NCBI GenBank assembly: GCA_045533335.1 | Contig: JAZSHQ010000057.1 | Span: 33,573 to 97,572, forward strand | Origin: Eubacteriales bacterium | GTDB taxonomy: Bacteria; Bacillota; Clostridia; Oscillospirales; CAG-382 | Direction: 5' to 3' | DNA: 64,000 nt | Shown here: piece after piece, positions 1 to 64,000 of the stretch | How positions within the stretch are numbered: the first letter of the stretch is position 1 | Layout: each line of letters opens with the position of its first letter | The notes under the pieces: generated by a model | Databases searched by the model: none | The model's input: the letters and a program-made list of their open reading frames with translations, nothing else | What the model was told of the DNA's origin: nothing | Translations under genes and position numbers: made by a program

Positions 1-52
1 CTAATAAGCATATAGCGAAGGTTATGAAAAAATTCTTAAATGCAGAGGACAA
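1..52 (-). CDS. possible 5' end of a CDS leaving the window (TTG start, hydrophobic N-terminus MSSAFKNFFITFAICLL)
   Basis: RBS AAAAGGAGA (complement of 60-68) lies 7 nt before a TTG at 52..50. A consensus promoter sits upstream. Only 17 codons are visible. Confidence 0.25.
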   Translation of the reverse strand, partial: MSSAFKNFFITFAICLL

Positions 53-85
53 GACCTCATCTCCTTTTAACTGTGTTTCTAAACG

Positions 86-114
86 ATTATACACCAATAT
101 CGCCGTTTTGTCAA
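86..114 (-). promoter_or_regulatory. sigma-A type promoter (TTGACA-17-TATAAT) reading leftwards
   Basis: Minus-strand TTGACA at 114..109 and TATAAT at 91..86 with exact 17-nt spacing. Confidence 0.45.
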
Positions 115-136
115 TCGAATTGTTTTGCCTCCGCGC

Positions 137-165
137 TTGACAATTAAAGAATATAACGCTATAAT
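137..165 (+). promoter_or_regulatory. sigma-A type promoter for the solute-binding protein gene
   Basis: TTGACA at 137-142 and TATAAT at 160-165 with 17-nt spacing, divergent from the promoter at 86-114. Confidence 0.55.
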
Positions 166-234
166 ATAGAATATTATACATTAACACGGCATTAATATGG
201 AAAATTGCCTGTTGTGACAGCGAAAGGAACTGTT

Positions 235-1725
235 ATGAAAAAGTTTTTGATTTGCCTTCTCGCTATCGTTATGCTCGTTCCGCTTATGGCGGCGTGCAAC
301 GGCGGTGAAGAGGATTCCTCGGTATCCGAAGAATCAAAGGGCATTGCTCTTACAACACCCGTTATCGACCTTGGCGGCAGGGAAATAAACGTGCTTTGCC
401 ATCATTTCGGCGCGGGCTCTACCTCAATACTCGGCTATACGGGTGAAATTATTTACGAAGAGGAAAACCCCTCGTCGGTGGACGATGCAAAGAAGCAGGT
501 TGTCGATTATATCGAAACCACCTACAACTGCACCATCAAGGGCGAAATGGTAAGCGATGCTTCCACCTCGACCAACGTTCCCGACCTTATTAAAAATCAG
601 GTCTCCTCGGGTCTTCACACCTACGATATCTGCTTCGATTCTCTCGGCAGAGCATCTACCTTGGCGCTCGAGGATATGATAGTCGACCTTAACTCGGTAG
701 AAACTATCGACCTTTCGAAGCCTTGGTGGGACAAAAACGCCGTGGAAGACCTTTCTATCGCAGGTAAGGTTTTCTATGCTTGCGGCGACATCAATACCTA
801 CGACGATCAGGGTACTTGGTGTATTCTTTTCAATAAAAACCTCAAAAGCAAGCTCAATATCGAAGAGGACTTTTATCAGCTCGTAAAGGATAATAAGTGG
901 ACCTACGATAAGCTTGTGGAAATCTGCACCGAAAACAAGGTTACCTACGATTCGACGGGCGACGGCGTTCTCGATGAATTCGATACCTGGGCATTCGGCA
1001 CCGAAACCTACAACATTTACGTTCACCTTGTAGCGGCAGGTCAAAAGATTGCGCAGAAGGACGAAAACGATCTTCCCTATCTTACCCTTTCCAAGGAAAC
1101 CGAAGCGACCTACACCATTCTCGGCGACGTGCTTGAATTCTATAATAACGAAAATATCGTTATGGTGGCGAACAGCCCCAAATACGAAGCAAAGTATCCC
1201 GCTCCCCAGAACGTTTGGGAATCCACGGTACATAAGTCGTTCGTAGAAGGCAGAGAGCTTTTCTATATGTGCGGTCTTATCAACGTTGCGTCCTTCCGTC
1301 AGATGGAAGACGAATTCGGCATACTTCCTATGCCCAAGTATTATGAAACTCAGGACAGATATTACCACACCGTTTCGCGCGATAACGCTTCGGTTATGTT
1401 CCTTCCCGTTACCCACACCGCGGAAAGTCTTAACGAACTCGGTACGGTTATTTCGGCAATTTCGGAATACTCGATGCACCTCGTAACCCCCGCATATTAC
1501 GACGTTCAGCTTAAATACCGCGACTCGCGCGATGACGAATCGGGCGAAATGCTTGATCTTATCTTCGATTCGCGCACTTTCGACCTTGGCTGTGCATACG
1601 GCTGGGGCGGCATTATGGGTCAGTATATGCTTCTCGACCAAAACGTTGCTTCGCGCTTCGAATCGGTGCTTACAAAGGCAGAAACCGAGCTTCAGGATAT
1701 GCTCGATTCGCTTGATTTTCAATAA
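235..1725 (+). CDS. ABC transporter extracellular solute-binding lipoprotein (large sugar-type SBP)
   Basis: ATG at 235 follows RBS AAAGGAA. Lipobox LMAAC. Length and motifs (PWWDK, YYDVQLKYRDSRDDESGEMLDL) are paralogous to 62180..63679. Confidence 0.8.
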   Translation: MKKFLICLLAIVMLVPLMAACNGGEEDSSVSEESKGIALTTPVIDLGGREINVLCHHFGAGSTSILGYTGEIIYEEENPSSVDDAKKQVVDYIETTYNCTIKGEMVSDASTSTNVPDLIKNQVSSGLHTYDICFDSLGRASTLALEDMIVDLNSVETIDLSKPWWDKNAVEDLSIAGKVFYACGDINTYDDQGTWCILFNKNLKSKLNIEEDFYQLVKDNKWTYDKLVEICTENKVTYDSTGDGVLDEFDTWAFGTETYNIYVHLVAAGQKIAQKDENDLPYLTLSKETEATYTILGDVLEFYNNENIVMVANSPKYEAKYPAPQNVWESTVHKSFVEGRELFYMCGLINVASFRQMEDEFGILPMPKYYETQDRYYHTVSRDNASVMFLPVTHTAESLNELGTVISAISEYSMHLVTPAYYDVQLKYRDSRDDESGEMLDLIFDSRTFDLGCAYGWGGIMGQYMLLDQNVASRFESVLTKAETELQDMLDSLDFQ

Positions 1726-1746
1726 TAAGCAATAGCTTAAACCTAT

Positions 1747-1774
1747 CTGCTCCCGCCGTTTTTGGCGGGAGCAG
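1747..1774 (+). terminator. 11-bp GC-rich hairpin after the SBP gene (no clean U-tract)
   Basis: CTGCTCCCGCC-gttttt-GGCGGGAGCAG. Confidence 0.4.
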
Positions 1775-1904
1775 ACAACAACATTTTTAAAAGTTTGTGT
1801 GTTCAAACATACGAATCTACGTATTCAAGACCCCTAAGGTTCGCGTGGTTGAACGTATAAATTTACAATCACATACACTGCGAAACTAAAAAAGGAGAAA
1901 GCCA

Positions 1905-2741
1905 ATGGGGATTTTCGAAGCGATAATATACGGAATAATTCAGGGCATAGCCGAATTTTTGCCGATATCGAGCTCGGGGCATCTTGCGCTGGCGCAGAAC
2001 TTTTTCGGCACACAGACCGAAAGCAGCTTTACGTTCAATATCGCGCTTCACCTTGCGACCCTTGTTTCGGTGTGTATAGTATTCCGCAAGGACGTGCTTA
2101 TGCTTATAAAGGGCTTCTTTTCGCTTGTAAAAAAACTGTTCACCGGCAAAATAAAGCAGGGACTCACAAGCGGCGAAAGGCTGTTTTTAATGCTTTGCGT
2201 TGCAACGCTTCCGCTTATACCCGTAAAGCTTTTGGGACTTGACGAAGCGGTAGAGGCGTTGAGCGGCATTTCGTGGGCAATAGGAATATTGCTTATATTC
2301 AACGGTGCTATGCTCGTGGCGAGCGACCGTTTAAAAAGTAGTAACGTAACCGCAGAAAACGGCGGCTATCTGCGTCCGCTCGGTGTGGGCGTTATGCAGG
2401 CATTGCTCGGCATACTTCCGGGTATTTCGCGCTCGGGCTCGACAATTACGGGCGGCAGAGTGTTCGGCTATAACCGCGAAGAGGCTGTAAGATTTTCGTT
2501 TTTAATGTCGATACCCGCAATATTGGGCGCTTGCGTAACCGAATTGCCCGATATGTTCGAGGAGGGCGTTTCGGCATCGATGCTTGCATCCGTGCTTGCG
2601 GGCGCCGTGACCGCGGCGGTTGTCGGATTTTTCGCGATAAAGCTTTTGCAGTATCTCACCAAAAACAAAAGCTTCACCTTTTTCGCGGTCTACTGCATAA
2701 TAATAGGCGTTGTCGCGATAGCGGCGGACGTGTTGATGTAA
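1905..2741 (+). CDS. uppP: undecaprenyl-diphosphate phosphatase
   Basis: N-terminus GIIQGIAEFLPISSSGHL and the PGISRSGSTI motif are typical of BacA/UppP. Polytopic membrane protein. Confidence 0.93.
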   Translation: MGIFEAIIYGIIQGIAEFLPISSSGHLALAQNFFGTQTESSFTFNIALHLATLVSVCIVFRKDVLMLIKGFFSLVKKLFTGKIKQGLTSGERLFLMLCVATLPLIPVKLLGLDEAVEALSGISWAIGILLIFNGAMLVASDRLKSSNVTAENGGYLRPLGVGVMQALLGILPGISRSGSTITGGRVFGYNREEAVRFSFLMSIPAILGACVTELPDMFEEGVSASMLASVLAGAVTAAVVGFFAIKLLQYLTKNKSFTFFAVYCIIIGVVAIAADVLM

Positions 2742-2753
2742 AAGGAGTCTGAA

Positions 2754-5177
2754 GTGGCAGATAAGAAAAAAAGCAAGACGAATAAAACAAATACCAAAAA
2801 AACATCGGGCTCCAAGCAAAAGGAGATAAAGGTCGACCGTTCGGAAATAATCCGTTGGGCGGTCGGCTTTGTCGCGTTTTATATAATACTTACCTTTTTT
2901 CCGTTTATGAATAACGGCTGGTTCGGAGGCGCGATCTCCTCGTTTTTAAAGGGCCTTTTCGGACCGATGTATTACGTTGTTCCGTTTCTCATACTTATTA
3001 TCGATATTTTGTGGAGCAGAGATCACGAAAACAACGTGGCAAGAATAAAATATCTGCTTTATTTCCTTGAATTCGTGTTCATATCGATAGTTGTGCAGGT
3101 TGCTGTCGCAGGCGGCGACGATATGGCACTGCGCGAGCTTTACCCGAAGGGAATAGAGCTTCAGAGCGCAGGCCTTGTCAGCGGCGCGGTGGCTGTGATG
3201 TTTATAAAGCTTATCGGCGCGACCGCTTCTATGGTGCTTGCGATATTGGGCATATTTATCTGTACCGTGTTGCTTTGCGGAGCAACGCCGAAGGATACAG
3301 TTATGGCGATAGTCAACTATTTCCGCGATGCGGCGGAGCGTGCAAAGGAAGCGCGCGAGGAAGAGCCCGACCCGATTCCCGAGCCTGCACCGAGGCGCAA
3401 AAAGAAGGAAGAGCCCACAGAGGATATTACCGAGCCGCTTCCCGAAGACCCCGCTTCGGATGAAGACGACGATTTTAAAACACTTTTGGAATACGACGCG
3501 AAGAGCGATACCGAAATCGGTGCGGAGCTTCCCGAGGACCCGCAGGCAAATCAGGACGAGCTCCCCTTCGAGCCCGACCCGATTCCCGAAGATATTCCCG
3601 AAACCATACCCGAAATTATAGAAGAAACCGAAGACGAAGAGCTTTGTTTAGAGCCTGTCGAAGACACCCCCTACGTGTTCCCGCCCATATCTTTGCTTAC
3701 GGCAGATACCGCTAACGGTGCGGGCGGCCCTACGGGAGCGGAGGTCGAGCGCACCAGCCGTAAATTGGAAGAGGTGCTTGCAAGCTTCAACGTTAAGGCA
3801 AAGGTGGTTAATTCCACCTACGGTCCTACCGTTACCCGCTACGAGCTTCAGCCTGAAACGGGTGTAAGAGTAAAGGCGATAGCAAACCTTTCCGAGGATA
3901 TCGCGCTTCACCTTGCGGCAACGGCGGTAAGAATAGAAAATATTCCCGGCAAGGCGGCGGTGGGTGTTGAAATACCGAACAAATCCACCTCGACCGTGCG
4001 TTTGCGCGGGCTTATCGATAACCCCGTCTTCCGCGAGAATAAGAGCAGACTTTTCTGCGCGCTCGGCGAAGACGTTGCGGGTAGCCCCGTTTATCTCGAT
4101 ATTGCGAAAATGCCCCACCTTCTCGTTGCAGGCGCAACGGGTCAGGGTAAATCGGTGTGCATTAACTCGCTTATTATCTCTCTGCTTTACCGCAACCACC
4201 CCAACGACGTAAAGCTTATACTTATCGACCCGAAAACGGTTGAATTTTCGGACTATAAGGATATTCCGCATCTTTTGGTGCCGGTTATCAACGATCCTAA
4301 GAATGCGGCGGGTACGCTTAATTGGGCGTGCACCGAAATGGAAAACCGTTACAGACTTATTCAAGAAGTCGGCGCGCGCGACCTTATGGGCTATAACAAC
4401 GCGGTCGCAAACGACCCCGAGCGTGCACTCCTTCCTCAGATAGTTATTTTCATCGACGAGTTTGCCGATTTGATGATGACGGCACCCGACGACGTTGAAA
4501 CCTCGGTTTGCCGCCTTGCACAAAAGGCGCGTGCGGCGGGCATACATCTTGTTATCGGTACTCAAAGACCTTCGGTAGACGTTATTACCGGTCTTATCAA
4601 GGCAAACATTCCCTCGCGTATCGCGTTGACCACCACCTCGGCGGTCGACTCGCGTACGATTTTGGATATGACGGGCGCGGAAAAGCTGCTCGGTAAGGGC
4701 GATATGCTTTATTACCCCGTCGGTGCGATGAAGCCTTTGCGTGTTCAGGGCGCGTTTGTCGACGGTAAGGGCGAGGTTGCCGCTGTGACCCAGTTTATAA
4801 AGGAAGCGGCTCACGCACAGTACGACGAAAGTATTATGCAGCAGATCGAGCAGGAAGCAAAGCTTTGCGGTATGAAGGGCAAGAAGGGCGCAGCCGCGGC
4901 AGAAGCTTCGGACGACGGCGACGACAAGACCGACCCGATGTTTATGGATGCAATAGAGGTCGCAATAGAGTGCGGCACGGTTTCCACCTCTTTGCTTCAG
5001 CGCAGACTTTCGCTCGGCTATGCACGCGCGGCGAGAATTATCGATAAAATGGAACGCCGCGGCTTTATCGGCGAGTTCGATGCCGCAACCAAAAAGCGCA
5101 GTATCCTTATCACGCGCGAACAGTTTGCCGAATTAAAGCTTAACGGAGAGGGCAAGAAGGAGGATAGCGATGCGTAA
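2754..5177 (+). CDS. ftsK: DNA translocase FtsK/SpoIIIE
   Basis: GTG start after AAAGGAG. N-terminal TM segments, acidic/proline linker, Walker A GATGQGKS, and a C-terminal gamma winged-helix (LLQRRLSLGYARAARIID). Confidence 0.93.
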   Translation: MADKKKSKTNKTNTKKTSGSKQKEIKVDRSEIIRWAVGFVAFYIILTFFPFMNNGWFGGAISSFLKGLFGPMYYVVPFLILIIDILWSRDHENNVARIKYLLYFLEFVFISIVVQVAVAGGDDMALRELYPKGIELQSAGLVSGAVAVMFIKLIGATASMVLAILGIFICTVLLCGATPKDTVMAIVNYFRDAAERAKEAREEEPDPIPEPAPRRKKKEEPTEDITEPLPEDPASDEDDDFKTLLEYDAKSDTEIGAELPEDPQANQDELPFEPDPIPEDIPETIPEIIEETEDEELCLEPVEDTPYVFPPISLLTADTANGAGGPTGAEVERTSRKLEEVLASFNVKAKVVNSTYGPTVTRYELQPETGVRVKAIANLSEDIALHLAATAVRIENIPGKAAVGVEIPNKSTSTVRLRGLIDNPVFRENKSRLFCALGEDVAGSPVYLDIAKMPHLLVAGATGQGKSVCINSLIISLLYRNHPNDVKLILIDPKTVEFSDYKDIPHLLVPVINDPKNAAGTLNWACTEMENRYRLIQEVGARDLMGYNNAVANDPERALLPQIVIFIDEFADLMMTAPDDVETSVCRLAQKARAAGIHLVIGTQRPSVDVITGLIKANIPSRIALTTTSAVDSRTILDMTGAEKLLGKGDMLYYPVGAMKPLRVQGAFVDGKGEVAAVTQFIKEAAHAQYDESIMQQIEQEAKLCGMKGKKGAAAAEASDDGDDKTDPMFMDAIEVAIECGTVSTSLLQRRLSLGYARAARIIDKMERRGFIGEFDAATKKRSILITREQFAELKLNGEGKKEDSDA

Positions 5178-5589
5178 ATATCTGTTAACCGCGTTGCTCT
5201 TACTCTGCCTTTTGCTTTCTGCCTGCTCGAGCGCGAACGAATATAAGCTCACCTATACCTCCGACGGAAGCAGTAATATCGAATATATTTATTACGATGA
5301 TGAACGCGTGGTATATGTTGTCGGCGGTTTGATGATGGCAGAGGTCGACGGCAGCTCAAAGATGCTTGAAATGGCGTTGAAAGAGGGCGATATAACCGTT
5401 TCGGATATCCTCGCTTCGGCGGAAAAGGATGCCGAAAACGGCGATCTCCCGGTTAACACCTATCCCGACGGAAGCAAGGATTACCGCTACGAAGGCTTTA
5501 CGCTGGTGTCGCTGAATACCCACCTCGGCAACCGCGATATATATTTCGTTCCCGCAGGAATGGGATATTACGATGTGACGAATTCGTAA
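5170..5589 (+). CDS. hypothetical lipoprotein
   Basis: Signal peptide with lipobox LLSAC. Overlaps the ftsK stop by 8 nt. Confidence 0.6.
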   Translation: MRKYLLTALLLLCLLLSACSSANEYKLTYTSDGSSNIEYIYYDDERVVYVVGGLMMAEVDGSSKMLEMALKEGDITVSDILASAEKDAENGDLPVNTYPDGSKDYRYEGFTLVSLNTHLGNRDIYFVPAGMGYYDVTNS

Positions 5590-5711
5590 AAATCCGGTAT
5601 AATTTAAAAACCTTAACGTAAAATATAAAAAAAGTTCAAAAAAACGATTGATTTTAACGCAATAGTGTGTTACACTTACAATACAAACAACCCTTTAAGG
5701 AGGATATGATT

Positions 5712-6224
5712 ATGTTTTGCTCTCAATGCGGAACAAATAATGCAGACGGCGCGGCTTTCTGTGCAGGTTGCGGCGCACCCTTGGAAAATGAACAGACTGT
5801 AAAGCAGGAAGCTCCTGTGCAGGATACTCCCGTACAGCCCGAAGCGCCTGTATATCAGGCACCCCAAAACGATTTCCAACCCTCGTACAATCCTACTCCC
5901 AACCCCGAACTTCCCGGTAAGGGAATGGGCATCGCAGGTATGATCCTCGGTATCGCTTCTATCGTGTTTATGTGCACCTTCTACCTCGCTCTTCCCTGCG
6001 CTATCGTAGGTCTTATCCTTTCCTGCAGCGCAAACGGCAAGGCAAAGAAGGCTGGAATGAAGAACGGCTTTGCGGTTGCAGGTATCATTACCTCTGCTAT
6101 CGGCCTCGGCTTGGTTGTTATCTATCTTATTTTCGCGGCTATCGGCTTCGGCATTTTGGCTGAATACGGCTACGAAATCGAAGATTTTATGGAATACACC
6201 GTTTTCCGCAGATTCTTTAAATAA
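5712..6224 (+). CDS. zinc-ribbon / DUF4190-like membrane protein
   Basis: MFCSQCG..CAGCG zinc ribbon, proline-rich linker and two TM helices. The ATG at 5712 has the best spacing from AAGGAGGA. Confidence 0.65.
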   Translation: MFCSQCGTNNADGAAFCAGCGAPLENEQTVKQEAPVQDTPVQPEAPVYQAPQNDFQPSYNPTPNPELPGKGMGIAGMILGIASIVFMCTFYLALPCAIVGLILSCSANGKAKKAGMKNGFAVAGIITSAIGLGLVVIYLIFAAIGFGILAEYGYEIEDFMEYTVFRRFFK

Positions 6225-6278
6225 AACGCAAAAAAGGGGTTGCTGTTTTACAGCAACCTTAATTTTTAAGGAAAAGCT

Positions 6279-6578
6279 ATGAATTCACAAAAAAATTTAC
6301 CCGAAAATAATAAAAACGCGGCAAAAACGCTTGCCGTAATGTCGCTCGTTTTGGCTGTGGCGGCGTTTTTCGTGTCCTCGGTGCTTTGCTATGTGTTCGG
6401 CTGTTTGTCGATCGTTTTTGCGGCGGTGGCAAAAAAGCTTGGATATTCGGGCAAAATACCCGTAATCGCAATCGTTTTTGCGGCGGTGGCGGTGATTTTG
6501 CAGCTGCTTTTCGATATCTTTTTCGATTCACTTGTCGAAAAGGGGTTCGAATTTATCCTTTCGCAGTTAGGTTGGTAA
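6279..6578 (+). CDS. small DUF4190-like membrane protein
   Basis: 99 aa with two hydrophobic helices and an internal repeat (VFAAVAKK / VFAAVAV). Confidence 0.5.
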   Translation: MNSQKNLPENNKNAAKTLAVMSLVLAVAAFFVSSVLCYVFGCLSIVFAAVAKKLGYSGKIPVIAIVFAAVAVILQLLFDIFFDSLVEKGFEFILSQLGW

Positions 6579-6581
6579 ACT

Positions 6582-6950
6582 ATGAAACGCCGATTTATTG
6601 ATATATTTCTCGATATATTAAAGGCGATCTATATCGCCGCGCTCGTTGTGCCTTCGGCGTTTTTGTTTTACCGCGCAACAGAATCGCACCTTTACGATAT
6701 CGCGCATCTCGGCGACGAAGGCTATCACAGCGGCTTGGGGCTTTTGGTGTTTCTTTCGGTATTGTTTTTAATATTCGTCGGCTTGTGCGTCCTTTTGCTT
6801 ATCGGGCTTGCGATACTTATAACGCGGTTTAGTACCACGCAAAGAAAGAAAAGCCACACGCGTTTTTTCCTTTGGCTTCTGCTCGCCCCGCCCGCAAACG
6901 TGTTTACCTACGTTATCGCAACGGTTTTAATGCTTTCAATTCTAAAATAA
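6582..6950 (+). CDS. hypothetical membrane protein
   Basis: 122 aa with 3-4 TM helices, tightly spaced after the preceding gene. Confidence 0.5.
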   Translation: MKRRFIDIFLDILKAIYIAALVVPSAFLFYRATESHLYDIAHLGDEGYHSGLGLLVFLSVLFLIFVGLCVLLLIGLAILITRFSTTQRKKSHTRFFLWLLLAPPANVFTYVIATVLMLSILK

Positions 6951-6975
6951 AAAAGACGGCTGTTGCCGTCTTTTT
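6950..6975. terminator. bidirectional intrinsic terminator
   Basis: AAAAAGACGGC-tgtt-GCCGTCTTTTT between convergent genes. Confidence 0.75.
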
Positions 6976-7444
6976 ATTTGTGGTATTTTTTGCCGTTGTT
7001 TATCGCAAACGCGCGGTAGACCTGCTCGGCAAGCATAACGCGCGCGAGCATATGGGGGAATGTCATTTTCGACATCGAAAGGCGTATATCGCATTCGCGC
7101 TTTAAGGCTTCGTCGAGCCCGAACGAAGATCCGATTATAAAGCATATCGGGCGTGTTTCGTTTGCGAAAACGTTTGCCAGCTCGGGGCTCGATAACTGCT
7201 TGCCCTCTATGCACATCGCGATCTTCAAAGCGTTTTTGGGTATGGCTTGGCGAATTAATGCGGCTTCCTTTTCAAGCGCGCGGGCAATAAGCTTTTCGGA
7301 ATCCTCACCAAAGCAGGATTCCTCTTTTATGCATACCGTTTTGTAATCGCAAAACGCCTTTAAACGCTTGATATATTCGGCTTCTGCATCTTTAAAATAT
7401 TTTTCTTTAAAGTCGCCTACGTGGATTATAGTTACAGAGTTCAT
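6974..7444 (-). CDS. rlmH: 23S rRNA (pseudouridine1915-N3)-methyltransferase
   Basis: 156-aa SPOUT protein with the typical RlmH N-terminus (IIHVGDFKEKYFKDAEAEYIKRL) and C-terminus (MTFPHMLARVMLAEQVYRA). Confidence 0.9.
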   Translation of the reverse strand: MNSVTIIHVGDFKEKYFKDAEAEYIKRLKAFCDYKTVCIKEESCFGEDSEKLIARALEKEAALIRQAIPKNALKIAMCIEGKQLSSPELANVFANETRPICFIIGSSFGLDEALKRECDIRLSMSKMTFPHMLARVMLAEQVYRAFAINNGKKYHK

Positions 7445-8034
7445 TTGTGCGCCTTCTTTCTTTTGGCAACTGTTTTCTTTTTGCGCACCGAGAAACCGAA
7501 ATCTCCTATCTTTTTGCCGAGCGTAAAGTAATCGCCGTGCGAATACGCCAAAAGCTCGGCGCGCTCGAGCATAAGCCTGCCGTTTTCGTCGATGATCGAT
7601 TCATCGACCGAAACGGCAACAATATCGGCAATAAACATATCGTGCGAGCCGAGGGGAATTATTTTATCCACCTTGCATTCAAGCGTGAGCGGGCTTTCGG
7701 CAACGCTTTTGCATTCCACTGCAAAGGAATCGGATTTTGTAAGCCCCGTTTGCTTGAATTTGTCGGTATCCTTGCCCGACCTTACGCCGCAAAAATCAAG
7801 CGCACGCACCATTTTGGTGTTCGGCAGATTAACGCAGAATTCGCCGCTTTGCTTTATAATTTCGTATGAATAACGCTCGGGGCGCACCGAAATATAAAGC
7901 TTCGGCGGGTGTGTAGCACAAATTCCCGTCCAGCCGATAGTTATTAAATTGTCGGTTTCGCCGTTCCCGCAGGAAACCAAAACCGCGGGCACGGGCGCAA
8001 GCAACGCCCCGCCCTTCCACTGCTGTTTAGCCAT
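7441..8034 (-). CDS. flavin reductase family protein
   Basis: Flavin reductase-like FMN-binding fold motifs (LAPVPAVLVS..NLITIGW). 4-nt overlap with rlmH. Confidence 0.75.
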   Translation of the reverse strand: MAKQQWKGGALLAPVPAVLVSCGNGETDNLITIGWTGICATHPPKLYISVRPERYSYEIIKQSGEFCVNLPNTKMVRALDFCGVRSGKDTDKFKQTGLTKSDSFAVECKSVAESPLTLECKVDKIIPLGSHDMFIADIVAVSVDESIIDENGRLMLERAELLAYSHGDYFTLGKKIGDFGFSVRKKKTVAKRKKAHK

Positions 8035-8063
8035 AATTTACCTTTATGATGAAGAATAACATA

Positions 8064-8197
8064 TTTTTCAAGGACAAGTGCCTTGAAAAATATACCTTGG
8101 AGCTTCGAACATTCGGACAAGCGGCAAAGCCGCGCGCACGAATGTTGCGCGAGCGAACGAAGCTCACAAAAGCCGAGCGAAAAGATGCTTTTTGCTC
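8064..8197 (+). ncRNA. structured intergenic element, family 1, copy A (candidate ncRNA or REP-like element; strand tentative)
   Basis: Four helices: 8064-8073/8081-8090, 8108-8115/8139-8146, 8121-8125/8129-8133 and 8175-8183/8189-8197. The linkers GACAA, GCGCA and GCGCGAGCGAACG are shared with copy B. Confidence 0.5.
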
Positions 8198-8211
8198 GAA
8201 AGCGAAGCGCT

Positions 8212-8278
8212 CGCCCCGCCCTTCCAATGTTGTTTAGCCATACATTTTACCTATATAATGAAGTATAATATATTTTCA
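8212..8278. repeat. about 66-bp direct duplicate (roughly five-sixths identical by hand alignment) of 8005-8070 (flavin reductase start codon, RBS and upstream)
   Basis: Both copies read CGCCCCGCCCTTCCAnTGnTGTTTAGCCATA...ATGAAGnATAAnATATTTT. The second copy keeps an ATG GCT AAA CAA decoy start. Confidence 0.8.
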
Positions 8279-8980
8279 TCGAAATAGAAGCGCATTTACA
8301 ATCTCATAAGCCAAGCGCAACCCTGCAGTTGCGGGGACGAAAACCGCGCTTGAAGGGGTGGCGCGCCCTGTAATTTCGTTCCTGCCTTCTATGCACTTGC
8401 TCGGCGGCTCGGTAGAGCAAACGACCGTTAAAGCATCTACACCGCGTGCGCGGAGCTCCTTGCGCATAACGCGCGCCAAGGGGTCACCCTCGGTTTTATA
8501 AATATCGGTTACGGTTATTTGCGAGGGGTCTAATCGATTGCCCGTACCCATCGAGGATATTATCGGAACGTTTGCGCGCTTCGCGCTTTGAATAAGCAAA
8601 AGTTTCGAGGTAACGGTGTCGATACAGTCGGCGATATAATCAAACTGCGTAAGGTTGATGCTTTCCGCCGTTTCCGCCGAATAAAACATATTTATGCCCG
8701 TAATTTCGCAATTCGGGTTAATATCTTTTAACCGTTCGGCACAAACCGTTGCCTTTTCGCGCCCTAACGTTGAATTAAGCGCAATAAGCTGGCGGTTGCG
8801 GTTGGTTTCCGAAACCGTGTCGCCGTCGACAACCGTTATTTTTCCGACACCGCACCGCACCAATGCCTCGGCACACCACGAGCCGACACCGCCCACGCCG
8901 AACACGGCAACGCTTGAATTATTCAATTTTTCGGCACCGTCTTCGCCGATAAGCGGAAGCGAACGTTCAAGTAAACTCAT
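8276..8980 (-). CDS. tcdA: tRNA threonylcarbamoyladenosine dehydratase (ThiF/MoeB family)
   Basis: Rossmann motif VFGVGGVGSW and ThiF-family length and architecture. Confidence 0.8.
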   Translation of the reverse strand: MSLLERSLPLIGEDGAEKLNNSSVAVFGVGGVGSWCAEALVRCGVGKITVVDGDTVSETNRNRQLIALNSTLGREKATVCAERLKDINPNCEITGINMFYSAETAESINLTQFDYIADCIDTVTSKLLLIQSAKRANVPIISSMGTGNRLDPSQITVTDIYKTEGDPLARVMRKELRARGVDALTVVCSTEPPSKCIEGRNEITGRATPSSAVFVPATAGLRLAYEIVNALLFR

Positions 8981-9000
8981 AAATGCACCCGGAATAGTTT

Positions 9001-9035
9001 AGATAAAAGATAAAAGATAATAGATAATAGATATT
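9001..9035. repeat. tandem heptamer (AGATAAW) x5
   Basis: agataaa agataaa agataat agataat agatatt, 21 nt upstream of the tcdA start. Confidence 0.85.
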
Positions 9036-9092
9036 TGTTGGTAAATGAAAAGTTTTGCGGGGTGCGGGGGTTAATATACGATGAGAATAATG

Positions 9093-9236
9093 TTTTTTTC
9101 GGGGACAGGTGCCTCGAAAAAAACACCTATGATGACCGAAAGTGCGGACAAGTCGCAAAGCGACGCGCACGCACTTTGCGCGAGCGAACGGGCATCTTGA
9201 AGATCGGGGTCCCCGAAAATGCTTGCATTTTTGGGG
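9093..9236 (+). ncRNA. structured intergenic element, family 1, copy B
   Basis: Helices 9093-9104/9112-9123, 9139-9146/9170-9177, 9152-9156/9160-9164 and 9211-9219/9228-9236. Same linkers as copy A, with compensatory stem changes. Confidence 0.5.
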
Positions 9237-9250
9237 CGAATTTGGGAGAA

Positions 9251-10975
9251 TCAATCAAACGGATTTACCGCATCTACAACGGCGGACCAATATTTTTCGT
9301 ATGTCACAAAGCCGGGGGCAGAGCCAGAAGGCTTTTTTAAACAGCGCACGCGGGTATAATCGACCTCGACGTTTCTGCTGCCGCGCTTTTCGCTGTAATA
9401 TGCGGCAAGCATAGCCGCCTCGGTATAATCGCGGTCGGTCGGCTCTTCGTTTCCGTTCGGGGTTAAAATAACGTGCGAGCCGTGGAAGCCCTTTATATGA
9501 AACCAAAGCTCGTTTTTCTCCGCCCCGCCGGTAAGATAATCGTTTTGGCGGTTGTTGCGGCCAACGCGCACCAAAAGTCCGTCGGTCGTGGTAAATGATA
9601 ACGGTTTCGCCGCAGGCGTTTTCTTCTTTTTGCCGCTTTGCGATTTATCGGCGATATATCCGCCCTCGACAAGCTCTTGTTTAATTTCGGCAAGCTCCTG
9701 CGGGCTTGCGGCACGCTCGATAAAGCCGAGCACGCCCGTAAGATAATCGCATTCGGCTTCGGTCTTTTTAATCTGCTCGGAAAGAATTACCGACGCACGC
9801 TTCATTTTGGCATATTTTTTATAATACTTCTGCGCGTTTTTTGCGGGTGCGAGTGAAATATCGAGCGCTACCGTCATTTCCTCGCCTGTTTCGTAATTCA
9901 TACCCGTAACGCTTTTATCGCCTTGGCGAATACGGTAAATGTTCGCGGTTATAAGGTCGCCGCGCATACGCATATCCTCCATCGCGCCGCATTCCTCGAG
10001 CTCGTTTTTAAGCAAAACAAGCTTTTTCTGCGCACGCGAAAGGTGGCTGTTTACTATTTTAACTATCTCGCGCGAGTAGCGTCCGATATTCACCGCCTCT
10101 TCCTTTTTGCCGAAATAATCGGTTAAAAGAAGCGAAAAGCTTTCGTATTTTCGCAAATCCGCTGCATTTCCGTACTGCGTAAGCGGTATAAAGGAATATT
10201 CTATCCCGTTGCCCTCGCTGTCGTAAACGGCGTTCGGGGTAAAATCGCTGTTTTCAAAACGGGTTATCAGCTTGCGAAGCTCGGATAAAAGCGGCAAAGC
10301 GTTTTCTTCGTAAATTTCGGTATCGCTGTCGCCGTAGGCGCAAAAGGCAATTTCGCGCGCGACAACGGGCGAAAAGCCGAAAAAGCTTTTTAAAAGGAAA
10401 TCGCAGGCGCGCGCCCCGCTTTTTTCGCGGCAGAGCGAAAGAAAATCGCTGTCGGTTATGCCGAATAACGAAATTTTGTCCTGCTTCGGGGGCATTTCAT
10501 AAGGCAAGCCCGCCATAATTCGGCGCACACTTGCGGTAATATCCGAAACCGAACTTGCGTTGATGATTTTTTGGTTTTCGTCGGCAAGGATAATGTTTGA
10601 ATATTTGCCCATCATTTCGGCATAAATATATTTGCGCTTAACGTAGCCCATTTCGTCGGCGGAATCGAACGCAAAGCGTATAATACGCTCGTTTTCCACC
10701 CATTCCGCGGCAACAAAACGCCCGTTTTGCAGGTGCTTTCGGTAAAGCATACAGGTAGGCGTCGGCGTGTCGGGGCGGGCAACCGATTCCTCGGTTATCG
10801 CCAAAATCGGGCGGGAAGCAGACGCCGAAATAACAAAGTTTCCGCGCTTGCCCTCGAAATAAAGCTGAAGGTAAAAGCAGGTTTGCGAGCTTTGGTGTAT
10901 CTTTTCCACCCTCGCGCCTGCCCATTTATTCAATTCCTGCGCCACGGCGGCGCAAAAAAGTCCGTCAAATGCCAT
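9251..10975 (-). CDS. rqcH: ribosome quality control protein RqcH (NFACT / FbpA family)
   Basis: 574 aa. NFACT-N start MAFDGLF, coiled-coil middle region, and a C-terminal NFACT-R segment (WFHIKGFHGSHVIL). Confidence 0.85.
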   Translation of the reverse strand: MAFDGLFCAAVAQELNKWAGARVEKIHQSSQTCFYLQLYFEGKRGNFVISASASRPILAITEESVARPDTPTPTCMLYRKHLQNGRFVAAEWVENERIIRFAFDSADEMGYVKRKYIYAEMMGKYSNIILADENQKIINASSVSDITASVRRIMAGLPYEMPPKQDKISLFGITDSDFLSLCREKSGARACDFLLKSFFGFSPVVAREIAFCAYGDSDTEIYEENALPLLSELRKLITRFENSDFTPNAVYDSEGNGIEYSFIPLTQYGNAADLRKYESFSLLLTDYFGKKEEAVNIGRYSREIVKIVNSHLSRAQKKLVLLKNELEECGAMEDMRMRGDLITANIYRIRQGDKSVTGMNYETGEEMTVALDISLAPAKNAQKYYKKYAKMKRASVILSEQIKKTEAECDYLTGVLGFIERAASPQELAEIKQELVEGGYIADKSQSGKKKKTPAAKPLSFTTTDGLLVRVGRNNRQNDYLTGGAEKNELWFHIKGFHGSHVILTPNGNEEPTDRDYTEAAMLAAYYSEKRGSRNVEVDYTRVRCLKKPSGSAPGFVTYEKYWSAVVDAVNPFD

Positions 10976-11750
10976 ATTCTTCTTCTCTTATAAACGTATA
11001 TACGTCGGTTTTTGCGAATTCGCGCACCTTATCCGCAAGAATCGGAACTATAATCCTTTCGGTTGCGTAATGGGTGGCGCATATAAGGTTAAGCCCCATT
11101 TCCTTGCAGTCTATCATATGGTTATGCATAACCTCGCCGGTTACAAAGGTGTCGGCGCCCGCGGCGATAACTTGGCTTATCTCGTCCTTGCCGCAACCCG
11201 AAATTACCGCAACGCGCTTTACCTTGTCGGTAGATTTTACCCTTTGGAGCTCGCATATATCCAGCTTGTGCTTTTCTGCCACCAACGCCGAAAATTCTTC
11301 AAAGCTTTGCTCCTCTATCTCGCCTATTCTGCCGTAGGGAATAAAGCTTTCGGTGTTTTTAATGCCGAGAAGCCGAGCAAGCGTATCGTTCACACCGCCT
11401 TCGATAATATCCAAGCGCGTGTGGAAGGATATAACGGCGATGCCGCGCTTTATGCATTCGATAACGCGTTTTCCCACGCTGTCGTCGGAAACAACGCTCG
11501 CAAGCGGTTTAAAAACAAGCGGGTGGTGAGTGATAATAACGTTGCAGCCGTTTTTTACCGCCATATCTATCGCAACGCTTGTGCAATCGAGCGCGCAGAG
11601 TACGCGCGTAACCTCGGCATTTTTATCGGGAATAACGTCGCAACCGTCGTTGTCCCACGGCTCCGAAAGGGTCTTCGGTATAATTTCATCAAGCTGTTTT
11701 ACTAACTGTTCTACTGTCATAATTGCACCGTTTAAATTAAGGGGTATCAT
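10965..11750 (-). CDS. Nif3-like dinuclear metal centre protein
   Basis: NIF3 family motifs (ITHHPLVF, ATHYATE). The start at 11750 is preceded by GAGGGG. Confidence 0.85.
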   Translation of the reverse strand: MIPLNLNGAIMTVEQLVKQLDEIIPKTLSEPWDNDGCDVIPDKNAEVTRVLCALDCTSVAIDMAVKNGCNVIITHHPLVFKPLASVVSDDSVGKRVIECIKRGIAVISFHTRLDIIEGGVNDTLARLLGIKNTESFIPYGRIGEIEEQSFEEFSALVAEKHKLDICELQRVKSTDKVKRVAVISGCGKDEISQVIAAGADTFVTGEVMHNHMIDCKEMGLNLICATHYATERIIVPILADKVREFAKTDVYTFIREEEYGI

Positions 11751-11767
11751 CAGATACCCCTCGTTTT

Positions 11768-12712
11768 TTATTTATTCAACAGTTTTTTTACCTTTTCGAC
11801 AATGCCGCTTGCATTGAGCTTATAATGCTCGAGCAACACGCCCGCAGGTGCGCTTGTGCCGAAAACGTCGTCGATACCGTGCTTTATTACCTTCGCGCAG
11901 GCGGTTTCGGCAAGCGCCGAAATTACCGCGTCGCCAAGACCGCCGATAACCGAATGCTCTTCGCTTGTTACAACGTTGCCCGTCTTTTTAGCGTATTCGG
12001 TAATAAGCTCTACGTCTAAAGGCTTAACGGTATGTATATCGAGCACAGCGGCGTCGATACCGTCGGAGGCAAGAATTTCGCGCGCTTCCATAGCGGCGGC
12101 AACCATAATACCGGTTGCAACTATGGTAACGTCCTTGCCGTCGGCAAGCACGATACCCTTGCCGAGCTTGAATTCCTGCTCGCCCTTGGTATAGAACTGG
12201 GGAACTGCATATCTGCCTAAACGCATATATACGGGACCGTTATAGTTAACAATTTCTTCGAGCAGAGCTTCGGTGGAAGCCGAGTCTGCGGGGCAAACGA
12301 CCGTCATATTCGGGAGTGCGCGCATTATTGCCATATCCTCGCAGAATTGGTGGGTCGCGCCGTCTTCGCCAACGGTAATGCCCGCGTGCGAAGCGCAGAT
12401 CTTAACGGGGAGCTGGGGATATGCAACCGAGTTGCGTATCTGTTCGAACGCTCTGCCGCAGGCAAACATCGCAAACGACGATGCAAACGCGGGAACACCC
12501 GTTGCGGCGATACCTGCCGCAACAGATATCATATTACCCTCTGCGATACCGCAGTTGAAAAAGCGTTCGGGATATTTTTTTGCGAAAACAGCGGTCTGTG
12601 TGGAGCCGGAAAGGTCGGCGTCGAGCACATAAAAATCGTATTTTTCACCGAGTTCGGTAAGCTTTCTGCCGTATGCGACTCTTGTTGCTTCTTTTTCAGC
12701 CATTTTTAACAT
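11768..12712 (-). CDS. transketolase, C-terminal (pyrimidine-binding) subunit
   Basis: Typical split transketolase B subunit of 314 aa. Confidence 0.9.
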   Translation of the reverse strand: MLKMAEKEATRVAYGRKLTELGEKYDFYVLDADLSGSTQTAVFAKKYPERFFNCGIAEGNMISVAAGIAATGVPAFASSFAMFACGRAFEQIRNSVAYPQLPVKICASHAGITVGEDGATHQFCEDMAIMRALPNMTVVCPADSASTEALLEEIVNYNGPVYMRLGRYAVPQFYTKGEQEFKLGKGIVLADGKDVTIVATGIMVAAAMEAREILASDGIDAAVLDIHTVKPLDVELITEYAKKTGNVVTSEEHSVIGGLGDAVISALAETACAKVIKHGIDDVFGTSAPAGVLLEHYKLNASGIVEKVKKLLNK

Positions 12713-13550
12713 CCTCCGCTGCCTTTACCCAAGCGTCGTAAAGCTCTTTTTCGGCGATAGCATATTCATCGTCCTTGGGAGCCTTGCCGTGCCAAGTATA
12801 GTTATTTTCCATATAAGATACGCCCTTGCCCTTAACGGTTTTGCAAATGATTGCCGCGGGCTTGCCGCAGTTAAGCGCTTCATTTACTGCGTTGTCGATC
12901 GCTTCGAAATCGTGACCGTCGATAACGGTTACAAACCAACCGAATGCTTTGAATTTTTCATCAACGGGGTGGGGGTTCATAACCTCTTCGACAGCGCCGT
13001 CGATCTGATAGCCGTTGCAGTCCACAAAGGCGATAATATTATCGAGCTTATACTGGTTTGCGAACATTGCCGCTTCCCAAACCTGACCTTCCTCGATTTC
13101 GCCGTCGCCCAAAGCGGTATAGACCTTCCAATCGCAGCCCTTGCGCTTTGCCACAGCCGCCATACCGCAAGCGGTAGAAAAGCCCTGACCGAGCGAGCCG
13201 GTGGACATATCGATACCGGGGATGCCCTTCATATCGGGGTGGCCCTGAAGCATCGCGCCCAATTTGCGGAGCTTTTTAAGCTCGCTTACGTCGAAATAGC
13301 CTCTTTCTGCAAGCGCAGAATAGAGCGCGGGGCAGCAGTGCCCCTTCGAGAGGACAAATCTGTCGCGCGATTCCGTTTCGGGATTCTTGGGGTCGATGTT
13401 CATTTTGTGGAAATAGAGGTAGGTGATTACGTCCGCAATCGACAGCGATCCGCCCGGATGGCCGCTTTTTGCGCCGTAAACCGCTTCGACAGAATGCATT
13501 CTGACCTTAGCGGCTCTTTCTTTCAGCATTAATACGGTGTTTTTTTCCAT
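12696..13550 (-). CDS. transketolase, N-terminal (TPP-binding) subunit
   Basis: GHPGGSLS and GDGE..EG motifs. Overlaps the downstream subunit gene. Confidence 0.9.
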   Translation of the reverse strand: MEKNTVLMLKERAAKVRMHSVEAVYGAKSGHPGGSLSIADVITYLYFHKMNIDPKNPETESRDRFVLSKGHCCPALYSALAERGYFDVSELKKLRKLGAMLQGHPDMKGIPGIDMSTGSLGQGFSTACGMAAVAKRKGCDWKVYTALGDGEIEEGQVWEAAMFANQYKLDNIIAFVDCNGYQIDGAVEEVMNPHPVDEKFKAFGWFVTVIDGHDFEAIDNAVNEALNCGKPAAIICKTVKGKGVSYMENNYTWHGKAPKDDEYAIAEKELYDAWVKAAEDVKNG

Positions 13551-13570
13551 TTTCGCGTTTCCTTTCTTGA

Positions 13571-14482
13571 CTAAAGCCCGGCACGCCGCAACGCATCGCT
13601 GAAATACGTCGGCCTTGCCGCTTCAAACGTCATAGTCTCGCCCGTTATCGGGTGGACAAAAGATATGTATTTTGCGAACAGACATTGACCTTCCATGCCA
13701 AGCCTGTACCGTACGTTTCCATATACCGTGTCGCCCGCGACAGGGTGCCCGATATATGCCATATGCACCCTTATTTGGTGGGTGCGTCCCGTTTCGAGGG
13801 TTAGCTCCAAATGGGTATATTCTCTGCTTTCGGCAACCACACGCCAATGCGTGGTCGCTTCCTTTGAATTAAGCTCGGTGACCGCCATTTTCTTTCTGTC
13901 GGTCTTGTGCCTGCCGATAGGGGCGCAGACCGTACCCTCGCTTTCGCGCAGATGACCGCTCACGATCGCTTCGTATTTGCGTTCGAAGGAGTGGGTCGCT
14001 ATCTGCTCGGCAAGGCCTTGGTGCGCTTCGTCGGTTTTCGCGACGATAAGCAGACCCGATGTATCTTTATCGATACGGTGAACGATACCCGGGCGGATAA
14101 CGCCGTTTATCGACGATAAACGACCCTTACAATGGTAAAGCAGAGCGTTTACAAGAGTTTGGTCGGGGTTGCCCGCGGCAGGGTGCACCACCATACCGCG
14201 CGGCTTATCGACGACCAAAAGGTAATCGTCCTCGTAAATTATATCGATCGGAATGTTTTGCGGAACAGCTTCAAGCTCGCGTTCGGGCGGAAGCTCTATT
14301 TCAATGCTGTCACCCGCCGAAAGAAGAAGCTTTTTTTCGCATTTTTTGCCGTTTACCGTAATAAGACCTTCGGAAATAAGCTCCTGCACGCGCGAACGGC
14401 TTATATCGAAAACCTTTGCGGCAAACGCATCGAGCCGTAATTTTTCGTTCGCGTCGAGCTCGGTAACGATGTAATTATCCAT
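13571..14482 (-). CDS. rluD: RluA-family 23S rRNA pseudouridine synthase (RluD-like)
   Basis: S4 domain plus the HRIDKDTSGLL catalytic motif. I placed the start at MDNYIV (14482), because the longer ORF runs into lspA. Confidence 0.88.
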   Translation of the reverse strand: MDNYIVTELDANEKLRLDAFAAKVFDISRSRVQELISEGLITVNGKKCEKKLLLSAGDSIEIELPPERELEAVPQNIPIDIIYEDDYLLVVDKPRGMVVHPAAGNPDQTLVNALLYHCKGRLSSINGVIRPGIVHRIDKDTSGLLIVAKTDEAHQGLAEQIATHSFERKYEAIVSGHLRESEGTVCAPIGRHKTDRKKMAVTELNSKEATTHWRVVAESREYTHLELTLETGRTHQIRVHMAYIGHPVAGDTVYGNVRYRLGMEGQCLFAKYISFVHPITGETMTFEAARPTYFSDALRRAGL

Positions 14483-15023
14483 TTTCGCCGTTTCCTTCGG
14501 TTGTGTTTGCGCCCGCTTCGGCTTTTGCCGCTTCCGCGGCTTCTTCCTTTGCCTTCTTTTCTGCCTGAAGCTTTTTTTCGACCTTCGGCTCAAGGAATAT
14601 AACGTAGACACCCAAAAGGATCGCGCCTACTGTTATAAAGCAATCGGCAATATTAAACACGGCAAAATCGACAAAATCGGTGTGGAAGAAATCGACAACG
14701 TAGCCGAGCAGAAGTCTGTCGATCATATTGCCGATACCACCGCCGAGTATCATACCGAGAGCGACGTTCATAAGCGGATGTCGGCGGTATTCCTTGATAA
14801 GCAGATAGATTATCAAGCCCATCGAGATTACCGAGAACACCATAAATACCCAACGCTTATCGGCGAGCATCGAAAATGCCGCGCCGGTATTGCGTGTGTG
14901 GTAAAAGCTCATAAATCCGTTAATAAACGGCTTTGTTTCATAAAGTTCGATATTTTGAACGACGAGATATTTGCTGACTTGGTCCAGAATTACCGCAACG
15001 ACTGCGATAATTGCTGCTAACAT
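14475..15023 (-). CDS. lspA: lipoprotein signal peptidase II
   Basis: LspA motifs (NTGAAFS, GGGIGNMIDR, FNIAD). Confidence 0.92.
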   Translation of the reverse strand: MLAAIIAVVAVILDQVSKYLVVQNIELYETKPFINGFMSFYHTRNTGAAFSMLADKRWVFMVFSVISMGLIIYLLIKEYRRHPLMNVALGMILGGGIGNMIDRLLLGYVVDFFHTDFVDFAVFNIADCFITVGAILLGVYVIFLEPKVEKKLQAEKKAKEEAAEAAKAEAGANTTEGNGENG

Positions 15024-17821
15024 ACAGCCTTACGGCAGCGAGCACAAAGATGCTGACCGTCCTCATCGGTGGTGCAGTCGTCCTTTTGCATCCAGCAGCG
15101 GACGCACTTTTCGCCTTCGGCAACCGAAACCTTAACCGCGATACCCGTTTCTTCGTCGGTGTATGCGTCTGCGGGTATTTCGCCGTCGCAAAGGGTGGTT
15201 TTGCTAACGATGAAAATATCGGGAAGAATATCTTCGAATTCGCGGAAGAGCTTCATCGCTTCGCTGTCTGCACCTGCGTAAATGGTGACAGCCGCTTCGA
15301 GCGATTTGCCGATAGCCTTTTCGGCTCTTGCCAATTCAAGCGCCTTCATAACGCCGTCGCGCAGGGTGAAGAGCGATTCGTACTTTTCTTCAATATCCGA
15401 AAAATCGTATTTTTCTTCGAATGCGGGCATATCGTTGCAGAATACGCTGTACGCATCCTCGCCTTCCAAGTGAGTGATATACGTCCAAACCTCTTCTGCG
15501 GTGTAGGAAAGAATGGGCGCGAGCAGCTTGGTGAGCGCGTTTACGATTATATACATCGCGGTCTGGGTGCTGCGGCGCGCGGGGTCGTTCTTCGCTTCGC
15601 AGTAGAGTCTGTCCTTCGTGATGTCGATGTAAAGCTTCGACATATCGATAGAGCAGAAGTTGTGAATATCGTGATAGATGATATGGAACTGATAGTTGTC
15701 GTAAGCTTCGCGCACGCGCTTAACGAGCTTGTTAAGACGCGAGATAGCCCATTTGTCGATATCTGCGAGCTTTTCGGGAGCGACCATATCTCTGTTCGGG
15801 TCGAAATCGGAGTCGGGCGAGCCGAGGTTTGCAAGAAGAATACGCAAGGTGTTTCTGAGCTTGCGGTAGGATTCGGAGAGTTGCTTGAATATTTCCTTTG
15901 AGCAGCGCACGTCTGCGTGGTAGTCCGAGGACGACGCCCAAAGACGAACGATATCCGCGCCGAAATCCTTAATAAGATCTGCGGGGTCTACGCCGTTTCC
16001 GAGGCTCTTGTGCATCGCACGGCCCTGACCGTCAACGACCCAGCCGTGAGTTAACACCTGCTTGAAGGGCGCGCCCTTGTCAAGCGCACCGACAGAGGTA
16101 AGAAGGCTCGACTGGAACCATCCGCGGTACTGGTCCGCACCTTCAAGATATACGTCCGCGGGCCAAAGCTCGGGAGCATCCTTCATAAGCGATGCGTAAT
16201 GGGTAGAGCCCGAATCGAACCAGCAGTCGAGAGTGTCGGTTTCCTTTTCGAAACTCTTTCCGCTGCAATGCGGGCAGGTGAAACCCTCGGGAATAAGCTC
16301 GTCTGCACTACGTTCAAACCATACGTTTGAGCCGTGCTCGTCGAAGAGTGCGGATATTTTGGAAATGGAATCGGGGGTAGAAACCGGTTTTCCGCATTCC
16401 TGACAGTAGAAAACAGGAATGGGAAGACCCCAACGGCGCTGACGGGAGATACACCAATCGGCTCTCTCTCTGATCATGCTGACCATTCTGTCCTCGCCCC
16501 ACGCGGGATACCATTTAACGTTTTCGATAGCCTTTATCGCCTGATCCTTAAAGGATTCGACAGAGCAGAACCACTGGGGAGTTGCGCGGAAGATAACCGG
16601 CTTCTTGCAACGGTCGTGGTGGGGGTAGGAGTGCATAATATTTTCGGATGCAAAGAGTGCGCCCGATTCTTTCATATCCTCAAGGATAATGGGATTCGAT
16701 TCTTCGGTCTTGAGTCCCGCATATTTGCCTGCATAATCGGTGTGTCTGCCGTGGTCGTCAACCGGAACGACAAGGTCCATACCGTATCTCATACAGGTCT
16801 GATAGTCGTCCGCACCGAAGCCGGGAGCGGTGTGGACGCATCCCGTGCCGCTATCCATAGTTACGTACTCTGCATAAACAAGGCGCGAGGTCTTGTCGAG
16901 GAAGGGGTGCATTGCTTGCATATTTTCGAAGAATTCTCCGGGGAAGGTGGCGAGAATTTCGTAATTTTCAAAGCCGCCCATCTTCATTGTTTTTTCGGTG
17001 AGCGCTTCTGCCATAATATAGGTTTCGCCGTTTTCTGCCTTTACGAGCGCGTAGCTTTCACGCGGGTGGAGACAGATAGCCATATTGCCGGGGAGAGTCC
17101 ATATAGTGGTGGTCCAGATAACGAAATAGGTGTTTTCAAGGTCGAAGCCTGCCAGCTTGCCCTGATCGTCGTTCATCTTGAACTTGACGTACACCGAGGT
17201 GCAGGGATCGTCGTGATATTCGATATCCGCTTCTGCTACTGCGGTAGCACAGAAGGGGCACCAGGTTACGGGTTTAAGACCTTTGTAAATGTAACCCTTA
17301 TCGAACATTGCTCCGAAGATCTTGACTTCCTGAGCCTCGAAGTGCTTATCCATAGTGCGATAGGGTGCATCCCAATCGCCGAGGACGCCGAGACGCTTAA
17401 AGCCGGACATCTGCTTTTGGATAAAATCTTCTGCAAAATCTTCGCACGCTTTTCTGAATTCGGGAACAGACATATCCCTGTTAAGATCCTTCTTGGTCTT
17501 TTCGATGGCTCTTTCGATAGGAAGTCCGTGGTTGTCCCAGCCGGGAACGTAGGGGGTATAATATCCGCCCATTGCCTTGGATTTTATAATAAAGTCTTTA
17601 AGTATCTTGTTAAGCGCGTGGCCCATGTGAATGTAGCCGTTACTGAAGGGAGGGCCGTCGTGAAGCACGAACGAGGGTTTGCCTTCGTTCTTCTTAAGCA
17701 TTGTTTGGTAAAGCTTTTCTTCATTCCAGCGGTTAAGTGTTTCGGGTTCCTTTGTAGGGAGGTTGCCTCTCATCGGAAATTCGGTAGAGGGCAGATTGAG
17801 TGTATCCTTGTAATCCTTCAT
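15017..17821 (-). CDS. ileS: isoleucine--tRNA ligase
   Basis: 934 aa with a HIGH-type motif (PPFSNGYIHMGHA), KMSKS (AMHKSLGN) and a C-terminal zinc cluster. Confidence 0.97.
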   Translation of the reverse strand: MKDYKDTLNLPSTEFPMRGNLPTKEPETLNRWNEEKLYQTMLKKNEGKPSFVLHDGPPFSNGYIHMGHALNKILKDFIIKSKAMGGYYTPYVPGWDNHGLPIERAIEKTKKDLNRDMSVPEFRKACEDFAEDFIQKQMSGFKRLGVLGDWDAPYRTMDKHFEAQEVKIFGAMFDKGYIYKGLKPVTWCPFCATAVAEADIEYHDDPCTSVYVKFKMNDDQGKLAGFDLENTYFVIWTTTIWTLPGNMAICLHPRESYALVKAENGETYIMAEALTEKTMKMGGFENYEILATFPGEFFENMQAMHPFLDKTSRLVYAEYVTMDSGTGCVHTAPGFGADDYQTCMRYGMDLVVPVDDHGRHTDYAGKYAGLKTEESNPIILEDMKESGALFASENIMHSYPHHDRCKKPVIFRATPQWFCSVESFKDQAIKAIENVKWYPAWGEDRMVSMIRERADWCISRQRRWGLPIPVFYCQECGKPVSTPDSISKISALFDEHGSNVWFERSADELIPEGFTCPHCSGKSFEKETDTLDCWFDSGSTHYASLMKDAPELWPADVYLEGADQYRGWFQSSLLTSVGALDKGAPFKQVLTHGWVVDGQGRAMHKSLGNGVDPADLIKDFGADIVRLWASSSDYHADVRCSKEIFKQLSESYRKLRNTLRILLANLGSPDSDFDPNRDMVAPEKLADIDKWAISRLNKLVKRVREAYDNYQFHIIYHDIHNFCSIDMSKLYIDITKDRLYCEAKNDPARRSTQTAMYIIVNALTKLLAPILSYTAEEVWTYITHLEGEDAYSVFCNDMPAFEEKYDFSDIEEKYESLFTLRDGVMKALELARAEKAIGKSLEAAVTIYAGADSEAMKLFREFEDILPDIFIVSKTTLCDGEIPADAYTDEETGIAVKVSVAEGEKCVRCWMQKDDCTTDEDGQHLCARCRKAVC

Positions 17822-17844
17822 TGTTTCTGTAAAAGCGAAGCCGA

Positions 17845-18579
17845 TTATTCCTCGGTGTTATCTTCTTCTTCGTCTTCTCCCATCATAAATTTAAGATATT
17901 CGTCCTCTGCTTCCTTCGCTTCGGGCGAAAGCTCGGGCTGATCTTCGGCTACAACGCTTGCGATCTCCTGCGCGGGGGTTTCCTCTTCGGCAACCTCGGC
18001 AAAGGGCGGCTCTTCGTTTTTAAGCTCGCGCGCGTTCTTGCGGCGTTCGGTTTCTTCCTCGATCCTGCCCTTAACGTCGTTGAATATTCCTGCGATAAGC
18101 GCGTCGTCGTTGGGAAGCACGATATCTTCGATCTCGTTGACCGAAAGATCCTTAAGCTCGGCGATATGCTTTCCGTAAAGCTCGTAAACCGATTTTTTGA
18201 AATCGATAATGGCGGTGCGCATTATCCAAGCCTTTTCCTTTTCTGCCTGAAGCTGCTGACGGAATTCGGCAATAACACCGTCGCAACGGTCCTTTATCGC
18301 GCCGGTAATAATATCGGCACGGTCGTTCGCGTCGGCAATGATCTTTTCCGCCATCTTCTGAGCGGAGATAAGGGTGCTTCTTATAGATTCCTCTTCGTCC
18401 TTAATTTCGTCGAGGTTGGTAACAACGATCCTTAATTTGCGTTCAAGCTCGTTGTTTTCGCGGTAAAGCTCGGTGTATTTTTCGAGCACGAATTCGAGAT
18501 ATTCGTCTACCTCTTGGGGGTTGTATCCTTTAAAGGTCTTTTGAAACTGTTTGTTTTTAAGTTCGTGCGGTGCCAGCAT
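17845..18579 (-). CDS. divIVA: DivIVA domain protein
   Basis: N-terminus LAPHELKNKQFQKTFKGYNPQEVDEYL, followed by coiled coil. Confidence 0.9.
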   Translation of the reverse strand: MLAPHELKNKQFQKTFKGYNPQEVDEYLEFVLEKYTELYRENNELERKLRIVVTNLDEIKDEEESIRSTLISAQKMAEKIIADANDRADIITGAIKDRCDGVIAEFRQQLQAEKEKAWIMRTAIIDFKKSVYELYGKHIAELKDLSVNEIEDIVLPNDDALIAGIFNDVKGRIEEETERRKNARELKNEEPPFAEVAEEETPAQEIASVVAEDQPELSPEAKEAEDEYLKFMMGEDEEEDNTEE

Positions 18580-18656
18580 TGTGCATCGCTCCTTTCGGGG
18601 GTGATATATTGTTCAGCCATACAACGTCCAAAAGCACTACGGTCTTTAATGCAAAA

Positions 18657-18929
18657 TTAAAGCGGTAGTGCAGATTGAACCAAGGATATTATAAGGCAGG
18701 TTGCCATAAACGAAAAATCGATGGGCGATTCTTCAAAAAACGGGATGCGCGCAAGCAGATTGCGCACGGGCGAGACCACGGGCTCGGTAATGGCGTAGCA
18801 GAAAAAGTAGGCTCTCGATTCCTCCTCGTCGGAAAAAAAGCCGATAAGCACTCTTGCGAGAAGAAGGAGTATAAATATGCTTAGAAACAGGTTAACCGCC
18901 CGTGATACTATGAAAAATAGTTCTTCCAA
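18657..18929 (-). CDS. YggT family membrane protein
   Basis: 90 aa with two TM helices, in the position between sepF and divIVA. Confidence 0.8.
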   Translation of the reverse strand: MEELFFIVSRAVNLFLSIFILLLLARVLIGFFSDEEESRAYFFCYAITEPVVSPVRNLLARIPFFEESPIDFSFMATCLIISLVQSALPL

Positions 18930-18944
18930 AAAAATCAGTCTCCG

Positions 18945-19415
18945 TTAACGGAAAAGCTCTCTGGGCTGTTTGTTGCCGCTGTCGTCAGCAGGGGTTTCGT
19001 TCTGTTCGCCCGAAACGTCAACGTTCTTCGGGGTAACAACGTAGGTAGCGTTTGCAACCTTCTTTACCTGACCGTCGATAGCGAAAACGACGCCGCAAAG
19101 AAAGTCGATAATTCTCTTGGTGGTTTCCTTGTTGGTTTCTTCAAGGTTGAGTACGACGGTACGTCTTGCAAGAAGGTGTTCGCCGATGGTTTTGACTTCG
19201 TCAAAGCGTTCGGGCTTTACGACCTTCATTTCCAATGCCGCGCCGGACGAAATGCCGCCGGTGGGTCTGGAAGCCGCGGGAGCCGCCTTGGGCTGCTGTG
19301 CGGGAGCGGGAGCAACCTCTTCGTCTTCTTCGTCTTCGTATCCTTCGTACTGTTCGTTTTCGTCGAAATCCTCTTCAGTCTTAAAGAGATCGCCTATGCG
19401 GTTGATAAATCCCAT
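18945..19415 (-). CDS. sepF: cell division protein SepF
   Basis: Acidic/proline N-terminal region and a conserved C-terminal SepF domain (VVLNLE...IDFLCG). Confidence 0.88.
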   Translation of the reverse strand: MGFINRIGDLFKTEEDFDENEQYEGYEDEEDEEVAPAPAQQPKAAPAASRPTGGISSGAALEMKVVKPERFDEVKTIGEHLLARRTVVLNLEETNKETTKRIIDFLCGVVFAIDGQVKKVANATYVVTPKNVDVSGEQNETPADDSGNKQPRELFR

Positions 19416-19453
19416 TGTGTTTGCCTCCTGATATGTTATTAATATTATTTACG

Positions 19454-20137
19454 TTATTTTATTTGGTAGTCGCGTTTTCCGAATATCGCGCTTCCCACTC
19501 TTACCAACGTCGAGCCGCAATCCGCCGCGTCGGCATAGTCATCGCTCATACCGAGCGATAAAGTATCCATAATACTATTATCTACATTTCTGCCCGATAT
19601 GTCAATAAATATTTTCTTCATTTCGCAAAAATATTTTCGATTATCGCCTAAATTTACACTTTTTGGCGGAATTGCCATTAAACCGCGCAGTTTTATATGC
19701 GGCATAGCGGCGATATATTCGCAAAAAGCGGCGACCTGATCGGGTGCGATGCCCGATTTCGATTCCTCGTTACCGATATTTACCTCGACCAGCACGGGCA
19801 TAACTATTCCGTGCTTGCCCGCTTGGCGTTCTATTTCCTGCACAAGCGAAAGGCGGTCGACCGAGTGGATCATATCCACCTTATCGATAATATATTTTAC
19901 CTTGTTGGTCTGTAACGCGCCGATAAAATGTATTTCGGTGCGGTCGCGGTCGATAAATTCGTATTTTTCCAAAAGCTCGTTCACACGGTTTTCGCCGATA
20001 AGGTCTATTCCGCAGTCAAGCGCAAAATTTATCGTTTCGGGCGGAATCGTCTTGGTGGCGGCAAGCAATCTTGCCCTGCCGCGCAGTTCTGCTTTTATTT
20101 TGGCTATGTTTTCTGCTATCTGTTCGTTCGAGTTCAT
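19454..20137 (-). CDS. yggS: YggS-family pyridoxal phosphate homeostasis protein
   Basis: 227 aa with alanine racemase N-terminal-like fold motifs (LLAATKT, HFIGALQTNK). Confidence 0.9.
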   Translation of the reverse strand: MNSNEQIAENIAKIKAELRGRARLLAATKTIPPETINFALDCGIDLIGENRVNELLEKYEFIDRDRTEIHFIGALQTNKVKYIIDKVDMIHSVDRLSLVQEIERQAGKHGIVMPVLVEVNIGNEESKSGIAPDQVAAFCEYIAAMPHIKLRGLMAIPPKSVNLGDNRKYFCEMKKIFIDISGRNVDNSIMDTLSLGMSDDYADAADCGSTLVRVGSAIFGKRDYQIK

Positions 20138-20138
20138 T

Positions 20139-21500
20139 TTATTTCAGTCTCATTCCGTCGTAAATCTCGTCGCCGTCGGTAACCACCGAATCGTGCAGAG
20201 AAAGCTGTGTTTTAGAAGAATATGCAATATCGCGCCGATTGGGATAAGCGGGGTTTACGGGAATAGTGCATATCGAATAGCTTCCGTAGTTGTAAAGCAC
20301 GGTGGTCTTTTTAAAAACTATCTTCGAGCCGACTACCGTGTAAACACCGGTTTCGCCGTCCTTCATACGTATCGCGTTGCTGCTCACGCGGATTCCTTCG
20401 TGGGTGGCGGTAGGAAGTTCGACTGTCTGACAGCGCGAATAATCAAATCCTTCGGGCATAAGCTTTGTGCTGAACACCAGCACGGTCATATCCTTGTCAG
20501 TGCGGGTTATGCGCCTGTCAAGCGTCATATTCAGCTCGGTGTTGTTCGAATACTGAAAAACAATAGGGTAGCTTGTTCCGTCCTTAAAGGTTTCGGCGGT
20601 GCGCTTGTCTATCGCAACGGCGATATACCACGTCGAGGAAAGCACGATCTTTCCCGCCGAGCCGGATATTATGCTTTTGTCGGGAACAGAATCGGCAAGC
20701 TTTTCAAAGCCTTCGCCGGTAAGCGCCTCGAGCGCATCGACCGTAAAGCTGTTTTCGTAGCCGTCGACCGTCGAATAAAAATATCCGCTTTTCGGCGATT
20801 CGGTAATAAAGCTTGCGCCCGTAAGCTGTGCGGTAAGCGATTCGCGCTCGTGCGTTAGGCTCGAAAGCTCTGCCGCGTAGCTTTCCGACTGTATCAATGC
20901 CTGACGGCGATTCATAAGAATCAAAAGTTCTTCCTTTTCGCGCAGGACCTTATCGAAATCGTTGTTATCGACCTGACGTATTATCGAAAGCACAAGCTCG
21001 TCTATCTGCGAATCGAGCAGCTGTATATCGGTCGTCGACGCGCCGGTGGAAAGGCTCGAGCGTTCAAGAATATCGATTCTTTTGTCTATTTCGCTTATGC
21101 GGGACTGAATCTTAACGTCGTTCGGGTCGGAATAGGTTACCACTATTTCCTCGCCCTTTTTTACCTTTTCGCCCTCTTCGGCAAGAAAACAGTTGGTGCC
21201 CGACGCGCCCGCGGGGATAAGCAGTTCGTCGCGGAACAAAAACGCTTCAAGCTCGGCACGGTCGGTAATGGTTGCGTAGGTGGCGGTTTCTCGGTCGAGA
21301 TTAACGCTAACGTTAAGCATAAGCTGGAGGAAAACGTATGCAACCAGCGCGACAGCGATTATTGCCGTGCCGAACTGAGCAAGAAAACGCTTTAAAAGCT
21401 TAATATATTTATCGCTTTTCGGCTTTTTACTGCTTATTCTTCGCGTGGCGATTGCCGCGGGGCGTTGTCTTTCGGGCAGGTTTTTGCCTTCGTTGCTCAT
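20139..21500 (-). CDS. HlyD-like membrane-anchored coiled-coil protein
   Basis: One N-terminal TM helix, then a lipoyl-like segment, a coiled coil and a beta-barrel-like architecture. Adjacent to yggS. Confidence 0.55.
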   Translation of the reverse strand: MSNEGKNLPERQRPAAIATRRISSKKPKSDKYIKLLKRFLAQFGTAIIAVALVAYVFLQLMLNVSVNLDRETATYATITDRAELEAFLFRDELLIPAGASGTNCFLAEEGEKVKKGEEIVVTYSDPNDVKIQSRISEIDKRIDILERSSLSTGASTTDIQLLDSQIDELVLSIIRQVDNNDFDKVLREKEELLILMNRRQALIQSESYAAELSSLTHERESLTAQLTGASFITESPKSGYFYSTVDGYENSFTVDALEALTGEGFEKLADSVPDKSIISGSAGKIVLSSTWYIAVAIDKRTAETFKDGTSYPIVFQYSNNTELNMTLDRRITRTDKDMTVLVFSTKLMPEGFDYSRCQTVELPTATHEGIRVSSNAIRMKDGETGVYTVVGSKIVFKKTTVLYNYGSYSICTIPVNPAYPNRRDIAYSSKTQLSLHDSVVTDGDEIYDGMRLK

Positions 21501-21524
21501 ATTGCTTCCTCCTTTTTAAAAATT

Positions 21525-22403
21525 TTAAATATAAATAATTTCGTCTGCGGGCTTGCGGTTAAACCAAGTAAGCTGGCGCTTTGCGTAATGCCGCGTGTTC
21601 AGGCATATAGCCTCTTTTACGGCATTTATATCGCAAAGCCCTTCGAAATAGGGGTAAAATTCCTTATATCCTATCGCCTGCGACGCCGTGGGGGTGTCCT
21701 TCAGCCCCTTTTCGTAAAGCGATTTTACCTCGGCTTCGAGCCCTTTTTCGAACATAACGTCAACGCGTTTGTCGATGCGCTCGTATATCGTTTCGCGCTC
21801 CTTCGGCTGTATATAAACAACGTGGGGGGAATAAAGGCTTTCACCCTGCCTGCTTTCTTTGTCGAGCTCGGTTTTCGTTCTTCCCGTTTTGTAATATATC
21901 TCGAGCGCCCGCGCGACGCGCTTTATGTTGTTTTTGTGTATCGCACACGCCGATTCGGGGTCGACCTCCATAAGCCTTGCGTGCAAAGCCTCCGCGCCGT
22001 TTTCCTCGGCAAAGCGAAACAGCGATTCGCGCAGTATCGGGTCGTCCTCGGTGGCGGAAAGCACCGTTCCGCTTATAAGCGTATCGATATAAAGCCCCGT
22101 GCCCCCTGCGATAATCGGAAGCTTCCCGCGGGAACGGATTTCGGCGATCGCGACTGCCGCCGATTCAACAAACCTCGCCGCCGAAAACGGCTCGTCTATA
22201 TCGGCAATATCGATAAGGTGGTGCGGGATTCCGCACATTTCGGCGGTAGTGGGCTTTGCCGTGCCGATATCCATCCCGCGGTATATCTGCATCGAATCTC
22301 CGCTTATTATTTCGCCGCCGAGCTGTATTGCTTTTTCGATAGCGTAAGCGCTTTTGCCGCTCGCGGTCGGGCCGACAACGACAAGCACGGGAATTCCCGA
22401 CAT
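21525..22403 (-). CDS. miaA: tRNA dimethylallyltransferase
   Basis: P-loop GPTASGKS and DSMQIYRGMDIGTAKP. Confidence 0.95.
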   Translation of the reverse strand: MSGIPVLVVVGPTASGKSAYAIEKAIQLGGEIISGDSMQIYRGMDIGTAKPTTAEMCGIPHHLIDIADIDEPFSAARFVESAAVAIAEIRSRGKLPIIAGGTGLYIDTLISGTVLSATEDDPILRESLFRFAEENGAEALHARLMEVDPESACAIHKNNIKRVARALEIYYKTGRTKTELDKESRQGESLYSPHVVYIQPKERETIYERIDKRVDVMFEKGLEAEVKSLYEKGLKDTPTASQAIGYKEFYPYFEGLCDINAVKEAICLNTRHYAKRQLTWFNRKPADEIIYI

Positions 22404-22510
22404 AACTGCCTCTCATCAAAGTATTTCTTCACTCATTATATCTTAACATAAATACCACTAAAGTCAATGATTTTTGTTAAAATAAATCGAATTCGACTAC
22501 ATTAATAAAT

Positions 22511-22534
22511 AAAAACCCCCGAGAAGGGGTTTTT
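22511..22534. terminator. symmetric terminator-like hairpin inside a divergent intergenic region
   Basis: AAAAACCCC-cgagaa-GGGGTTTTT, between the miaA start and the MBL hydrolase promoter. Confidence 0.5.
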
Positions 22535-22598
22535 GCTATTTACTTTTGCTTTTTGTGAGTGTATAATTATTTTAACAATACTCGAAAGGAAATACAAT

Positions 22599-23225
22599 AT
22601 GAAAGATATGATCGTAACAAGGGTTGAAGTCGGTATGCTGAATACCAACTGCTATATTTTGAAAAATGCCGACACGCGCGATGCAATAGTTATCGATCCC
22701 GGCTCGGACCTTACCGTTATACAGGATGCACTTCACCGCGCCGATGCGGTTTGCCGCCTTATTTTGCTGACCCACGGTCATTTCGACCATATTCTCGCGG
22801 TGGGCGATCTGCGCGGCATAAACGTGCCGGTTGCGATTCACGAAGCAGATGCAAATATGCTTACCGAGCGCGATATGTTCAGCGCGATAATTCCTTACGA
22901 CCCCCGCCCCTTCGAGCCTGCCGAATTCACCTTTTCGAAGGAGGGCGAATATTCGGTTGCGGGCTTTGATTTTTACGTTATTCCCACCCCCGGTCACACA
23001 AAGGGAAGCGTTTGCTACGTGTTCGACGGTATGATGTTTACCGGCGATACGCTGTTCAAAAACAGTATCGGCAGGACCGACCTCGGCGGTGACGAGGCGC
23101 AAATGATGCGCTCGCTCCGCAATCTCCGCAACCTCCCCGGCGATTACGATATTTACCCCGGCCACGATGCCCCCACGACACTTGACGACGAAAGAAGATA
23201 TAACCAATATTTGAGGAACGCGTGA
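22599..23225 (+). CDS. MBL-fold metallo-hydrolase
   Basis: THGHFDH motif. ATG at 22599 after AAAGGA. Promoter TTTACT-17-TATAAT at 22539-22567. Confidence 0.85.
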   Translation: MKDMIVTRVEVGMLNTNCYILKNADTRDAIVIDPGSDLTVIQDALHRADAVCRLILLTHGHFDHILAVGDLRGINVPVAIHEADANMLTERDMFSAIIPYDPRPFEPAEFTFSKEGEYSVAGFDFYVIPTPGHTKGSVCYVFDGMMFTGDTLFKNSIGRTDLGGDEAQMMRSLRNLRNLPGDYDIYPGHDAPTTLDDERRYNQYLRNA

Positions 23226-23235
23226 GGAGGAAAAG

Positions 23236-24519
23236 ATGAAATTCGGCAAAAGCCTGTTGTTCCTGATAATTGCGTTGCTTGTAAGCTTAAATTTGGTGTC
23301 TTGCACGTTTTTTAGCGGCGATGACGCCGAATCTCAAACGGCTTCCGAGGCGTCTTTCGAAAGCGCGTCGGAGTCTGCGGAATCTGTTGCTTCGGAGGCG
23401 TCCGAAGAGGAGCTTTGGACGGGGATTTACGTGATTTTCCGCGAGGGAAGAGCAGTAGCGGGTGTTCCCTCCGGCTCTGTCATAGAAGACGCCACAAAAT
23501 ACAAGGATTACGTATCCGAAAATGCAAAATACAACACCTATACTTATTTTTCGAAATTGAGCGAAAAAGAACAGTGGATATATCGAATATACGAATACGC
23601 GTTCGATAACAATTATTCGAACATCTGGTTTGACGAAAAGCTGCTTGAGGGGCTCGAGATAAATTACGCGCAAATAATCTATTTGCTGTCGTTGGATTCT
23701 CCGCTGGTCGAACAGAATATGGATCTGTCGGCGTTGCCGTTTACTACTGCACTTAAAGACGATAACGGAGATTACGTTCGCGATCTCAGCGGAACGCTCG
23801 TGTACGTAAGCACGTTTTTCGAGAATAAAAAAGAAAACAAGACAGAGGCGCTCGAAAAAGCACAAACCGTTGTCGATTCTTTGCCCGAGGGGCTTTCCGA
23901 TTTGGAAAAAGCAAGGTATTTTTACGAATATCTCGGAAAGAACGTTGAATATTACGAATACGGTCGATACGAAACGTCGTACTATTTGTACGATGCCTTG
24001 TGTAAGGGCGCATCAAACTGTGACGGATATGCAAACGCGTTTTCGACACTTTGTAATATGGCGGGTGTAGATTGCATCGAAAAGATACACTTTGCGGACG
24101 AGGATGAAGTGGCGGGACATACTTGGAATGCCATTCGCATCGACGGTGTATGGTATAACGTCGACGCCGTTGCATCGGACGAGGTTAGCGATGCAAAAAC
24201 GCCGATTTGGTTTCACTTCGGCTTTTCGGACGAGCGCTCCAACTACACGTACGAGTATGAAACGATGACCCCCGAATGTAAAGACAGCTTGGACGAAATC
24301 GATTGCGTTTACGAGAAAGGCAAGGAAAACGAATTTATAACCGACGTTATGGACGTGCTTCTTGATTCGGGGCGCGATTACGTCTTGGTATACTCCGAAG
24401 AAAAATTGGAATTGTCGGATTACGTTCTTAATTTCTTGATGTTGACGTCGGGAAGGTCGTACGGATACAGCGGTATGATGTTAGGCGACGGTTATTATTA
24501 CGTTTTTTATTTCGAATAA
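23236..24519 (+). CDS. transglutaminase-like cysteine peptidase domain lipoprotein
   Basis: Lipobox NLVSC. Cys-His-Asp core (NCDGYANAF...GHTWNAI...NVDA). Confidence 0.7.
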   Translation: MKFGKSLLFLIIALLVSLNLVSCTFFSGDDAESQTASEASFESASESAESVASEASEEELWTGIYVIFREGRAVAGVPSGSVIEDATKYKDYVSENAKYNTYTYFSKLSEKEQWIYRIYEYAFDNNYSNIWFDEKLLEGLEINYAQIIYLLSLDSPLVEQNMDLSALPFTTALKDDNGDYVRDLSGTLVYVSTFFENKKENKTEALEKAQTVVDSLPEGLSDLEKARYFYEYLGKNVEYYEYGRYETSYYLYDALCKGASNCDGYANAFSTLCNMAGVDCIEKIHFADEDEVAGHTWNAIRIDGVWYNVDAVASDEVSDAKTPIWFHFGFSDERSNYTYEYETMTPECKDSLDEIDCVYEKGKENEFITDVMDVLLDSGRDYVLVYSEEKLELSDYVLNFLMLTSGRSYGYSGMMLGDGYYYVFYFE

Positions 24520-24544
24520 CAGCGTTAATTATAGGAGAACTACA

Positions 24545-26275
24545 ATGAAAACAACATACGGCGCCGCGCCCGAAGGCTTTAAGCTTATTTGGGGCGATAA
24601 GGCAAGATTCAATAAAAATTCGGTCGAGGCGATGCCCAAGCAAATAAAGCTTGCTTCGGGCAGGAACGATACGGCGGCTTTTCAGGTCGTGATAACGGCG
24701 GACGAGCTGTTCGCGCTCAACCTTTCAAAGCAGCCTTGGTTTTCGCAGGATGCAAGGCGTAAAAATTTGCGTGTCGAATGCGATTTTCCCTTTGAATGCG
24801 AGCTTTTCCATATCGGGATGCACCTTTGCGACGACGCGTTTTACCGTGCCGATTCGTTGCAGACGAAAAGCGTTGCCGAAGCCGATGCCGATGATATTCT
24901 TTCGGTCTACTGCGAAGTAAAAATACCGAAGGAAGCAAAAAAGGGAAGCTTTAGCGGCAAAATAAAAATTTACGAAAGCTACGGCTTTTCCGATGAGGCT
25001 TTTGTCGGCGAAATAGGCGTGGAGCTTGATATTTACGGCTTTGTTTTCCCCGAAAATAAAGATAACGGCTTTCATCTCGACCTCTGGCAGCACCCCTCGA
25101 ACATCGCGCGGCAGCACCGCGTTCCGCTTTGGAGCGACCGCCATTTCGAAATATTGCGCAATTATTGCGTATCGCTCGGCGAAGCGGGCGTGAAATGCGT
25201 TACCGTTATCGCTTCGGAAATTCCGTGGAACGGTCAGGGCTGTCAGAACGAGCAAAGATACAGCGCAAACCTTTTTGAATATTCGATGATTCCTTGCAAA
25301 CGCAAAGCCGACGGAAGCCTTGAATGCGATTACTCGGTAATGCAGAGATATATCGACCTCTGCGCCGAATACGGAATCGACGAATGCATTTCGGTTTACG
25401 GCTTGGTAAACGTTTGGGACACCAAGGAATACGGCGCAACACGCACCGCGCCCGATTACCCCGACGGCGTGCATATACGCGTGTTTGACGAAGCAAGCGG
25501 GGTTTACGGCTATCTTCGCACCGCGCGTGAGGTGGATGATTACATTCGTTCGCTCGAGGCGTATTTTATAAAAACAAACCAAATAGACCGCGTGCGTATC
25601 GCGGCGGACGAGCCCGCGGATATCGAAGCCTATCGCAAGAGCTTGGAGCACATAAAGGCTGTCGCACCGAGCTTTAAATACAAAACGGCGATAAACCACG
25701 CCGAATTCGTAAACGAGTTCGGGCGCGATATTTACGATTTTGCGCCCTATATTTCGGCGATGTACAGCGAATACGACGCCTTGATGAAATTCAAGGCCGA
25801 AATGCCCGAAAAGCGTTTTCTTTACTACGTTTGCTGCTGTCCCGAAATACCGAACAGCTTCCTTCGAAGCGAGCTTGTCGACGGTTACTATATCGGCATT
25901 CTCGCGGCGTTTGCGAAAATGGACGGATTTTTGCGCTGGAGCTATACCTGCTGGACCGACGACCCCAACAGCGATATGCGTTACGGGCCGTTCCCCGTGG
26001 GCGACCTCGGCTACGTTTATCCCTCGCCCGACGGATACCCGATAAGCACCCTGCGTTTAAAGACGCTTATACGCGGCATACGCTATTTCGTGCTGCTTAA
26101 GGAGGCAGAAAAACGAAACCTTGCCGAAGTGCTCGACAAGGCGTATTCGCTGGTACTCCGCGAGCGCGAGATAAGCAAGCTTTATTCAAATTGGGAAAGG
26201 GAAAAGATAATGAGTCTTTCCTGCGACGATTACCGTGAATTTTCGGCATTACTTATGTCGGCTTTGGAGGATTGA
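24545..26275 (+). CDS. DUF4091-like glycoside-hydrolase-like protein (no signal peptide)
   Basis: The length and the C-terminal GFLRWSYTCW-type segment are reminiscent of DUF4091. Assignment from memory only. Confidence 0.5.
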   Translation: MKTTYGAAPEGFKLIWGDKARFNKNSVEAMPKQIKLASGRNDTAAFQVVITADELFALNLSKQPWFSQDARRKNLRVECDFPFECELFHIGMHLCDDAFYRADSLQTKSVAEADADDILSVYCEVKIPKEAKKGSFSGKIKIYESYGFSDEAFVGEIGVELDIYGFVFPENKDNGFHLDLWQHPSNIARQHRVPLWSDRHFEILRNYCVSLGEAGVKCVTVIASEIPWNGQGCQNEQRYSANLFEYSMIPCKRKADGSLECDYSVMQRYIDLCAEYGIDECISVYGLVNVWDTKEYGATRTAPDYPDGVHIRVFDEASGVYGYLRTAREVDDYIRSLEAYFIKTNQIDRVRIAADEPADIEAYRKSLEHIKAVAPSFKYKTAINHAEFVNEFGRDIYDFAPYISAMYSEYDALMKFKAEMPEKRFLYYVCCCPEIPNSFLRSELVDGYYIGILAAFAKMDGFLRWSYTCWTDDPNSDMRYGPFPVGDLGYVYPSPDGYPISTLRLKTLIRGIRYFVLLKEAEKRNLAEVLDKAYSLVLREREISKLYSNWEREKIMSLSCDDYREFSALLMSALED

Positions 26276-26278
26276 AAA

Positions 26279-26797
26279 ATGAACGAAACCATTAAAACAC
26301 TTACCGAACGCAGAAGTATAAGAAGCTTTGGCACAAAGCAGGTCGCGCGCGCGGATATCGAAAAAATACTTCAAGCGGGTCTTTACGCCCCCACGGGTCG
26401 CAACACCCGCGATACGCTTTTCCTTGTTGTAACGAACAAGGAGCTTCGCGACAGACTTTCTGAAATGAACGCCGCGGTTATGGGAAGCGACAACGACCCC
26501 TTTTACGGCGCGGGAACGGTTATCGTCGTTTTTGCCGACAGAAACCGCACCACTACGGTCGAGGACGGCTCCTGCGCGATGGCAAACCTTATGAACGCCG
26601 CGTTTTCGCTCGGTATAGATTCCTGCTGGATTCACCGCGCAAGAGAGGTTTTCGAATCCGAAGAGGGAAGAGAAATTGCGCGTTCCTTCGGTATTCCCGA
26701 CGAATATATCGGCATAGGCAACTGCATACTCGGCTACCGCGATTGCGAGCTTCCCGAGCCGCTTCCGAGAACACAGCCGATTATATTTGCCGAATAG
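26279..26797 (+). CDS. nitroreductase family protein
   Basis: N-terminus TLTERRSIRSF and a 172-aa length. Confidence 0.85.
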   Translation: MNETIKTLTERRSIRSFGTKQVARADIEKILQAGLYAPTGRNTRDTLFLVVTNKELRDRLSEMNAAVMGSDNDPFYGAGTVIVVFADRNRTTTVEDGSCAMANLMNAAFSLGIDSCWIHRAREVFESEEGREIARSFGIPDEYIGIGNCILGYRDCELPEPLPRTQPIIFAE

Positions 26798-26810
26798 AGA
26801 GGGAAAAATT

Positions 26811-29519
26811 ATGAAAAAATCGACGGCGAAGCGCATTTTTGCGGCCTTCTGCACGGCGGTTATGCTTGTTCCGATGCTCGCTTCCTGCAATAACGAAGGC
26901 GAAGCCTCCTCGCAGGCATTAGAGGAATCGGTTTCCGAGCAGGACGTAATTACCCTAAGCATCGAGGGCAGGGAATATACGCTTAGAGATAAATTTAATT
27001 CCGAGCTTACCGAAGACGGCGTTTACGTTTATACCCGCGAATGCGGCAAGCCTGCGATGCCCAAAAACGGCGCCGACGACAAACACTTTTTCGATATCGC
27101 CGTGCTCGACGGTATCGTTGTGGAGGTCGGCGACAGCGGCTCGACCGCGGTTATACCCGAGGACGGCTACGTTGTCCGTTTCCGCGGGGTCGAGGATGTC
27201 GCCGTGAATATCGGCGATAAGGTCGATTGCGCCGGTCTTAACCCCAAGGTGTATCCCGAAAGCTACGTTAAATTCGGCGACGTATATGTCGAGGTCGGAT
27301 ATAAAAACACTGTTCGGACCGCAGAGGATACGGGCTGGCTTTACGATGAAAATTGGTACACCGGCAACACCGAAAGCAATATTTATTGCACCGAAATTGC
27401 GATATGCGACGGAAAAATCGTCGAAATAAACCGTTCGCGCGATGAAACTGCGGGTATCGCGATCCCCAAGGGCGGATACGTGCTCACCGTCGGCGAAAAC
27501 AGCGTTAACGAGCGTAAAACGAACAAGCTGCGCGTCGGCGACGAGGCGGTGCTTGTTGAGAGCGAAAAGCTTTATACCTCGAAGCGCTTTAATATTGCAG
27601 GGAGCGATACCGACCGTGCGAACGACGGAATAGTGCTGTTCACCTCCGAAAAGCGCGATACCACTCCTGTCGGAAACAATTTAACCGAGCTTGCGGTTAA
27701 CTCCGACGGCAGAATTACCGCAATATACGAAAACTGCTCGGGAATGAACAAGGTACCCAAGGGCGGATTCGTGGTTTCTGCAACCGGCTTGACCGCACAA
27801 ACGCTTGCGCGCACCGCGGTTAAGGAAGCGCTGGTGATAAAAAACGGGCCGCGCAATATTCGCATAGTTACCACCCCGATGACCGAGCTTTCGCGCTTGA
27901 TGCAGGAGCGCGACGCGATTTTAGACAGCTACAAATCGGCGGTCGAGAAATTGGAGCGTATCGATTTCGAAGCGGTTGCGGAGATTATTTCCGAAATGTC
28001 GGGAAATATAAGCAGGGCCGAAGCGACGCTCGGAATTTCCGACAGCGAAGGCTATTGCGGTTATGACGGCGTTTTGCTTGCCGAAGCGGTTAATGCGCTT
28101 ACCGGTCTTGCAAAAATGGGCAAAACCGAGCTTGTTCCATATATTACCGTGCAGGACAGAATGGCTTGGGTAACGATAGGCGAATATGATTACAGCAAAA
28201 ACGTGGTGCTTCACTATACCAACCAGAACGACGTTGACCATACGGTTAAGTATGCGAAGCATTGCGGGCTCAATACGCTTATAATCGATAACCACGTCGC
28301 AGGCTTTGCGGTATATAACAGCGAGGTCGAGGGCTTTGTGACATATCGTGATTACAAGAACTTCGATATTATCGCCGCGTTTAAACAGGCGTGCGATGCC
28401 GAAGGTATAAGGCTTATAGTGATGGTAAACGCATTTTCGAGCGGGCTCGAGGGTGTGGCGTATCCCGAAAATCACTATATGAGCATATATAAGGACAGAT
28501 ATCTTCTCACAAACAAGGGAAGAGTTGCGGGCCCCGACGGAGTTATAACGCTCGACCCCGCAGATAAGGACGTTCAGGCGTTCAACCTTGCGATAGTAAC
28601 TGAAATTGCCGAAAAATACGATGTTTTCGGTGTTCAGGCAGACTATATGCGCTATCCGCTCCCTTATTATTATCAGGCGCACAATTACGAGGATTTCGGC
28701 TATAACGAAAGCTCGGTATCGGGCTTTATAAAGAAATACGGTAAGGACCCCGCCAAGCTGAAGATAACCGATCCGCTTTGGGAAAAGTGGTGCGCTTGGC
28801 GCAGAGATATTATTTCCGATTATCAAAAGCAATTTTACCAAACAGTAAAGGCGATAAACCCGAATCTTCACGTTAGCTTTACCTGCTTTGCCGATTACCG
28901 CGACAGGCAGATATACGTTTATCAGGACGTTGAAAAGTGGGCGGAAAACGGCTATGCCGATGCGATTTTCCCGATGATATACGGCGATACTACCGAATAT
29001 CAGCAAAAATACGCCGAGGAAATACTTCCCGTTACTGAGCATACACAGCTTGTTTTGGGTGTGGGTACCTATGTCAGAGCGACGCATAAATCTATCGAAG
29101 AGCAGCTTATAATGCCCTATTCGCTTTGCGCGGAGGGTGTTTCGGTGTTCACACTGCGCTATATAAATACCTGCGGCTACGGCGAAACCTTCCGTAATGC
29201 GTTCCGCGTTGAAGCAACCCCCGCCTCTGCCGACGGTGCCGAGCTTGTTTCGGCAAGCGCGGAAATGATTTCACAGCGTATAAGCTCGCTTTTGTATGCG
29301 GCAAGGTTTTCGGGCGGGCTCGAGGAAGCCGAAGGCGAAGCGCTTAAATCGCTTGCCAAAAGGGTAAGCGACGCTTCCGAAAACGCCGAAAGCTTCGAAG
29401 CCTTCTGCGCAGAGCTTTCTTTGCTGCGCGCAAGCGTCGAATCGGGCGAAATTTCGGTCCCCGAAGCGGTAAAGGACGCGCTTATACGCGAATTCGATTA
29501 TATAATCGGGCTTGAATAA
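26811..29519 (+). CDS. large lipoprotein with GHL10/DUF187-like glycosyl hydrolase-like domain
   Basis: Lipobox LASC. TIM-barrel-like segment with GVQADYMRYP. ATG at 26811 after AGAGAGGGA. Confidence 0.6.
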   Translation: MKKSTAKRIFAAFCTAVMLVPMLASCNNEGEASSQALEESVSEQDVITLSIEGREYTLRDKFNSELTEDGVYVYTRECGKPAMPKNGADDKHFFDIAVLDGIVVEVGDSGSTAVIPEDGYVVRFRGVEDVAVNIGDKVDCAGLNPKVYPESYVKFGDVYVEVGYKNTVRTAEDTGWLYDENWYTGNTESNIYCTEIAICDGKIVEINRSRDETAGIAIPKGGYVLTVGENSVNERKTNKLRVGDEAVLVESEKLYTSKRFNIAGSDTDRANDGIVLFTSEKRDTTPVGNNLTELAVNSDGRITAIYENCSGMNKVPKGGFVVSATGLTAQTLARTAVKEALVIKNGPRNIRIVTTPMTELSRLMQERDAILDSYKSAVEKLERIDFEAVAEIISEMSGNISRAEATLGISDSEGYCGYDGVLLAEAVNALTGLAKMGKTELVPYITVQDRMAWVTIGEYDYSKNVVLHYTNQNDVDHTVKYAKHCGLNTLIIDNHVAGFAVYNSEVEGFVTYRDYKNFDIIAAFKQACDAEGIRLIVMVNAFSSGLEGVAYPENHYMSIYKDRYLLTNKGRVAGPDGVITLDPADKDVQAFNLAIVTEIAEKYDVFGVQADYMRYPLPYYYQAHNYEDFGYNESSVSGFIKKYGKDPAKLKITDPLWEKWCAWRRDIISDYQKQFYQTVKAINPNLHVSFTCFADYRDRQIYVYQDVEKWAENGYADAIFPMIYGDTTEYQQKYAEEILPVTEHTQLVLGVGTYVRATHKSIEEQLIMPYSLCAEGVSVFTLRYINTCGYGETFRNAFRVEATPASADGAELVSASAEMISQRISSLLYAARFSGGLEEAEGEALKSLAKRVSDASENAESFEAFCAELSLLRASVESGEISVPEAVKDALIREFDYIIGLE

Positions 29520-29572
29520 AAAATGCGCAATTCGCGATTGCAATTCCAAAATTATATACGCGTAATTAACAT

Positions 29573-29603
29573 AAAAAGGAGAAGCCTCGTACTTCTCCTT
29601 TTT
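29573..29603 (+). terminator. intrinsic terminator, first copy of a near-identical pair
   Basis: AAAAAGGAGAAG-cctcgta-CTTCTCCTTTTT. Confidence 0.75.
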
Positions 29604-29782
29604 GAGTATTTTAGGGCTTTTCGGTTTGATTATTTACAATTTATTAACAAACTCAAATCAGAAAGAATGTATAATATGTTTAGAAATGAATGTTTTCGCG
29701 ATAAATATTTGTTGATTTTGCCCACAGCTTCGCGGGCGGGGCGAGAAAATTATCGAGGCAAGTACAAAAAGGAGGATGCAGA

Positions 29783-30769
29783 ATGAAAGCAAAAAGAACA
29801 TTGAAATTAACGCTATGCTTGTTTACGGCGCTTATTTTAATTTTGCCTATTCTTTCCTCTTGTAGTGACAGTGCGCCGAAGCTGACTATAGAAGAAATGC
29901 AGGCGAAAATGCGTTTTTATATTGAGGATACCGATTTTAGTGTGCCGAATGAGCTTGCGGACAGAATAACGGAAGAAAAGGACGAATCCGAAAAATCAGA
30001 TAATATCATATACAACGGTGTGGAATACGTTCTGCAGAATAACGGTTACATACGAAAGCAAAGTTCTGAATTTTGTAAAGATACGGTGTGTTCTTTTACG
30101 GGTATAGACGAGAACGGAAAAACGATTTCTGTCGCTTATACCGATCCAAACAAGCTACCGATAAGGTACTTCGCAAACTCTGCGATTTTCGGCGAAGCGA
30201 GGGATAAATTCGATTTTCATACAGCGTTAAAGATTTCCGAGGATTTCGTCGAGGAAGTTATCAATCTCTACGCGGAAGAAAAAATCGATCTTTCGGATTA
30301 TACTTTTGAAAAATTAACGAACTATAAAACCGCATATCAGCTTCGCTGGGTTTTGTATTATCGTTCTGTTAAGGTACACGAACTGCAAATAGATTTTGAT
30401 GATTACTGCCGTGTAACTGGATACGAAATGTCCTCTCCGATAATTCCGGAACGATCTTTAGAGTGCATTCCGGAGATCAGCGAAGAACAATATTTAGAAT
30501 TGGCACGAGATTTATTAAAAGATAACATCATAGAAGAAAACAGAGATAATTCGGAGGAATTGCGCGAAATCAGAATGCGAAGTTCGTTTAAAAATTGTTT
30601 CTCGGGCGTTTTGGGCGATTGTATTGAGCTGGTGCACATTAAAGAAGCCGATTGCTATGCGGTACGTTTTGTGGTCGAACAGATTGTCGAGAGGAACGAT
30701 AGCTCATACGTGATCCCTATCCACTGTTATTATATGCTTGCTCCGAACGCAGAAAGCGAGGACGACTGA
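29783..30769 (+). CDS. hypothetical lipoprotein (paralog A)
   Basis: Lipobox LSSC. Low GC. Shares segments with the next gene (DLSDYTFEKL.. versus DLSEYTLSWA..). Confidence 0.6.
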   Translation: MKAKRTLKLTLCLFTALILILPILSSCSDSAPKLTIEEMQAKMRFYIEDTDFSVPNELADRITEEKDESEKSDNIIYNGVEYVLQNNGYIRKQSSEFCKDTVCSFTGIDENGKTISVAYTDPNKLPIRYFANSAIFGEARDKFDFHTALKISEDFVEEVINLYAEEKIDLSDYTFEKLTNYKTAYQLRWVLYYRSVKVHELQIDFDDYCRVTGYEMSSPIIPERSLECIPEISEEQYLELARDLLKDNIIEENRDNSEELREIRMRSSFKNCFSGVLGDCIELVHIKEADCYAVRFVVEQIVERNDSSYVIPIHCYYMLAPNAESEDD

Positions 30770-30770
30770 T

Positions 30771-31616
30771 ATGAAGCACAGACTATTTAAATTTTTGACT
30801 GTTGCAACTGTATTGTGCGTTTTTCTTCCGCTGTTTTCGGCGTGCGCTTTTACAAAGACCGAAACACCGAATGTTGACAGTTTTAAGAGCGACGTGAAGC
30901 TGGTAATATGTCCCGAATACCGATACGATTATAAAAACGACTTGAATACCGACGGTTTGCTTGTATCCGAAAATGATATTGTAGGTGTTTACGAGGAATT
31001 CTACACCAACGCGGAAGCAGAGCCGGATAAGTCCGAAGAGACCGTTGATTTTCAAAAAAACCCTCTTGATATGCTCAGCAATGTCGAAAAGCAGGTGGAA
31101 AATCTCTTTAAGGACGAAAAGAACGTAGATATTGACCTTTCCGAATACACATTAAGCTGGGCTTCGCAAGGTCAATACCGCTTCGTATATCGTTGGAAGA
31201 AAATCATAAATGGCTTTACCGTGCATGAAATAGGAGTCACGGTAAATTACGACGGCGAGATCATTTCCGCGTCATCCGCTCCCGTTGTCGATTTCGAAAA
31301 GGCAGAGACACTTGCGGACATCACAGACAGTGAATGGAGTAGGTTGAACGATATGGTTTTCGATGAAATGTTTTTGACTTTGACTGAAAAGGGATATAAA
31401 CTCGGTCAAAAGAGCTTAACTAAGAACTCACAAAGCATAGATCCCGAGGGAGTGTACGAGAATTATACAGGTCATTCCAATGTCGTATATGTTGAGTCGT
31501 GGCAAAGTTATGCGTTGCTATACAGATTGTCCTTCGCGGTTACTCCAAGCGGGTTTGATGCCGCAAACGAAAACGATTTTGTTGCTACAGTTCTCATTCC
31601 TTTAGACACCGAATAA
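30771..31616 (+). CDS. hypothetical lipoprotein (paralog B)
   Basis: ATG at 30771 lies 1 nt after the previous stop. Lipobox FSAC. Confidence 0.6.
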   Translation: MKHRLFKFLTVATVLCVFLPLFSACAFTKTETPNVDSFKSDVKLVICPEYRYDYKNDLNTDGLLVSENDIVGVYEEFYTNAEAEPDKSEETVDFQKNPLDMLSNVEKQVENLFKDEKNVDIDLSEYTLSWASQGQYRFVYRWKKIINGFTVHEIGVTVNYDGEIISASSAPVVDFEKAETLADITDSEWSRLNDMVFDEMFLTLTEKGYKLGQKSLTKNSQSIDPEGVYENYTGHSNVVYVESWQSYALLYRLSFAVTPSGFDAANENDFVATVLIPLDTE

Positions 31617-31619
31617 CCA

Positions 31620-31649
31620 AAAAAGGAGAAGCCTCGTGCTTCTCCTTTT
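31620..31649. terminator. intrinsic terminator, second copy of the pair
   Basis: AAAAAGGAGAAG-cctcgtg-CTTCTCCTTTT, between convergent genes. Confidence 0.75.
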
Positions 31650-31658
31650 CTTATAAAT

Positions 31659-32858
31659 TTAACCGTAGATTTTCGCCTTGATATATTTTTCGTTTGCTTC
31701 GAGGTTAACGCGGAGCACCTCTCTGCCGTCGATACGGGCATATTCGAACGAGCCTGCGCAGGGAACGCGCGCATCGGTAATGCTGTAAGAAACGTAGGTA
31801 AGCACGTTCCATATCATCGATTTAAGCGTTGCCTTCGGCATATTCGTAACAACGTAGGGGAGCACCGCCTTTATAAGCGAATGAAGCTCTTCAAGGCTTT
31901 TGCCCTTGCAGTTCGATGCGAACTGCGTTAAAAGATCGCGCTGGTGGAGCGTGCGGGTAAAATCGCCGTTCGAGAAATTACGGCTTCTCGCATAGCCCAA
32001 AGCCGTGCCGCCATAGAGGTGCACCGAATGATTTCCGTTTATCGCTTCGTCCTTGCTCAAGCCGTTTAATTCCTTCCAGCCCTTGAAATAATCGTAGTTG
32101 TTTTCGTTTATGTCAAGGTCGATACCGCCGATAACGTCAACCGCCTGCTCGAACGAGCTTATGCTTACGGTGAAGTAAAAATCGATATCTATATCGAAAT
32201 TCTGCTTTATGGTTTTTATAAGAAGCGAAGGCCCGCCCGCCGAAAACGCGGCGTTAAGGCGGTTATTCTTATAACCGGGGATAGAAACGTAGGTATCACG
32301 CATAAACGAGGTGAAAACGACGCGCTTTTTGATATTGTTTATCGACATAAGTATCATCGTGTCGCTTCGCGCGTGCTTGCCGCTTATCGTGTCGGCACCG
32401 ATAAGGAGAATGTTTATAACGTCCTTTTCGTATGCGTCCGATACATTATCACCGTCGAAAAGCCCTTCGAGTATTTCGTAATTCGGCTCGTAAGGAGGCT
32501 CGGGCGGTGCGGGGGGATAGCTGTGGTGATTCTTGTCGCTTTCCGAATTTTCGCCTTCATCGGGGTAAGAGATATCACCGAACGATTCATCTCTGTCTGC
32601 TTCGGGGTCGGAAAATTGCGAAAAATCTATACCCATATTGTCCTCGACGCCGTAATCCGAAGCGTCGATATCCGCGCCCGACCATTCCTCAAGGCTTTCG
32701 TCGTAGGAAATATAGCCGATCGTATCGTCGATAAAGGAATCCGCCCAAAGGTAGACGTTCTTTATTACGCTTACAAACGATAAAAGCAAAAGCGCGATAA
32801 TAAGCAGAATTACCGTTAATATTTTCTTTATTTTGCTGTTTTCGTTCCTTTCGGACAT
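31659..32858 (-). CDS. LCP (LytR-CpsA-Psr) family cell-wall polymer transferase
   Basis: N-terminal TM helix. LCP core RSDTMILMS...RDTYV...NAAFSAGGP. Confidence 0.88.
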   Translation of the reverse strand: MSERNENSKIKKILTVILLIIALLLLSFVSVIKNVYLWADSFIDDTIGYISYDESLEEWSGADIDASDYGVEDNMGIDFSQFSDPEADRDESFGDISYPDEGENSESDKNHHSYPPAPPEPPYEPNYEILEGLFDGDNVSDAYEKDVINILLIGADTISGKHARSDTMILMSINNIKKRVVFTSFMRDTYVSIPGYKNNRLNAAFSAGGPSLLIKTIKQNFDIDIDFYFTVSISSFEQAVDVIGGIDLDINENNYDYFKGWKELNGLSKDEAINGNHSVHLYGGTALGYARSRNFSNGDFTRTLHQRDLLTQFASNCKGKSLEELHSLIKAVLPYVVTNMPKATLKSMIWNVLTYVSYSITDARVPCAGSFEYARIDGREVLRVNLEANEKYIKAKIYG

Positions 32859-32933
32859 ATCTAACGCCTTCTAAAAAGTTATTCGGGCGAAAAGCTCCGC
32901 CCGAAACGATTATAACACCCGAAGGCGATTTTG

Positions 32934-34202
32934 TCAATCTTCACCTTTTGTCATATTGTTTGCCGTCATATAGTCTTCGACTCTGCATAAAAGCTCTGCC
33001 GTTTCTGCCTTGTTAAGCGTTTTTTCGGGCTCGAGAACTTCGAAAAATCCCGCGTCGGAGGCGGCAAGCATCGCCGAAAAGCTTTCCTCGGTCGCGCCTG
33101 CGTCTTCGCTTTCCTTGCGCGTGTTCGGAAGGTCGAGCGCGGCGGCGAGCATATAAGCCGCGTCTTCGACGGTTATTGCTTCCTTGGGCGAAAAGCTGCC
33201 GTTTTCAAGGCGGATTATCCCCTTTTCCGCGGCGGCGGAAAGATAACCCTTAAGCCCCGACGAAAGCCCCGTGTCATCGGATATTACGCTGTCGGCAACC
33301 GCGACTATATCGGTGTCCTGCCCCGAAACGTTCATAAGCATAACCAAAAATTCAAGCCTTGTTACCTCGGCTTCGGGGTCGAAATAGTAATTGCCGTTTT
33401 CGTAGCGGTAAACCATAACGTCGTTACTGCACATTCTGTGCGCGTAAAGGTGAAGCATATCGTCCTGCATATCGGCAAACTTAATTCCGCTTTCGTTCTT
33501 TTCTACCTCGATTTTAAGCGTTGCCGTTTCCGAAACCGCGCCGAATCGGTCGGTCACGGTATAAACCATAGCGTCGCTCCCCGAAAAGCCTTCTTCGGGA
33601 TAATAAATAATGCTTCCGCTTTCGCTCACCGAAATAAACCCTTCGCGCGGGTAGGTGATCACGTTAACGGTATAGCTGTCGCCGTTCGGCTCGTTTATGC
33701 AAAGCTCGCCGCCGCAGGCTATGCCCTCGACGGTCTTAATGCTGCTGTCGAGCGCAACAGGCGGTGAATTCAGCGAATCGGTAAAAACAATGTCGCACTT
33801 TATTTCAACGTCTTCAAAGCCTACGCTGTCGCAGGTGAAGCAAAAGCTTGCAAGCTCGGTGCTCGCGTTCGGTATAAATTTCAAATATCCGAGCGATTCT
33901 GCGGCAAGCGTCTGCCCCTCGTTAACCGCTTTTCCGCTGAACATAAGCGTGCCGCTTTGCGGGTCGGGTAGCGTTTTAAGGGTTATCTGCGAAAGTCCGC
34001 TTCCGAGTATCTTGTCGAAATCCTCCTTGGTAAACGATGCAAAATTCCCCTTTTCGCCCTGCTTGGTAACCGTCGTCTGCTTTTGCAGTATCGAAAACGC
34101 GGGCGGAAGACCGTCGCTCACCTCGGATTGCTGTGTATCGGCGCACGCAACGAACGCAAAGGCAAGCAAAATGCATAAAATAAACACAAACGGTTTCTTC
34201 AT
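32934..34202 (-). CDS. lipoprotein with Ig/cadherin-like domain and SLH-like C-terminal repeats
   Basis: Start at MKKPFVFIL with lipobox FVAC. SLH-like segments (FADMQDD...FDPEAEVTRLEFLVML). Confidence 0.55.
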   Translation of the reverse strand: MKKPFVFILCILLAFAFVACADTQQSEVSDGLPPAFSILQKQTTVTKQGEKGNFASFTKEDFDKILGSGLSQITLKTLPDPQSGTLMFSGKAVNEGQTLAAESLGYLKFIPNASTELASFCFTCDSVGFEDVEIKCDIVFTDSLNSPPVALDSSIKTVEGIACGGELCINEPNGDSYTVNVITYPREGFISVSESGSIIYYPEEGFSGSDAMVYTVTDRFGAVSETATLKIEVEKNESGIKFADMQDDMLHLYAHRMCSNDVMVYRYENGNYYFDPEAEVTRLEFLVMLMNVSGQDTDIVAVADSVISDDTGLSSGLKGYLSAAAEKGIIRLENGSFSPKEAITVEDAAYMLAAALDLPNTRKESEDAGATEESFSAMLAASDAGFFEVLEPEKTLNKAETAELLCRVEDYMTANNMTKGED

Positions 34203-34272
34203 AATCAAACCATCCTTCAACTGTTGTTACACTATTTATACACATCAACGCGAAATATTATGACATAAGCGG

Positions 34273-34301
34273 TTGTAATATCCTTTTTTGTGTGATAAAA
34301 T
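34273..34301 (+). promoter_or_regulatory. promoter TTGTAA-17-TAAAAT with extended -10 TG
   Basis: 34273-34278 and 34296-34301, with TG at 34293-34294. Confidence 0.5.
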
Positions 34302-34346
34302 GGGGTAACGGTGATCGAAGGTATCTGTATCGGAGGGAGGTGCGGT

Positions 34347-35402
34347 ATGAAAAAATGCTTTGTCGCGGTAAGTGGCGGTGTCGACAGCGCGGTATCGTTG
34401 CTTATGCTTAAAAAACAGGGATATGCTGTCGAAGGCGTTACAATGCTCACCTTCGGGCGCGAGCTTGTACCCGATGCATCTCCCAAGGAAGCCGAAGACG
34501 CAAAGGCTCTTTGCGACTCGCTCGGCGTGCCCCACCATACAGTCGACCTTAAAAATCGGTTCAGGGAATGCGTTGTCGATTATTTTGTTTCTGCATACGC
34601 AAACGGCGAAACACCGAATCCCTGCATAGTTTGTAACCGATATTTAAAATTCGGTGCGCTTGCCGATTACGCCTTTGCACAAGGGGCAGAGGAGTATGCA
34701 ACGGGGCATTACGTTCGCGTTGTTCAAAGCGGGGAAAAACGGGTTATCGCCCGCGCCGCAGACCCCGAAAAGGACCAGAGCTATATGCTTTGGTCGCTCA
34801 CGCAGGAGCAGATATCGCGTTTTAACGCTCCGTTGGGCGAATATACGAAAAAGCAGGTGCGCGAGCTTGCGCAGGAGCTTGGAGTTGCGCTTGCCAATAA
34901 GAGCGACAGTCAGGATATATGCTTTATCCCCGACGGCGATTACCGCGCGTTTTTAAACCGCGTTGCGGGCAATACCGACAAAGCTGGCGATTTCGTGCTT
35001 GCCGACGGAACGGTCCTCGGACGCCACCTCGGTCAGCGTTGCTATACCGTAGGTCAGCGCAAGGGCTTGGGGATTGCCTATACCGAGCCGCTTTACGTTA
35101 TCGGGCGCGATATGGCGAAAAACAAAATAATTCTCGGTAAAAGCCAAGAACTGTTTACCGATAAAATAATAGGTAAAAACACTAATTTTTCGGCAATCGA
35201 TTACCCAAGCGGCGATATCGAATGCGAGGTGCGTATCCGCTACCGCGCGCCGTTTGTAAAGGCAAGACTTATTCCGATATCCGAAAGCGAAATGCTTATC
35301 GAATTCAAATCTCCCGTCCGCGCCGCAACACCGGGGCAGTCCGCCGTATTTTACGACGGCGAAACCCTTTTGGGCGGCTGTGTGATGTGCGCCGACAAAT
35401 AA
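34347..35402 (+). CDS. mnmA: tRNA 2-thiouridine(34) synthase
   Basis: PP-loop VAVSGGVDSAV. ATG follows GGAGGGAGG. Confidence 0.93.
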   Translation: MKKCFVAVSGGVDSAVSLLMLKKQGYAVEGVTMLTFGRELVPDASPKEAEDAKALCDSLGVPHHTVDLKNRFRECVVDYFVSAYANGETPNPCIVCNRYLKFGALADYAFAQGAEEYATGHYVRVVQSGEKRVIARAADPEKDQSYMLWSLTQEQISRFNAPLGEYTKKQVRELAQELGVALANKSDSQDICFIPDGDYRAFLNRVAGNTDKAGDFVLADGTVLGRHLGQRCYTVGQRKGLGIAYTEPLYVIGRDMAKNKIILGKSQELFTDKIIGKNTNFSAIDYPSGDIECEVRIRYRAPFVKARLIPISESEMLIEFKSPVRAATPGQSAVFYDGETLLGGCVMCADK

Positions 35403-35403
35403 A

Positions 35404-35445
35404 AAAAGCCTTTTGTGCATAATTAAGCGCAAAAGGCTTTTCGTT
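35404..35445. terminator. bidirectional terminator
   Basis: AAAAAGCCTTTTGTGC...GCGCAAAAGGCTTTT between convergent genes. Confidence 0.65.
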
Positions 35446-35446
35446 T

Positions 35447-36463
35447 TTAGTAATTTTCGAATTCGTCAACCGAAATAAAATTCCATTTTTCAAGCTCTGC
35501 GGGCTTTTTCGAAAACAGGACGGTATATTCGGCGGCGAGCGTTTTTATGCGGTAATTTTTGCAATAAACGGTTACCGAGTTTTCGCGCTTTTCGATACGG
35601 CATTCGATTTGCCGTTTTGCAAAGGAAAGGGTTTCGGTCAAAAGCATCGAAATTATTGCTTGGGCGTCTTCCGTGTTGCCGATTTCCAAAAAACGTCGCC
35701 AAAAGGAATCATACTCACTTCGGTCCTGCGGGACGGCACAGTAGTGCAGGTCGTGCCCTTCGAAAATGGCGTTTACCGTAACTTCACAGTTTGTTTTAAA
35801 AAAGGAGTTCAGGCTTTGAATGGCGATATCGCACTCGTCGCGTTTTCCCTGCACGGCATATAAAATCGCGGCCACGAAATTCCGCTGTTGGTTTTCAGAG
35901 GGGTCGTAAATTTCGGAAAGTTTCAAAAATTTTTCGCAATCGGCGTAGCTGTGCATATACAGATAAACGGTAGCAACCTCGTAAATTATCTGGCTTACCG
36001 TTGCCGCTTCTCTTGCGGTGGGGCGTCTGCCGTCGTAAAATTCCAACGCCTTTTTGTAGTAATATACCGCCTTTTTACATTCCGAGGCACGCTGTGCGAA
36101 TTTTGCCGTTCTGTAATAGGGATGAAAGGCAAGCGGAAAGACGAAAGTTTCTTCTATCGAGCCGAGTCTTTCGTAATATTCGACCATTTCCTGCTCATTG
36201 CCGAGCATTTCGTGGTTTAAGCCCTTGAAATAGCACACCGCGCCTTCGTCGAAGCTGTTCGTGCAAAGCGATTCCAACAAATCGAGAAGAGGCATCGCTT
36301 CGGCAAAATTGCGTTTTGAAATATGTATTAACGCGGCGGTAAGCTGCATTTGCGCCTCGCCGCTTTCCGAAAAGGCGGAAGCAAATATATCGCCAAACGC
36401 CCCTTCGTGTATCTTACGCCAATTTTTGTAGTTTTCGTTGTTCGATAATTCGTATTCGTTCAT
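35447..36463 (-). CDS. hypothetical alpha-helical (TPR-like) cytoplasmic protein
   Basis: 338 aa with no TM helix and helical-repeat-like composition. I recognise no family. Confidence 0.55.
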   Translation of the reverse strand: MNEYELSNNENYKNWRKIHEGAFGDIFASAFSESGEAQMQLTAALIHISKRNFAEAMPLLDLLESLCTNSFDEGAVCYFKGLNHEMLGNEQEMVEYYERLGSIEETFVFPLAFHPYYRTAKFAQRASECKKAVYYYKKALEFYDGRRPTAREAATVSQIIYEVATVYLYMHSYADCEKFLKLSEIYDPSENQQRNFVAAILYAVQGKRDECDIAIQSLNSFFKTNCEVTVNAIFEGHDLHYCAVPQDRSEYDSFWRRFLEIGNTEDAQAIISMLLTETLSFAKRQIECRIEKRENSVTVYCKNYRIKTLAAEYTVLFSKKPAELEKWNFISVDEFENY

Positions 36464-36496
36464 AGTAAGTAAGAATCGTTTCTTTCTTTTTGAATA

Positions 36497-36525
36497 ATTA
36501 TACTATGAATATAAGAAAAAATCAA
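36497..36525 (-). promoter_or_regulatory. promoter TTGATT-17-TATAAT for the TPR-like gene
   Basis: Minus-strand -35 at 36525..36520 and -10 at 36502..36497. Confidence 0.5.
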
Positions 36526-36550
36526 TGGAAAAGGCTTTGACAGAGCGAAA

Positions 36551-36585
36551 AAACAAGACGGTTCGAAAACGGTCTTGTTTTTGGA
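36551..36585. terminator. bidirectional terminator-like hairpin
   Basis: AAAAACAAGAC...GTCTTGTTTTT. Confidence 0.55.
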
Positions 36586-36636
36586 AAGGCAGTATAAAAT
36601 AGATGTTAGGTTTGTATAGGTTTGAAGTTGCGTAAA

Positions 36637-36809
36637 ATGAAGCATCGACTTCGTCGATATGATGCATTGCGCTCTGCGCAATATGATGTAAATTCGCTTC
36701 GCTCATTTATGATGCGAAGCGCGTTTTCGTTCTTAATGTGCCGAAGGCACGCTTCATAGCCGCAGGCGACTTCATTCTTCATACGCCGATAGGCGCGCTT
36801 CATTCCGCC
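36637..36809 (-). repeat. array of about 7 short, different stem-loops punctuated by ATGAAG/ATCATA motifs
   Basis: Examples are ATCGAC-ttc-GTCGAT (36644-36658), ATTGCGC-tct-GCGCAAT (36666-36682) and GTGCC-gaa-GGCAC (36738-36750). Confidence 0.6.
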
Positions 36810-36865
36810 AAAACAAAAAGAGCACTTTTGTGCTCTCTTTGTTTTTGGCGGAGAAGGTGGGATTC
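36810..36865 (-). repeat. duplicate of the tRNA-Ser 3' end (20 nt) plus downstream terminator
   Basis: 56-nt direct repeat of 36990-37045, offset exactly 180 nt. The terminator stem differs by compensatory changes. Confidence 0.85.
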
Positions 36866-36989
36866 ATTGCTCATTCACGCGGCTTGCCGCACCGCTCCGC
36901 TGTGCTATCGCCGCTTCATTCGCAATCCCGTGGCGGTCTGAACGAGTCCCCGACTCGTCCAGCCTCGCCCTTCGAATCCCTTCAGAACA

Positions 36990-37025
36990 AAAACAAAAAG
37001 GGTACGTTTGTACCCTTTCTGTTTT
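36990..37025 (-). terminator. intrinsic terminator of tRNA-Ser
   Basis: Minus strand reads AAAGGGTAC-aaac-GTACCCTTTTTGTTTTT. Confidence 0.75.
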
Positions 37026-37116
37026 TGGCGGAGAAGGTGGGATTCGAACCCACGAACGGTTTTATCCGTTACACGATTTCCAATCGTGCGCCCTCGACCA
37101 GCTAAGCGACTTCTCC
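37026..37116 (-). tRNA. tRNA-Ser (anticodon GGA), class II, CCA encoded
   Basis: Manual cloverleaf: acceptor GGAGAAG/CTTCTCC, anticodon arm CACGA-TTGGAAA-TCGTG, long variable arm AACGG..CCGTT, T arm GTGGG-TTCGAAT-CCCAC. Confidence 0.93.
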
Positions 37117-37153
37117 ATATAAATATTAACCTGTTCGCTTCACGCGCTTGGTT

Positions 37154-37182
37154 ATTATATCACAGCAATTCGCGCTTGTCAA
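37154..37182 (-). promoter_or_regulatory. consensus promoter TTGACA-17-TATAAT for tRNA-Ser
   Basis: -35 at 37182..37177 and -10 at 37159..37154. Confidence 0.65.
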
Positions 37183-37223
37183 CAACAAATTTCGAAAGAA
37201 AAGGGGTTTCGCGGCGAAAAATT

Positions 37224-37252
37224 TTGATTATTTGAAGAAAAAGCACATATAA
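37224..37252 (+). promoter_or_regulatory. promoter TTGATT-17-TATAAT for ytvI
   Basis: 37224-37229 and 37247-37252. Confidence 0.5.
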
Positions 37253-37283
37253 TAATCAAGAAAAAACGATTCGGAGGTTTTTT

Positions 37284-38369
37284 ATGCTGCCGCAGGAGCC
37301 ATACAAAAGGTTTGCAGTTATTACGTTATACGTTTCGGTGGGGCTCGCGGCGGCTTACCTTATTTTTAATTACTTATTGAGCGCGCTTTTGCCCTTTGCG
37401 GTTGCTTATCTGTTCGCGGAATGCTTCCGCCCGATAGTTAAATATTCGGAATCGCACAAAAAATTCCCCAAAAGGAGCTTTGTGCTTTTTGTCGTTTTGC
37501 TAGCCGCGGCGTCGCTTGTCGGGCTTATTTACGCGGTTTCACGCCAAGTAGTGCTTGAAATAAACGAGCTGGCAGGCAAAATCGGCGAAACTGTCGAGCT
37601 TATACGCACCGATGATGGTTACGCCTCCGAATTCATCGACAGAATATGCGGTTTTATTCCTTTCGTAGACCTGCGCGAACGGCTTTGGGAAATGCGGAGC
37701 AATCTCGATAACGAGCTGTGGTCGATAGCCGTTTCGTTTGGCGACGAAATGTCGGGCGGTATCGTTTCGTTCGTAGGGAGCGCGGCGGCTTTTTTGCCGA
37801 AAGCACTTCTGTTTGCCGCGGTGGTGATAATCTCCACCTACTATTTTGCGATAGACCGCGTAAAGATAAACTGTTTTTTTCTTTCGCTCTTTCCGAAAAA
37901 ACTGCGCCCGATGCTTAAAAGCACGCGCGATTCGCTTGCCGAAACGGTGGGGCGGTTTCTGCGCGCCTACGGTTTGCTGTTTTTAATAACCTTTTTCGAG
38001 CTTCTGCTCGCATTTATTATAATGGGAATAGAATATTCCTTCGTGCTTGCGCTGGTTATATCGTTGGTGGATGTTTTACCCGTGCTCGGGACAGGTACGG
38101 TGCTTATCCCCTGGGGAATTATTGCGCTTGTTTCGGGGAATATCGGTATGGGCATAGGCATACTTATCGCTTATGCGGTTATAACCGTTGTGCGCCAGAT
38201 ATTAGAGCCGAAGATTGTCGGCAAATTTATCGGTCTATCGCCGCTTGCCGCGCTCGCTTCGATGTATATCGGGCTTAAGCTTATGGGGATCGTCGGGCTG
38301 TTCGTCTTTCCGCTCGGCGCAATACTTTTGAAACGCATTTTGGAAACGAGAAAAGAAAAGAACGCATAA
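37284..38369 (+). CDS. ytvI: sporulation integral membrane protein YtvI (AI-2E transporter family)
   Basis: 361-aa polytopic protein with AI-2E-type topology and a YtvI-like N-terminus. Confidence 0.75.
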   Translation: MLPQEPYKRFAVITLYVSVGLAAAYLIFNYLLSALLPFAVAYLFAECFRPIVKYSESHKKFPKRSFVLFVVLLAAASLVGLIYAVSRQVVLEINELAGKIGETVELIRTDDGYASEFIDRICGFIPFVDLRERLWEMRSNLDNELWSIAVSFGDEMSGGIVSFVGSAAAFLPKALLFAAVVIISTYYFAIDRVKINCFFLSLFPKKLRPMLKSTRDSLAETVGRFLRAYGLLFLITFFELLLAFIIMGIEYSFVLALVISLVDVLPVLGTGTVLIPWGIIALVSGNIGMGIGILIAYAVITVVRQILEPKIVGKFIGLSPLAALASMYIGLKLMGIVGLFVFPLGAILLKRILETRKEKNA

Positions 38370-38376
38370 AAAAATG

Positions 38377-38440
38377 TTGAGAGAAAAACTTTTTGCATAA
38401 AGTTTTTCTCTCAAACTTTCTTTTCAAAAACTTTAATATT
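38377..38440 (-). repeat. family 3 palindromic terminator-like element (inverted orientation)
   Basis: 16-bp perfect stem 38377-38392/38399-38414. The reverse complement aligns with the copies at 53695 and 62059. Confidence 0.75.
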
Positions 38441-38511
38441 GATTTCTTTGAAGATTTTTACGCGGGGTTTGAGGCGAAGCCTCAAGCCTATTTTTGTGCG
38501 TTCAAGAAAAA

Positions 38512-38958
38512 TCAAACCGCCTCGTTCAGTTTTTCGGCATAGCCGCTTGCCAAAGCGTCGCAACGCTCGTTATAGGCGTGGCCGTCGTGGCCGCGCACCC
38601 ATATAAATTCGACCTCGTATTTCGAAAGCAGAGAATCGAGTGTTTTCCAAAGGTCGTCGTTAAGCACGGGCGATTTGTCCGCCTTGCGCCAGCCCTTGCT
38701 TTTCCAATTTTCGAGCCAGCCCTTGTTTATTGCGTTTACAAGATACTGCGAGTCGCTGTAAAGCAAGACCTTGCAGGGCTTATTGAGCGCCTTTAAGCCC
38801 TCTATCGCGGCGGTAAGCTCCATACGGTTGTTCGTTGTGCTCTTTTCGCCGCCGCAAAGCTCTTTTTCGCGTCCGTCGCATTCAAGTATAGCCGCCCAAC
38901 CGCCCGCGCCGGGGTTGCCCTTGCAGGCGCCGTCTGTATAAATATTTACGGTTTTCAA
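38512..38958 (-). CDS. rnhA: ribonuclease HI
   Basis: [16 protein letters not shown] and TNNRMEL motifs. Confidence 0.93.
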
Positions 38959-39884
38959 TTATTTGCACCCTTTATTTTTTGCATTCTTATATCCTTGCCC
39001 GCGAATTTCAGTACGCGGAATTCGCCGAGCATACGCGAATAAAGCCGTTCGCCGTAGGTCTTTTTAATGCCGTTGTGGTCGAGGTTTGAGGAGATAATCG
39101 TTTTCTTGCCGTTCACGATACGAAGGTCGATAAGGCTGGTCAACGCCGAAACGCTGTATTGCGTGATGTATTCCGCGCCGAGGTCGTCGATTATCAAAAG
39201 ACTGCAGGTTTCGTATTTCTTTCTTTCGGAAATATCCGCGCGGTTAAAGCGCACCGCGTCGAGCGTGTCGGCTATCTGCTGTGCCGATTCATAAATCACG
39301 CTGAAGCCCTTTTTCGATACCGCGTTTGCGATAGCGGCGGTAATATGGGTCTTTCCGAGCCCCGTTCCGCCGTAAAAATAAAGACCTGCGGATTTGTCGT
39401 TGGGGAAATTCTCGGCATATTTTTTACAGCCCGAAATGATGCTTTCCATTTGATTGCGTTCTGCGCCTTCGGCATAAAAATCAAGCGAAAAGCTTTCGAA
39501 GGTCTTGTCGATAAGTCCGTGAGCGAGCGAGCTTTCTTGGTAATTTCCGCTTGCAAGCATAGCTTTTATGCATTTGCAAAGCTTTAAGCCGCAATAACCG
39601 CCGTCGTTGCATTCAAGACATTCGAATTTGGGCATATCGTAATCGGGCTCGTAGCCGCAGGCGGTAAGCAATCTGGCGCGTTCGGCGTTCAATTTTTCGG
39701 TTTCGGCGCGCAAAGCATCGATGCTTTCGCCGACAAGCGAGCGCATAGGAATATCGCGGAGAATTTCATCGATTTCCTTAACGCGCGTTATTCTCGCGTG
39801 GAGCTCTTCTCTGCGTTCGTCCGCCTGCTTCATCGCGGCTATTCTTTTTTCGGTTTTTATTCTCAATGCGTCGTTAAGCTTCAT
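38955..39884 (-). CDS. DnaC/DnaI-like helicase loader ATPase
   Basis: Cys-rich N-terminal segment, Walker [10 protein letters not shown] and Walker B LLIIDDLG. Confidence 0.8.
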
Positions 39885-39895
39885 TTTACGTCCTT

Positions 39896-40786
39896 TCAGT
39901 CGTCGAAGCCGCGGTTTAATGCCGCTTCGATAAATTCGTCACCCTCGAAGCTGCTTAACGTTCCCGATTTGCTTCCCGTATCGTTGTTCTTTACGTCTTC
40001 GGGGGTAGAATATCCGTTTTCGTGCCAGCGGCGAAGAATGCCGTTCATATAGGTCATCGAAAGTTTGCCCGTGGAATCGACCGTTTTTTCGTATGCGAGT
40101 TCGACCATATCGAAGGAAAATCCCCAATCGCCGAACCAGCAGTCGCAGAATTTCTGCTCCTTCGAGGTAAGCGCTCTTTCGCCCATACCGCAAAGCTTTC
40201 TCAGTTTGCCGATATTGCTGTTTATAAGTTCGCGTTTCGCAAGATATTTTTCGAATTTATCGTAGCTGTCGATGCCGTCCTCATAAAGCGCGATAGCCTT
40301 TTTATATATGTATTGCGTGCTTTTTTTGCCCATCGAACAGCAAAGCTCTATAATTCCGCATATCACCTCGCCGGGTATTCCGCAAAAATCGTAAAGATAA
40401 TAAAGCGCGCTGTAATCGTTTTTGGTCAACTGCTTTTGCATATTCTGCTCGGCAACACGGCATACGAGCATAAAGCCTTCGTTGCCGGAGATAGCCTTGG
40501 CAAGGGTTTCGCTGTCGTAATTGCGGTAACTGCTCGTGTCGCTTGCCGCCTTTTTCTTTTTGCCCGCACTTTCCTGAAAAATGCCCGCACCGCGCCAAAA
40601 GGCGATAGCGGCTTCGACCTGCGCGACGGTAATGCCGATATCGCGCGCCGCATCGGGAACGCTTATTTCGGGGTCGGCAAAAAAGCAAAGAAGTGTTTTA
40701 AGCTCCTCGGCAGATGCGTTTTTTATATGCGGTAAAATTTCCTTGGGTAAAAGAATAAGGCTTTCGGCAGGTGTGGATATTGCCAT
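39896..40786 (-). CDS. DnaD-domain replication initiation protein
   Basis: DnaD/DnaB_2 C-terminal domain features (SMTYMNGILRRW). Paired with the loader ATPase. Confidence 0.75.
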   Translation of the reverse strand: MAISTPAESLILLPKEILPHIKNASAEELKTLLCFFADPEISVPDAARDIGITVAQVEAAIAFWRGAGIFQESAGKKKKAASDTSSYRNYDSETLAKAISGNEGFMLVCRVAEQNMQKQLTKNDYSALYYLYDFCGIPGEVICGIIELCCSMGKKSTQYIYKKAIALYEDGIDSYDKFEKYLAKRELINSNIGKLRKLCGMGERALTSKEQKFCDCWFGDWGFSFDMVELAYEKTVDSTGKLSMTYMNGILRRWHENGYSTPEDVKNNDTGSKSGTLSSFEGDEFIEAALNRGFDD

Positions 40787-40796
40787 TTTATACCTC

Positions 40797-41243
40797 TTAC
40801 GATTTTATAATACTTGCATCGGGCGAAACCGAAAGTACCAGCCTGCTTTTTTCTGCAAGATTGCCGTGTATTTCCACCGAATAGCGAATATCTATCCTGC
40901 CGCCTTCGGGGGTAAGCGTGTTTTTAAGCTGTTTTGTGCGCACGTTTATCTGAAAAGGGGTAAAACCCGTGTTGCAGATACAGGTAAGCACTTTGCCGTC
41001 CATAAATACCATATGCGTGTTTATCGGGCCGACGCGGTTTATGTTCACCGTGCTGTCGCCGTAAGTGTCTACGGTGGTGAAAATCTCGCCCGCCGTTTCG
41101 TTGAATTCGATACGGTAACCGCGTTTGGTTTTCTTCATTGCGCCGCTTACAAAGTAATTTTCGGTTTCTTCTATTTCGTTCGGTTTTTTCGGGTCAAGCC
41201 CCATCCGCTCGCGGCGGATGCGTATATCTACGGGGATCTTCAT
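40797..41243 (-). CDS. DUF1934 (YwiB-like) beta-barrel protein
   Basis: 148 aa with a composition and pattern typical of DUF1934. Confidence 0.65.
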   Translation of the reverse strand: MKIPVDIRIRRERMGLDPKKPNEIEETENYFVSGAMKKTKRGYRIEFNETAGEIFTTVDTYGDSTVNINRVGPINTHMVFMDGKVLTCICNTGFTPFQINVRTKQLKNTLTPEGGRIDIRYSVEIHGNLAEKSRLVLSVSPDASIIKS

Positions 41244-41253
41244 TGTATTTCCT

Positions 41254-42075
41254 TTAAAATTTTTCTATATCGATATGCTCGGCGGTTATTAAAGCGTCGC
41301 TTTGCATAAACGCGCCCGCATTTTGCGAGAAAAGCGCTTCGCCGCCGCTTGTAAAGAACGAAATTTTGCCGCCGTTTTCGTTCGCCATACCGTTTTCGGT
41401 TATAAGCCTTTTGAGCTCGTGCGCCGCCGCCGCTCCCGAGCTTATAAGCGCAGAATTCGGCAGATGCTTTTTAATAACGCCCGAAAGAAGAGGGTAGTGG
41501 GTACAGCCGAGAATCACCGCCGCAGGACTTTTTTCGGCAATATCCGAAAGATATTCCGAAACTATTGCATTTGTCGCGGGGTCGTTTTCGTTCGCGTGCC
41601 AGCTTTCGACCAAAGGAACGAACATCGGGCAGGCGCGGCTGATTATTTCGGTTATGCCGAATTTTTTAAGCGCAATTTCGTAGGCTTTGCTGTTTACCGT
41701 TGCGCTTGTGCCGAGCACGGCAACAATACCGTTACCGCCCTTCGCCGTTTCCGCCGCTTTTTTCGCCGCCGCTTCGATAACGCCTACAACCGGAACACCC
41801 GCCTCGTCGGCAACGTCGGTTAAGCAGTTCGAGCTTACCGTGCCGCAGGCGACGAGTATCGCTTTTACCCTGCGCGAGAGGAGAAAACGTGTGTCCTGAA
41901 GCGCGAATTTTTTAATTACCTCGGGCGATTTCGTGCCGTAGGGAATACGCGCGTTGTCGCCGAAATATATAACGTCTTCCTTGGGCATAAGGCCTTTAAG
42001 CTCGCTTAAAGCGGTAAGACCGCCCAAGCCCGAATCGAAAACGCCGATCGGTAGAGAATTCATATCAGAGTTCAT
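41254..42075 (-). CDS. murI: glutamate racemase
   Basis: GVFDSGLGGLT and the catalytic LGCTHYPLL motif. The start at 42075 overlaps the ddl stop (ATGA). Confidence 0.92.
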   Translation of the reverse strand: MNSDMNSLPIGVFDSGLGGLTALSELKGLMPKEDVIYFGDNARIPYGTKSPEVIKKFALQDTRFLLSRRVKAILVACGTVSSNCLTDVADEAGVPVVGVIEAAAKKAAETAKGGNGIVAVLGTSATVNSKAYEIALKKFGITEIISRACPMFVPLVESWHANENDPATNAIVSEYLSDIAEKSPAAVILGCTHYPLLSGVIKKHLPNSALISSGAAAAHELKRLITENGMANENGGKISFFTSGGEALFSQNAGAFMQSDALITAEHIDIEKF

Positions 42076-43133
42076 TCTTCGCACCCCTCGGCAAGAAGCA
42101 AAAGCTTTGTAATAAGCTCGGAATAGCTTATTCCTATGCAAGCCATCATCTTGGGGTACATACTTATGGGGGTAAAGCCGGGAATGGTGTTTATTTCGTT
42201 AAGGAACGCGCCGTTTTCGGTAAGGAAGAAGTCCACGCGTGAAAGACCGCTGCAGCCGAGCGCGGTATAGACCCTTACGGCAAGAACGCGTATGCTTTCG
42301 GCGGTTGCTTCGTCCAGCGGGGCGGGAGCAAGACATTCGGATTTATCGTTAACGTATTTGGTTTCGTAATCGTAAAAATCGGAATTGGGGCGTATTTCGC
42401 CGCAGACAGAAGCAAAGGGCTTATCGTTGCCGCATACGGCTACTTCTATTTCGCGGCCTACGGTGTTCGGCTCGATAAGAAGCTTTTTGTCGTGCTCAAA
42501 GGCAAGCGAAATACCGCTTAAAAGCTCGTTTCTGTCCTTTGCCTTGGTAATGCCGACCGAGCTGCCCGCGTTTGCGGGCTTTACGAACACGGGATATCCG
42601 TATTTTGCTTCACTTTCGGTAACTAGTGCGTTTATATCGCAGGTGCGGTAAGCCGAAATAAAGGGAACAACGGGAATACCCGCCGCAGTGCAAATCGTTT
42701 TGGTTGCCGCTTTGTCCATAGAAACCGCCGAGGCGTAGGTGTTACAGCCGACGTAGGGAATACCCGCAAGCTCCAAAAGACCCTGCATAGTGCCGTCTTC
42801 GCCGTTTTTGCCGTGAAGCACGGGGAAGGCGATATCGATACGGATTATTTCAAAGCTGCCGTTCGCGCCGTCGAGCGCAAGCAGGCCGTGGTGCGCCTTG
42901 CAGGGCGAAATTACCGCGGGGATAAGAAGCGCGCGCTTTTCCTGCCAGACGTGGTTACGCATATCGTCGGTGCTTCCCTTGAATATCCACCACTTGCCGT
43001 CCTTTGTAATGCCGACGAGCAGGGCATCGAAAAGCTCTTTGTTAAGATTTTCGGCAACGTTCGCCGCCGAAACACAGCTTACCTCGTATTCCGAGGATTC
43101 GCCGCCGAAGATTATTGCAACGGTTTTTTTCAT
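42072..43133 (-). CDS. ddl: D-alanine--D-alanine ligase
   Basis: ATP-grasp with GGESSEYEVS, LHGKNGEDGT and EINTIPGFT motifs. Confidence 0.95.
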   Translation of the reverse strand: MKKTVAIIFGGESSEYEVSCVSAANVAENLNKELFDALLVGITKDGKWWIFKGSTDDMRNHVWQEKRALLIPAVISPCKAHHGLLALDGANGSFEIIRIDIAFPVLHGKNGEDGTMQGLLELAGIPYVGCNTYASAVSMDKAATKTICTAAGIPVVPFISAYRTCDINALVTESEAKYGYPVFVKPANAGSSVGITKAKDRNELLSGISLAFEHDKKLLIEPNTVGREIEVAVCGNDKPFASVCGEIRPNSDFYDYETKYVNDKSECLAPAPLDEATAESIRVLAVRVYTALGCSGLSRVDFFLTENGAFLNEINTIPGFTPISMYPKMMACIGISYSELITKLLLLAEGCEE

Positions 43134-43154
43134 AAAAAACGCCTCTTTTCGTTA

Positions 43155-44090
43155 TTATAGGACAAGTGAGTTGTAAAGCGTCCACATAAGGGGGATCGTA
43201 AAAATACAAAGCAGGCTTGTCGAAAGAACTATGTCCGCCGCGGTGCGTCCGTCGCCGCCGTGGGTTTCGGCAAGTCCCTGTATCATCGTAGCGGCGGGAC
43301 AGCAGGCGAGAATGAACGCCGAAGTCCTTACAGTTTCACCGACGGGGATGATCGAGAATATAAGCCCGATAACTATCGGGGAAATAATAAGCTTCGCGAA
43401 CGCTGCGATATAAATGCGGTGGTTCGAAAAGATTCCGAGTATGCTTTTCGTCGCAAGACGCATACCGAGCACCGTCATACATACAACAGTCGACATTCTG
43501 CCCAGCGTTTCGATATATTCCGCGGGAAGGGCGGGGAATTTAAAGTCGAAGACGAACAAAGAAAACGCTATTGCAAAGGTTATTACCGACGGGTTAATAA
43601 ACACGGCTTTTAATTTTATGTATTTTTTGTCGCCCGTCATCATTAAAAGCCCTACCGTCCAGCCGAGCACGTTCATCGCGATCGAAAACGCGGCGGAATA
43701 GACCCTTACTTCCGGTACTTCGGGAATAAGGTATTCAAGCAACGGTATGCCGAAAAATCCGACGTTGCCGCAGGCACCTGCCACGGCACATACGCGGTGC
43801 GCGAAGTCCTTTTTGATTTTTTTGTTGAAGATCGAGTAATAAAGGAATATTATCGCGATCTGACCGACAAGCGTCACCGCGAAGAATATCCAAAGCTCCT
43901 TAATAAGCTGCGGCGTGCTTTGTACCGAACTTAAAGTATAAAGCGAAAGTGCAGGCTGGCATACGTAAATCAAAAACTTTGCGAACGCCTTAATAGAATC
44001 CTCGCCAAGCGACTTTAGCTTAACAAGAATATAGCCGGGCACGCCGTAGGCTATCATCATAAGGACCTTTAATGCGGTAATTCCAAACAT
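43155..44090 (-). CDS. AEC (auxin efflux carrier) family transporter
   Basis: 311 aa with about 10 TM helices and an AEC-like pattern. Confidence 0.75.
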   Translation of the reverse strand: MFGITALKVLMMIAYGVPGYILVKLKSLGEDSIKAFAKFLIYVCQPALSLYTLSSVQSTPQLIKELWIFFAVTLVGQIAIIFLYYSIFNKKIKKDFAHRVCAVAGACGNVGFFGIPLLEYLIPEVPEVRVYSAAFSIAMNVLGWTVGLLMMTGDKKYIKLKAVFINPSVITFAIAFSLFVFDFKFPALPAEYIETLGRMSTVVCMTVLGMRLATKSILGIFSNHRIYIAAFAKLIISPIVIGLIFSIIPVGETVRTSAFILACCPAATMIQGLAETHGGDGRTAADIVLSTSLLCIFTIPLMWTLYNSLVL

Positions 44091-44103
44091 TTTTTAAAAG
44101 TCC

Positions 44104-44685
44104 TTATTTGGGTTTTACTATTTCGTCGACAACGCCGTAAGCAAGTGCATCCTCGGCGAACATCCAGTTGTCGCGTTCGGTGTCGCGTGCGATTTCCTCA
44201 ACAGGCTTGCCGATATTTTCGGAAAGAATGCGGTTTATTCTGTCCTTGGTGCGGCGCGCAAAGTTTGCGGCGATAACCACGTCGGATGCCTGACCGCCCG
44301 CCGTGCCGATTACCTGATGAAGCATCACTTCGCTGTTTTCAAGCGCGTAACGCTTGCCCTTTGTGCCGGCGGCGAGAAGGAACGCACCCATACTGCAAGC
44401 CGAGCCGACGCAAACGGTAGAAACGTCGCACTTAATGCTCTTCATCGTGTCGTATATCGCAAATCCCGCCGAAACGCTTCCGCCGGGGGAGTTGATGTAA
44501 ATGGTTATGTCCTTTTCGGGGTCCTGCGCTTCCAAGAACAAAAGCTGACCTACGATACTGCAGGCAAGGTCGTCGTTTATTTCGTTAAAAAGGAGAATTA
44601 TTCTGTCTTTAAGCAGACGCGAAAAAAGGTCGTAACCCTGCTGACGTCCGCCTTCGTTATCGATAAAAGTGGGGTTGGCTATCAT
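44104..44685 (-). CDS. clpP: ATP-dependent Clp protease proteolytic subunit
   Basis: YDLFSRLLKDRIILL and the catalytic GSACSMGAFLL motif. The start at 44685 lies 6 nt after GGAGG. Confidence 0.95.
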   Translation of the reverse strand: MIANPTFIDNEGGRQQGYDLFSRLLKDRIILLFNEINDDLACSIVGQLLFLEAQDPEKDITIYINSPGGSVSAGFAIYDTMKSIKCDVSTVCVGSACSMGAFLLAAGTKGKRYALENSEVMLHQVIGTAGGQASDVVIAANFARRTKDRINRILSENIGKPVEEIARDTERDNWMFAEDALAYGVVDEIVKPK

Positions 44686-44797
44686 ATCTTGCCTCCGAAA
44701 TTGCATATTCGATTAATTTTATCACAAATCAAGCCGCTTTTCAATAGCAATTTATGCCGTGTATTGTAAAAGAATTACGCAATATGTAGACTTAGGT

Positions 44798-44826
44798 TTG
44801 ACATATTGCAGATTATTGTTTATAAT
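44798..44826 (+). promoter_or_regulatory. consensus promoter TTGACA-17-TATAAT
   Basis: 44798-44803 and 44821-44826, upstream of the U32 gene. Confidence 0.6.
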
Positions 44827-44853
44827 AACGGTAATAGGGAGGTGACACCGAAT

Positions 44854-46617
44854 ATGCAGAAAACACCCAAGCTGCTTGCCCCTGCGGGCAGTATGGCGGC
44901 GTTAAAGGCGGCGATAGACGCGGGCGCGGACGAGGTATATTTGGGCGGAAGTGCGTTCAATGCGCGTATAAACGCTTCGAACTTCGATAACGACGCGCTT
45001 GTAAAAGCGGGCAGGCTTTGCAAAAACGCAAACGTCGGTATGCATATAACCCTCAATACCCTAATTTATGATAAAGAATTCAAAAGCGTGCTTGAATACG
45101 TCGATTTTCTTGCAAACGAGGTGCGCCCCGATGCGCTTATTGTTCAGGACCTCGGCTTGGTAAGTGCGATAAGGCAAAAATTCCCAAACCTTGCGCTCCA
45201 CGCGAGCACGCAGATGAGAATACATTCCTATCTCGACGCCGAATATCTTAAAAAGCTCGGCTTTACCCGCGCCGTGCTTGCGCGCGAGCTTCCCAAGGAG
45301 GATATAAAGGCGTTTGCCGAAACCGGCTTGGAAACCGAAATTTTCGTTCACGGCGCGATATGCATAAGCGAAAGCGGCGGCTGCTTGATGAGCTCGGTAA
45401 TAGGCAACCGAAGCGGCAACCGCGGCGAATGCGCCCAACCCTGCCGCCTGCCCTATAAGGGCGAAAACCGCTATCCGCTTTCGGTAAAGGATATGTGCCT
45501 TGCTTCGCATATTACCGAAATTGCCGATTGCGGCGTAAAAAGCCTAAAAATCGAGGGCAGGATGAAAGCGCCCGATTACGTCGGCGCGGTGGTTTCGGTC
45601 TACCGTAAGCTGCTCGACGAAAGGCGCAACGCCACGGGCGAGGAGCTTAAATACCTTGCAAATGTCTTTTCGCGCTCGGGCTTTACCGACGGTTATTTTA
45701 CCTCGCGCATAAACCGCGATATGTTCGGTATTCGCCGCGAGGAGGATAAGCAAAAAAGCGAAAAAATTAATTACCGCGCGCAAAAGGCGGAAAAACGCCC
45801 CGAGCGCGAGCTTGTTGCCGTACCCGAATGCATTTTGCCGATAAGGGACGAGGAAAAAACGCTTCACCCTGCGCGCCAAAAGGGCTTTGTGCTTCGCTTC
45901 GAGGGGAGGCTGCCGAGCGTCGAATTGCTGGCAAAATATGCCGAACACGCGGCAAGAATCGATATTCCGCTTAACCTTTGCACCGATAAACGCTTTGCGC
46001 CCTATTCCGAAAAAGTTTCGGCAATAATCCCGCGCTCGGTGTTTTTGAAAGAGCTCGAAACGGTAAAAAAACAAATTTCCGAAGCAAAAGCGGCGGGCAT
46101 AAAAAACGCCACTATTTCATCGCTTAACCATTTAACGCTTTGCGAAGGGATGTATCTCCACGGCGATTACGCCTTTAACGCCTTTAACCGCGAAACGCTT
46201 TTAATGCTCGAAAATTATTCGCTTTCCTCGGTTATGCTTTCTCCCGAAACCGACGGAAAATTCGCTCGCGGAAGCAAATGCGCGCTTGAATATATAGGTT
46301 ACGGCAGAATTCCGCTTATGTACACGCGTACCTGCGTTATCGCAAATATAAACGGCTGTAAAAACAAGGAAAAATGCTATTCAAGCCTTGTCGACCGCAC
46401 GGGCGCGGCATTCCCCGTAATAAGCGGACACAGCCATACGAATATAATCTATAACTCGCTTCCGACCTATCGTCTGGATAAAAAAAGCGAGCTTAAAAAA
46501 TCAGGCGTCGGTCTGCTTACACTGCTTTTCACAACCGAAACCGAAAAGCAGATTTGCGAAATTATCGACCTTGCCCTTAGCGGCGAGAAGCCGAAATTTG
46601 AATATACGAGAAGATAA
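44854..46617 (+). CDS. U32 family peptidase-like protein
   Basis: PELLAPAG-type start (PKLLAPAGS) and E..CISESGGC-type motifs. ATG follows GGGAGGTG. Confidence 0.85.
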   Translation: MQKTPKLLAPAGSMAALKAAIDAGADEVYLGGSAFNARINASNFDNDALVKAGRLCKNANVGMHITLNTLIYDKEFKSVLEYVDFLANEVRPDALIVQDLGLVSAIRQKFPNLALHASTQMRIHSYLDAEYLKKLGFTRAVLARELPKEDIKAFAETGLETEIFVHGAICISESGGCLMSSVIGNRSGNRGECAQPCRLPYKGENRYPLSVKDMCLASHITEIADCGVKSLKIEGRMKAPDYVGAVVSVYRKLLDERRNATGEELKYLANVFSRSGFTDGYFTSRINRDMFGIRREEDKQKSEKINYRAQKAEKRPERELVAVPECILPIRDEEKTLHPARQKGFVLRFEGRLPSVELLAKYAEHAARIDIPLNLCTDKRFAPYSEKVSAIIPRSVFLKELETVKKQISEAKAAGIKNATISSLNHLTLCEGMYLHGDYAFNAFNRETLLMLENYSLSSVMLSPETDGKFARGSKCALEYIGYGRIPLMYTRTCVIANINGCKNKEKCYSSLVDRTGAAFPVISGHSHTNIIYNSLPTYRLDKKSELKKSGVGLLTLLFTTETEKQICEIIDLALSGEKPKFEYTRR

Positions 46618-46618
46618 G

Positions 46619-46646
46619 AAAACGGGCACGGCGGTGTCCGTTTTTT
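46619..46646 (+). terminator. intrinsic terminator
   Basis: AACGGGCAC-ggcg-GTGTCCGTTTTTT. Confidence 0.75.
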
Positions 46647-46650
46647 GTTT

Positions 46651-46678
46651 TTGCAAAATATTACATAAAATTTTGCAA
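46651..46678. promoter_or_regulatory. 9-bp inverted repeat (TTGCAAAAT-10-ATTTTGCAA), candidate operator overlapping a -35
   Basis: Perfect palindrome arms at 46651-46659 and 46670-46678. A TTGCAA-17-TATATG promoter lies at 46673-46701. Confidence 0.45.
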
Positions 46679-46693
46679 ATTCCGTTCAATGGC

Positions 46694-46733
46694 ATTATAT
46701 GTTCGCTACTGTCTTGTTTATTATATGTTCGCT
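46694..46733 (+). repeat. 14-nt direct repeat ATTATATGTTCGCT x2
   Basis: 46694-46707 and 46720-46733, upstream of the XRE gene. Confidence 0.8.
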
Positions 46734-46786
46734 TTCGGTTATACTGTTATCGTTAGGATATCGGCAAGAAACGGAGGGAACGCGCG

Positions 46787-47125
46787 ATGCAGGACGAACT
46801 GACGGTAGAGCAAGCTATCGGTAGAAGAATCCAAAAACTTCGCAAGGCAAAAGGTTATACACAGCAAGAGTTTGCCGAAATGGTCGGGCTGTCCAAAAAT
46901 TATCTTTCCGATATCGAAAGAGGTAAAAGCTCAGCAAGGCTCGATAAACTTGTTTCGATAATAAATCTGCTCGGCGGATCTGCGGACGACGTGTTCGCAG
47001 ATGTGATAATCGGAGAAACAAAGATAAAAAGCTCGCGCCTTTCCGAAAGCATCGAAAGACTTTCGCCCGAGGATCGCAAAAAGGCTTTTGCGATTTTAGA
47101 AGCGTTTATTGATGCGTGCCTGTGA
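46787..47125 (+). CDS. XRE-family helix-turn-helix transcriptional regulator
   Basis: HTH_3 pattern IGRRIQKLRKAKGYTQQEFAEMVGLSKNYLSDIERG. Confidence 0.88.
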   Translation: MQDELTVEQAIGRRIQKLRKAKGYTQQEFAEMVGLSKNYLSDIERGKSSARLDKLVSIINLLGGSADDVFADVIIGETKIKSSRLSESIERLSPEDRKKAFAILEAFIDACL

Positions 47126-47135
47126 AAAATGATAC

Positions 47136-47170
47136 AAAACGAAGCTTTGATTCGAGAGCTTCGTTTTTAT
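47136..47170 (+). terminator. intrinsic terminator
   Basis: ACGAAGCT-loop-AGCTTCGTTTTT. Confidence 0.7.
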
Positions 47171-47267
47171 TTTTAAAAATATTTCAAAAAGCTCTTTATT
47201 TTATTCTAATATCGTGATAAAATAACGTCGATAGCATTACAAGTTCGACGCAAGGATAAAGACGCTT

Positions 47268-47741
47268 ATGAAAGAATTAATTTACTCCAGAAGCTACAAG
47301 AATGTTAATAACGAAGAAATCCAAGAGGGCGAATTCATTTTCGACCCCGAATCGAGTATTCCCGAAGTCGGTTATTACCGATTTGTTCCTATGCCCGAAA
47401 GAATGCCATTGAAAGAGGTTTTTATAAAAAACGCGGTTGAGTTTGCGGAAGCCTTTGAGATCGACATAAAGATATACGAAGGACTCGGAGAGATCCAAGT
47501 TCAGCTTTCGTTTGATTACGGTATTTTTATGGGCGGCTTTAACAATTTGCTGTATTTGGCAGACGATATTTCGTTCTTTAATTGTAACGACGGTTTTGAT
47601 ATTACGATGGTGGTGACCTATTATACTCACAAAACTATTTCAAGCAAGGGTAGTATTATTACGCCTTATTTCAAAAGCACACCGAAAAAACAAAGCAAGC
47701 CAAGCACAGCGGACGGCGCAGGCAAAGACGACAAAAAATAG
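47268..47741 (+). CDS. hypothetical protein (no recognisable domain; Lys/Ser-rich tail)
   Basis: 157-aa ORF in an AT-richer stretch with its own flanking terminators. Confidence 0.5.
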   Translation: MKELIYSRSYKNVNNEEIQEGEFIFDPESSIPEVGYYRFVPMPERMPLKEVFIKNAVEFAEAFEIDIKIYEGLGEIQVQLSFDYGIFMGGFNNLLYLADDISFFNCNDGFDITMVVTYYTHKTISSKGSIITPYFKSTPKKQSKPSTADGAGKDDKK

Positions 47742-47746
47742 AAAAA

Positions 47747-47785
47747 AGAGCTGTCGCAAACGAAAGCGCGACAGCTCTGCATTTT
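47747..47785. terminator. bidirectional terminator
   Basis: AGAGCTGTCGC-loop-GCGACAGCTCT with flanking A and T runs. Confidence 0.7.
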
Positions 47786-47787
47786 TA

Positions 47788-48723
47788 TTATTCTGTTTTC
47801 GGAAGCGCAAGTTTTATCGCTTTGGGGAGGATTTTTATTATCGGGTTTTTCATAGGGAATATTTCGCCGTCGAGGTTTAAATTAATAAGCTCGTCCGAAA
47901 TAAACTGCATCGTTTTGCATTGGGTATAGGAGGTAATATCCTTGTATTCGTCGATATGTCTGCCCTCGCGGAATTTGCCGACAAGCGAAAGCAAGCGGGT
48001 TTTCGAAACGGTTTTAATGCGTATAAAATCAAGCATACCGTCGCTTATATCCGAATAGGGCGATGCCTTGAATCCGCCGCCGTAATATTTGCCGTTCGCG
48101 GCGATAGCGAAAAGGTAAGGTCCCTCGCTTTTGCCGTATTTTTCGCCGTCCACCTTAAGCGCAAAATAGTTTTTCGTGTCGGTAAACACGCATTTTACCA
48201 GCGAAAGGTTATATGCCATACTGCCGCTTACCAGCGGGAGCTTTTTGAACTTTTCCTGCCCGAAGGCAACGGCGGCATCGAAGCCTGCCGAGATAATGTT
48301 AAGGCTTACACGCTCGTTGTTTTCGACATCCTTTGCCAAAAGCAAATCAATTTCGACAATGTCGCCGCAAAGAAGCCCCTTTATGTTGCGGAAATGCTCG
48401 GGCGGAATATCCAAGCTTTTAACAAAATCGTTGCCCGAGCCGACGGGAACTATCGCAATCGCGCAGTTTTTACTGCCCGATTTATAAATACCGTTTGCCA
48501 CCTCGGAAAGAGTGCCGTCGCCGCCGCAGGCGTAAACGCGCACAAAATCCTCGCTGTGCTCGCGCAGGTAACGCTCGGTTTCGTTTTCGGCGGCGCGGAC
48601 GCCGTCGGTTACGTAAATATCGTAGGGCTCTGTTATTTTCAGCTTTTCGATAACCGCGCGTATGCGTTCGGTGCGGTTTTTTGTGCCCGCCGCGGGATTC
48701 AGTATAAATAAATGTCTGTTCAT
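47788..48723 (-). CDS. diacylglycerol/lipid kinase (YegS/DagK family)
   Basis: NPAAG, GGDGT and GSGNDF motifs. Confidence 0.88.
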   Translation of the reverse strand: MNRHLFILNPAAGTKNRTERIRAVIEKLKITEPYDIYVTDGVRAAENETERYLREHSEDFVRVYACGGDGTLSEVANGIYKSGSKNCAIAIVPVGSGNDFVKSLDIPPEHFRNIKGLLCGDIVEIDLLLAKDVENNERVSLNIISAGFDAAVAFGQEKFKKLPLVSGSMAYNLSLVKCVFTDTKNYFALKVDGEKYGKSEGPYLFAIAANGKYYGGGFKASPYSDISDGMLDFIRIKTVSKTRLLSLVGKFREGRHIDEYKDITSYTQCKTMQFISDELINLNLDGEIFPMKNPIIKILPKAIKLALPKTE

Positions 48724-48726
48724 CGG

Positions 48727-49890
48727 TTATTCTCCGATAATTGGATTTTTCGCGGTATCCGCGGGGGAGGGGGTCGGCTCTGCAAGACAGAGAATATCCT
48801 CGATTCGCTTTGCGAAAAGGAAAGCGTTTTTGGTTTGCTCGCCTTGCTCAAGCGCGCGCACGGGTTTGTTTATAATATCTATTCCGTCGTTCTTTTTTGC
48901 GGTTTTAAGTGTTTTCCGCCCCTTTTCGTTGGCGGCAAGCACGGCGGTATAGGGCGGGGGAGTGTTCACCCTTTCGGCGGTAATGCCAAATGTCAGCGCG
49001 TTTACCGCGCGGCGCACCCTCGCGGCGGTGTAATTTTTATCGGTGCAATCGGAAACAATATCCTTTACCGAGCTTTGCTTTTGTGCCGAACGCAAAATTT
49101 TGTGCGCAAGGTCGCTCGGAAGAGCGTAAAGACTTGAAAAATCGCTGTTTTCGTATATCAACTGCCTTAACCTGCCGACAAAAAATGCACCGAGCTTTTT
49201 TTCATTCCGTGGGAAAAGGCGGTCTTTTTCCCGAGCAAACACCGTATAGCTCTCCTCGGGCAGCATATTGAGCATTTCCTCTGCATTACCCTTTTCGCGT
49301 ATTTGCGAGGAGGAGGAAAATTCCGGCGCGCGCTTTACGACAAAGGGGGAAATATCGGTGTTTTTCAGCGCGGAAAGATATTCAAGCGCAAGAATGTTAT
49401 TGGGCTTTTTCACCGCCTCGGCGTGAATATTTCCAAACCTTTGCCTTACCGCCTCGGTAAAAGCTTGCGGGTAGGAAAGGTTTTTGTTTTCGGAAAGAAT
49501 TTCGTTTATGCGCTGTGTAAATTCTTCGCTTTCGGTGTAGCCGTTTATTTCGCAAAGCAGCTCCGCGCCGTCCTCTGCGCCGAAGGCAAGGTGGGTCACA
49601 CCCAAGCAAGCGGCAATATGCACGCCCGCTGTTGCAAAATCGCGCGCGGAGGAACAGCACCAAGGAATCGGAAGCTCGACAACAAGGTCGGCACCGCTTT
49701 TTAAAGCCGCTTCGGCGCGCAGGTACTTGTCGGCAACCGCAACCGACCCGCGCTGAACGATATTTCCGCTCATAATGCAGATCACCGTTTCGAACTCGGC
49801 TTTTAATAGCTCCATTTGGTGCTTGTGCCCGAAATGAAAGGGATTATATTCACATATAACGGCAACACAGTGTTTTTGCTTCATTTTCAC
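48727..49890 (-). CDS. tmcAL: tRNA(Met) cytidine acetate ligase (UPF0348/YlbM family)
   Basis: N-terminus ICEYNPFHFGHKHQ. Confidence 0.8.
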   Translation of the reverse strand: MKMKQKHCVAVICEYNPFHFGHKHQMELLKAEFETVICIMSGNIVQRGSVAVADKYLRAEAALKSGADLVVELPIPWCCSSARDFATAGVHIAACLGVTHLAFGAEDGAELLCEINGYTESEEFTQRINEILSENKNLSYPQAFTEAVRQRFGNIHAEAVKKPNNILALEYLSALKNTDISPFVVKRAPEFSSSSQIREKGNAEEMLNMLPEESYTVFAREKDRLFPRNEKKLGAFFVGRLRQLIYENSDFSSLYALPSDLAHKILRSAQKQSSVKDIVSDCTDKNYTAARVRRAVNALTFGITAERVNTPPPYTAVLAANEKGRKTLKTAKKNDGIDIINKPVRALEQGEQTKNAFLFAKRIEDILCLAEPTPSPADTAKNPIIGE

Positions 49891-49901
49891 CTAAAAATCA
49901 C

Positions 49902-49930
49902 TTGCAATTCATCTTTAAAGGTAGTATAAT
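49902..49930 (+). promoter_or_regulatory. promoter TTGCAA-17-TATAAT for ackA
   Basis: 49902-49907 and 49925-49930. Confidence 0.55.
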
Positions 49931-49965
49931 GAAAAAAATATAAAAAGTCAAGTTAAGGAGTAATT

Positions 49966-51156
49966 ATGTATATTCTTGTAGTTAACGCGGGCAGCTCCTC
50001 GTTAAAGTATCAGCTTTTCGATATGGACACTCAGGAGGTTGCCGCAAAGGGTCTTTGCGAACGTATCGGCATCGACGGCAGACTTACCCACACCTCCACC
50101 GGCAAGGAAAAGATCCAGAAGGATATTCCTATGCCCACCCACGCACAGGCGGTTGCCGCTTTGGTTGAATCGCTTACCGATAAGGAACACGGCTGTATTT
50201 CGGATATGGCGGAAATTTCGGCTGTCGGCCACCGTATAGTCCACGGCGGTCCTTGGCTTATAAAGAGCGTGCTTGTCGATGATAACGTTATCGCCGACCT
50301 TGAAAAGTGCCGCGACCTCGCGCCGCTTCATACCGTTCCCCACCTTTTGGGTATCCGCGGCTGTATCGAGGTTATGCCCACCACCCCGCAGGTATTGGTT
50401 ATCGATACCGCGTTCCACCAAACTATGCCCGCAGAAGCATATACCTACCCCATTAACTACGAGGTTGCGCAAAAGCACAATATCCGCCGTTACGGCTTCC
50501 ACGGTACTTCCCACCGTTACGTTTCGGGCAAAGCGATCGAAATGCTCGGCAACCCCAACGCAAAAATCGTAACCTGCCACCTCGGCAACGGCTCTTCGAT
50601 CACCGCTGTCGATGCGGGTAAGTGTATCGATACCTCTATGGGCTTCACCCCGCTCGAAGGCGTTATTATGGGCTCGCGTTGCGGCGCGATCGACCCCGCT
50701 GTTGTTCCTTTCGTTATGGAAAAAGAAAACATTCCCGTTTCGGAAATGGGTAACTGGATGAACAAAAACTGCGGTTTCTTGGGCGTTTCGGGCGTTTCGA
50801 GCGACCTTCGCGAAATTACCGCGGCAATCGACGCGGGCAACGAACGTGCGGAACTCGCTTACAATATCCTTGCATACCAGATAAAGAAATATATCGGCTC
50901 CTACACCGCGGCGATGAACGGTCTTGACTGTATCGTATTTACCGCAGGCGTAGGCGAAAACGACGCAAGATTGCGTGCGCTCGCGCTCGAAAATATGGAT
51001 TACTACGGAATCAAGATAGACCCCGAAAAGAACAACACCCGCGGAACTGTCGATATTACCGCTGCAGATTCGAAGGTAAAGGTATTCGTAATACCCACCA
51101 ACGAAGAGCTTGTTATCGCTTCCGATACAATGAAGATCGTTTCCGAGCTTAACTGA
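49966..51156 (+). CDS. ackA: acetate kinase
   Basis: ILVVNAGSSSLKYQLF and RRYGFHGTSHRYV motifs. Confidence 0.97.
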   Translation: MYILVVNAGSSSLKYQLFDMDTQEVAAKGLCERIGIDGRLTHTSTGKEKIQKDIPMPTHAQAVAALVESLTDKEHGCISDMAEISAVGHRIVHGGPWLIKSVLVDDNVIADLEKCRDLAPLHTVPHLLGIRGCIEVMPTTPQVLVIDTAFHQTMPAEAYTYPINYEVAQKHNIRRYGFHGTSHRYVSGKAIEMLGNPNAKIVTCHLGNGSSITAVDAGKCIDTSMGFTPLEGVIMGSRCGAIDPAVVPFVMEKENIPVSEMGNWMNKNCGFLGVSGVSSDLREITAAIDAGNERAELAYNILAYQIKKYIGSYTAAMNGLDCIVFTAGVGENDARLRALALENMDYYGIKIDPEKNNTRGTVDITAADSKVKVFVIPTNEELVIASDTMKIVSELN

Positions 51157-51157
51157 T

Positions 51158-51835
51158 ATGCCCGAGTCCGATAAAGACAAGTCTGCTTACGGCCACCGTA
51201 AGCGTTTAAAGGAAAAACTGCTTTCATCGGGTGCTTCGAATATGTCGGATGCCGATATTATCGAAATGCTTCTCTTCTATATCGTCCCGCGTAAGGATTG
51301 CAGGGCGGTTGCCGAAGCGCTTGTTGAAAAATACGGCACGCTCGAAGCGGTTATTGCCGCCGACCCGCGTGAGCTTAAGGAGTTTAAATACCTTAAAGAC
51401 GGCGCGGAGGTGCTTTTCACCCTCCTCGGCGAGGTTGTTAAGCGCGCCTCGATTATCGAAGGCGACCGCAGTATGCTCGAAGGCGATAGGTTAAAAATCT
51501 ATCTTCTCGAAATATTTAAGGATAAGGAAGCCGAAACCGTTTATGCGCTTTATTTTGCAGAGGACGGAAGCTATCTCGGTAAGCAGGTCATACACAGAGG
51601 CAATATAAGCAGTGCGCGGTTTTCGTTACGCACGGTGACAGAGGGCGTTATTCGCATCGGCGGTAAATCGGTCGTGCTGGCGCATAACCACCCAAGCGAT
51701 ATGCTTGTTCCCTCGGGCGACGATATTATTTCGACAAAACGCATCGCGGCGCACCTTGCCGCGAACGATATCGACCTTATCGACCATTACATCGTCGGCA
51801 AAGACGACGCGGTAAGTATTTTTAAGGCGAAATAG
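51158..51835 (+). CDS. radC: RadC-like JAB domain protein
   Basis: N-terminal HRKRLKEK plus JAMM motif LAHNHPSD. Starts 2 nt after the ackA stop. Confidence 0.85.
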   Translation: MPESDKDKSAYGHRKRLKEKLLSSGASNMSDADIIEMLLFYIVPRKDCRAVAEALVEKYGTLEAVIAADPRELKEFKYLKDGAEVLFTLLGEVVKRASIIEGDRSMLEGDRLKIYLLEIFKDKEAETVYALYFAEDGSYLGKQVIHRGNISSARFSLRTVTEGVIRIGGKSVVLAHNHPSDMLVPSGDDIISTKRIAAHLAANDIDLIDHYIVGKDDAVSIFKAK

Positions 51836-51840
51836 AGCGC

Positions 51841-51932
51841 GAGTTATGAACTATGAGTTATGAGTGAGCAACGCTTGGAAACAAGCTCATAACGATTAGC
51901 GCAAGCTAATCCCATAACTCTAAACTGATAAC
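51841..51932 (+). ncRNA. structured intergenic element, family 2, copy 1 (candidate 3'-UTR or small RNA)
   Basis: GAGTTAT-type heptamers (51841-51868). Hairpins GCTTG-GAAA-CAAGC (51873-51886) and GATTAGC-GCAA-GCTAATC (51894-51911). 3' block CCATAACTCTAAACTGATAAC. Confidence 0.45.
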
Positions 51933-51935
51933 AAA

Positions 51936-51966
51936 AAAAGAGCGAACGCTGCGTTCGCTCTTTTGC
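51936..51966. terminator. bidirectional intrinsic terminator
   Basis: AAAAAAAGAGCGAACG-ctg-CGTTCGCTCTTTT. Confidence 0.8.
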
Positions 51967-51976
51967 TTATTTATGC

Positions 51977-53617
51977 CTACTTTTCAACAACAACGATTAC
52001 GCCCTCGCCGCAAAGACGGCCTTCGGGGCAGGTAAGTATATCTTCTTTAATGCATTCCTCGATAATATCAGAGCCCAAACGTATAGATGCAATAAGCGAC
52101 GAATAGGTAAGGAATTCGTTTTCGAGATGCTTCGGCAGGTGCGATTTGATGAATTCCGCAAGCTCTTTCGCAATATCCTCCGCAACGCCGTCAAGCTTGT
52201 CGCAGATCTGCAAAAGGCTGTAGAAAGCGCGTTCGTCCTTTCGTTCAAATACAAGCACGTTCGGCTCGAGAAGATCGCCGTTTTTGCGTATATAACCGCA
52301 TTCTATTGCCTTTGCGGCAGTTTCCTTTTCGTAGTCCGAAAGGCTTTCTATATTCAAGCCGCCAATCGAGCGGAGCAAAAGCAGTATCAAGGGATCGGTA
52401 CCGATATTGTGTCCGCAATGGAAGTGGGCATCAAGACGGGGACCGTACATATTCGACATAAAAACGTGCTTGTATCCGCAGATCTCGCTCGTGTCGATAC
52501 CGTCGCAGCCGTAGGACGATATTCCGGGGCTGTTTTCGGCAGGTGATGCTATTACCGCTTGAGTATAGGGGCGTGAAGCGGGGGTGATATCGGCAAAATA
52601 TTTCGTTGTAAGAAGCCGTTGAACTCTATTGAGTATCTGCCACGAGGAGCGGTTGACGAGCTCCCAAAGAATAAATCTCGTGTCGGACTGCTTGCTTAAA
52701 AAGGGGAAGGAAAGTATTTTTTCTTTGTTTTCCAATATGCGGTTTTTAACCACCTCTGTCGCTTTGAGAAGATGGCGTTCGAATATTTTTTGCGATTCGG
52801 CGGCTTCGCTGTAATCGGCAACGATAACGTTTGCTATGTATTTTCCGTTTTCAAGCCTGCGTACCATACCGTATTCGCCGTTCATGCCGCGGCACTGAAT
52901 TTCAAGCTCTTCTTCTACAAACAGCATCGGTACGCAAAGCTCCTCGGAAAGTTCGCGCGCGGACTTTGCTTTATCCTTTATAAGATAAACAAGGTTTTGC
53001 GAAAAAGTTCTTTGGGTAACAACGCTCGGCTGGTTGCCCACGGGGTTGCCCGTGCCGACAAAATAAAAGCTTATGGGTTTAAGCGATAAATTCTTGTTTT
53101 CCATATTGTTGACCTCTTTTCTGACTGTGTTTCTTGCAGAAAACAAACGCTGTTTTACGGTATTTTCGGGAATTCCGAGCTTGGCGGCTATGTCCTTTAC
53201 CTTCATTTCGTCGAGATAAAACATAACCATAACGTCGCGGTATTCCTTCGAAAGAAAGGCGATCTCGCGGTAGATGCGCTTTAGCCGATACGCGGTTTCG
53301 TCCGAATCGATAATTTCTTCGATATCGTTCCTTTCGGAAGCAAAATCAAGCTCTCCGTTTTCGATACTTATTGTTTTTGCCGCTTTACTGCGCCTTTCGC
53401 AGAAGTCTGCGTAAACACGCCGCGCGACAGTCCAGACGAAAGCATAGAAATTTTCGATATGGCTTTGCTTTTTAACAGCGGTAAGCACGGCAAGCACAAT
53501 GTCCGAGCAGAGCTCCTCGGCTTCGAGGCTCGAGCCGCAACGCGGATAGGCAAAGCCGTAAAGCTTGTCTAAAAATTCCTTCTCGCCTATAATTTTCAGC
53601 ATTTCGTTTGTTTTCAT
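51977..53617 (-). CDS. ECF-type sigma-70 family factor with about 370-aa C-terminal extension
   Basis: Region 2 (FYAFVWTVARRVYADF) and region 4 HTH (VKDIAAKLGIPENTVKQRLFSAR) fall in the first 190 aa or so. The long soluble C-terminus has no TM helix. An alternative GTG start is at 53650. Confidence 0.8.
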   Translation of the reverse strand: MKTNEMLKIIGEKEFLDKLYGFAYPRCGSSLEAEELCSDIVLAVLTAVKKQSHIENFYAFVWTVARRVYADFCERRSKAAKTISIENGELDFASERNDIEEIIDSDETAYRLKRIYREIAFLSKEYRDVMVMFYLDEMKVKDIAAKLGIPENTVKQRLFSARNTVRKEVNNMENKNLSLKPISFYFVGTGNPVGNQPSVVTQRTFSQNLVYLIKDKAKSARELSEELCVPMLFVEEELEIQCRGMNGEYGMVRRLENGKYIANVIVADYSEAAESQKIFERHLLKATEVVKNRILENKEKILSFPFLSKQSDTRFILWELVNRSSWQILNRVQRLLTTKYFADITPASRPYTQAVIASPAENSPGISSYGCDGIDTSEICGYKHVFMSNMYGPRLDAHFHCGHNIGTDPLILLLLRSIGGLNIESLSDYEKETAAKAIECGYIRKNGDLLEPNVLVFERKDERAFYSLLQICDKLDGVAEDIAKELAEFIKSHLPKHLENEFLTYSSLIASIRLGSDIIEECIKEDILTCPEGRLCGEGVIVVVEK

Positions 53618-53694
53618 AGTGTTTCCTGTTTTGGTGTTTTGTGAATTCACTCTACATCCATATAGTCGGTCGAGGTCTTTAAAGGTTAGTGTCT

Positions 53695-53756
53695 TTATTA
53701 AAAAGTTTTTTAAAGAGAGCTCGAGAGAGAGCTTTTTTCAAAAAGTTCTCTCTCGA
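53695..53756 (+). repeat. family 3 palindromic terminator-like element
   Basis: TTATTAAAAAGTTTTTTAAAGAGAGCTCGAGAGAGAGCTTTTTTCAAAAAGTTCTCTCTCGA aligns with 62059-62122. Confidence 0.75.
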
Positions 53757-53766
53757 ATAAATCGTA

Positions 53767-55332
53767 TTATAAATTCAAAACGTATTCCTCGGCGGAGCGA
53801 ACACCGTCGATAGCGGCAGAGATTATTCCGCCCGCGTAGCCGGCGCCCTCGCCCAAGGGGTAAATACCCTTTATGTTGCTTTGTCTGTCGTCAAAACGTT
53901 TTATGCGTATCGGTGAGCTTGTTCGGCTTTCGATTGCGGTTATAATTGCGCTGTCGCTGTCAAAGCCCTTTATTTTCCTGCCGAATTCGCGCAGGGCTTC
54001 GCGGAAGGAATCGTTTATTTCCTTCGAAAACAGCTTCGAAATATCGCAATATTTAACCCCGCGCGGATAAGTGGGAGCAATATCGCTTTCGGCTTTGCCG
54101 CGACCTAAATATTCGCCGACGGTCATCGCAGGCGCGGTAAAATCGCCCCCGCCCATTTCGAAGGCGGCTTTTTCAAGATACTCGCGGTAATCGTAGCCCG
54201 CAAAAATACCTTCGCCGATATCTTCGGGTAATATTTCGCAAAGAATCGCGCTGTTTGCGTTCCTTCCGTCGCGCGCGTGGTAGCTCATACCGTTCGTAAC
54301 AAGCCGTTCATTTTCGCTTGCCGCGGCAACCACGTGCCCGCCGGGGCACATACAAAAGCTGTAAACCGTTCTGCCGGTTTTACAATGGGTAAAAAGCTTG
54401 TATTCGGCAGGCGGCAAAAAGCGTAAATCGCCGTTTTTGCCGTACTGCGCGATATCGATGTCGCTTTGCAGATGCTCGATGCGGAATCCTACCGAAAACG
54501 GCTTTTTCTCTATCTCCGCGCCGTGAGAGTAGAGCATTTCGGCAATGTTGCGCGCCGATTGCCCCGTGGCGAGGAAAAGTGTGTCGGTTTCGATGCTTCC
54601 GTTTGAGGTTATAACCGAGGAAAGAACGCCGTTTTTTGTAACGATATCCAAAAGCTGTGTTTCAAACCGTATTTCGCCGCCGAGCGCGATAATTTCGTTG
54701 CGAAGGTTGGCAACAACGTTTCGCAAAAGATCGGTGCCGATATGCGGCTTTGCGTTGTAAAGCGTTTCCTTGGGCGCGCCCGCGTTTACAAGCTCGCGCA
54801 GGACGAACTGACCGCGGAAGGATTTATCCTTAATAAGCGTGTTCAGCTTGCCGTCGGAAAACGCGCCTGCACCGCCTTCGCCGTATTGAATATTTGAATT
54901 TTCGTTTAATTCGCCGCCGGCGAAGAAGGCGTCGACGTCGCGCACGCGCTCGCTTCCGATTTTTCCGCGCTCGAGCACAATCGGCTTAAAGCCCGCTCTT
55001 GCCAAGCACAGCGCGGCAAAAATACCCGCGGGGCCGAAGCCTGCCACAACGGGGCGCTTGCTCGGTGCTTTTTCGGGCGTGGGGAAGCGGTATTCGGTTT
55101 CGGGGGTTGCGATAACGCCGCCGCTTTGATTTGCAAGCTTTTCTTCGTCCAACCCGTTTGCAAAAATGTCGATAGTGTAGACAAATTTCGCCTTGCCGCG
55201 GCGCGCGTCGAGCGACCTTTTGCGTATTTCGTAATCGAAGCTCCCCATAGGCAGACCCAGCGCTTTTGCAAGGTGTGCTTCAAGAGGAAGAGCGTCCTCG
55301 CGCGGAGAACGCTCTAACGTTAATCTTATCAT
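53767..55332 (-). CDS. FAD-dependent oxidoreductase (COG2509-like)
   Basis: Dinucleotide-binding motif VVAGFGPAGIFAAL. 521 aa, typical of the clostridial FAD-dependent protein family. Confidence 0.75.
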   Translation of the reverse strand: MIRLTLERSPREDALPLEAHLAKALGLPMGSFDYEIRKRSLDARRGKAKFVYTIDIFANGLDEEKLANQSGGVIATPETEYRFPTPEKAPSKRPVVAGFGPAGIFAALCLARAGFKPIVLERGKIGSERVRDVDAFFAGGELNENSNIQYGEGGAGAFSDGKLNTLIKDKSFRGQFVLRELVNAGAPKETLYNAKPHIGTDLLRNVVANLRNEIIALGGEIRFETQLLDIVTKNGVLSSVITSNGSIETDTLFLATGQSARNIAEMLYSHGAEIEKKPFSVGFRIEHLQSDIDIAQYGKNGDLRFLPPAEYKLFTHCKTGRTVYSFCMCPGGHVVAAASENERLVTNGMSYHARDGRNANSAILCEILPEDIGEGIFAGYDYREYLEKAAFEMGGGDFTAPAMTVGEYLGRGKAESDIAPTYPRGVKYCDISKLFSKEINDSFREALREFGRKIKGFDSDSAIITAIESRTSSPIRIKRFDDRQSNIKGIYPLGEGAGYAGGIISAAIDGVRSAEEYVLNL

Positions 55333-56300
55333 TACTTAAGATTGTTCTTTTCGAGCCAAGCAACGTAATCCTGATAAAGCTTGACCGAATCGGGGTGACC
55401 CATATACGCGGTGGTGCCGGGCTTGTTGAACATACCCTGATACTGATAAATAAGAATTTCATCAACGTAGGGCGAAATGCTCTTGATCTGACGGTCGATA
55501 CGTTCCATATCTGCGGCATAAAGCGCGCTTCTGTAAACGTCGCCTTCGAATTCAAACACTTCCATATCTGCCCAAAGCGCGCCTCTGCCCGCCTTGTCGT
55601 GCGCCTTGCGGAGTGCTTCGTAGAACGCGGGGGTTTCTTCGGGCTTGGATTTGCGAACGCCGATTTCGTCCTGATAAGCGATAATATCGCAATCAAGGCT
55701 TTCGAGCTGTGCAACGTACTTATCGTCGGCGATAAGGTGGTTGGTGCCATAGGGCGCGATAAGCATTTTAAGCTTGGGGTCGATAGTTCTTGCAAACGCG
55801 GAATAGGTGTTTACGTATTTAATAAATGCTTCGTCGTAGTAGGGGTAAATGCCGGTTTCATCGGGAAGATACCAGCCGTAGAAGGATTTGTAGCTGCCGT
55901 ACTGAGCGTAAAGCTGTTCCATCGCCTTGAACGCGCGTGCGGTAACCTCGGGGCTTATCATATTGTTAACTGTTTGATTCCAAACGCCGTAATAGCCGCA
56001 GGAAACGAAAACCTTTATATCGTTTCTTTCCGCCGCACGGAGAAGCGCGCCCATCGGGTCCTTCGCGCCCATATCGTAGAAGGGATATATGTCGGTTTTG
56101 AAGTAAGAAAACGCGGTGTTATCGTAAACCTGAGCGGTGGTAAGAAGAACGATATACTTCATACCGAGCTCTGCGATTTCGTCTACCTTTGCTTCCCACT
56201 GTTCGTCGGTAAACCAACGGCAGATCGGGTTCCAATATTTACCCTCGGGAATGTTGTGGTGCTGAAATTCAAACCAAGTACCGGTAATTTTTTTAAGCAT
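55332..56300 (-). CDS. DUF4434-like glycoside-hydrolase-like TIM-barrel protein
   Basis: ITGTWFEFQHHNIPEGKYWN start motif. The ATG at 56300 follows AAAGGAAA. The stop overlaps the next gene's start by 1 nt. Confidence 0.6.
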   Translation of the reverse strand: MLKKITGTWFEFQHHNIPEGKYWNPICRWFTDEQWEAKVDEIAELGMKYIVLLTTAQVYDNTAFSYFKTDIYPFYDMGAKDPMGALLRAAERNDIKVFVSCGYYGVWNQTVNNMISPEVTARAFKAMEQLYAQYGSYKSFYGWYLPDETGIYPYYDEAFIKYVNTYSAFARTIDPKLKMLIAPYGTNHLIADDKYVAQLESLDCDIIAYQDEIGVRKSKPEETPAFYEALRKAHDKAGRGALWADMEVFEFEGDVYRSALYAADMERIDRQIKSISPYVDEILIYQYQGMFNKPGTTAYMGHPDSVKLYQDYVAWLEKNNLK

Positions 56301-56386
56301 AGAAAATATTTCCTTTCTTGCAATATAGCTTGTATTCAGCATAACATTTTGTCTTGATTTTTTCAATAGTTTTTTATAAAAAACGG

Positions 56387-56415
56387 TTGCGTATATGGGA
56401 AAAATAAATTATAAT
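56387..56415 (+). promoter_or_regulatory. promoter TTGCGT-17-TATAAT
   Basis: 56387-56392 and 56410-56415. Confidence 0.5.
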
Positions 56416-56450
56416 AGGTTATAATAAAGAAAAAAACGGGGGATAAAAAG

Positions 56451-57305
56451 ATGAAAAAACTTATTTCCTTGGCTTTGATCGCTTTAATGCTTTTAACCTG
56501 CTTGCCCTTGTGCGCCTTTTCCGAGGAAGAGGAAGCGCTTACCGTTATCGCCTTTGGCGACAGCATTACCGCGGCGGATAAATGGCAAAAGCATATCGAA
56601 AGCAAGCTCGGTATCGATATAATCAACGCGGGCGTCGGCGGCGATACCACGAACAGCGCAAAGGCGCGCTTTAAAAAGGACGTGCTCGATAAATCGCCCG
56701 ATATCGTGCTTATAAGCTTGGGCGTTAACGACTGCGCGATAGATATGGCGCGCTACGTAACGCTTGAGAATTACAAGGCGAATATGGCTTATTTTATCGA
56801 CGAATGCAAAAAAATCGGGGCAAAGGTTATAGTAAATATCCCCACCCCCGTTGTCGACGAGCAATATCTTACCCGCCACGAAGCCGCACCCTTCGAGCCC
56901 TACGGCGGCCCGAACGGTATTGTTGCTATCTATGCCGAGGCTTGCCGCGAGGTCGCGCGCGAAAAGAACGTTGTTTTTGCCGATATTAACGCCGCTTTTC
57001 TTGCAACCGACGATTATACCAAATATTTCCCCGACGGCGTTCACCCCAACGATACGGGATATAAAATGTATGCCGAAGCGGTGCTTGATATATACGAGCG
57101 CCTTTGGCTCGGCGATATTAACGACGACGGCGCGGTCGACCAGTATGATTACATTCTTGTAAGGCGTCAGTATTTCGAAACGATTTCGCTTGACGAAAAG
57201 CAGTTAAAGCGCGCCGACGCGAATTGCGACGGAAGTGTAGATCAGTACGATTACGTTCTTGTAAAACGCGCGTATTTCGAAACCTATACCCTTTTGGGCA
57301 AGTAA
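56451..57305 (+). CDS. secreted SGNH/GDSL esterase with C-terminal type I dockerin
   Basis: Signal peptide, GDSIT block, DGVHPN block, and two dockerin repeats (GDINDDGAVDQYDY, DANCDGSVDQYDY). Confidence 0.88.
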   Translation: MKKLISLALIALMLLTCLPLCAFSEEEEALTVIAFGDSITAADKWQKHIESKLGIDIINAGVGGDTTNSAKARFKKDVLDKSPDIVLISLGVNDCAIDMARYVTLENYKANMAYFIDECKKIGAKVIVNIPTPVVDEQYLTRHEAAPFEPYGGPNGIVAIYAEACREVAREKNVVFADINAAFLATDDYTKYFPDGVHPNDTGYKMYAEAVLDIYERLWLGDINDDGAVDQYDYILVRRQYFETISLDEKQLKRADANCDGSVDQYDYVLVKRAYFETYTLLGK

Positions 57306-57307
57306 TT

Positions 57308-57411
57308 TGAGTTATGAGTTATGAGTTATGAGTTATGAGTTATGATTGGCTTTGCCAAGTTATTAGTTTATAACGCTTGCGCAAGCAAGCTCGTAACTCT
57401 AAACTCATAAC
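57308..57411 (+). ncRNA. structured intergenic element, family 2, copy 2
   Basis: (GAGTTAT)x5 at 57308-57342. Hairpins TTGGC-ttt-GCCAA (57345-57357) and GCTTGC-GCAA-GCAAGC (57374-57389). 3' block GTAACTCTAAACTCATAACT is complementary to the heptamers. Confidence 0.45.
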
Positions 57412-57412
57412 T

Positions 57413-57443
57413 AAAAAAGAGCTGTGTAACAACAGCTCTTTTT
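57413..57443. terminator. bidirectional intrinsic terminator
   Basis: AAAAAAGAGCTGT-gtaacaa-ACAGCTCTTTTT. Confidence 0.8.
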
Positions 57444-57446
57444 CTG

Positions 57447-58046
57447 TTAAAAATCCTTGTGTAATATCGGCGATATGCGTTTATAAATAAGTGCGGTTAT
57501 TAGCGAGCAGGCAAGCCCTTTTATAAGATTAAAGGGAACGGTTGCAAAGAGGATAAGGCTCGAAAGGTCGGAAATAGAGGAATTTACCTTGTTGCCCATA
57601 GCGATAATAGCTTCCATTTTAAAGCCCATAAAACGCACGTAGGCGGGAATCATAATATAATAGTTCACAAACGCGCTTACAATGGCGAGCGAAAGCGTTG
57701 CCGCCGCCATTCCGATCACTGCGCCCGAAAGGCTTTTTTTGCGCTTGTATATAAACGCCGCGGGGAGCGCGAAGGCAACACCCATTAAAAAGTTCGAAAG
57801 CTCGCCGACAAATGCTGTGTCGGTGCCGTTGATTATAATATTGAGCACGATTTTTATAAGCTCGGTCCAGACAGCCGCCATAGGTCCGAGCGCAAATCCC
57901 GCGACAAGCACTGAGACCTCGCTGAAATTAAGCTCGTAAAAGGCGGGCGCAAAGGGCAGCGGAAATTCCAGCAGCATAAGCAACGTTGCTATCGCGCCGA
58001 GGCAGGCGATTTTTGTTATATAAACGATTTTTCGCTTTTTTTGCAT
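57447..58046 (-). CDS. ribU: riboflavin ECF transporter S component
   Basis: ECF S-component topology. The start at 58046 follows GGAGGT. Preceded by an FMN riboswitch. Confidence 0.85.
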   Translation of the reverse strand: MQKKRKIVYITKIACLGAIATLLMLLEFPLPFAPAFYELNFSEVSVLVAGFALGPMAAVWTELIKIVLNIIINGTDTAFVGELSNFLMGVAFALPAAFIYKRKKSLSGAVIGMAAATLSLAIVSAFVNYYIMIPAYVRFMGFKMEAIIAMGNKVNSSISDLSSLILFATVPFNLIKGLACSLITALIYKRISPILHKDF

Positions 58047-58084
58047 AAAAAATAACCTCCGAATTATCTTCGAAGGCATAAAAA

Positions 58085-58228
58085 GGGCGCAAAAACACGG
58101 CAAAACGCCGTAAATGCATCTTCTTTTATCCGGACTTTGACCGTTGGTTTCGGAATTTCACCGAATCTTGCATAACGCTCGCGGACTTTACCGCCAATCG
58201 GGAATTGCACCCTGCCCCGAAGATATAT
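58085..58228 (-). ncRNA. FMN riboswitch (RFN element) with terminator expression platform
   Basis: Minus strand reads CTTCGGGGCAGGGTGCAATTCCCGATTGGCGGTAAAGTCCGCGAGC...GGTGAAATTCCGAAACCAACGGTCAAAGTCCGGATAAAAGAAG, followed by ACGGC-gtttt-GCCGTGTTTTT. Confidence 0.9.
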
Positions 58229-58330
58229 TACAAGCATATTATAATCATTATTAAGAATATGTCAATAGTTGATTTTGTTCGAAATTTGTGTTATAATTCT
58301 TTATCTCGCATATAAAAGGAGCTGAATTTT

Positions 58331-59131
58331 ATGAGCGAAAAGTTTGCGCACTTTTGCCTGAAACACAAAATTCTCGGTGCGGCGGTGCAGTTTTTCTTTT
58401 ATGTATTGCTGTTGAGCGGTTTCTGCTATATTTTTGATTGGTCTTGGGCGGTCTGGGCGATAGCGGCGGCAGTTCTTTTATATTTTTCGATACTTTCGGT
58501 GAATTTGGTGGTTTTGAGGATAACTCTGCCCGCTTTTAAAAAGCTTAACGATGAATGCGACCCATATCCGTTGTTGGCGGCGAGCAACGAGATTTTGAAA
58601 CACGCGACAGCCGATTCAGACAGAGTGGTTGCGACGATAAACCGTTGCGTGGCTCTTACCTACCTTGGCGAAGACGAAAAGTCGTTCGATGAGCTTTCGG
58701 GATTGGATATTGAATCCCGCAAAAGAATAATACCACAGAACAAATTGGTTTATTACAACAATCTCGCCAGCGCCTATATTGTATCGGGGGACGTTGCAAC
58801 AGCGAAAAAATGGCACGAGAAAAGCCGTGAATTTATTTCGGAAATAAAAAATAAGAAAAACAGGGCTCATTATGAGGACACGTTGAATTATACGTTCGCC
58901 GAGCTGCTTATTGCAGAGGGCGAATATGAAAAAGCAAAAAAATTGCTTGCGAGCGTTGATTCTACCACAAAAATGCGAAGCGTGACTCTTGCAATGGCTT
59001 CCGCAAAGATAAACATCGGGCTCGGCAGGATTGACAGAGCAAAAACCGACCTTGAATACGTTATCGCAACGGGAAACAAGCTTTGCTGTGTGACCGAGGC
59101 GGAGGAGATGCTTGCGAAGCTTCCGCAGTAA
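58331..59131 (+). CDS. hypothetical membrane protein with TPR-like C-terminal domain
   Basis: Two N-terminal TM helices followed by a helical repeat region. Confidence 0.55.
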   Translation: MSEKFAHFCLKHKILGAAVQFFFYVLLLSGFCYIFDWSWAVWAIAAAVLLYFSILSVNLVVLRITLPAFKKLNDECDPYPLLAASNEILKHATADSDRVVATINRCVALTYLGEDEKSFDELSGLDIESRKRIIPQNKLVYYNNLASAYIVSGDVATAKKWHEKSREFISEIKNKKNRAHYEDTLNYTFAELLIAEGEYEKAKKLLASVDSTTKMRSVTLAMASAKINIGLGRIDRAKTDLEYVIATGNKLCCVTEAEEMLAKLPQ

Positions 59132-59143
59132 AGATAAAAAATG

Positions 59144-59172
59144 TTGAAAAATCGTTGACCGCGTGATATAAT
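59144..59172 (+). promoter_or_regulatory. promoter TTGAAA-17-TATAAT with extended -10 TG
   Basis: 59144-59149 and 59167-59172, with TG at 59164-59165. Confidence 0.55.
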
Positions 59173-59200
59173 ACCGAAAACCCGAAAACGGAGGTTTTAT

Positions 59201-60562
59201 ATGAAAATCATAATCGTCGGATGCGGCAAGATAGGTACTTCGATAATCGAAAGCCTTGTCGGAGAGGGAAGCGACGTTGTCGCTGTCGACTCCTCGCCCG
59301 CCGTTATTGATGAAATAGGAAATATATACGACGTTATGTGCGTTTGCGGCAACGGCGCCGATACCGAAACGCTTGAAGAAGCGGGGGTTGCAACGGCTGA
59401 CCTTTTCGTTGCCGTTACCAATTCCGACGAGCTGAATATGCTCGCCTGCTTTGTGGCGGAAAGATTGGGCGCGAAGCACACGATAGCGCGCATACGCAAC
59501 CCCGAATATAACGAAAAAAGTCTTGACTTTTTAGGCAAGCAACTTGGTCTTACCGTTTCGGTAAACCCCGAATGGATGGTCGCAAAGGAACTTTACAACA
59601 TCCTTAAGCTCCCCGCGGCGGTGAATATCGAAAACTTTTCGGGCGGTAATTTAGAGATGGTCGAGCTGCGTTTAAAGCAGGAATCGATTCTCGACGGACT
59701 TTCGATTATCGAGCTTCGTAAAAAATACAACGCAAAGTTTCTTGTCTGTGCGGTGCAGCGGGGCGATGAGGTTTATATCCCCGACGGTAATTTTGTATTA
59801 AAAAGCGGTGACAGAATCGGCATAACCGCCTCTGCTTCCGAAATCCAAAAGCTTTTGCGTATGCTGGGCCTTATGCAGAACTCTGCAAAGAGCGTAATGA
59901 TATTCGGCGCAAGCAGAATTTCTTATTACCTTGCAAAACGACTTATAAACGGCGGAAGCCGTGTTGTGGTTATCGATAATAACGAGCAGGTTTGCGAGGA
60001 GTTTGCCGCAAAGCTTCCCGAAGCGGTGGTTATCTGCGGCGACGGAAGCGAGCAGGAGCTTCTGCTCGAGGAGGGCTTGGGCTCGACGGACGCGTTTGTT
60101 GCGCTTACGGGTATGGACGAGCTTAATATACTCGTTTCGATATTTGCCGAAAGCCAGAATGTGCCCAAGGTTATATCGAAGGTAAACCGAGCACCGCTTG
60201 CCGCAATGGCGGACAATCTGGGGCTCGATTGCATAGTTTCGCCTAAAAAAATAGTTTCGGATATACTTGCCCGCTATGCGAGAGCTATAAAGAATTCGCA
60301 GGGAAGCAACAGTATCGAAACGCTTTACCGCTTAATGGACGGGCGCGTTGAAGCGGTCGAATTTAACGTAAGCAAAGACTTTTTGGGGCTGAAAATTCCG
60401 CTTAAGGATCTGACTTTAAAGCCCAATACGATAATTGCAGGCATTATCCGCGGACGCAAAGCTCTTATTCCCGATGGTATGGACGAAATCCTTGTCGGCG
60501 ACAGAGTTGTTGTGATTGTTGCACAGCAACATCTTATCGACCTTAACGATATACTTAAATAA
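59201..60562 (+). CDS. trkA: Trk potassium uptake system NAD-binding subunit
   Basis: Two RCK_N/RCK_C repeats with MKIIIVGCGKIGTS. Confidence 0.93.
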   Translation: MKIIIVGCGKIGTSIIESLVGEGSDVVAVDSSPAVIDEIGNIYDVMCVCGNGADTETLEEAGVATADLFVAVTNSDELNMLACFVAERLGAKHTIARIRNPEYNEKSLDFLGKQLGLTVSVNPEWMVAKELYNILKLPAAVNIENFSGGNLEMVELRLKQESILDGLSIIELRKKYNAKFLVCAVQRGDEVYIPDGNFVLKSGDRIGITASASEIQKLLRMLGLMQNSAKSVMIFGASRISYYLAKRLINGGSRVVVIDNNEQVCEEFAAKLPEAVVICGDGSEQELLLEEGLGSTDAFVALTGMDELNILVSIFAESQNVPKVISKVNRAPLAAMADNLGLDCIVSPKKIVSDILARYARAIKNSQGSNSIETLYRLMDGRVEAVEFNVSKDFLGLKIPLKDLTLKPNTIIAGIIRGRKALIPDGMDEILVGDRVVVIVAQQHLIDLNDILK

Positions 60563-60574
60563 AGGCGGCTGTTT

Positions 60575-62023
60575 ATGAACCGTAAAATGGTATTTTATAT
60601 GTTCGGCCGCATCGGGCAGATAGTCGGCGGGCTTCTGCTTTTGCCCGCCATCGTCGCGCTGATATACGGCGAATATGTTCAGTTTTGGAGCTTCGTCGGG
60701 GTAGCGCTCGGGGCGGTTGCGATCGGCACGCTTATTTCGCTGTGCTGTCGAACGAAAAACAAGGTAATATATGCAAAAGAAGGCTTTGCGATAGTAAGCT
60801 TGGCGTGGATATGTATGTCCGCCGTCGGCGCACTGCCGTTTGTTGTAAGCGGCGAAATAGGCTCGTATGTCGATGCGCTTTTCGAAACGGTAAGCGGATT
60901 CACCACCACGGGAGCAAGCATACTGCGCGATATAGAGGCGATGAGCAAAAGTATGCTCTTTTGGCGAAGCTTTACCCATTGGGTCGGCGGTATGGGCGTG
61001 CTTGTGTTCGTAATGGCAATAGTTTCGAATATGACCGACCGTTCGATACACATTATGCGTGCCGAAATGCCGGGGCCTGTTGTCGGCAAGCTCGTTCCGC
61101 GCGGTCGCGATACTGCAAAGATACTCTATCTTATTTACATCGCGATGACGCTTGTTCAGATAATTTTGCTGTCTTTGGGCGATATGGACCTTTTCGAAAG
61201 CATCGTTCACACCTTCGGTACTGCGGGTACGGGCGGCTTTGGCGTAAAATCGGCAAGCATCGGCGCGTACAGCGATTATTCGCAAATCGTTATCGGCGTG
61301 TTTATGCTGCTGTTCGGTATAAACTTTAACCTTTATTTCCTGCTTCTTATCGGCAGATTCAAAACCGTGCTTAAAAGCACCGAGCTTTGGGCTTATCTTG
61401 CAATAGTAGCTTCGGGCATTACGATAATAACTCTTAATATCCTCCCGCAATACGGCGATTTTGGCTCTGCTTTAAAGGATTCCTTCTTCCAAACCTCGTC
61501 GATAATGACAACTACGGGCTACTCTACCGCGAATTTCGACCTTTGGCCTTTGCTTTCAAAAGGCGTGCTTATGCTGCTTATGTGTATAGGCAGCTGCGCA
61601 GGGTCGACGGCAGGCGGCTTAAAGGTGTCGCGCGTGGTGCTTCTGTTCAAGCTTGTTCTCGGCGAAATAAAGCGTATGCTCCACCCGCGCGCCGTAACCT
61701 CGGTAAAATTCGAAGGCAAGGCGGTGGACAAGCAGACCTTAAACAGCGTGCTTATCTATTTTGCGGTATATGTTTTCTGCGTTATTGCCGCGTTTCTTGC
61801 GGTAAGCTTCGAGCCGTTCAGCTTCGATACCAACTTTTCGGCGGTTATCGCAACCTTTAACAATATCGGCCCCGGCTTCGGCGCGGTCGGCCCGAACGGA
61901 AGCTTTGCGTATTACAGCGATTTTTCGAAGATCATCTTCTCGCTTGCGATGCTTATGGGCAGACTCGAAATATTCCCGCTTGTTATTGCCCTTTCGCCCT
62001 CTACTTGGAGAAAGAGCAGATAA
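60575..62023 (+). CDS. trkH: TrkH-family potassium uptake membrane subunit
   Basis: Polytopic protein with TrkH selectivity-filter-like motifs (SGFTTTGAS, GTAGTGGFG, TTTGYST). Confidence 0.93.
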   Translation: MNRKMVFYMFGRIGQIVGGLLLLPAIVALIYGEYVQFWSFVGVALGAVAIGTLISLCCRTKNKVIYAKEGFAIVSLAWICMSAVGALPFVVSGEIGSYVDALFETVSGFTTTGASILRDIEAMSKSMLFWRSFTHWVGGMGVLVFVMAIVSNMTDRSIHIMRAEMPGPVVGKLVPRGRDTAKILYLIYIAMTLVQIILLSLGDMDLFESIVHTFGTAGTGGFGVKSASIGAYSDYSQIVIGVFMLLFGINFNLYFLLLIGRFKTVLKSTELWAYLAIVASGITIITLNILPQYGDFGSALKDSFFQTSSIMTTTGYSTANFDLWPLLSKGVLMLLMCIGSCAGSTAGGLKVSRVVLLFKLVLGEIKRMLHPRAVTSVKFEGKAVDKQTLNSVLIYFAVYVFCVIAAFLAVSFEPFSFDTNFSAVIATFNNIGPGFGAVGPNGSFAYYSDFSKIIFSLAMLMGRLEIFPLVIALSPSTWRKSR

Positions 62024-62058
62024 ACGCTTTGTACCCATAAACGATAATTTCGTTTTTG

Positions 62059-62122
62059 TTATTAAAGGTTTTTGAAAAGAGAGTTCGAGGGAAAAACTTT
62101 TTGCAAAAAGTTTTTCCCTCGA
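62059..62122 (+). repeat. family 3 palindromic terminator-like element
   Basis: 15-bp stem GAGGGAAAAACTTTT/AAAAGTTTTTCCCTC with conserved 5' flank TTATTAAAGGTTTTTGAAAAGAGAG. Confidence 0.75.
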
Positions 62123-62136
62123 TATATTTTGCACAC

Positions 62137-62169
62137 AAAAAAGAGGACTTCAATCGAAGTCCTCTTTTA
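62137..62169. terminator. bidirectional intrinsic terminator
   Basis: AAAAAAGAGGACTTC-aatc-GAAGTCCTCTTTT. Confidence 0.8.
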
Positions 62170-62179
62170 TGTTATTCAA

Positions 62180-63679
62180 TTACTGAATGTCGTAGCTTTC
62201 GATGCACTTATCGATGTCGGTCTGGATAACTTCCTTCTTCGATTCGAACGAAGATACGATGTTGGTGCTGTTGGTAGCCATAAGGTCGTTGATCATCGAG
62301 CCGATGCCGCCGAAGTCGTAAATGATACCGAGGTCGTAAACAACGTTTTCGAATACCAAGTCGAGCATTTCGCCGGATTCATCATCGCGGAGGTCGCGGA
62401 ACTTAAGGGTGGTTTCGTAGTATGCGGGGGTGATGTGCTTCATACCGCCGAAGGACATAACTTCGAGCATAAATGCCGAGAATTCAGCTTCTTCCTTGGT
62501 GAGCGAGGTGGGGATAACTGCCGCGTAAGCGTATCTTGCGGAGCAGTAGGTGTAGTATGTATCCTGTTCCTCGGTCATAAGCGGGAAGGGAAGGATACCG
62601 AATTCCTGTGCGTCGTCGTAAGCACGGAGCTTCTTAATAGCCGAGAATGCGCTGGTTCTGAAGAGAGCGCGGTTCTGACCGAATACGTCGAGCGATACTA
62701 CCCAGATGTTGCTGCCGTCGTTAACGGTGTTGCAGTGGAAGCACCATTCGTCCTTAAGCTGAAGGTCCTGAAGGATCTTTTGGATAAGGGTGGTGGAAGC
62801 GGTGTCGTTAAAGGTGATTATGGGAAGGTCGTTCGAATCCTTGGAGATGTAGTTGTGACCGCTTGCGATATAGAACGCCGAAACGTCGCCCCACGAGGAG
62901 GACATACCCCAAGTGTCGGTGTAGGTCATACCTGTGGTACCGTCGGTGTCTGCGGTAACCTCGCGGCTCATTTCGATCATCTTATCAAAGGTCCAGGTCT
63001 TGTCCTTAACCATCTGGTAAAGGTCGGTGTCGGGGAAACGGCTCTTAAGGATTTCCTTGTTGAAGGTGATCGCGGTGGAAACGATCTTAGGCATGATCGA
63101 GATATCGCCGGTTGCGAAATAGAGTTTGTTGCCTATCGAGAGCGATTCACTTGCCGACTTATCCCACCAAGGCTGATCGAAGTGGAGATAGTTGGAAAAT
63201 TCGTTAAGATCCCAGAGGTAGCCTTCCTGTGCGAGGGTAGCTGCCGCGGGCATAAAGGGAAGTGCTGCATCGTACATACGGAGGTCGGAGGTGATATCCT
63301 CTTTAAGGTCCGCCTGAACGTCTGCAACGGGAACACCCTTAACGGTTACGCCGTATTTAGCAAGAATTTCGTCGTTTCTTCTAATAACAGCTTCGTTAAG
63401 AGATGCGTCTGTGGTGGAGTAGAGGTCGGGCTCTACGTCTTCACAGTAGTAGGTTGTCTGAACTTCGTCGGAATAGATGAGTACCGAAAATTCCTTGTAA
63501 TCATCGCCTTCCCACTTAAATTCGGGCATAGTTACGTAATCTTCGATGTTGTCTCCCTTGATTTCGCCTACGCTTGTTGCGCTGGATTCGTCTTCACCGC
63601 CGCCGCAGGCTACCAAAAATGCCGAGGTAGCGAGCATAAGAAGGCAGAGGAGCATCGAAAGAATTCTCTTTGCGTTCAT
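62180..63679 (-). CDS. ABC transporter extracellular solute-binding lipoprotein (paralog of 235..1725)
   Basis: Lipobox LVAC. Shares PWWDK and YYETTLKFRDLRDDESGEMLDL with the first SBP. Confidence 0.8.
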   Translation of the reverse strand: MNAKRILSMLLCLLMLATSAFLVACGGGEDESSATSVGEIKGDNIEDYVTMPEFKWEGDDYKEFSVLIYSDEVQTTYYCEDVEPDLYSTTDASLNEAVIRRNDEILAKYGVTVKGVPVADVQADLKEDITSDLRMYDAALPFMPAAATLAQEGYLWDLNEFSNYLHFDQPWWDKSASESLSIGNKLYFATGDISIMPKIVSTAITFNKEILKSRFPDTDLYQMVKDKTWTFDKMIEMSREVTADTDGTTGMTYTDTWGMSSSWGDVSAFYIASGHNYISKDSNDLPIITFNDTASTTLIQKILQDLQLKDEWCFHCNTVNDGSNIWVVSLDVFGQNRALFRTSAFSAIKKLRAYDDAQEFGILPFPLMTEEQDTYYTYCSARYAYAAVIPTSLTKEEAEFSAFMLEVMSFGGMKHITPAYYETTLKFRDLRDDESGEMLDLVFENVVYDLGIIYDFGGIGSMINDLMATNSTNIVSSFESKKEVIQTDIDKCIESYDIQ

Positions 63680-63718
63680 TGGTGCGTTTCTCCTTTATAA
63701 ATTTTCTTTAGGTACTAT

Positions 63719-63747
63719 ATTTTATCACACAATAAGAAGATTGTCAA
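63719..63747 (-). promoter_or_regulatory. promoter TTGACA-17-TAAAAT with extended -10 TG
   Basis: -35 at 63747..63742 and -10 at 63724..63719. Confidence 0.55.
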
Positions 63748-63755
63748 GACGGACA

Positions 63756-63790
63756 TAAAAAAGAGCCGTACGGACAAACCGTCGGCTCTG
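63756..63790 (-). terminator. intrinsic terminator of the upstream ACT-domain gene
   Basis: Minus strand reads AGAGCCGACGG-tttgt-CCGTACGGCTCTTTTTT. Confidence 0.75.
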
Positions 63791-63801
63791 TTGTGTGTAA
63801 T

Positions 63802-64000
63802 TTATCTTGCTATTACGCGGCGAACGCCGTTTATTGCAGAAATATCGGAGATAACTGCTTCGGTAATATTGTCGTTGGTATCGAAAATGGATACCGCATT
63901 GCTGCCCTTCGCCTGCGAAAGAAGCGATTCGATATTTACATTATCGCTTGCAAGCGCGCCCGAGATCTGAGTAATGATGTTGGGAATGTTTTCGTGAAGA
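63802..64000 (-). CDS. 3' end of an ACT-domain protein, probably D-3-phosphoglycerate dehydrogenase (partial)
   Basis: Hand translation gives LHENIPNIITQISGALASDNVNIESLLSQAKGSNAVSIFDTNDNITEAVISDISAINGVRRVIAR*, an ACT-domain pattern typical of the SerA C-terminus. The gene runs off the window. Confidence 0.6.
   Translation of the reverse strand, partial: LHENIPNIITQISGALASDNVNIESLLSQAKGSNAVSIFDTNDNITEAVISDISAINGVRRVIAR

Follow-up and report, generated by a model that had tools for sequence, protein, structure and literature searches.

The window analysed here is a stretch of 64 kb from an Eubacteriales bacterium, in which one operon carries two copies of the same intergenic element, both on the plus strand and spaced only 1 kb apart. 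Copy A (8045-8211) lies between tcdA and a flavin reductase gene (7441-8034, Pfam Flavin_Reduct), and copy B (9077-9236) between rqcH and tcdA. An ungapped alignment of the two extends over 107 nt with 77% identity. A preceding sequence-only reading had described a shared architecture at 8064-8197 and 9093-9236, and we found its stems correctly quoted and still paired in both copies: helix H1 with 7-nt loops (ACAAGTG and ACAGGTG), helix H2 (8 bp) enclosing GACAA, H3 (5 bp, AAA loop) and GCGCA, and helix H4 after an invariant block common to A and B, GCGCGAGCGAACG. The label of a four-helix element holds for the helices themselves but not for their count, since five covarying helices and a variable 3′ module are present. 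Absent from that reading were an outer helix of 8 bp, P1, which encloses H2 together with the invariant block and so creates a three-way junction; a GNRA mini-hairpin, GC[GCGA]GC, made up of the first 8 nt of the invariant block; a TAnnnT box conserved 8-9 nt 5′ of H1; a terminal RAGCG-N-AGCG motif that follows H4 in A only and is degenerate in B; and a second copy of the flavin reductase start that flanks copy A. The parts of the two copies are as follows:

8045-8050, plus strand: -10-like hexamer of copy A, TATGAT, located 9 nt 5′ of H1
8061-8093, plus strand: H1 of copy A, a 13-bp A/T-clamped hairpin with the conserved loop ACAnGyG, seen from pairing and covariation
8094-8099, plus strand: single-stranded linker ACCTTG of copy A; its CCT (C36 C37 T38 in the alignment) is kept in 24/24 copies
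8100-8165, plus strand: three-way-junction core of copy A, seen from covariation in each helix
8100-8107/8158-8165, plus strand: P1 of core A, GAGCTTCG/CGAAGCTC
8108-8115/8139-8146 and 8121-8125/8129-8133, plus strand: H2 and H3 (AAA loop) of core A
8116-8120/8134-8138, plus strand: internal loop of core A, GACAA/GCGCA
8147-8154 and 8155-8157, plus strand: mini-hairpin GC[GCGA]GC (GNRA) and GAA of core A
8166-8197, plus strand: A-rich spacer (8166-8174), then the variable hairpin module H4 (8175-8184/8188-8197) of copy A
8198-8211, plus strand: terminal motif GAAAGCGAAGCGCT, the 3′ end of element A (family consensus RAGCG-N1-3-AGCG)
9077-9082, plus strand: -10-like hexamer TACGAT of copy B
9092-9124, plus strand: H1 of copy B, with the loop ACAGGTG at 9105-9111
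9131-9196, plus strand: three-way-junction core of copy B, covariance model score 120 bits
9131-9138/9189-9196, plus strand: P1 of core B, GATGACCG/CGGGCATC
9139-9146/9170-9177 and 9152-9156/9160-9164, plus strand: H2 and H3 of core B
9147-9151, 9165-9169, 9178-9185 and 9186-9188, plus strand: GACAA, GCGCA, GC[GCGA]GC and GAA of core B
9206-9236, plus strand: 3′ module of copy B, GGGGT and the hairpin CCCCGAAAATG/CATTTTTGGGG (9211-9236)
9237-9250: degenerate terminal motif of copy B, next to the rqcH stop codon (9251-9253)

The sequence-only reading had named a lack of further homologs, along with a lack of transcripts, as a refutation, and 22 further copies were found in metagenome-assembled genomes (MAGs) of Clostridia/Oscillospiraceae and in metagenome contigs, which brings the total to 24. 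An exact-pattern search gave nine matches in seven MAGs, and diverged copies were picked up by a covariance model search. A scan of the JGI metagenomes yielded four true loci among 12 pattern matches, and the family is therefore rare in these metagenomes. When the covariance model was run over the window with filters off, it returned the two copies only, at 120-126 bits compared to at most 18 bits elsewhere; the copy number is thus 2 in 64 kb, and searches for isolated modules or for the terminal motif elsewhere in the window stayed at chance level. The claim that the element belongs to no known family agrees with the Rfam search that had been proposed along with it. Rfam 15 gave no match on positions 7900-9400 at E ≤ 10, over the whole window only an FMN riboswitch and a tRNA reached the gathering threshold, neither of them on the element, and on eight other loci no family, omega-RNA and HEARO included, matched the element at E ≤ 1. 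Among viral contigs, the first pattern had no match and a looser one four chance matches without a covariance-model score, a blastn search in distant mode with copy B against plasmid and phage collections found no match, and literature searches revealed nothing specific on such an element. Rfam 15 thus lacks this well-supported structured non-coding family, which comes from uncultured Clostridia of gut and rumen.

Minimum free energy folding of the plus strand recovers the helices with z-scores of -7.8 (A) and -4.3 (B) against dinucleotide shuffles. The compensatory base changes first noted between A and B extend to the family: over the 24 copies, 97.1% of the alignment cells are paired and 29 of the 37 pairs show double changes. 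The 11 ungapped copies alone give 97.3% paired cells and double changes in 23/37 pairs, which 0 of 500 shuffles reached, and slid controls of the same alignment paired in only 28-46%. H1 is paired to 99.7-100%, with double changes in 9-10 of its 14 pairs, including full swaps of T-runs and A-runs; pairs with double changes number 5/8 in P1, 6-8/8 in H2 and 3-4/5 in H3, and the mini-hairpin stem contributes one covarying case, AT[GCGA]AT in L017. The support for the fold is far beyond chance. Between species, orthologous copies at site A keep invariant loops and change their stems with compensation. The H1 loop (NGYG) and the CGCA of the internal loop pair in 92.5% of cases with only U.G to C-G variation and no double changes, which is compatible with a pseudoknot between the two loops. 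The 3′ region of every copy consists of an A-rich spacer and one to three hairpins of the form GC-clamp, AAAA...TTTT, clamp, whose clamp sequences differ; the terminal motif follows the last module in most copies, and target-derived sequence begins directly 3′ of it. A small peptide gene or type I toxin was rejected, since inspection of the aligned copies showed no conserved reading frame (the ATGATG of B-type linkers is absent in A-type linkers, which have TTGGAG) and the stem substitutions are compensatory rather than codon-like.

The 24 copies contain 31 G.U but only 4 A.C cells, and the folded strand is therefore the plus strand of the window. This bears out the strand argument made from A and B, and with it the suggestion that the folded strand is antisense to the flanking genes. 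Of the copies that lie between co-directional genes, 9/9 run antisense to both neighbours, on which ground a riboswitch or cis-acting 5′ leader fails, and convergent or divergent sites carry the other orientation (L006, L014, L015). Only L015 lies upstream of a co-oriented gene (ruvC). GC skew across the window is too weak to bear on a replication-strand explanation of this orientation rule. The family also occurs in unrelated operons, namely at rplA|rplJ, pgk|tpiA and rpiB, and other copies adjoin queA, serA and tRNA-Val. A link to translation-related genes (tcdA, rlmH, rqcH, queA, the rpl operon, tRNA) loses weight in view of the copies found at pgk|tpiA, an ABC transporter, serA and ruvC.

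The TAnnnT box is found in 23 of 24 copies, compared to 7.5 expected from shuffles. No -35 element is conserved among the copies, and a scan for consensus sigma-70 promoters makes no call at the 5′ end of the element. Judged from its box, the element is probably transcribed from its own -10 sequence. No intrinsic terminator was found 3′ of the element on the plus strand. On the minus strand, the modules of L006, L007, L002-5760 and, weakly, window A form a hairpin followed by a T-run, which window B and L001 lack, and H1 scores as terminator-like on this strand only with an A/U-rich stem base. At filled as well as scarred sites, flavin reductase and rlmH use a ribosome-binding site, TATAGGT-N6-8-ATG, that comes from the leader of the element. 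A restart of operon transcription by the element was considered and dropped, as inspection by eye found no conserved -35/-10 pair on the gene strand in H1 or the leader.

Copy A is flanked by a direct repeat of the flavin reductase start, which matches at 8005-8035 versus 8212-8242 (29/31) and again at 8037-8067 versus 8246-8276:

8005-8034, minus strand: DR1, the upstream member, which holds the real flavin reductase start (ATG 8032-8034, first 10 codons)
8212-8276, minus strand: DR2, a duplicated and now non-functional flavin reductase start (pseudo-ATG 8239-8241) with leader

DR2 abuts the tcdA stop codon (8276-8278), and it is the native copy because the real gene start of the element-free L039 carries the DR2 variant (CAACAT). 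The native overlapping junction of tcdA stop and flavin reductase start, ATGTCTAA, survives in L003 within the upstream copy of the repeat, and the empty site of L027 agrees with it. The primary target duplications measure 32 nt for flavin reductase, 38 nt for rlmH, about 18-24 nt for the 3′ end of rpiB and 24 nt in L014, while the 28-nt repeat of L015 takes in the leader box of the element itself. The flanking repeats are thus 18-38 nt long and variable, and reach up to 82 nt if extended. The -10 box and about 10 nt 5′ of it are part of new copies. Within a species, the downstream repeat is 94-100% identical to the gene start and shares its species-specific variants, for example AGACAT, TTTTGCCAT and AGCCAT. 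At rpiB, the repeat involves the 3′ end of the gene, and its decayed copy is found 5′ of the element. No duplicated target is present at copies such as window B, L001, L006, L007, L010 and L017. Terminal inverted repeats are lacking: in six copies, inverted matching of the first 40 nt to the last 40 nt reached at best a score of 4-5, which equals the shuffle mean.

In the orthologous operons of related species, three gene junctions are found empty, filled or scarred. All three are empty in L028-L031 and L036-L038, only site A is filled in L023 and L024 and only site C in L027, and other combinations were seen too. The same insertion point at site A harbors different core subtypes, A-type in the window and C-type in L023, and the occupancy of site C is patchy across species. 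L021 has the arrangement repeat-element-repeat with repeats identical at 64/64 positions, and L042 and L045 hold a single repeat, i.e. a scar; further scars are present in L039 and L022, and internal deletions in L026 (site A), L021 (site C) and L002-2475. The relatives in which the element was lost or degraded (L039, L021, L042-46, L022, L026) have none of them replaced it. One block of copy B recurs in another species:

9052-9219, plus strand: block of copy B identical (168/168) to the site-B copy of L005

The flanking genes in the comparison with L005 are 79-88% identical, with 61-70% identity at third codon positions and about 35% divergence at synonymous sites. The identity of the block suggests recent homogenisation or transfer between species.

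We consider it most probable, with a probability of roughly 0.6, that A and B belong to an undescribed family of modular non-coding elements of about 170-200 nt that are mobile now or were so recently in uncultured gut Clostridia/Oscillospiraceae. The sequence-only reading had offered a small mobile element as one of several options, and presence/absence at orthologous sites, target duplications and deletion scars favour this one. Presence/absence polymorphism, by which mobile elements are recognised, was found at three junctions of a single operon. Its second option, by which the element would be devoted to regulating tcdA and the flavin reductase-rlmH operon, finds no support: unrelated operons carry the same element, and close relatives have lost or degraded it. 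Several observations count against our reading. A flanking repeat of at least 12 nt is absent in about half of the copies, so that target duplication may not be obligatory or may be decaying; terminal inverted repeats are lacking; the window holds only two copies; to our knowledge, no standard bacterial transposition chemistry fits variable duplications of 18-38 nt; and no transposase, reverse transcriptase or recombinase was found to adjoin any copy.

The states that follow are observed, and from a comparison of them we infer the order in which they arise. Insertion duplicates 18-38 nt of its target. At gene junctions, the surviving insertions have rebuilt the interrupted gene start via the ribosome-binding leader of the element, or else the interrupted gene end. 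Gene conversion would then keep the flanking repeats alike or extend them, and the element would be lost when these repeats recombine, with a 'solo leader' scar remaining that retains the ribosome-binding leader; copies also decay through internal deletion. The fold appears to be selected on one strand only, and what folds is most likely an RNA, some 150-200 nt in length, that would start 6-8 nt after the -10 box and carry H1 at its 5′ end. An intermediate of folded single-stranded DNA would equally be in keeping with the strand bias and the GNRA/GNA loops. In operons, the proposed RNA would be antisense to the host mRNA. The fold presumably serves the propagation of the element itself, being recognised by a putative trans-acting enzyme, and not the regulation of host genes, and an antisense effect on tcdA, flavin reductase or rlmH, if any, would be a side effect. 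The compensated stem changes at orthologous site A could, on the other hand, reflect selection in place for a host function rather than for propagation.

Such a host function is the core of the rival that we take most seriously and yet hold to be unlikely, according to which the copies are host sRNA genes. The 3′ tail of the RNA, which would reach into the duplicated start, would pair with the start codon and the first 10-12 codons of flavin reductase and rlmH and repress their translation, with the CCU linker as an anti-Shine-Dalgarno seed. The fixed distance of the -10 box, the position of H1 where the 5′ end is predicted, the invariant loops and covarying stems between orthologous site-A copies and the 168/168 conservation of copy B suit such a gene, and the downstream repeat that tracks the gene start at 94-100% could express selection for complementarity. 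However, gene conversion can account for this concerted evolution as well, and copies such as window B and L001 possess no duplicated target. Moreover, no plus-strand terminator was found that would define the tail, the same scaffold occurs in unrelated operons, close relatives lose or degrade the element with no replacement, and the geometry at rpiB, with a repeat of the 3′ end and the decayed copy on the 5′ side, is that of a target duplication rather than of a guide or tail.

Quite unlikely, to our judgement, is the more far-reaching proposal of a mobile sRNA gene of a kind undescribed in bacteria, whose structured RNA or single-stranded DNA would be the substrate or guide of an enzyme and which would combine strand-specific insertion, long (18-38 nt) gene-regenerating duplications, return to the same sites in other species and passage between species, the last suggested by the identical block of 168 nt. 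In its strongest form, the target-identical segment after the terminal motif would be a programmable guide.

An improbable rival places the function on the minus strand, as an intercistronic mRNA element that would act as terminator, attenuator or processing/stabilising structure and give the downstream gene a new ribosome-binding site. The hairpin and T-run of the gene-strand 3′ modules, the terminator-like H1, the TATAGGT-N6-8-ATG site given to flavin reductase and rlmH and the shared orientation of all nine operon-internal copies speak for it. The 31:4 ratio of G.U to A.C, however, indicates helices optimised on the other strand, the TAnnnT box is sensible on the plus strand only, and the copies at convergent and divergent sites have the other orientation. 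Efficient termination would furthermore silence the conserved downstream genes, because no conserved gene-strand promoter is visible by eye past the putative terminator.

It is highly doubtful that the element is RNA-guided or RNA-templated, with a scaffold and an 18-38-nt target-identical guide, in the manner of TnpB/IscB omega RNAs or the homing spacers of CRISPR-associated transposons, or with spread by cDNA or template switching, though the reuse of identical sites across species and the orientation rule would be explained. Spacer-length target-identical segments (32 and 38 nt) directly after the terminal motif, different core subtypes at one site-A insertion point, patchy occupancy of site C, the identical copy B in a diverged species and the strict orientation relative to transcription inside operons agree with such a mechanism. 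Against it, an effector gene adjoins 0/24 copies, Rfam gave no omega-RNA or HEARO match, many copies lack a target-identical segment and the geometry is reversed at rpiB; new copies also carry the -10 box and about 10 nt upstream and hence are not copies of their own transcript. Finally, chance likeness or a simple local duplication of a functionless spacer, as the position of A and B 1 kb apart in one operon might suggest, is refuted by the 22 copies in other genomes and at other loci, by double changes in 29/37 pairs with 0/500 shuffles, and by model scores of 120-126 bits compared to at most 18 elsewhere in the window.

We compared the element with known systems. Enterobacterial BIMEs/REP and the NIMEs of Neisseria share with it the intergenic position, interchangeable hairpin modules that vary in number and type, and the variable occupancy of orthologous spacers, and in this mosaic of hairpin modules the 'REP/BIME-like' label given at first fits, if only loosely. 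REP units are single imperfect palindromes of 20-40 nt; they occur hundreds of times, are transcribed within the 3′ region of the mRNA and are associated with RAYT transposases. The element in the window is far larger and more complex, being built on a 108-nt multi-helix junction whose loops do not vary. It has a box of the -10 type, is flanked by long duplications of its target, runs antisense to operons and occurs just twice in 64 kb; membership fails on the junction with its modules, the copy number and the folded strand opposite to the mRNA. BOX elements of Streptococcus pneumoniae are built as boxA-boxB(n)-boxC with ends partly complementary to each other. They resemble the element in being modular, non-coding, about 100-300 nt long and located between genes, with variable internal modules, a predicted stable fold and possible effects on neighbours. 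As judged from the description of BOX, the element is set apart by its lack of terminal inverted repeats, and we know of no rebuilding of gene ends by long duplications in BOX.

What defines MITEs is the presence of terminal inverted repeats together with a target duplication that is short and constant in length. Those of the Correia/NEMIS, RUP and ERIC types are likewise short non-autonomous insertions with presence/absence polymorphism, and some rewire their neighbours through outward promoters, terminators or ribosome-binding sites. Membership fails on the terminal inverted repeats, of which there are none, and on duplications that are 18-38 nt long, variable and absent in about half of the copies. 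IS200/IS605 elements insert without duplicating their target, at a position 3′ of a short fixed motif, and their two ends carry similar subterminal hairpins. Elements derived from them and the TnpB/IscB omega RNAs recall our family by strand-specific folded ends, a scaffold with a flanking target, orientation bias and non-autonomous derivatives. This assignment fails as well, because duplications are present, H1 and the 3′ modules are unrelated, no tnpA or tnpB adjoins and no omega-RNA of Rfam matches. Integron attC sites, which belong to gene cassettes, each consist of one imperfect hairpin 57-141 nt long and bear R/L boxes. Conservation of structure over sequence, strand-specific folding and the position between co-oriented genes are common to both; by the description of attC, the element differs in that it interrupts housekeeping operons, folds into a junction and has flanking duplications. 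Eukaryotic SINEs, by analogy only, are also small structured-RNA genes that multiply, carry promoter elements and have target duplications of variable length, whereas the element in the window has neither an A-rich tail nor signs of reverse transcription, and its -10 box lies upstream of the presumed transcript.

The family illustrates an unusual way in which a small insertion survives in compact, overlapping housekeeping operons, as it duplicates the interrupted gene end and brings a ribosome-binding leader, which persists as a working translation signal after loss of the element. Operons thereby have a concrete way to gain intergenic spacers and new ribosome-binding sites, and perhaps antisense promoters as well. 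For gene callers, the duplicated gene starts (8212-8241) and the long spurious ORFs across the element are annotation traps. If a new mobilisation enzyme takes hold of the element by its fold, or if the fold is a scaffold for a guide, the family would point to a new class of mobile DNA that depends on RNA or single-stranded DNA structure.

The two spacers singled out in the sequence-only reading (8064-8197 and 9093-9236) do carry the described architecture at these coordinates. Copy A lies between tcdA and the flavin reductase gene, copy B between rqcH and tcdA, and they share 77% identity without gaps over 107 nt.

Helices of the element in the two window copies
8061-8073/8081-8093, plus strand: H1 of copy A, 13-bp hairpin, loop ACAAGTG
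9092-9104/9112-9124, plus strand: H1 of copy B, 13-bp hairpin, loop ACAGGTG
Both copies, plus strand: H2, 8 bp, enclosing GACAA, H3 and GCGCA
Both copies, plus strand: H3, 5 bp, AAA loop
Both copies, plus strand: common block GCGCGAGCGAACG
Both copies, plus strand: H4, additional hairpin after the GCGCGAGCGAACG block
Copy A, plus strand: P1, 8 bp, GAGCTTCG/CGAAGCTC
Copy B, plus strand: P1, 8 bp, GATGACCG/CGGGCATC

While the four helices proposed before (H1-H4) are all present, the 8-bp outer helix P1 had been overlooked; pairing of P1 encloses H2 and the 'invariant block' in a three-way junction, and bases 1-8 of this block form a GNRA-loop mini-hairpin, GC[GCGA]GC. Compared with dinucleotide-shuffled sequence, plus-strand folding returns the proposed helices at z scores of -7.8 for copy A and -4.3 for copy B.

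Selection acts on this fold. When one genome per species was scanned for the exact pattern, nine matches turned up in seven MAGs (Clostridia, Eubacteriales, Oscillospiraceae; animal guts). Eleven sequences align ungapped over 108 nt, with 97.3% of cells paired and both-side changes in 23 of 37 pairs; none of 500 shuffles equalled the observed pairing and slid controls paired only 28-46%. A covariance model made from this alignment and run over nearby sequence and other fetched loci recovered diverged copies and brought the total to 24, with 97.1% of cells paired and double changes in 29 of 37 pairs. In seven copies the A/T clamp of H1 is exchanged as a whole (T-run/A-run to A-run/T-run), and the mini-hairpin stem is altered once, to AT[GCGA]AT, with the loop unchanged. 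The suggested reading antisense to the flanking genes gains from the larger set, since 31 G·U against 4 A·C cells indicate helices optimised on the window plus strand, antisense to rqcH, tcdA and the flavin reductase gene. A subgroup of six loci (L023, L008c, L027c, L021c, L026c, L014) has a different insert in place of the H2-H3 arm and keeps H1, the CCU linker, P1 and GGCGCGAGCG-N-ACG. A loop-loop contact between H1 (NGYG) and the internal-loop CGCA is possible, if unproven; the data are compatible with it, the sole variation being U·G to C-G. As had been supposed, no Rfam 15 family matches the element, and plasmid, phage and viral collections gave no match. Elsewhere, the window holds an FMN riboswitch (58114-58228, minus strand; RF00050, 105.7 bits).

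Upstream of H1, 23 of 24 copies carry a TAnnnT hexamer (TACAAT, TATAAT, TATGAT or TACGAT; 7.5 in shuffles), ending 8-9 nt from H1 in most; no -35 box is conserved among the copies and a consensus promoter scan did not call these sites. One subfamily has a small hairpin and T-run (AAAACACGAAGTGTTTTT) 5' of the hexamer. P1 is followed by an A-rich spacer (CACAAAA), one to three hairpin modules (GC-clamp and AAAA ... TTTT and clamp) and the terminal motif RAGCG-N1-3-AGCG. Module clamps vary from copy to copy, and recurring module types are shuffled among copies. At L002, a related locus, a truncated copy (2475-2900, plus strand; core cut after GGCGCGAG) continues into a long string of four or more modules that differ in type; modules can thus multiply or recombine independently. 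The element has neither terminal inverted repeats nor a conserved reading frame. Two further small hairpin repeat families in the window (38368-38412, 53712-53756 and 62076-62120; 29567-29602 and 31614-31649) resemble the modules in design and are probably bidirectional terminators. A 56-nt direct repeat (36810-36865 and 36990-37045, 88% identical) combines a hairpin flanked by A- and T-runs with the 3' end of a tRNA-Ser gene; tRNA-Ser(GGA) lies at 37026-37116 (minus strand), no tRNA is called at the other copy, 180 nt distant, and the repeat may have arisen by duplication of the tRNA end, as in an integration scar.

Orthologous NIF3-rqcH-tcdA-flavin reductase-rlmH operons of relatives were fetched via flavin reductase homologues, and their junctions were compared.

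Occupancy of junctions A (tcdA/flavin reductase), B (rqcH/tcdA) and C (flavin reductase/rlmH); L numbers are loci from MAGs and metagenome contigs, L005 being another species
L028-31, L036-38: A empty; B empty; C empty
L003, L004, L023/24: A element; B empty; C empty
L027: A empty; B empty; C element
L008: A element; B empty; C element
Window: A element; B element; C empty
L005: A element; B element; C element
L039: A scar (leader only); B decayed copy; C empty
L022: A scar (H1 and leader); B empty; C empty
L026: A remnant, core deleted; B empty; C element
L021: A foreign 218-aa ORF; B remnant; C element, core partly deleted
L042-46: A foreign 218-aa ORF; B remnant; C scar

The element is no fixture of this operon, whose fully empty versions have junction gaps of 28, 4 and -4 nt (L028-31) or 7, -8 and -4 nt (L036-38). 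A dedicated regulator of tcdA or flavin reductase-rlmH, one earlier proposal, does not fit operons that are empty or scarred in relatives and copies beside diverse genes elsewhere; presence and absence at orthologous sites, duplications and scars speak for another, a small mobile element. In L021 (3302-3958) and L042-L046, close relatives with flavin reductases 97-98% identical, site A holds a predicted membrane protein of 218-222 aa without Pfam match, and the flavin reductase is still served by an element-type ribosome-binding site, AATAGGTAAAACTTATG.

Direct repeats of the downstream gene's start flank filled sites A and C, in the simplest cases 32 nt from TTATG to flavin reductase codon 10 (L003, L004, L008) and 38 nt from ATG to rlmH codon 12 (L008, L027). 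Elsewhere, L014 has a repeat of 24 nt and L015 one of 28 nt that takes in the leader box. The native junction is retained in the repeat beside the preceding gene, as in L003, whose upstream repeat has the overlapping stop/start ATGTCTAA of the empty L027 site; hence the working gene copy lies on the element's far side. It is preceded by an element-borne leader, ATTGTATAGGT-N6-8-ATG, whereas empty operons have native ribosome-binding sites of a different kind (AAGGA, GGAG). In the rpiB case (L002) it is the final seven codons with the stop, instead of a gene start, that are duplicated, and about half of the copies, window B included, have no flanking repeat of at least 12 nt. Longer repeats (62-82 nt; window, L005, L021, L023) cover the leader plus a portion of H1. 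With the working copy as donor, gene conversion would maintain and lengthen such repeats and give both copies common species-specific variants, and recombination between repeats would delete the element. L021 has repeat-element-repeat with repeats 64/64 identical, and its close relatives L042 and L045 a single repeat with an element-type leader; at site A of L039 only ATTATATAGGTAAAATTT-ATG is left before a flavin reductase 97% identical to the window's, its start having the variant of the window's downstream repeat copy.

Window and L005 share 79-88% identity in coding regions and just 61-70% at third codon positions, yet 168/168 positions agree across 9052-9219, a stretch that covers the leader, the core and half the module of copy B; identity falls sharply on either side. 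Since site B is degraded in closer relatives, plain vertical inheritance under constraint is unlikely; it appears more likely that an identical active copy converted this site or was inserted there anew. Copy A is 98/108 identical, with compensatory differences. The last ~47 nt of rqcH (9254-9300) also match at 46/47 positions against a gene average of 83%, next to the identical block, with a diverged module in between. A tandem repeat (AGATAAA, 4.7 times) occupies 9001-9033, between the tcdA start and copy B, with minus-strand promoter-like sites for tcdA in the promoter scan; L005 lacks it (41-nt gap).

Other copies lie at rplA/rplJ (upstream of an intact L10 leader), rpiB/DUF4652, pgk/tpiA, DUF1854/ABC transporter, tRNA-Val, downstream of queA, between convergent serA and oxidoreductase genes, and upstream of ruvC. 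The L10 leader (L002 6153-6296, plus strand; RF00557, 58.6 bits) is found ~290 nt past the element, so this insertion spared a known regulatory leader. All nine copies between co-directional genes are antisense to their neighbours, and sense-oriented ones occupy convergent, divergent or operon-end positions. This rule may reflect strand-specific insertion or selection; GC skew in the window is weak and gives no guidance. Oriented in this way, the element does not act like a riboswitch or leader.

The evidence best supports a new family of mobile elements, modular and dependent on their structure, in which the folded strand would be an RNA starting at the -10-like box and the fold would serve the element's own propagation via some enzyme. 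The main rival, a host sRNA with a tail antisense to the neighbour gene's start, is unlikely: some copies lack duplications, close relatives lose the element readily, and the geometry at rpiB is reversed. An element of the operon mRNA would explain the donated ribosome-binding site, and also why certain modules look like terminators when read on the gene strand, but conflicts with the G·U bias and the -10 box and is distinctly improbable; an RNA-guided or RNA-templated mechanism we regard as very improbable. In its workings the element comes closest to mosaic intergenic repeats (BIME/NIME, BOX) and to MITEs with rewiring effects on adjacent genes. The proposed REP/BIME-like nature is a loose fit, size, structure and strand being unlike REP. 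MITEs are defined by inverted ends and a short fixed duplication, both absent here, and target duplications, dissimilar end hairpins and the lack of an Rfam omega-RNA match argue against an IS200/IS605 derivative. That the element is categorically new is rather unlikely.

In the window, the duplicated flavin reductase start (8212-8241, minus strand; pseudo-ATG 8239-8241) opens a short ORF reaching into the element, which we read as MAKQHWKGGASASLSSKKHLFARLL*, and L027, L008 and L005 have similar truncated rlmH starts with the stop codon within the terminal motif. Such duplicated truncated gene starts are traps for gene callers, and they may be translated decoys.

Follow-up and report, generated by a model that had tools for sequence, protein, structure and literature searches.

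The DNA just downstream of radC in the window, by which we mean the whole 64,000-nt stretch of Clostridial DNA analyzed here, carries a run of heptamers, two small hairpins, and a block complementary to the heptamers, and it raises the question of whether such an element is an RNA kept for the sake of the gene that it follows or a piece of DNA that arrived there by another route. An earlier note had described a heptamer run, two GNRA-capped hairpins, and a complementary 3′ block at this place, and had taken them for a folded RNA rather than a plain terminator. The sequence is as described there; what it represents was approached through the second copy in the window, the same sites in relatives, and the occurrence of the element elsewhere.

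Layout and predicted folding of the two copies

Direct sequence inspection placed copy 1 at positions 51841 to 51932 and confirmed the related element that had been noticed 5.4 kb away, copy 2, at 57309 to 57412. In each copy, a run of GAGTTAT units and a block of ATAACTC words complementary to it enclose two small GC hairpins, all given here on the plus strand, and each copy is followed by its own separate canonical terminator. The G-arm of copy 1 (51841 to 51868; GAGTTAT GAACTAT GAGTTAT GAGTGAG) starts 5 nt past the stop codon of radC (TAG, 51833 to 51835). It leads to mini-hairpin 1 (51873 to 51886; GCTTG-GAAA-CAAGC), a C-type unit with TCATAAC after it, and this internal anti-heptamer (51887 to 51893) is followed by mini-hairpin 2 (51894 to 51911; GATTAGC-GCAA-GCTAATC) and the C-arm (51912 to 51932; CCATAAC TCTAAAC TGATAAC), the complement of the G-arm, with which it would make the closing helix. 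Outside the repeat, an intrinsic bidirectional terminator (51933 to 51964; A-run, a 9-bp GC stem of GAGCGAACG/CGTTCGCTC, and T-run) is common to radC and a convergent sigma-70-like gene.

Copy 2 likewise lies between convergent genes, namely, a GDSL-dockerin esterase gene and an FMN-riboswitch-controlled ECF-S/RibU gene, and starts 3 nt past the stop codon of the former (TAA, 57303 to 57305). Its G-arm (57309 to 57345) comprises five perfect GAGTTAT units (57309 to 57343) plus GA, compared with four heptamers in copy 1. The G-type mini-hairpin (57346 to 57358; TTGGC-TTT-GCCAA) forms the unit GTTATGA-hairpin-GTTAT, and this exact module is also present in metagenome loci (e.g., L131 and L137). 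Past the centre (57359 to 57374; GTTATTAGTTTATAAC) lie a C-type mini-hairpin (57375 to 57390; GCTTGC-GCAA-GCAAGC), with near-identical units in L062 (GAAA loop) and L135, and the C-arm (57391 to 57412; TCGTAAC TCTAAAC TCATAAC T). The bidirectional terminator that follows (57413 to 57443; AAAAAA-GAGCTGT-loop-ACAGCTC-TTTTT) is again context. Within the window, both copies are thus located upstream of the terminator of a plus-strand gene.

The two copies align with 80% column identity and have ordered blocks in common, and allowing up to one mismatch, GAGTTATGAG occurs 11 times in the window versus 1.9 times expected, all but one of these occurrences being inside the two elements. Three other ways of dividing up the sequence were rejected. 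The mini-hairpins are not independent repeats of the window, being found only inside the two elements. The terminator, whose common AAAAAGAGC start had prompted its consideration as part of the element, occurs without the element in a relative (L210), which agrees with its description as a separate feature in the earlier note; terminators like those after the copies also occur elsewhere in the window. Finally, supposed UUCG tetraloops turned out to be TTC triloops on 6-bp stems.

Both copies are predicted to fold into a three-way junction closed by a helix of heptamers and anti-heptamers, with z scores of −4.6 for copy 1 and −7.9 for copy 2 relative to dinucleotide shuffles. This predicted pairing joins the G-arm to the C-arm in either copy, the arms being complementary heptamer runs and, hence, terminal inverted repeats. 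Because the heptamers repeat, the closing helix is possible in several registers. GNRA loops cap both hairpins of copy 1, whereas in copy 2 one hairpin ends in a GCAA loop and the other in a UUU triloop. The stem of the element ends in ...GATAAC/AAAAAAA in copy 1 and in ...CATAACT/AAAAAA in copy 2 and, unlike that of an intrinsic terminator, has no U-tract after it.

Insertion beside existing terminators and the wider repeat family

No exact matches to the RadC and GDSL proteins of the window were found, and syntenic contigs of relatives were reached through homologues of RadC and RibU instead. Compared with a relative whose RibU is 94% identical (L210; alignment A2), copy 2 is a clean indel of ~103 nt with the same terminator in both sequences: the empty site reads TAA, AACAC, AAAAAGAGCTGT, and the window reads TAA, TTT, the 103 nt, AAAAAAGAGCTGT. 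The terminator at 57413 to 57443 is the right edge of the insertion and is orthologous to that of L210, which there directly follows the stop codon. No target-site duplication was seen at the copy 2 site in this alignment. Loci L215 to L217 show a 42-bp gap at the same site. The radC site, in turn, measures only 45 to 47 bp, made up of stop codon and terminator, in L119, L120, and L121 (RadC 84 to 85% identical). In L118 (RadC 96% identical) it holds a different insert of 150 nt, which belongs to a second repeat family that is also present in the window at 38376 to 38455 and 62068 to 62122. No copy of the heptamer element was found in ~110 kb of syntenic relatives. Given the varied small inserts at these sites, the gap between stop codon and terminator is a hot spot for small insertions, of which the present element is one. 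The element therefore came in as inserted DNA, in the space separating a stop codon from an intrinsic terminator that was already there, and copies 1 and 2 are not conserved gene-linked RNAs; the absence from relatives that the earlier note had set as a refutation of its reading is what the orthologous sites show. This removes a false lead, in that radC and the GDSL esterase gene carry a recent insertion and not a dedicated regulatory RNA.

Sibling copies in Clostridia came from a scan of genome collections with the pattern GAGTTATGA...TAACTCTAAAC, as in L062, where stop codon, element, and terminator follow one another. When metagenomes were scanned with the 25-nt module of copy 2 (GTTATGA-TTGSC-N3-5-GSCAA-GTTAT), 81 loci were retrieved from rumen and gut assemblies, with essentially none expected by chance. 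As the earlier note had supposed, the copies are thus related beyond their heptamers and are members of a real family. Its units are 7-nt GAGTTAT/GTTATGA words on the left and their complements ATAACTC/TCATAAC on the right, set among GC mini-hairpins of 13 to 18 nt, and its plan can be written as [GTTATGA/GTTTAGA/ACTATGA + mini-hairpin]n, centre, [mini-hairpin + TCATAAC]n, TCTAAAC TCATAAC. Since composition is highly variable and modular across loci, with variable unit numbers, we analyzed the family by unit-level statistics and a subfamily alignment rather than by a covariance model of the two copies. Heptamers of the G type precede those of the C type in essentially all complete copies. Perfect hairpins of at least 5 bp follow 51% of exact GTTATGA heptamers versus 1.9% of random positions, and their stem sequences vary, yet the pairing stays Watson-Crick; in L167, L185, and L187, hairpins are nested within the loops of other hairpins. 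The position is almost exclusively at gene 3′ ends: elements adjoin terminators, on either side, several start at or across the upstream stop codon, and, of 37 Clostridial copies placed by crude ORF calls, 22 have convergent neighboring genes, 14 tandem ones, and 1 divergent ones. Since a stop codon is present in all heptamer variants, an array blocks every reading frame. As side observations, only the G orientation allows stems extended by G-U pairs (U-G/G-U in 12 to 13 of 15 sequences), and in six of seven tandem contexts the GTTATGA of one-sided arrays has the same sense as the flanking genes.

Searches against known elements returned little. Neither the window nor 38 related loci had an Rfam match at the gathering score, and permissive E values up to 10 gave only terminator-driven noise. 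There was no phage match, the 25-nt module had no viral matches, and the arm pattern had three (approximately the estimated chance level). BLAST against plasmids returned only another heptamer hairpin, located after hflX in a Bacteroides plasmid. A tblastn search of 1.27 Mb of loci for a Y1 transposase, a weak test with an IS608 TnpA query, found none, and no parent IS with matching ends was found; the copies themselves do have inverted arms. The family is large and is missed by annotation pipelines and Rfam, and it probably breaks assemblies.

Related hairpins extend beyond Clostridia. The genome-collection scan retrieved at least 117 loci versus ~34 estimated by chance, and the matches listed come from Bacteroidota, Cyanobacteria, Nitrospirota, Desulfobacterota, Elusimicrobia, CPR, and Clostridia. 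Nearly all matches listed are long hairpins in which GAGTTNN-type heptamers are followed by complementary NNAACTC heptamers, and the reverse complement of such a hairpin again has the G-arm first. In a set of 37 arrays that had been located without recourse to the search pattern, the complement lies downstream in ~19 and upstream in one, where hairpins stand in tandem; the others are direct arrays on their own. By crude ORF calls, the cross-phylum hairpins among the matches listed occupy 26 convergent, 44 tandem, and 0 divergent contexts; from viral contigs such hairpins are essentially absent. Two related hairpins are located in a 23S-5S spacer (L079) and between tRNAs (L004), positions which imply that they are transcribed and non-terminating. 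In the 44 tandem-gene contexts among the matches listed, the sense strand folds better in 21 cases and the antisense strand in 23, and the cross-phylum hairpins among the matches listed have 173 G-U pairs in sense versus 167 in antisense. Neither comparison reveals a strand bias, and nothing in the cross-phylum hairpins suggests that one RNA strand is under selection.

The Clostridial mini-hairpins point in the same direction. Their stems are nearly always perfect Watson-Crick helices (265 perfect versus 7 with one mismatch), which leaves too few mismatches for a strand test of G-U versus A-C. In the direction from heptamer to hairpin, the loop sequences read TTC (107), TGC (51), TTT (31), TAC (23), TTGC (23), and others, i.e., TNC, and on the TCATAAC strand they become GAA, GCA, GTA, and GCAA, i.e., GNA and GNRA. 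This polarity explains the GNRA caps in the copies and makes the whole element symmetric under reverse complementation. Compensatory changes are found in the hairpins and, in the subfamily alignment, in an 11-bp long-range helix (TATGATYGCC/GGCRATCATA). The GNRA/GNA loops, the G-U-extended stems, and the sense-oriented one-sided arrays hint at a constraint or function at the RNA level. However, the symmetric architecture, the perfect stems, and the equal folding of sense and antisense strands fit better with a palindromic DNA insertion than with selection on one strand of RNA. The proposal of a folded RNA rather than a plain terminator thus survives in its structural part, that is, in the strong and conserved folding potential with its compensatory changes, but not as an RNA tied to these genes.

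Association with PF05635 genes

At several loci, the element adjoins a small gene whose product is PF05635, the 23S rRNA-intervening-sequence (IVS) protein, an S23p/Avd-like four-helix bundle (Pfam, E = 1e-21 to 1e-30), with 2RLD as the closest solved structure. PF05635 is homologous to Avd of diversity-generating retroelements (DGRs) (PMC10053308). The gene forms the loop of a heptamer hairpin in L098, whereas in L038, L068, and L020/L086 it has a G-array on one side and a complete hairpin on the other. It is located within an element, flanked by a 26-nt direct duplication, in L142, and in or beside an element in further relatives (L134, L099, and L230 to L249).

For an unbiased view, 12 PF05635 loci on plasmids were picked through tblastn on the protein alone, from Bacteroidota, Cyanobacteria, Clostridia, Spirochaetota, and Chloroflexota. 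All 12 genes are bracketed by tandem 7-nt arrays whose upstream and downstream copies are reverse complements of each other. The heptamer differs by lineage and includes TAGTGAT, GTCACTG, AATTCAA, GTCGGAG, AATCCCC/AATCGTA, GATGAAG, TTTTAGA, GAAAGTG, and others. An inverted-repeat score of at least 24 was reached by 12/12 of these loci versus 2/113 control genes, and 7-nt periodicity in both flanks by 10/12 versus 0/113. Many of the plasmid genes are wedged within operons, such as between hsdS and hsdR, cas2 and cas1, an RND adaptor and its permease, or a helicase and a methylase.

Rumen Clostridia hold 6,746 PF05635 homologues at E ≤ 1e-20, a cloud of variants that are 82 to 86% identical and mostly located on contigs shorter than 2 kb. 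In all three Clostridial loci that were picked by protein alone, a full mosaic element stands 25 to 40 nt upstream of the start codon. Mosaic arms on both sides of a Clostridial PF05635 gene were looked for and not seen, the whole element being upstream. According to tblastn, the 64-kb window has no PF05635 gene, and its two copies contain no ORF. The link between PF05635 and heptamers is unexpected. Our literature searches on the heptamer strings and on PF05635 together with heptamers retrieved only papers on the Coxiella IVS and on TAACTGA repeats, and no paper generalizing the IVS design beyond rRNA or printing these heptamer strings.

It is tempting to speculate, although we consider it rather doubtful, that heptamer arrays and PF05635 genes each make up half of a single selfish system, widespread and extending well past rRNA. 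A toroidal pentameric protein would then recognize the 7-nt arrays flanking the gene that encodes it, in the form of either RNA or single-stranded DNA and perhaps at one heptamer unit per protein subunit, and pairing of the arms would allow excision of the cassette from any host transcript, so that insertion into operons would be harmless. The ORF-less copies of the window would be non-autonomous satellites and putative binding sites for a protein acting in trans. To our knowledge, S23p/Avd-like proteins have had no known role outside DGRs since the 1990s. If true, such a system would give this orphan family a function and would account for the overabundance of heptanucleotide repeats in Cyanobacteria, Bacteroidota, and others.

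Competing explanations and known systems

How, then, are the two copies best explained? If they were merely local low-complexity sequence, in which heptamer slippage and chance hairpins combine without family or mobility, a variable heptamer number (5 versus 3 to 4 units) would be natural, and in prokaryotes no long simple repeats are more common than heptanucleotide ones (Mrazek 2007, as cited in PMC4679880). This explanation is already contradicted by the ordered blocks at 80% identity, the 81 metagenome loci of a module that chance would essentially never produce, and the clean insertion boundary, and it retains next to no probability. Hairpin clusters have also been proposed as terminators (PMC8355165), and a cluster serving to strengthen or insulate the bidirectional terminator of convergent genes would agree with the position of elements on either side of terminators and with the 22 of 37 Clostridial copies in convergent contexts. 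That relatives terminate with the same terminator alone, that no U-tract follows the stem of the element, and that related hairpins occupy 23S-5S and tRNA-tRNA spacers, where termination would harm, make such an accessory part very improbable. More can be said for a functional 3′-UTR RNA, a three-way junction selected at each locus to stabilize, process, or localize the upstream mRNA: the predicted folding is strong (z = −4.6 and −7.9), the loops are of the GNRA type, the hairpins show compensatory changes, both window copies precede the terminator of a plus-strand gene, and the one-sided arrays are mostly sense-oriented. Yet the element is missing from the orthologous sites of close relatives, the genes preceding the copies are unrelated, the architecture is strand-symmetric without a G-U versus A-C bias, the composition is highly variable and modular, and Rfam families do not match, all of which renders selection of this kind quite unlikely.

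The remaining alternative is also a mobile one. REP/REPIN- or MITE-type repeats are moved by conventional transposases, either RAYT/IS200-like Y1 enzymes acting on single-stranded hairpins or those of an IS with matching ends, and the adjacency of PF05635 might then only reflect common insertion hot spots. A conserved heptamer with a perfect hairpin is reminiscent of GTAG plus REP, inverted arrays are typical of REPINs, and hairpins nest in hairpin loops (L167, L185, and L187). The loops on the TCATAAC strand (GAA, GCA, and GCAA) would suit it as well, since GCGAAGC-type mini-hairpins are said, after work by Hirao et al. in 1992-94, to be exceptionally stable in single-stranded DNA, and the radC site has received inserts from two different repeat families. 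On the other hand, the 1.27 Mb of loci yielded no transposase in the weak test with the TnpA query, the copy 2 site has no target-site duplication, and hot spots alone hardly account for a PF05635 link in 12/12 plus 3/3 loci chosen by protein, with lineage-specific heptamers. A conventional transposase thus seems unlikely.

Considering the insertion, the family membership, the 3′-end position, the strand symmetry, and the PF05635 association together, we think it probable that both copies are ORF-less members of a mosaic palindromic repeat family and relatives of IVS-like cassettes, be it as gene-less relatives or as satellites of them. Because they are located upstream of the terminators, they would be co-transcribed with radC and the GDSL-dockerin gene. 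In the RNA, the G-arm would pair with the C-arm into a long branched stem with the mini-hairpins as branches, of the type that RNase III cleaves in IVSs, and this predicted stem may also block 3′ exonucleases. A consequence at the RNA level, in the form of a 3′-UTR stem, is likely; the copies would have no locus-specific regulatory role. Their heptamer number probably changes through replication slippage. Seen this way, the element joins three loose ends, namely, the heptanucleotide excess, the inverted repeats and heptamers of 23S IVSs, and the S23p/Avd-like proteins.

Among known systems, 23S IVSs come closest in architecture. Those of Coxiella and Leptospira contain an S23p/PF05635 ORF, that of Salmonella does not, and ORF-less IVSs thus exist. 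The Coxiella IVS is a selfish insertion with a 28-bp stem of terminal inverted repeats, an S23p ORF in the loop, and, ahead of the ORF, GACAGAT heptamers that vary in number; it is excised by RNase III and tolerated through this processing out of the RNA, and its S23p protein is a homopentameric toroid (PMC4990558). The window copies resemble it in their terminal inverted repeats, which are predicted to make a long stem, in their variable number of tandem heptamers (four and five, whereas those of the IVS lie beside the ORF), and in having relatives beside or around PF05635 genes. They differ in that they are located in mRNA 3′ UTRs rather than in rRNA (helix 25/45 of 23S in the case of the IVS), lack an ORF, and are mosaics of heptamers and mini-hairpins. 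By analogy, the PF05635 loci outside rRNA look like the same design as the Coxiella IVS.

The mode of life, in turn, resembles that of the REP/BIME/REPIN elements of Enterobacteria and Pseudomonas, which are likewise extragenic multi-copy palindromic units with a short conserved flank, are arranged in mosaic or inverted arrays, are enriched after stop codons and between convergent genes, and are present or absent between close strains. REP/BIME elements stabilize upstream mRNA 3′ ends (Newbury 1987, as cited in PMC12642595). The sequences, however, are not similar, a tandem 7-nt unit of the GTTATGA type takes the place of GTAG as the flank, and the family is associated with PF05635, with no RAYT found in the 1.27 Mb of loci searched with the TnpA query.

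Further parallels are found among intergenic repeats of other phyla. BOX elements of Streptococcus pneumoniae are intergenic, stably folding modules of the form A-(B)n-C with partly complementary ends, and we know of no established mode of mobilization for them and of no link to a protein gene. The window elements have in common with BOX the modular build, the variable number of internal units, the partly complementary ends, and the intergenic position, but their sequence is unrelated and BOX has no heptamer arrays. The SDR of Nostoc, which Elhai reportedly described in 2008, are said to be minute hairpin units which become inserted into repeats and lie nested in one another, as the small units do here, although phylum and sequences are different. 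Direct repeats of the heptamer TAACTGA, of unknown function, occur in Beggiatoaceae, Cyanobacteria, and Bacteroidetes (MacGregor 2015, PMC4679880). Such repeats are also AT-rich 7-nt units with a stop codon, only one base apart from ours (TAACTGA versus TAACTCA), with a patchy distribution across phyla. In contrast, they are direct repeats located mostly just upstream of start codons, and inverted-arm hairpins, mini-hairpins, or a PF05635 link are not reported for them in that study (PMC4679880). By these comparisons, the window elements resemble REP/BIME/REPIN and BOX elements in their mode of life and ORF-less IVSs in their architecture and relatives. The element downstream of radC is a palindromic intergenic insertion, probably related to IVS-like cassettes.

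PF05635 genes between complementary heptamer arrays

Complementary tandem arrays of 7-nt units lie on both sides of genes for PF05635 proteins (23S-IVS S23p/Avd-like four-helix bundles) in 12 of 12 plasmid loci (L218 to L229). These genes are frequently operon-internal, separating hsdS from hsdR, cas2 from cas1, an RND adaptor from its permease, a helicase from a methylase, or DUF1156 from HEPN. At a further locus, L142 (around positions 300 to 890), a mosaic element, i.e., one built of GTTATGA and TCATAAC units with mini-hairpins, is interrupted by a PF05635 gene, and a 26-nt direct duplication, GGCAAACTCATAACTGTAAACTATTA, flanks the gene; this duplication may represent an insertion footprint. 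Rumen and gut assemblies hold thousands of PF05635 variants (P0241 to P0360) with mutual identities of 82 to 86%, and the contigs that carry them are for the most part less than 2 kb long, which is the behavior of a multi-copy, assembly-breaking gene.

Insertions at the radC and RibU/GDSL sites

In L118, the relative whose RadC is 96% identical, the site 3' of radC holds a copy of a second repeat family (2022-2223; blastn, 91% over 80 nt) instead of the heptamer element. This second family consists of a palindrome of the GAGAGAAAAAC...GTTTTTCTCTC type plus flanks, which include a TTTGAGGCGAAGCCTCAAG mini-hairpin, and it also occurs in the window at 38376-38455 and 62068-62122.

The other site, the gap between the GDSL-dockerin esterase gene and the convergent ECF-S/RibU gene, is confirmed as a hot spot because other inserts are present there in the 83% relatives L211 (10598-11385) and L213 (5458-6641), namely, one or two small ORFs (101 to 124 amino acids) and a CCCCTCGG...CCGAGGGG hairpin. 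In the window, the ECF-S/RibU gene, which runs toward copy 2, has an FMN riboswitch upstream (58114-58228, minus strand; 105.7 bits); a tRNA gene lies at 37029-37116, also on the minus strand.

Nested hairpins and related arrays elsewhere

Hairpins nested within the loops of other hairpins were found in five loci (L167, L185, L187, L133, and L197), as in GTTTGC-[ATTTTGGCGAAGCCAAAG]-GCAAAC, and some hairpin loops among these loci carry larger inserts; the loops may themselves be insertion targets. A direct heptamer array in the window, AGATAAA/AGATAAT (4.7 units, 9001-9033), is without a complementary arm in its vicinity.

In Chitinophagaceae and Nitrospirota, GAGTTAT-type hairpins occupy the 23S-5S rRNA spacer and positions between or beside tRNA genes (L079, 368-436; L009, 188-241; L004, 1040-1097; also L072, L081, and L088). 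On the Bacteroides plasmid NZ_CP059407.1, a GAGTTAT/ATAACTC hairpin (L206, 1500-1600) lies immediately 3' of the hflX stop codon, with tandem genes around it. Finally, the Nostocaceae contig L017 carries several long GAGTTAT-type arrays of up to 17 units (1-63, 994-1043, and 6827-6946) on both sides of a CRISPR array (3055-5216).
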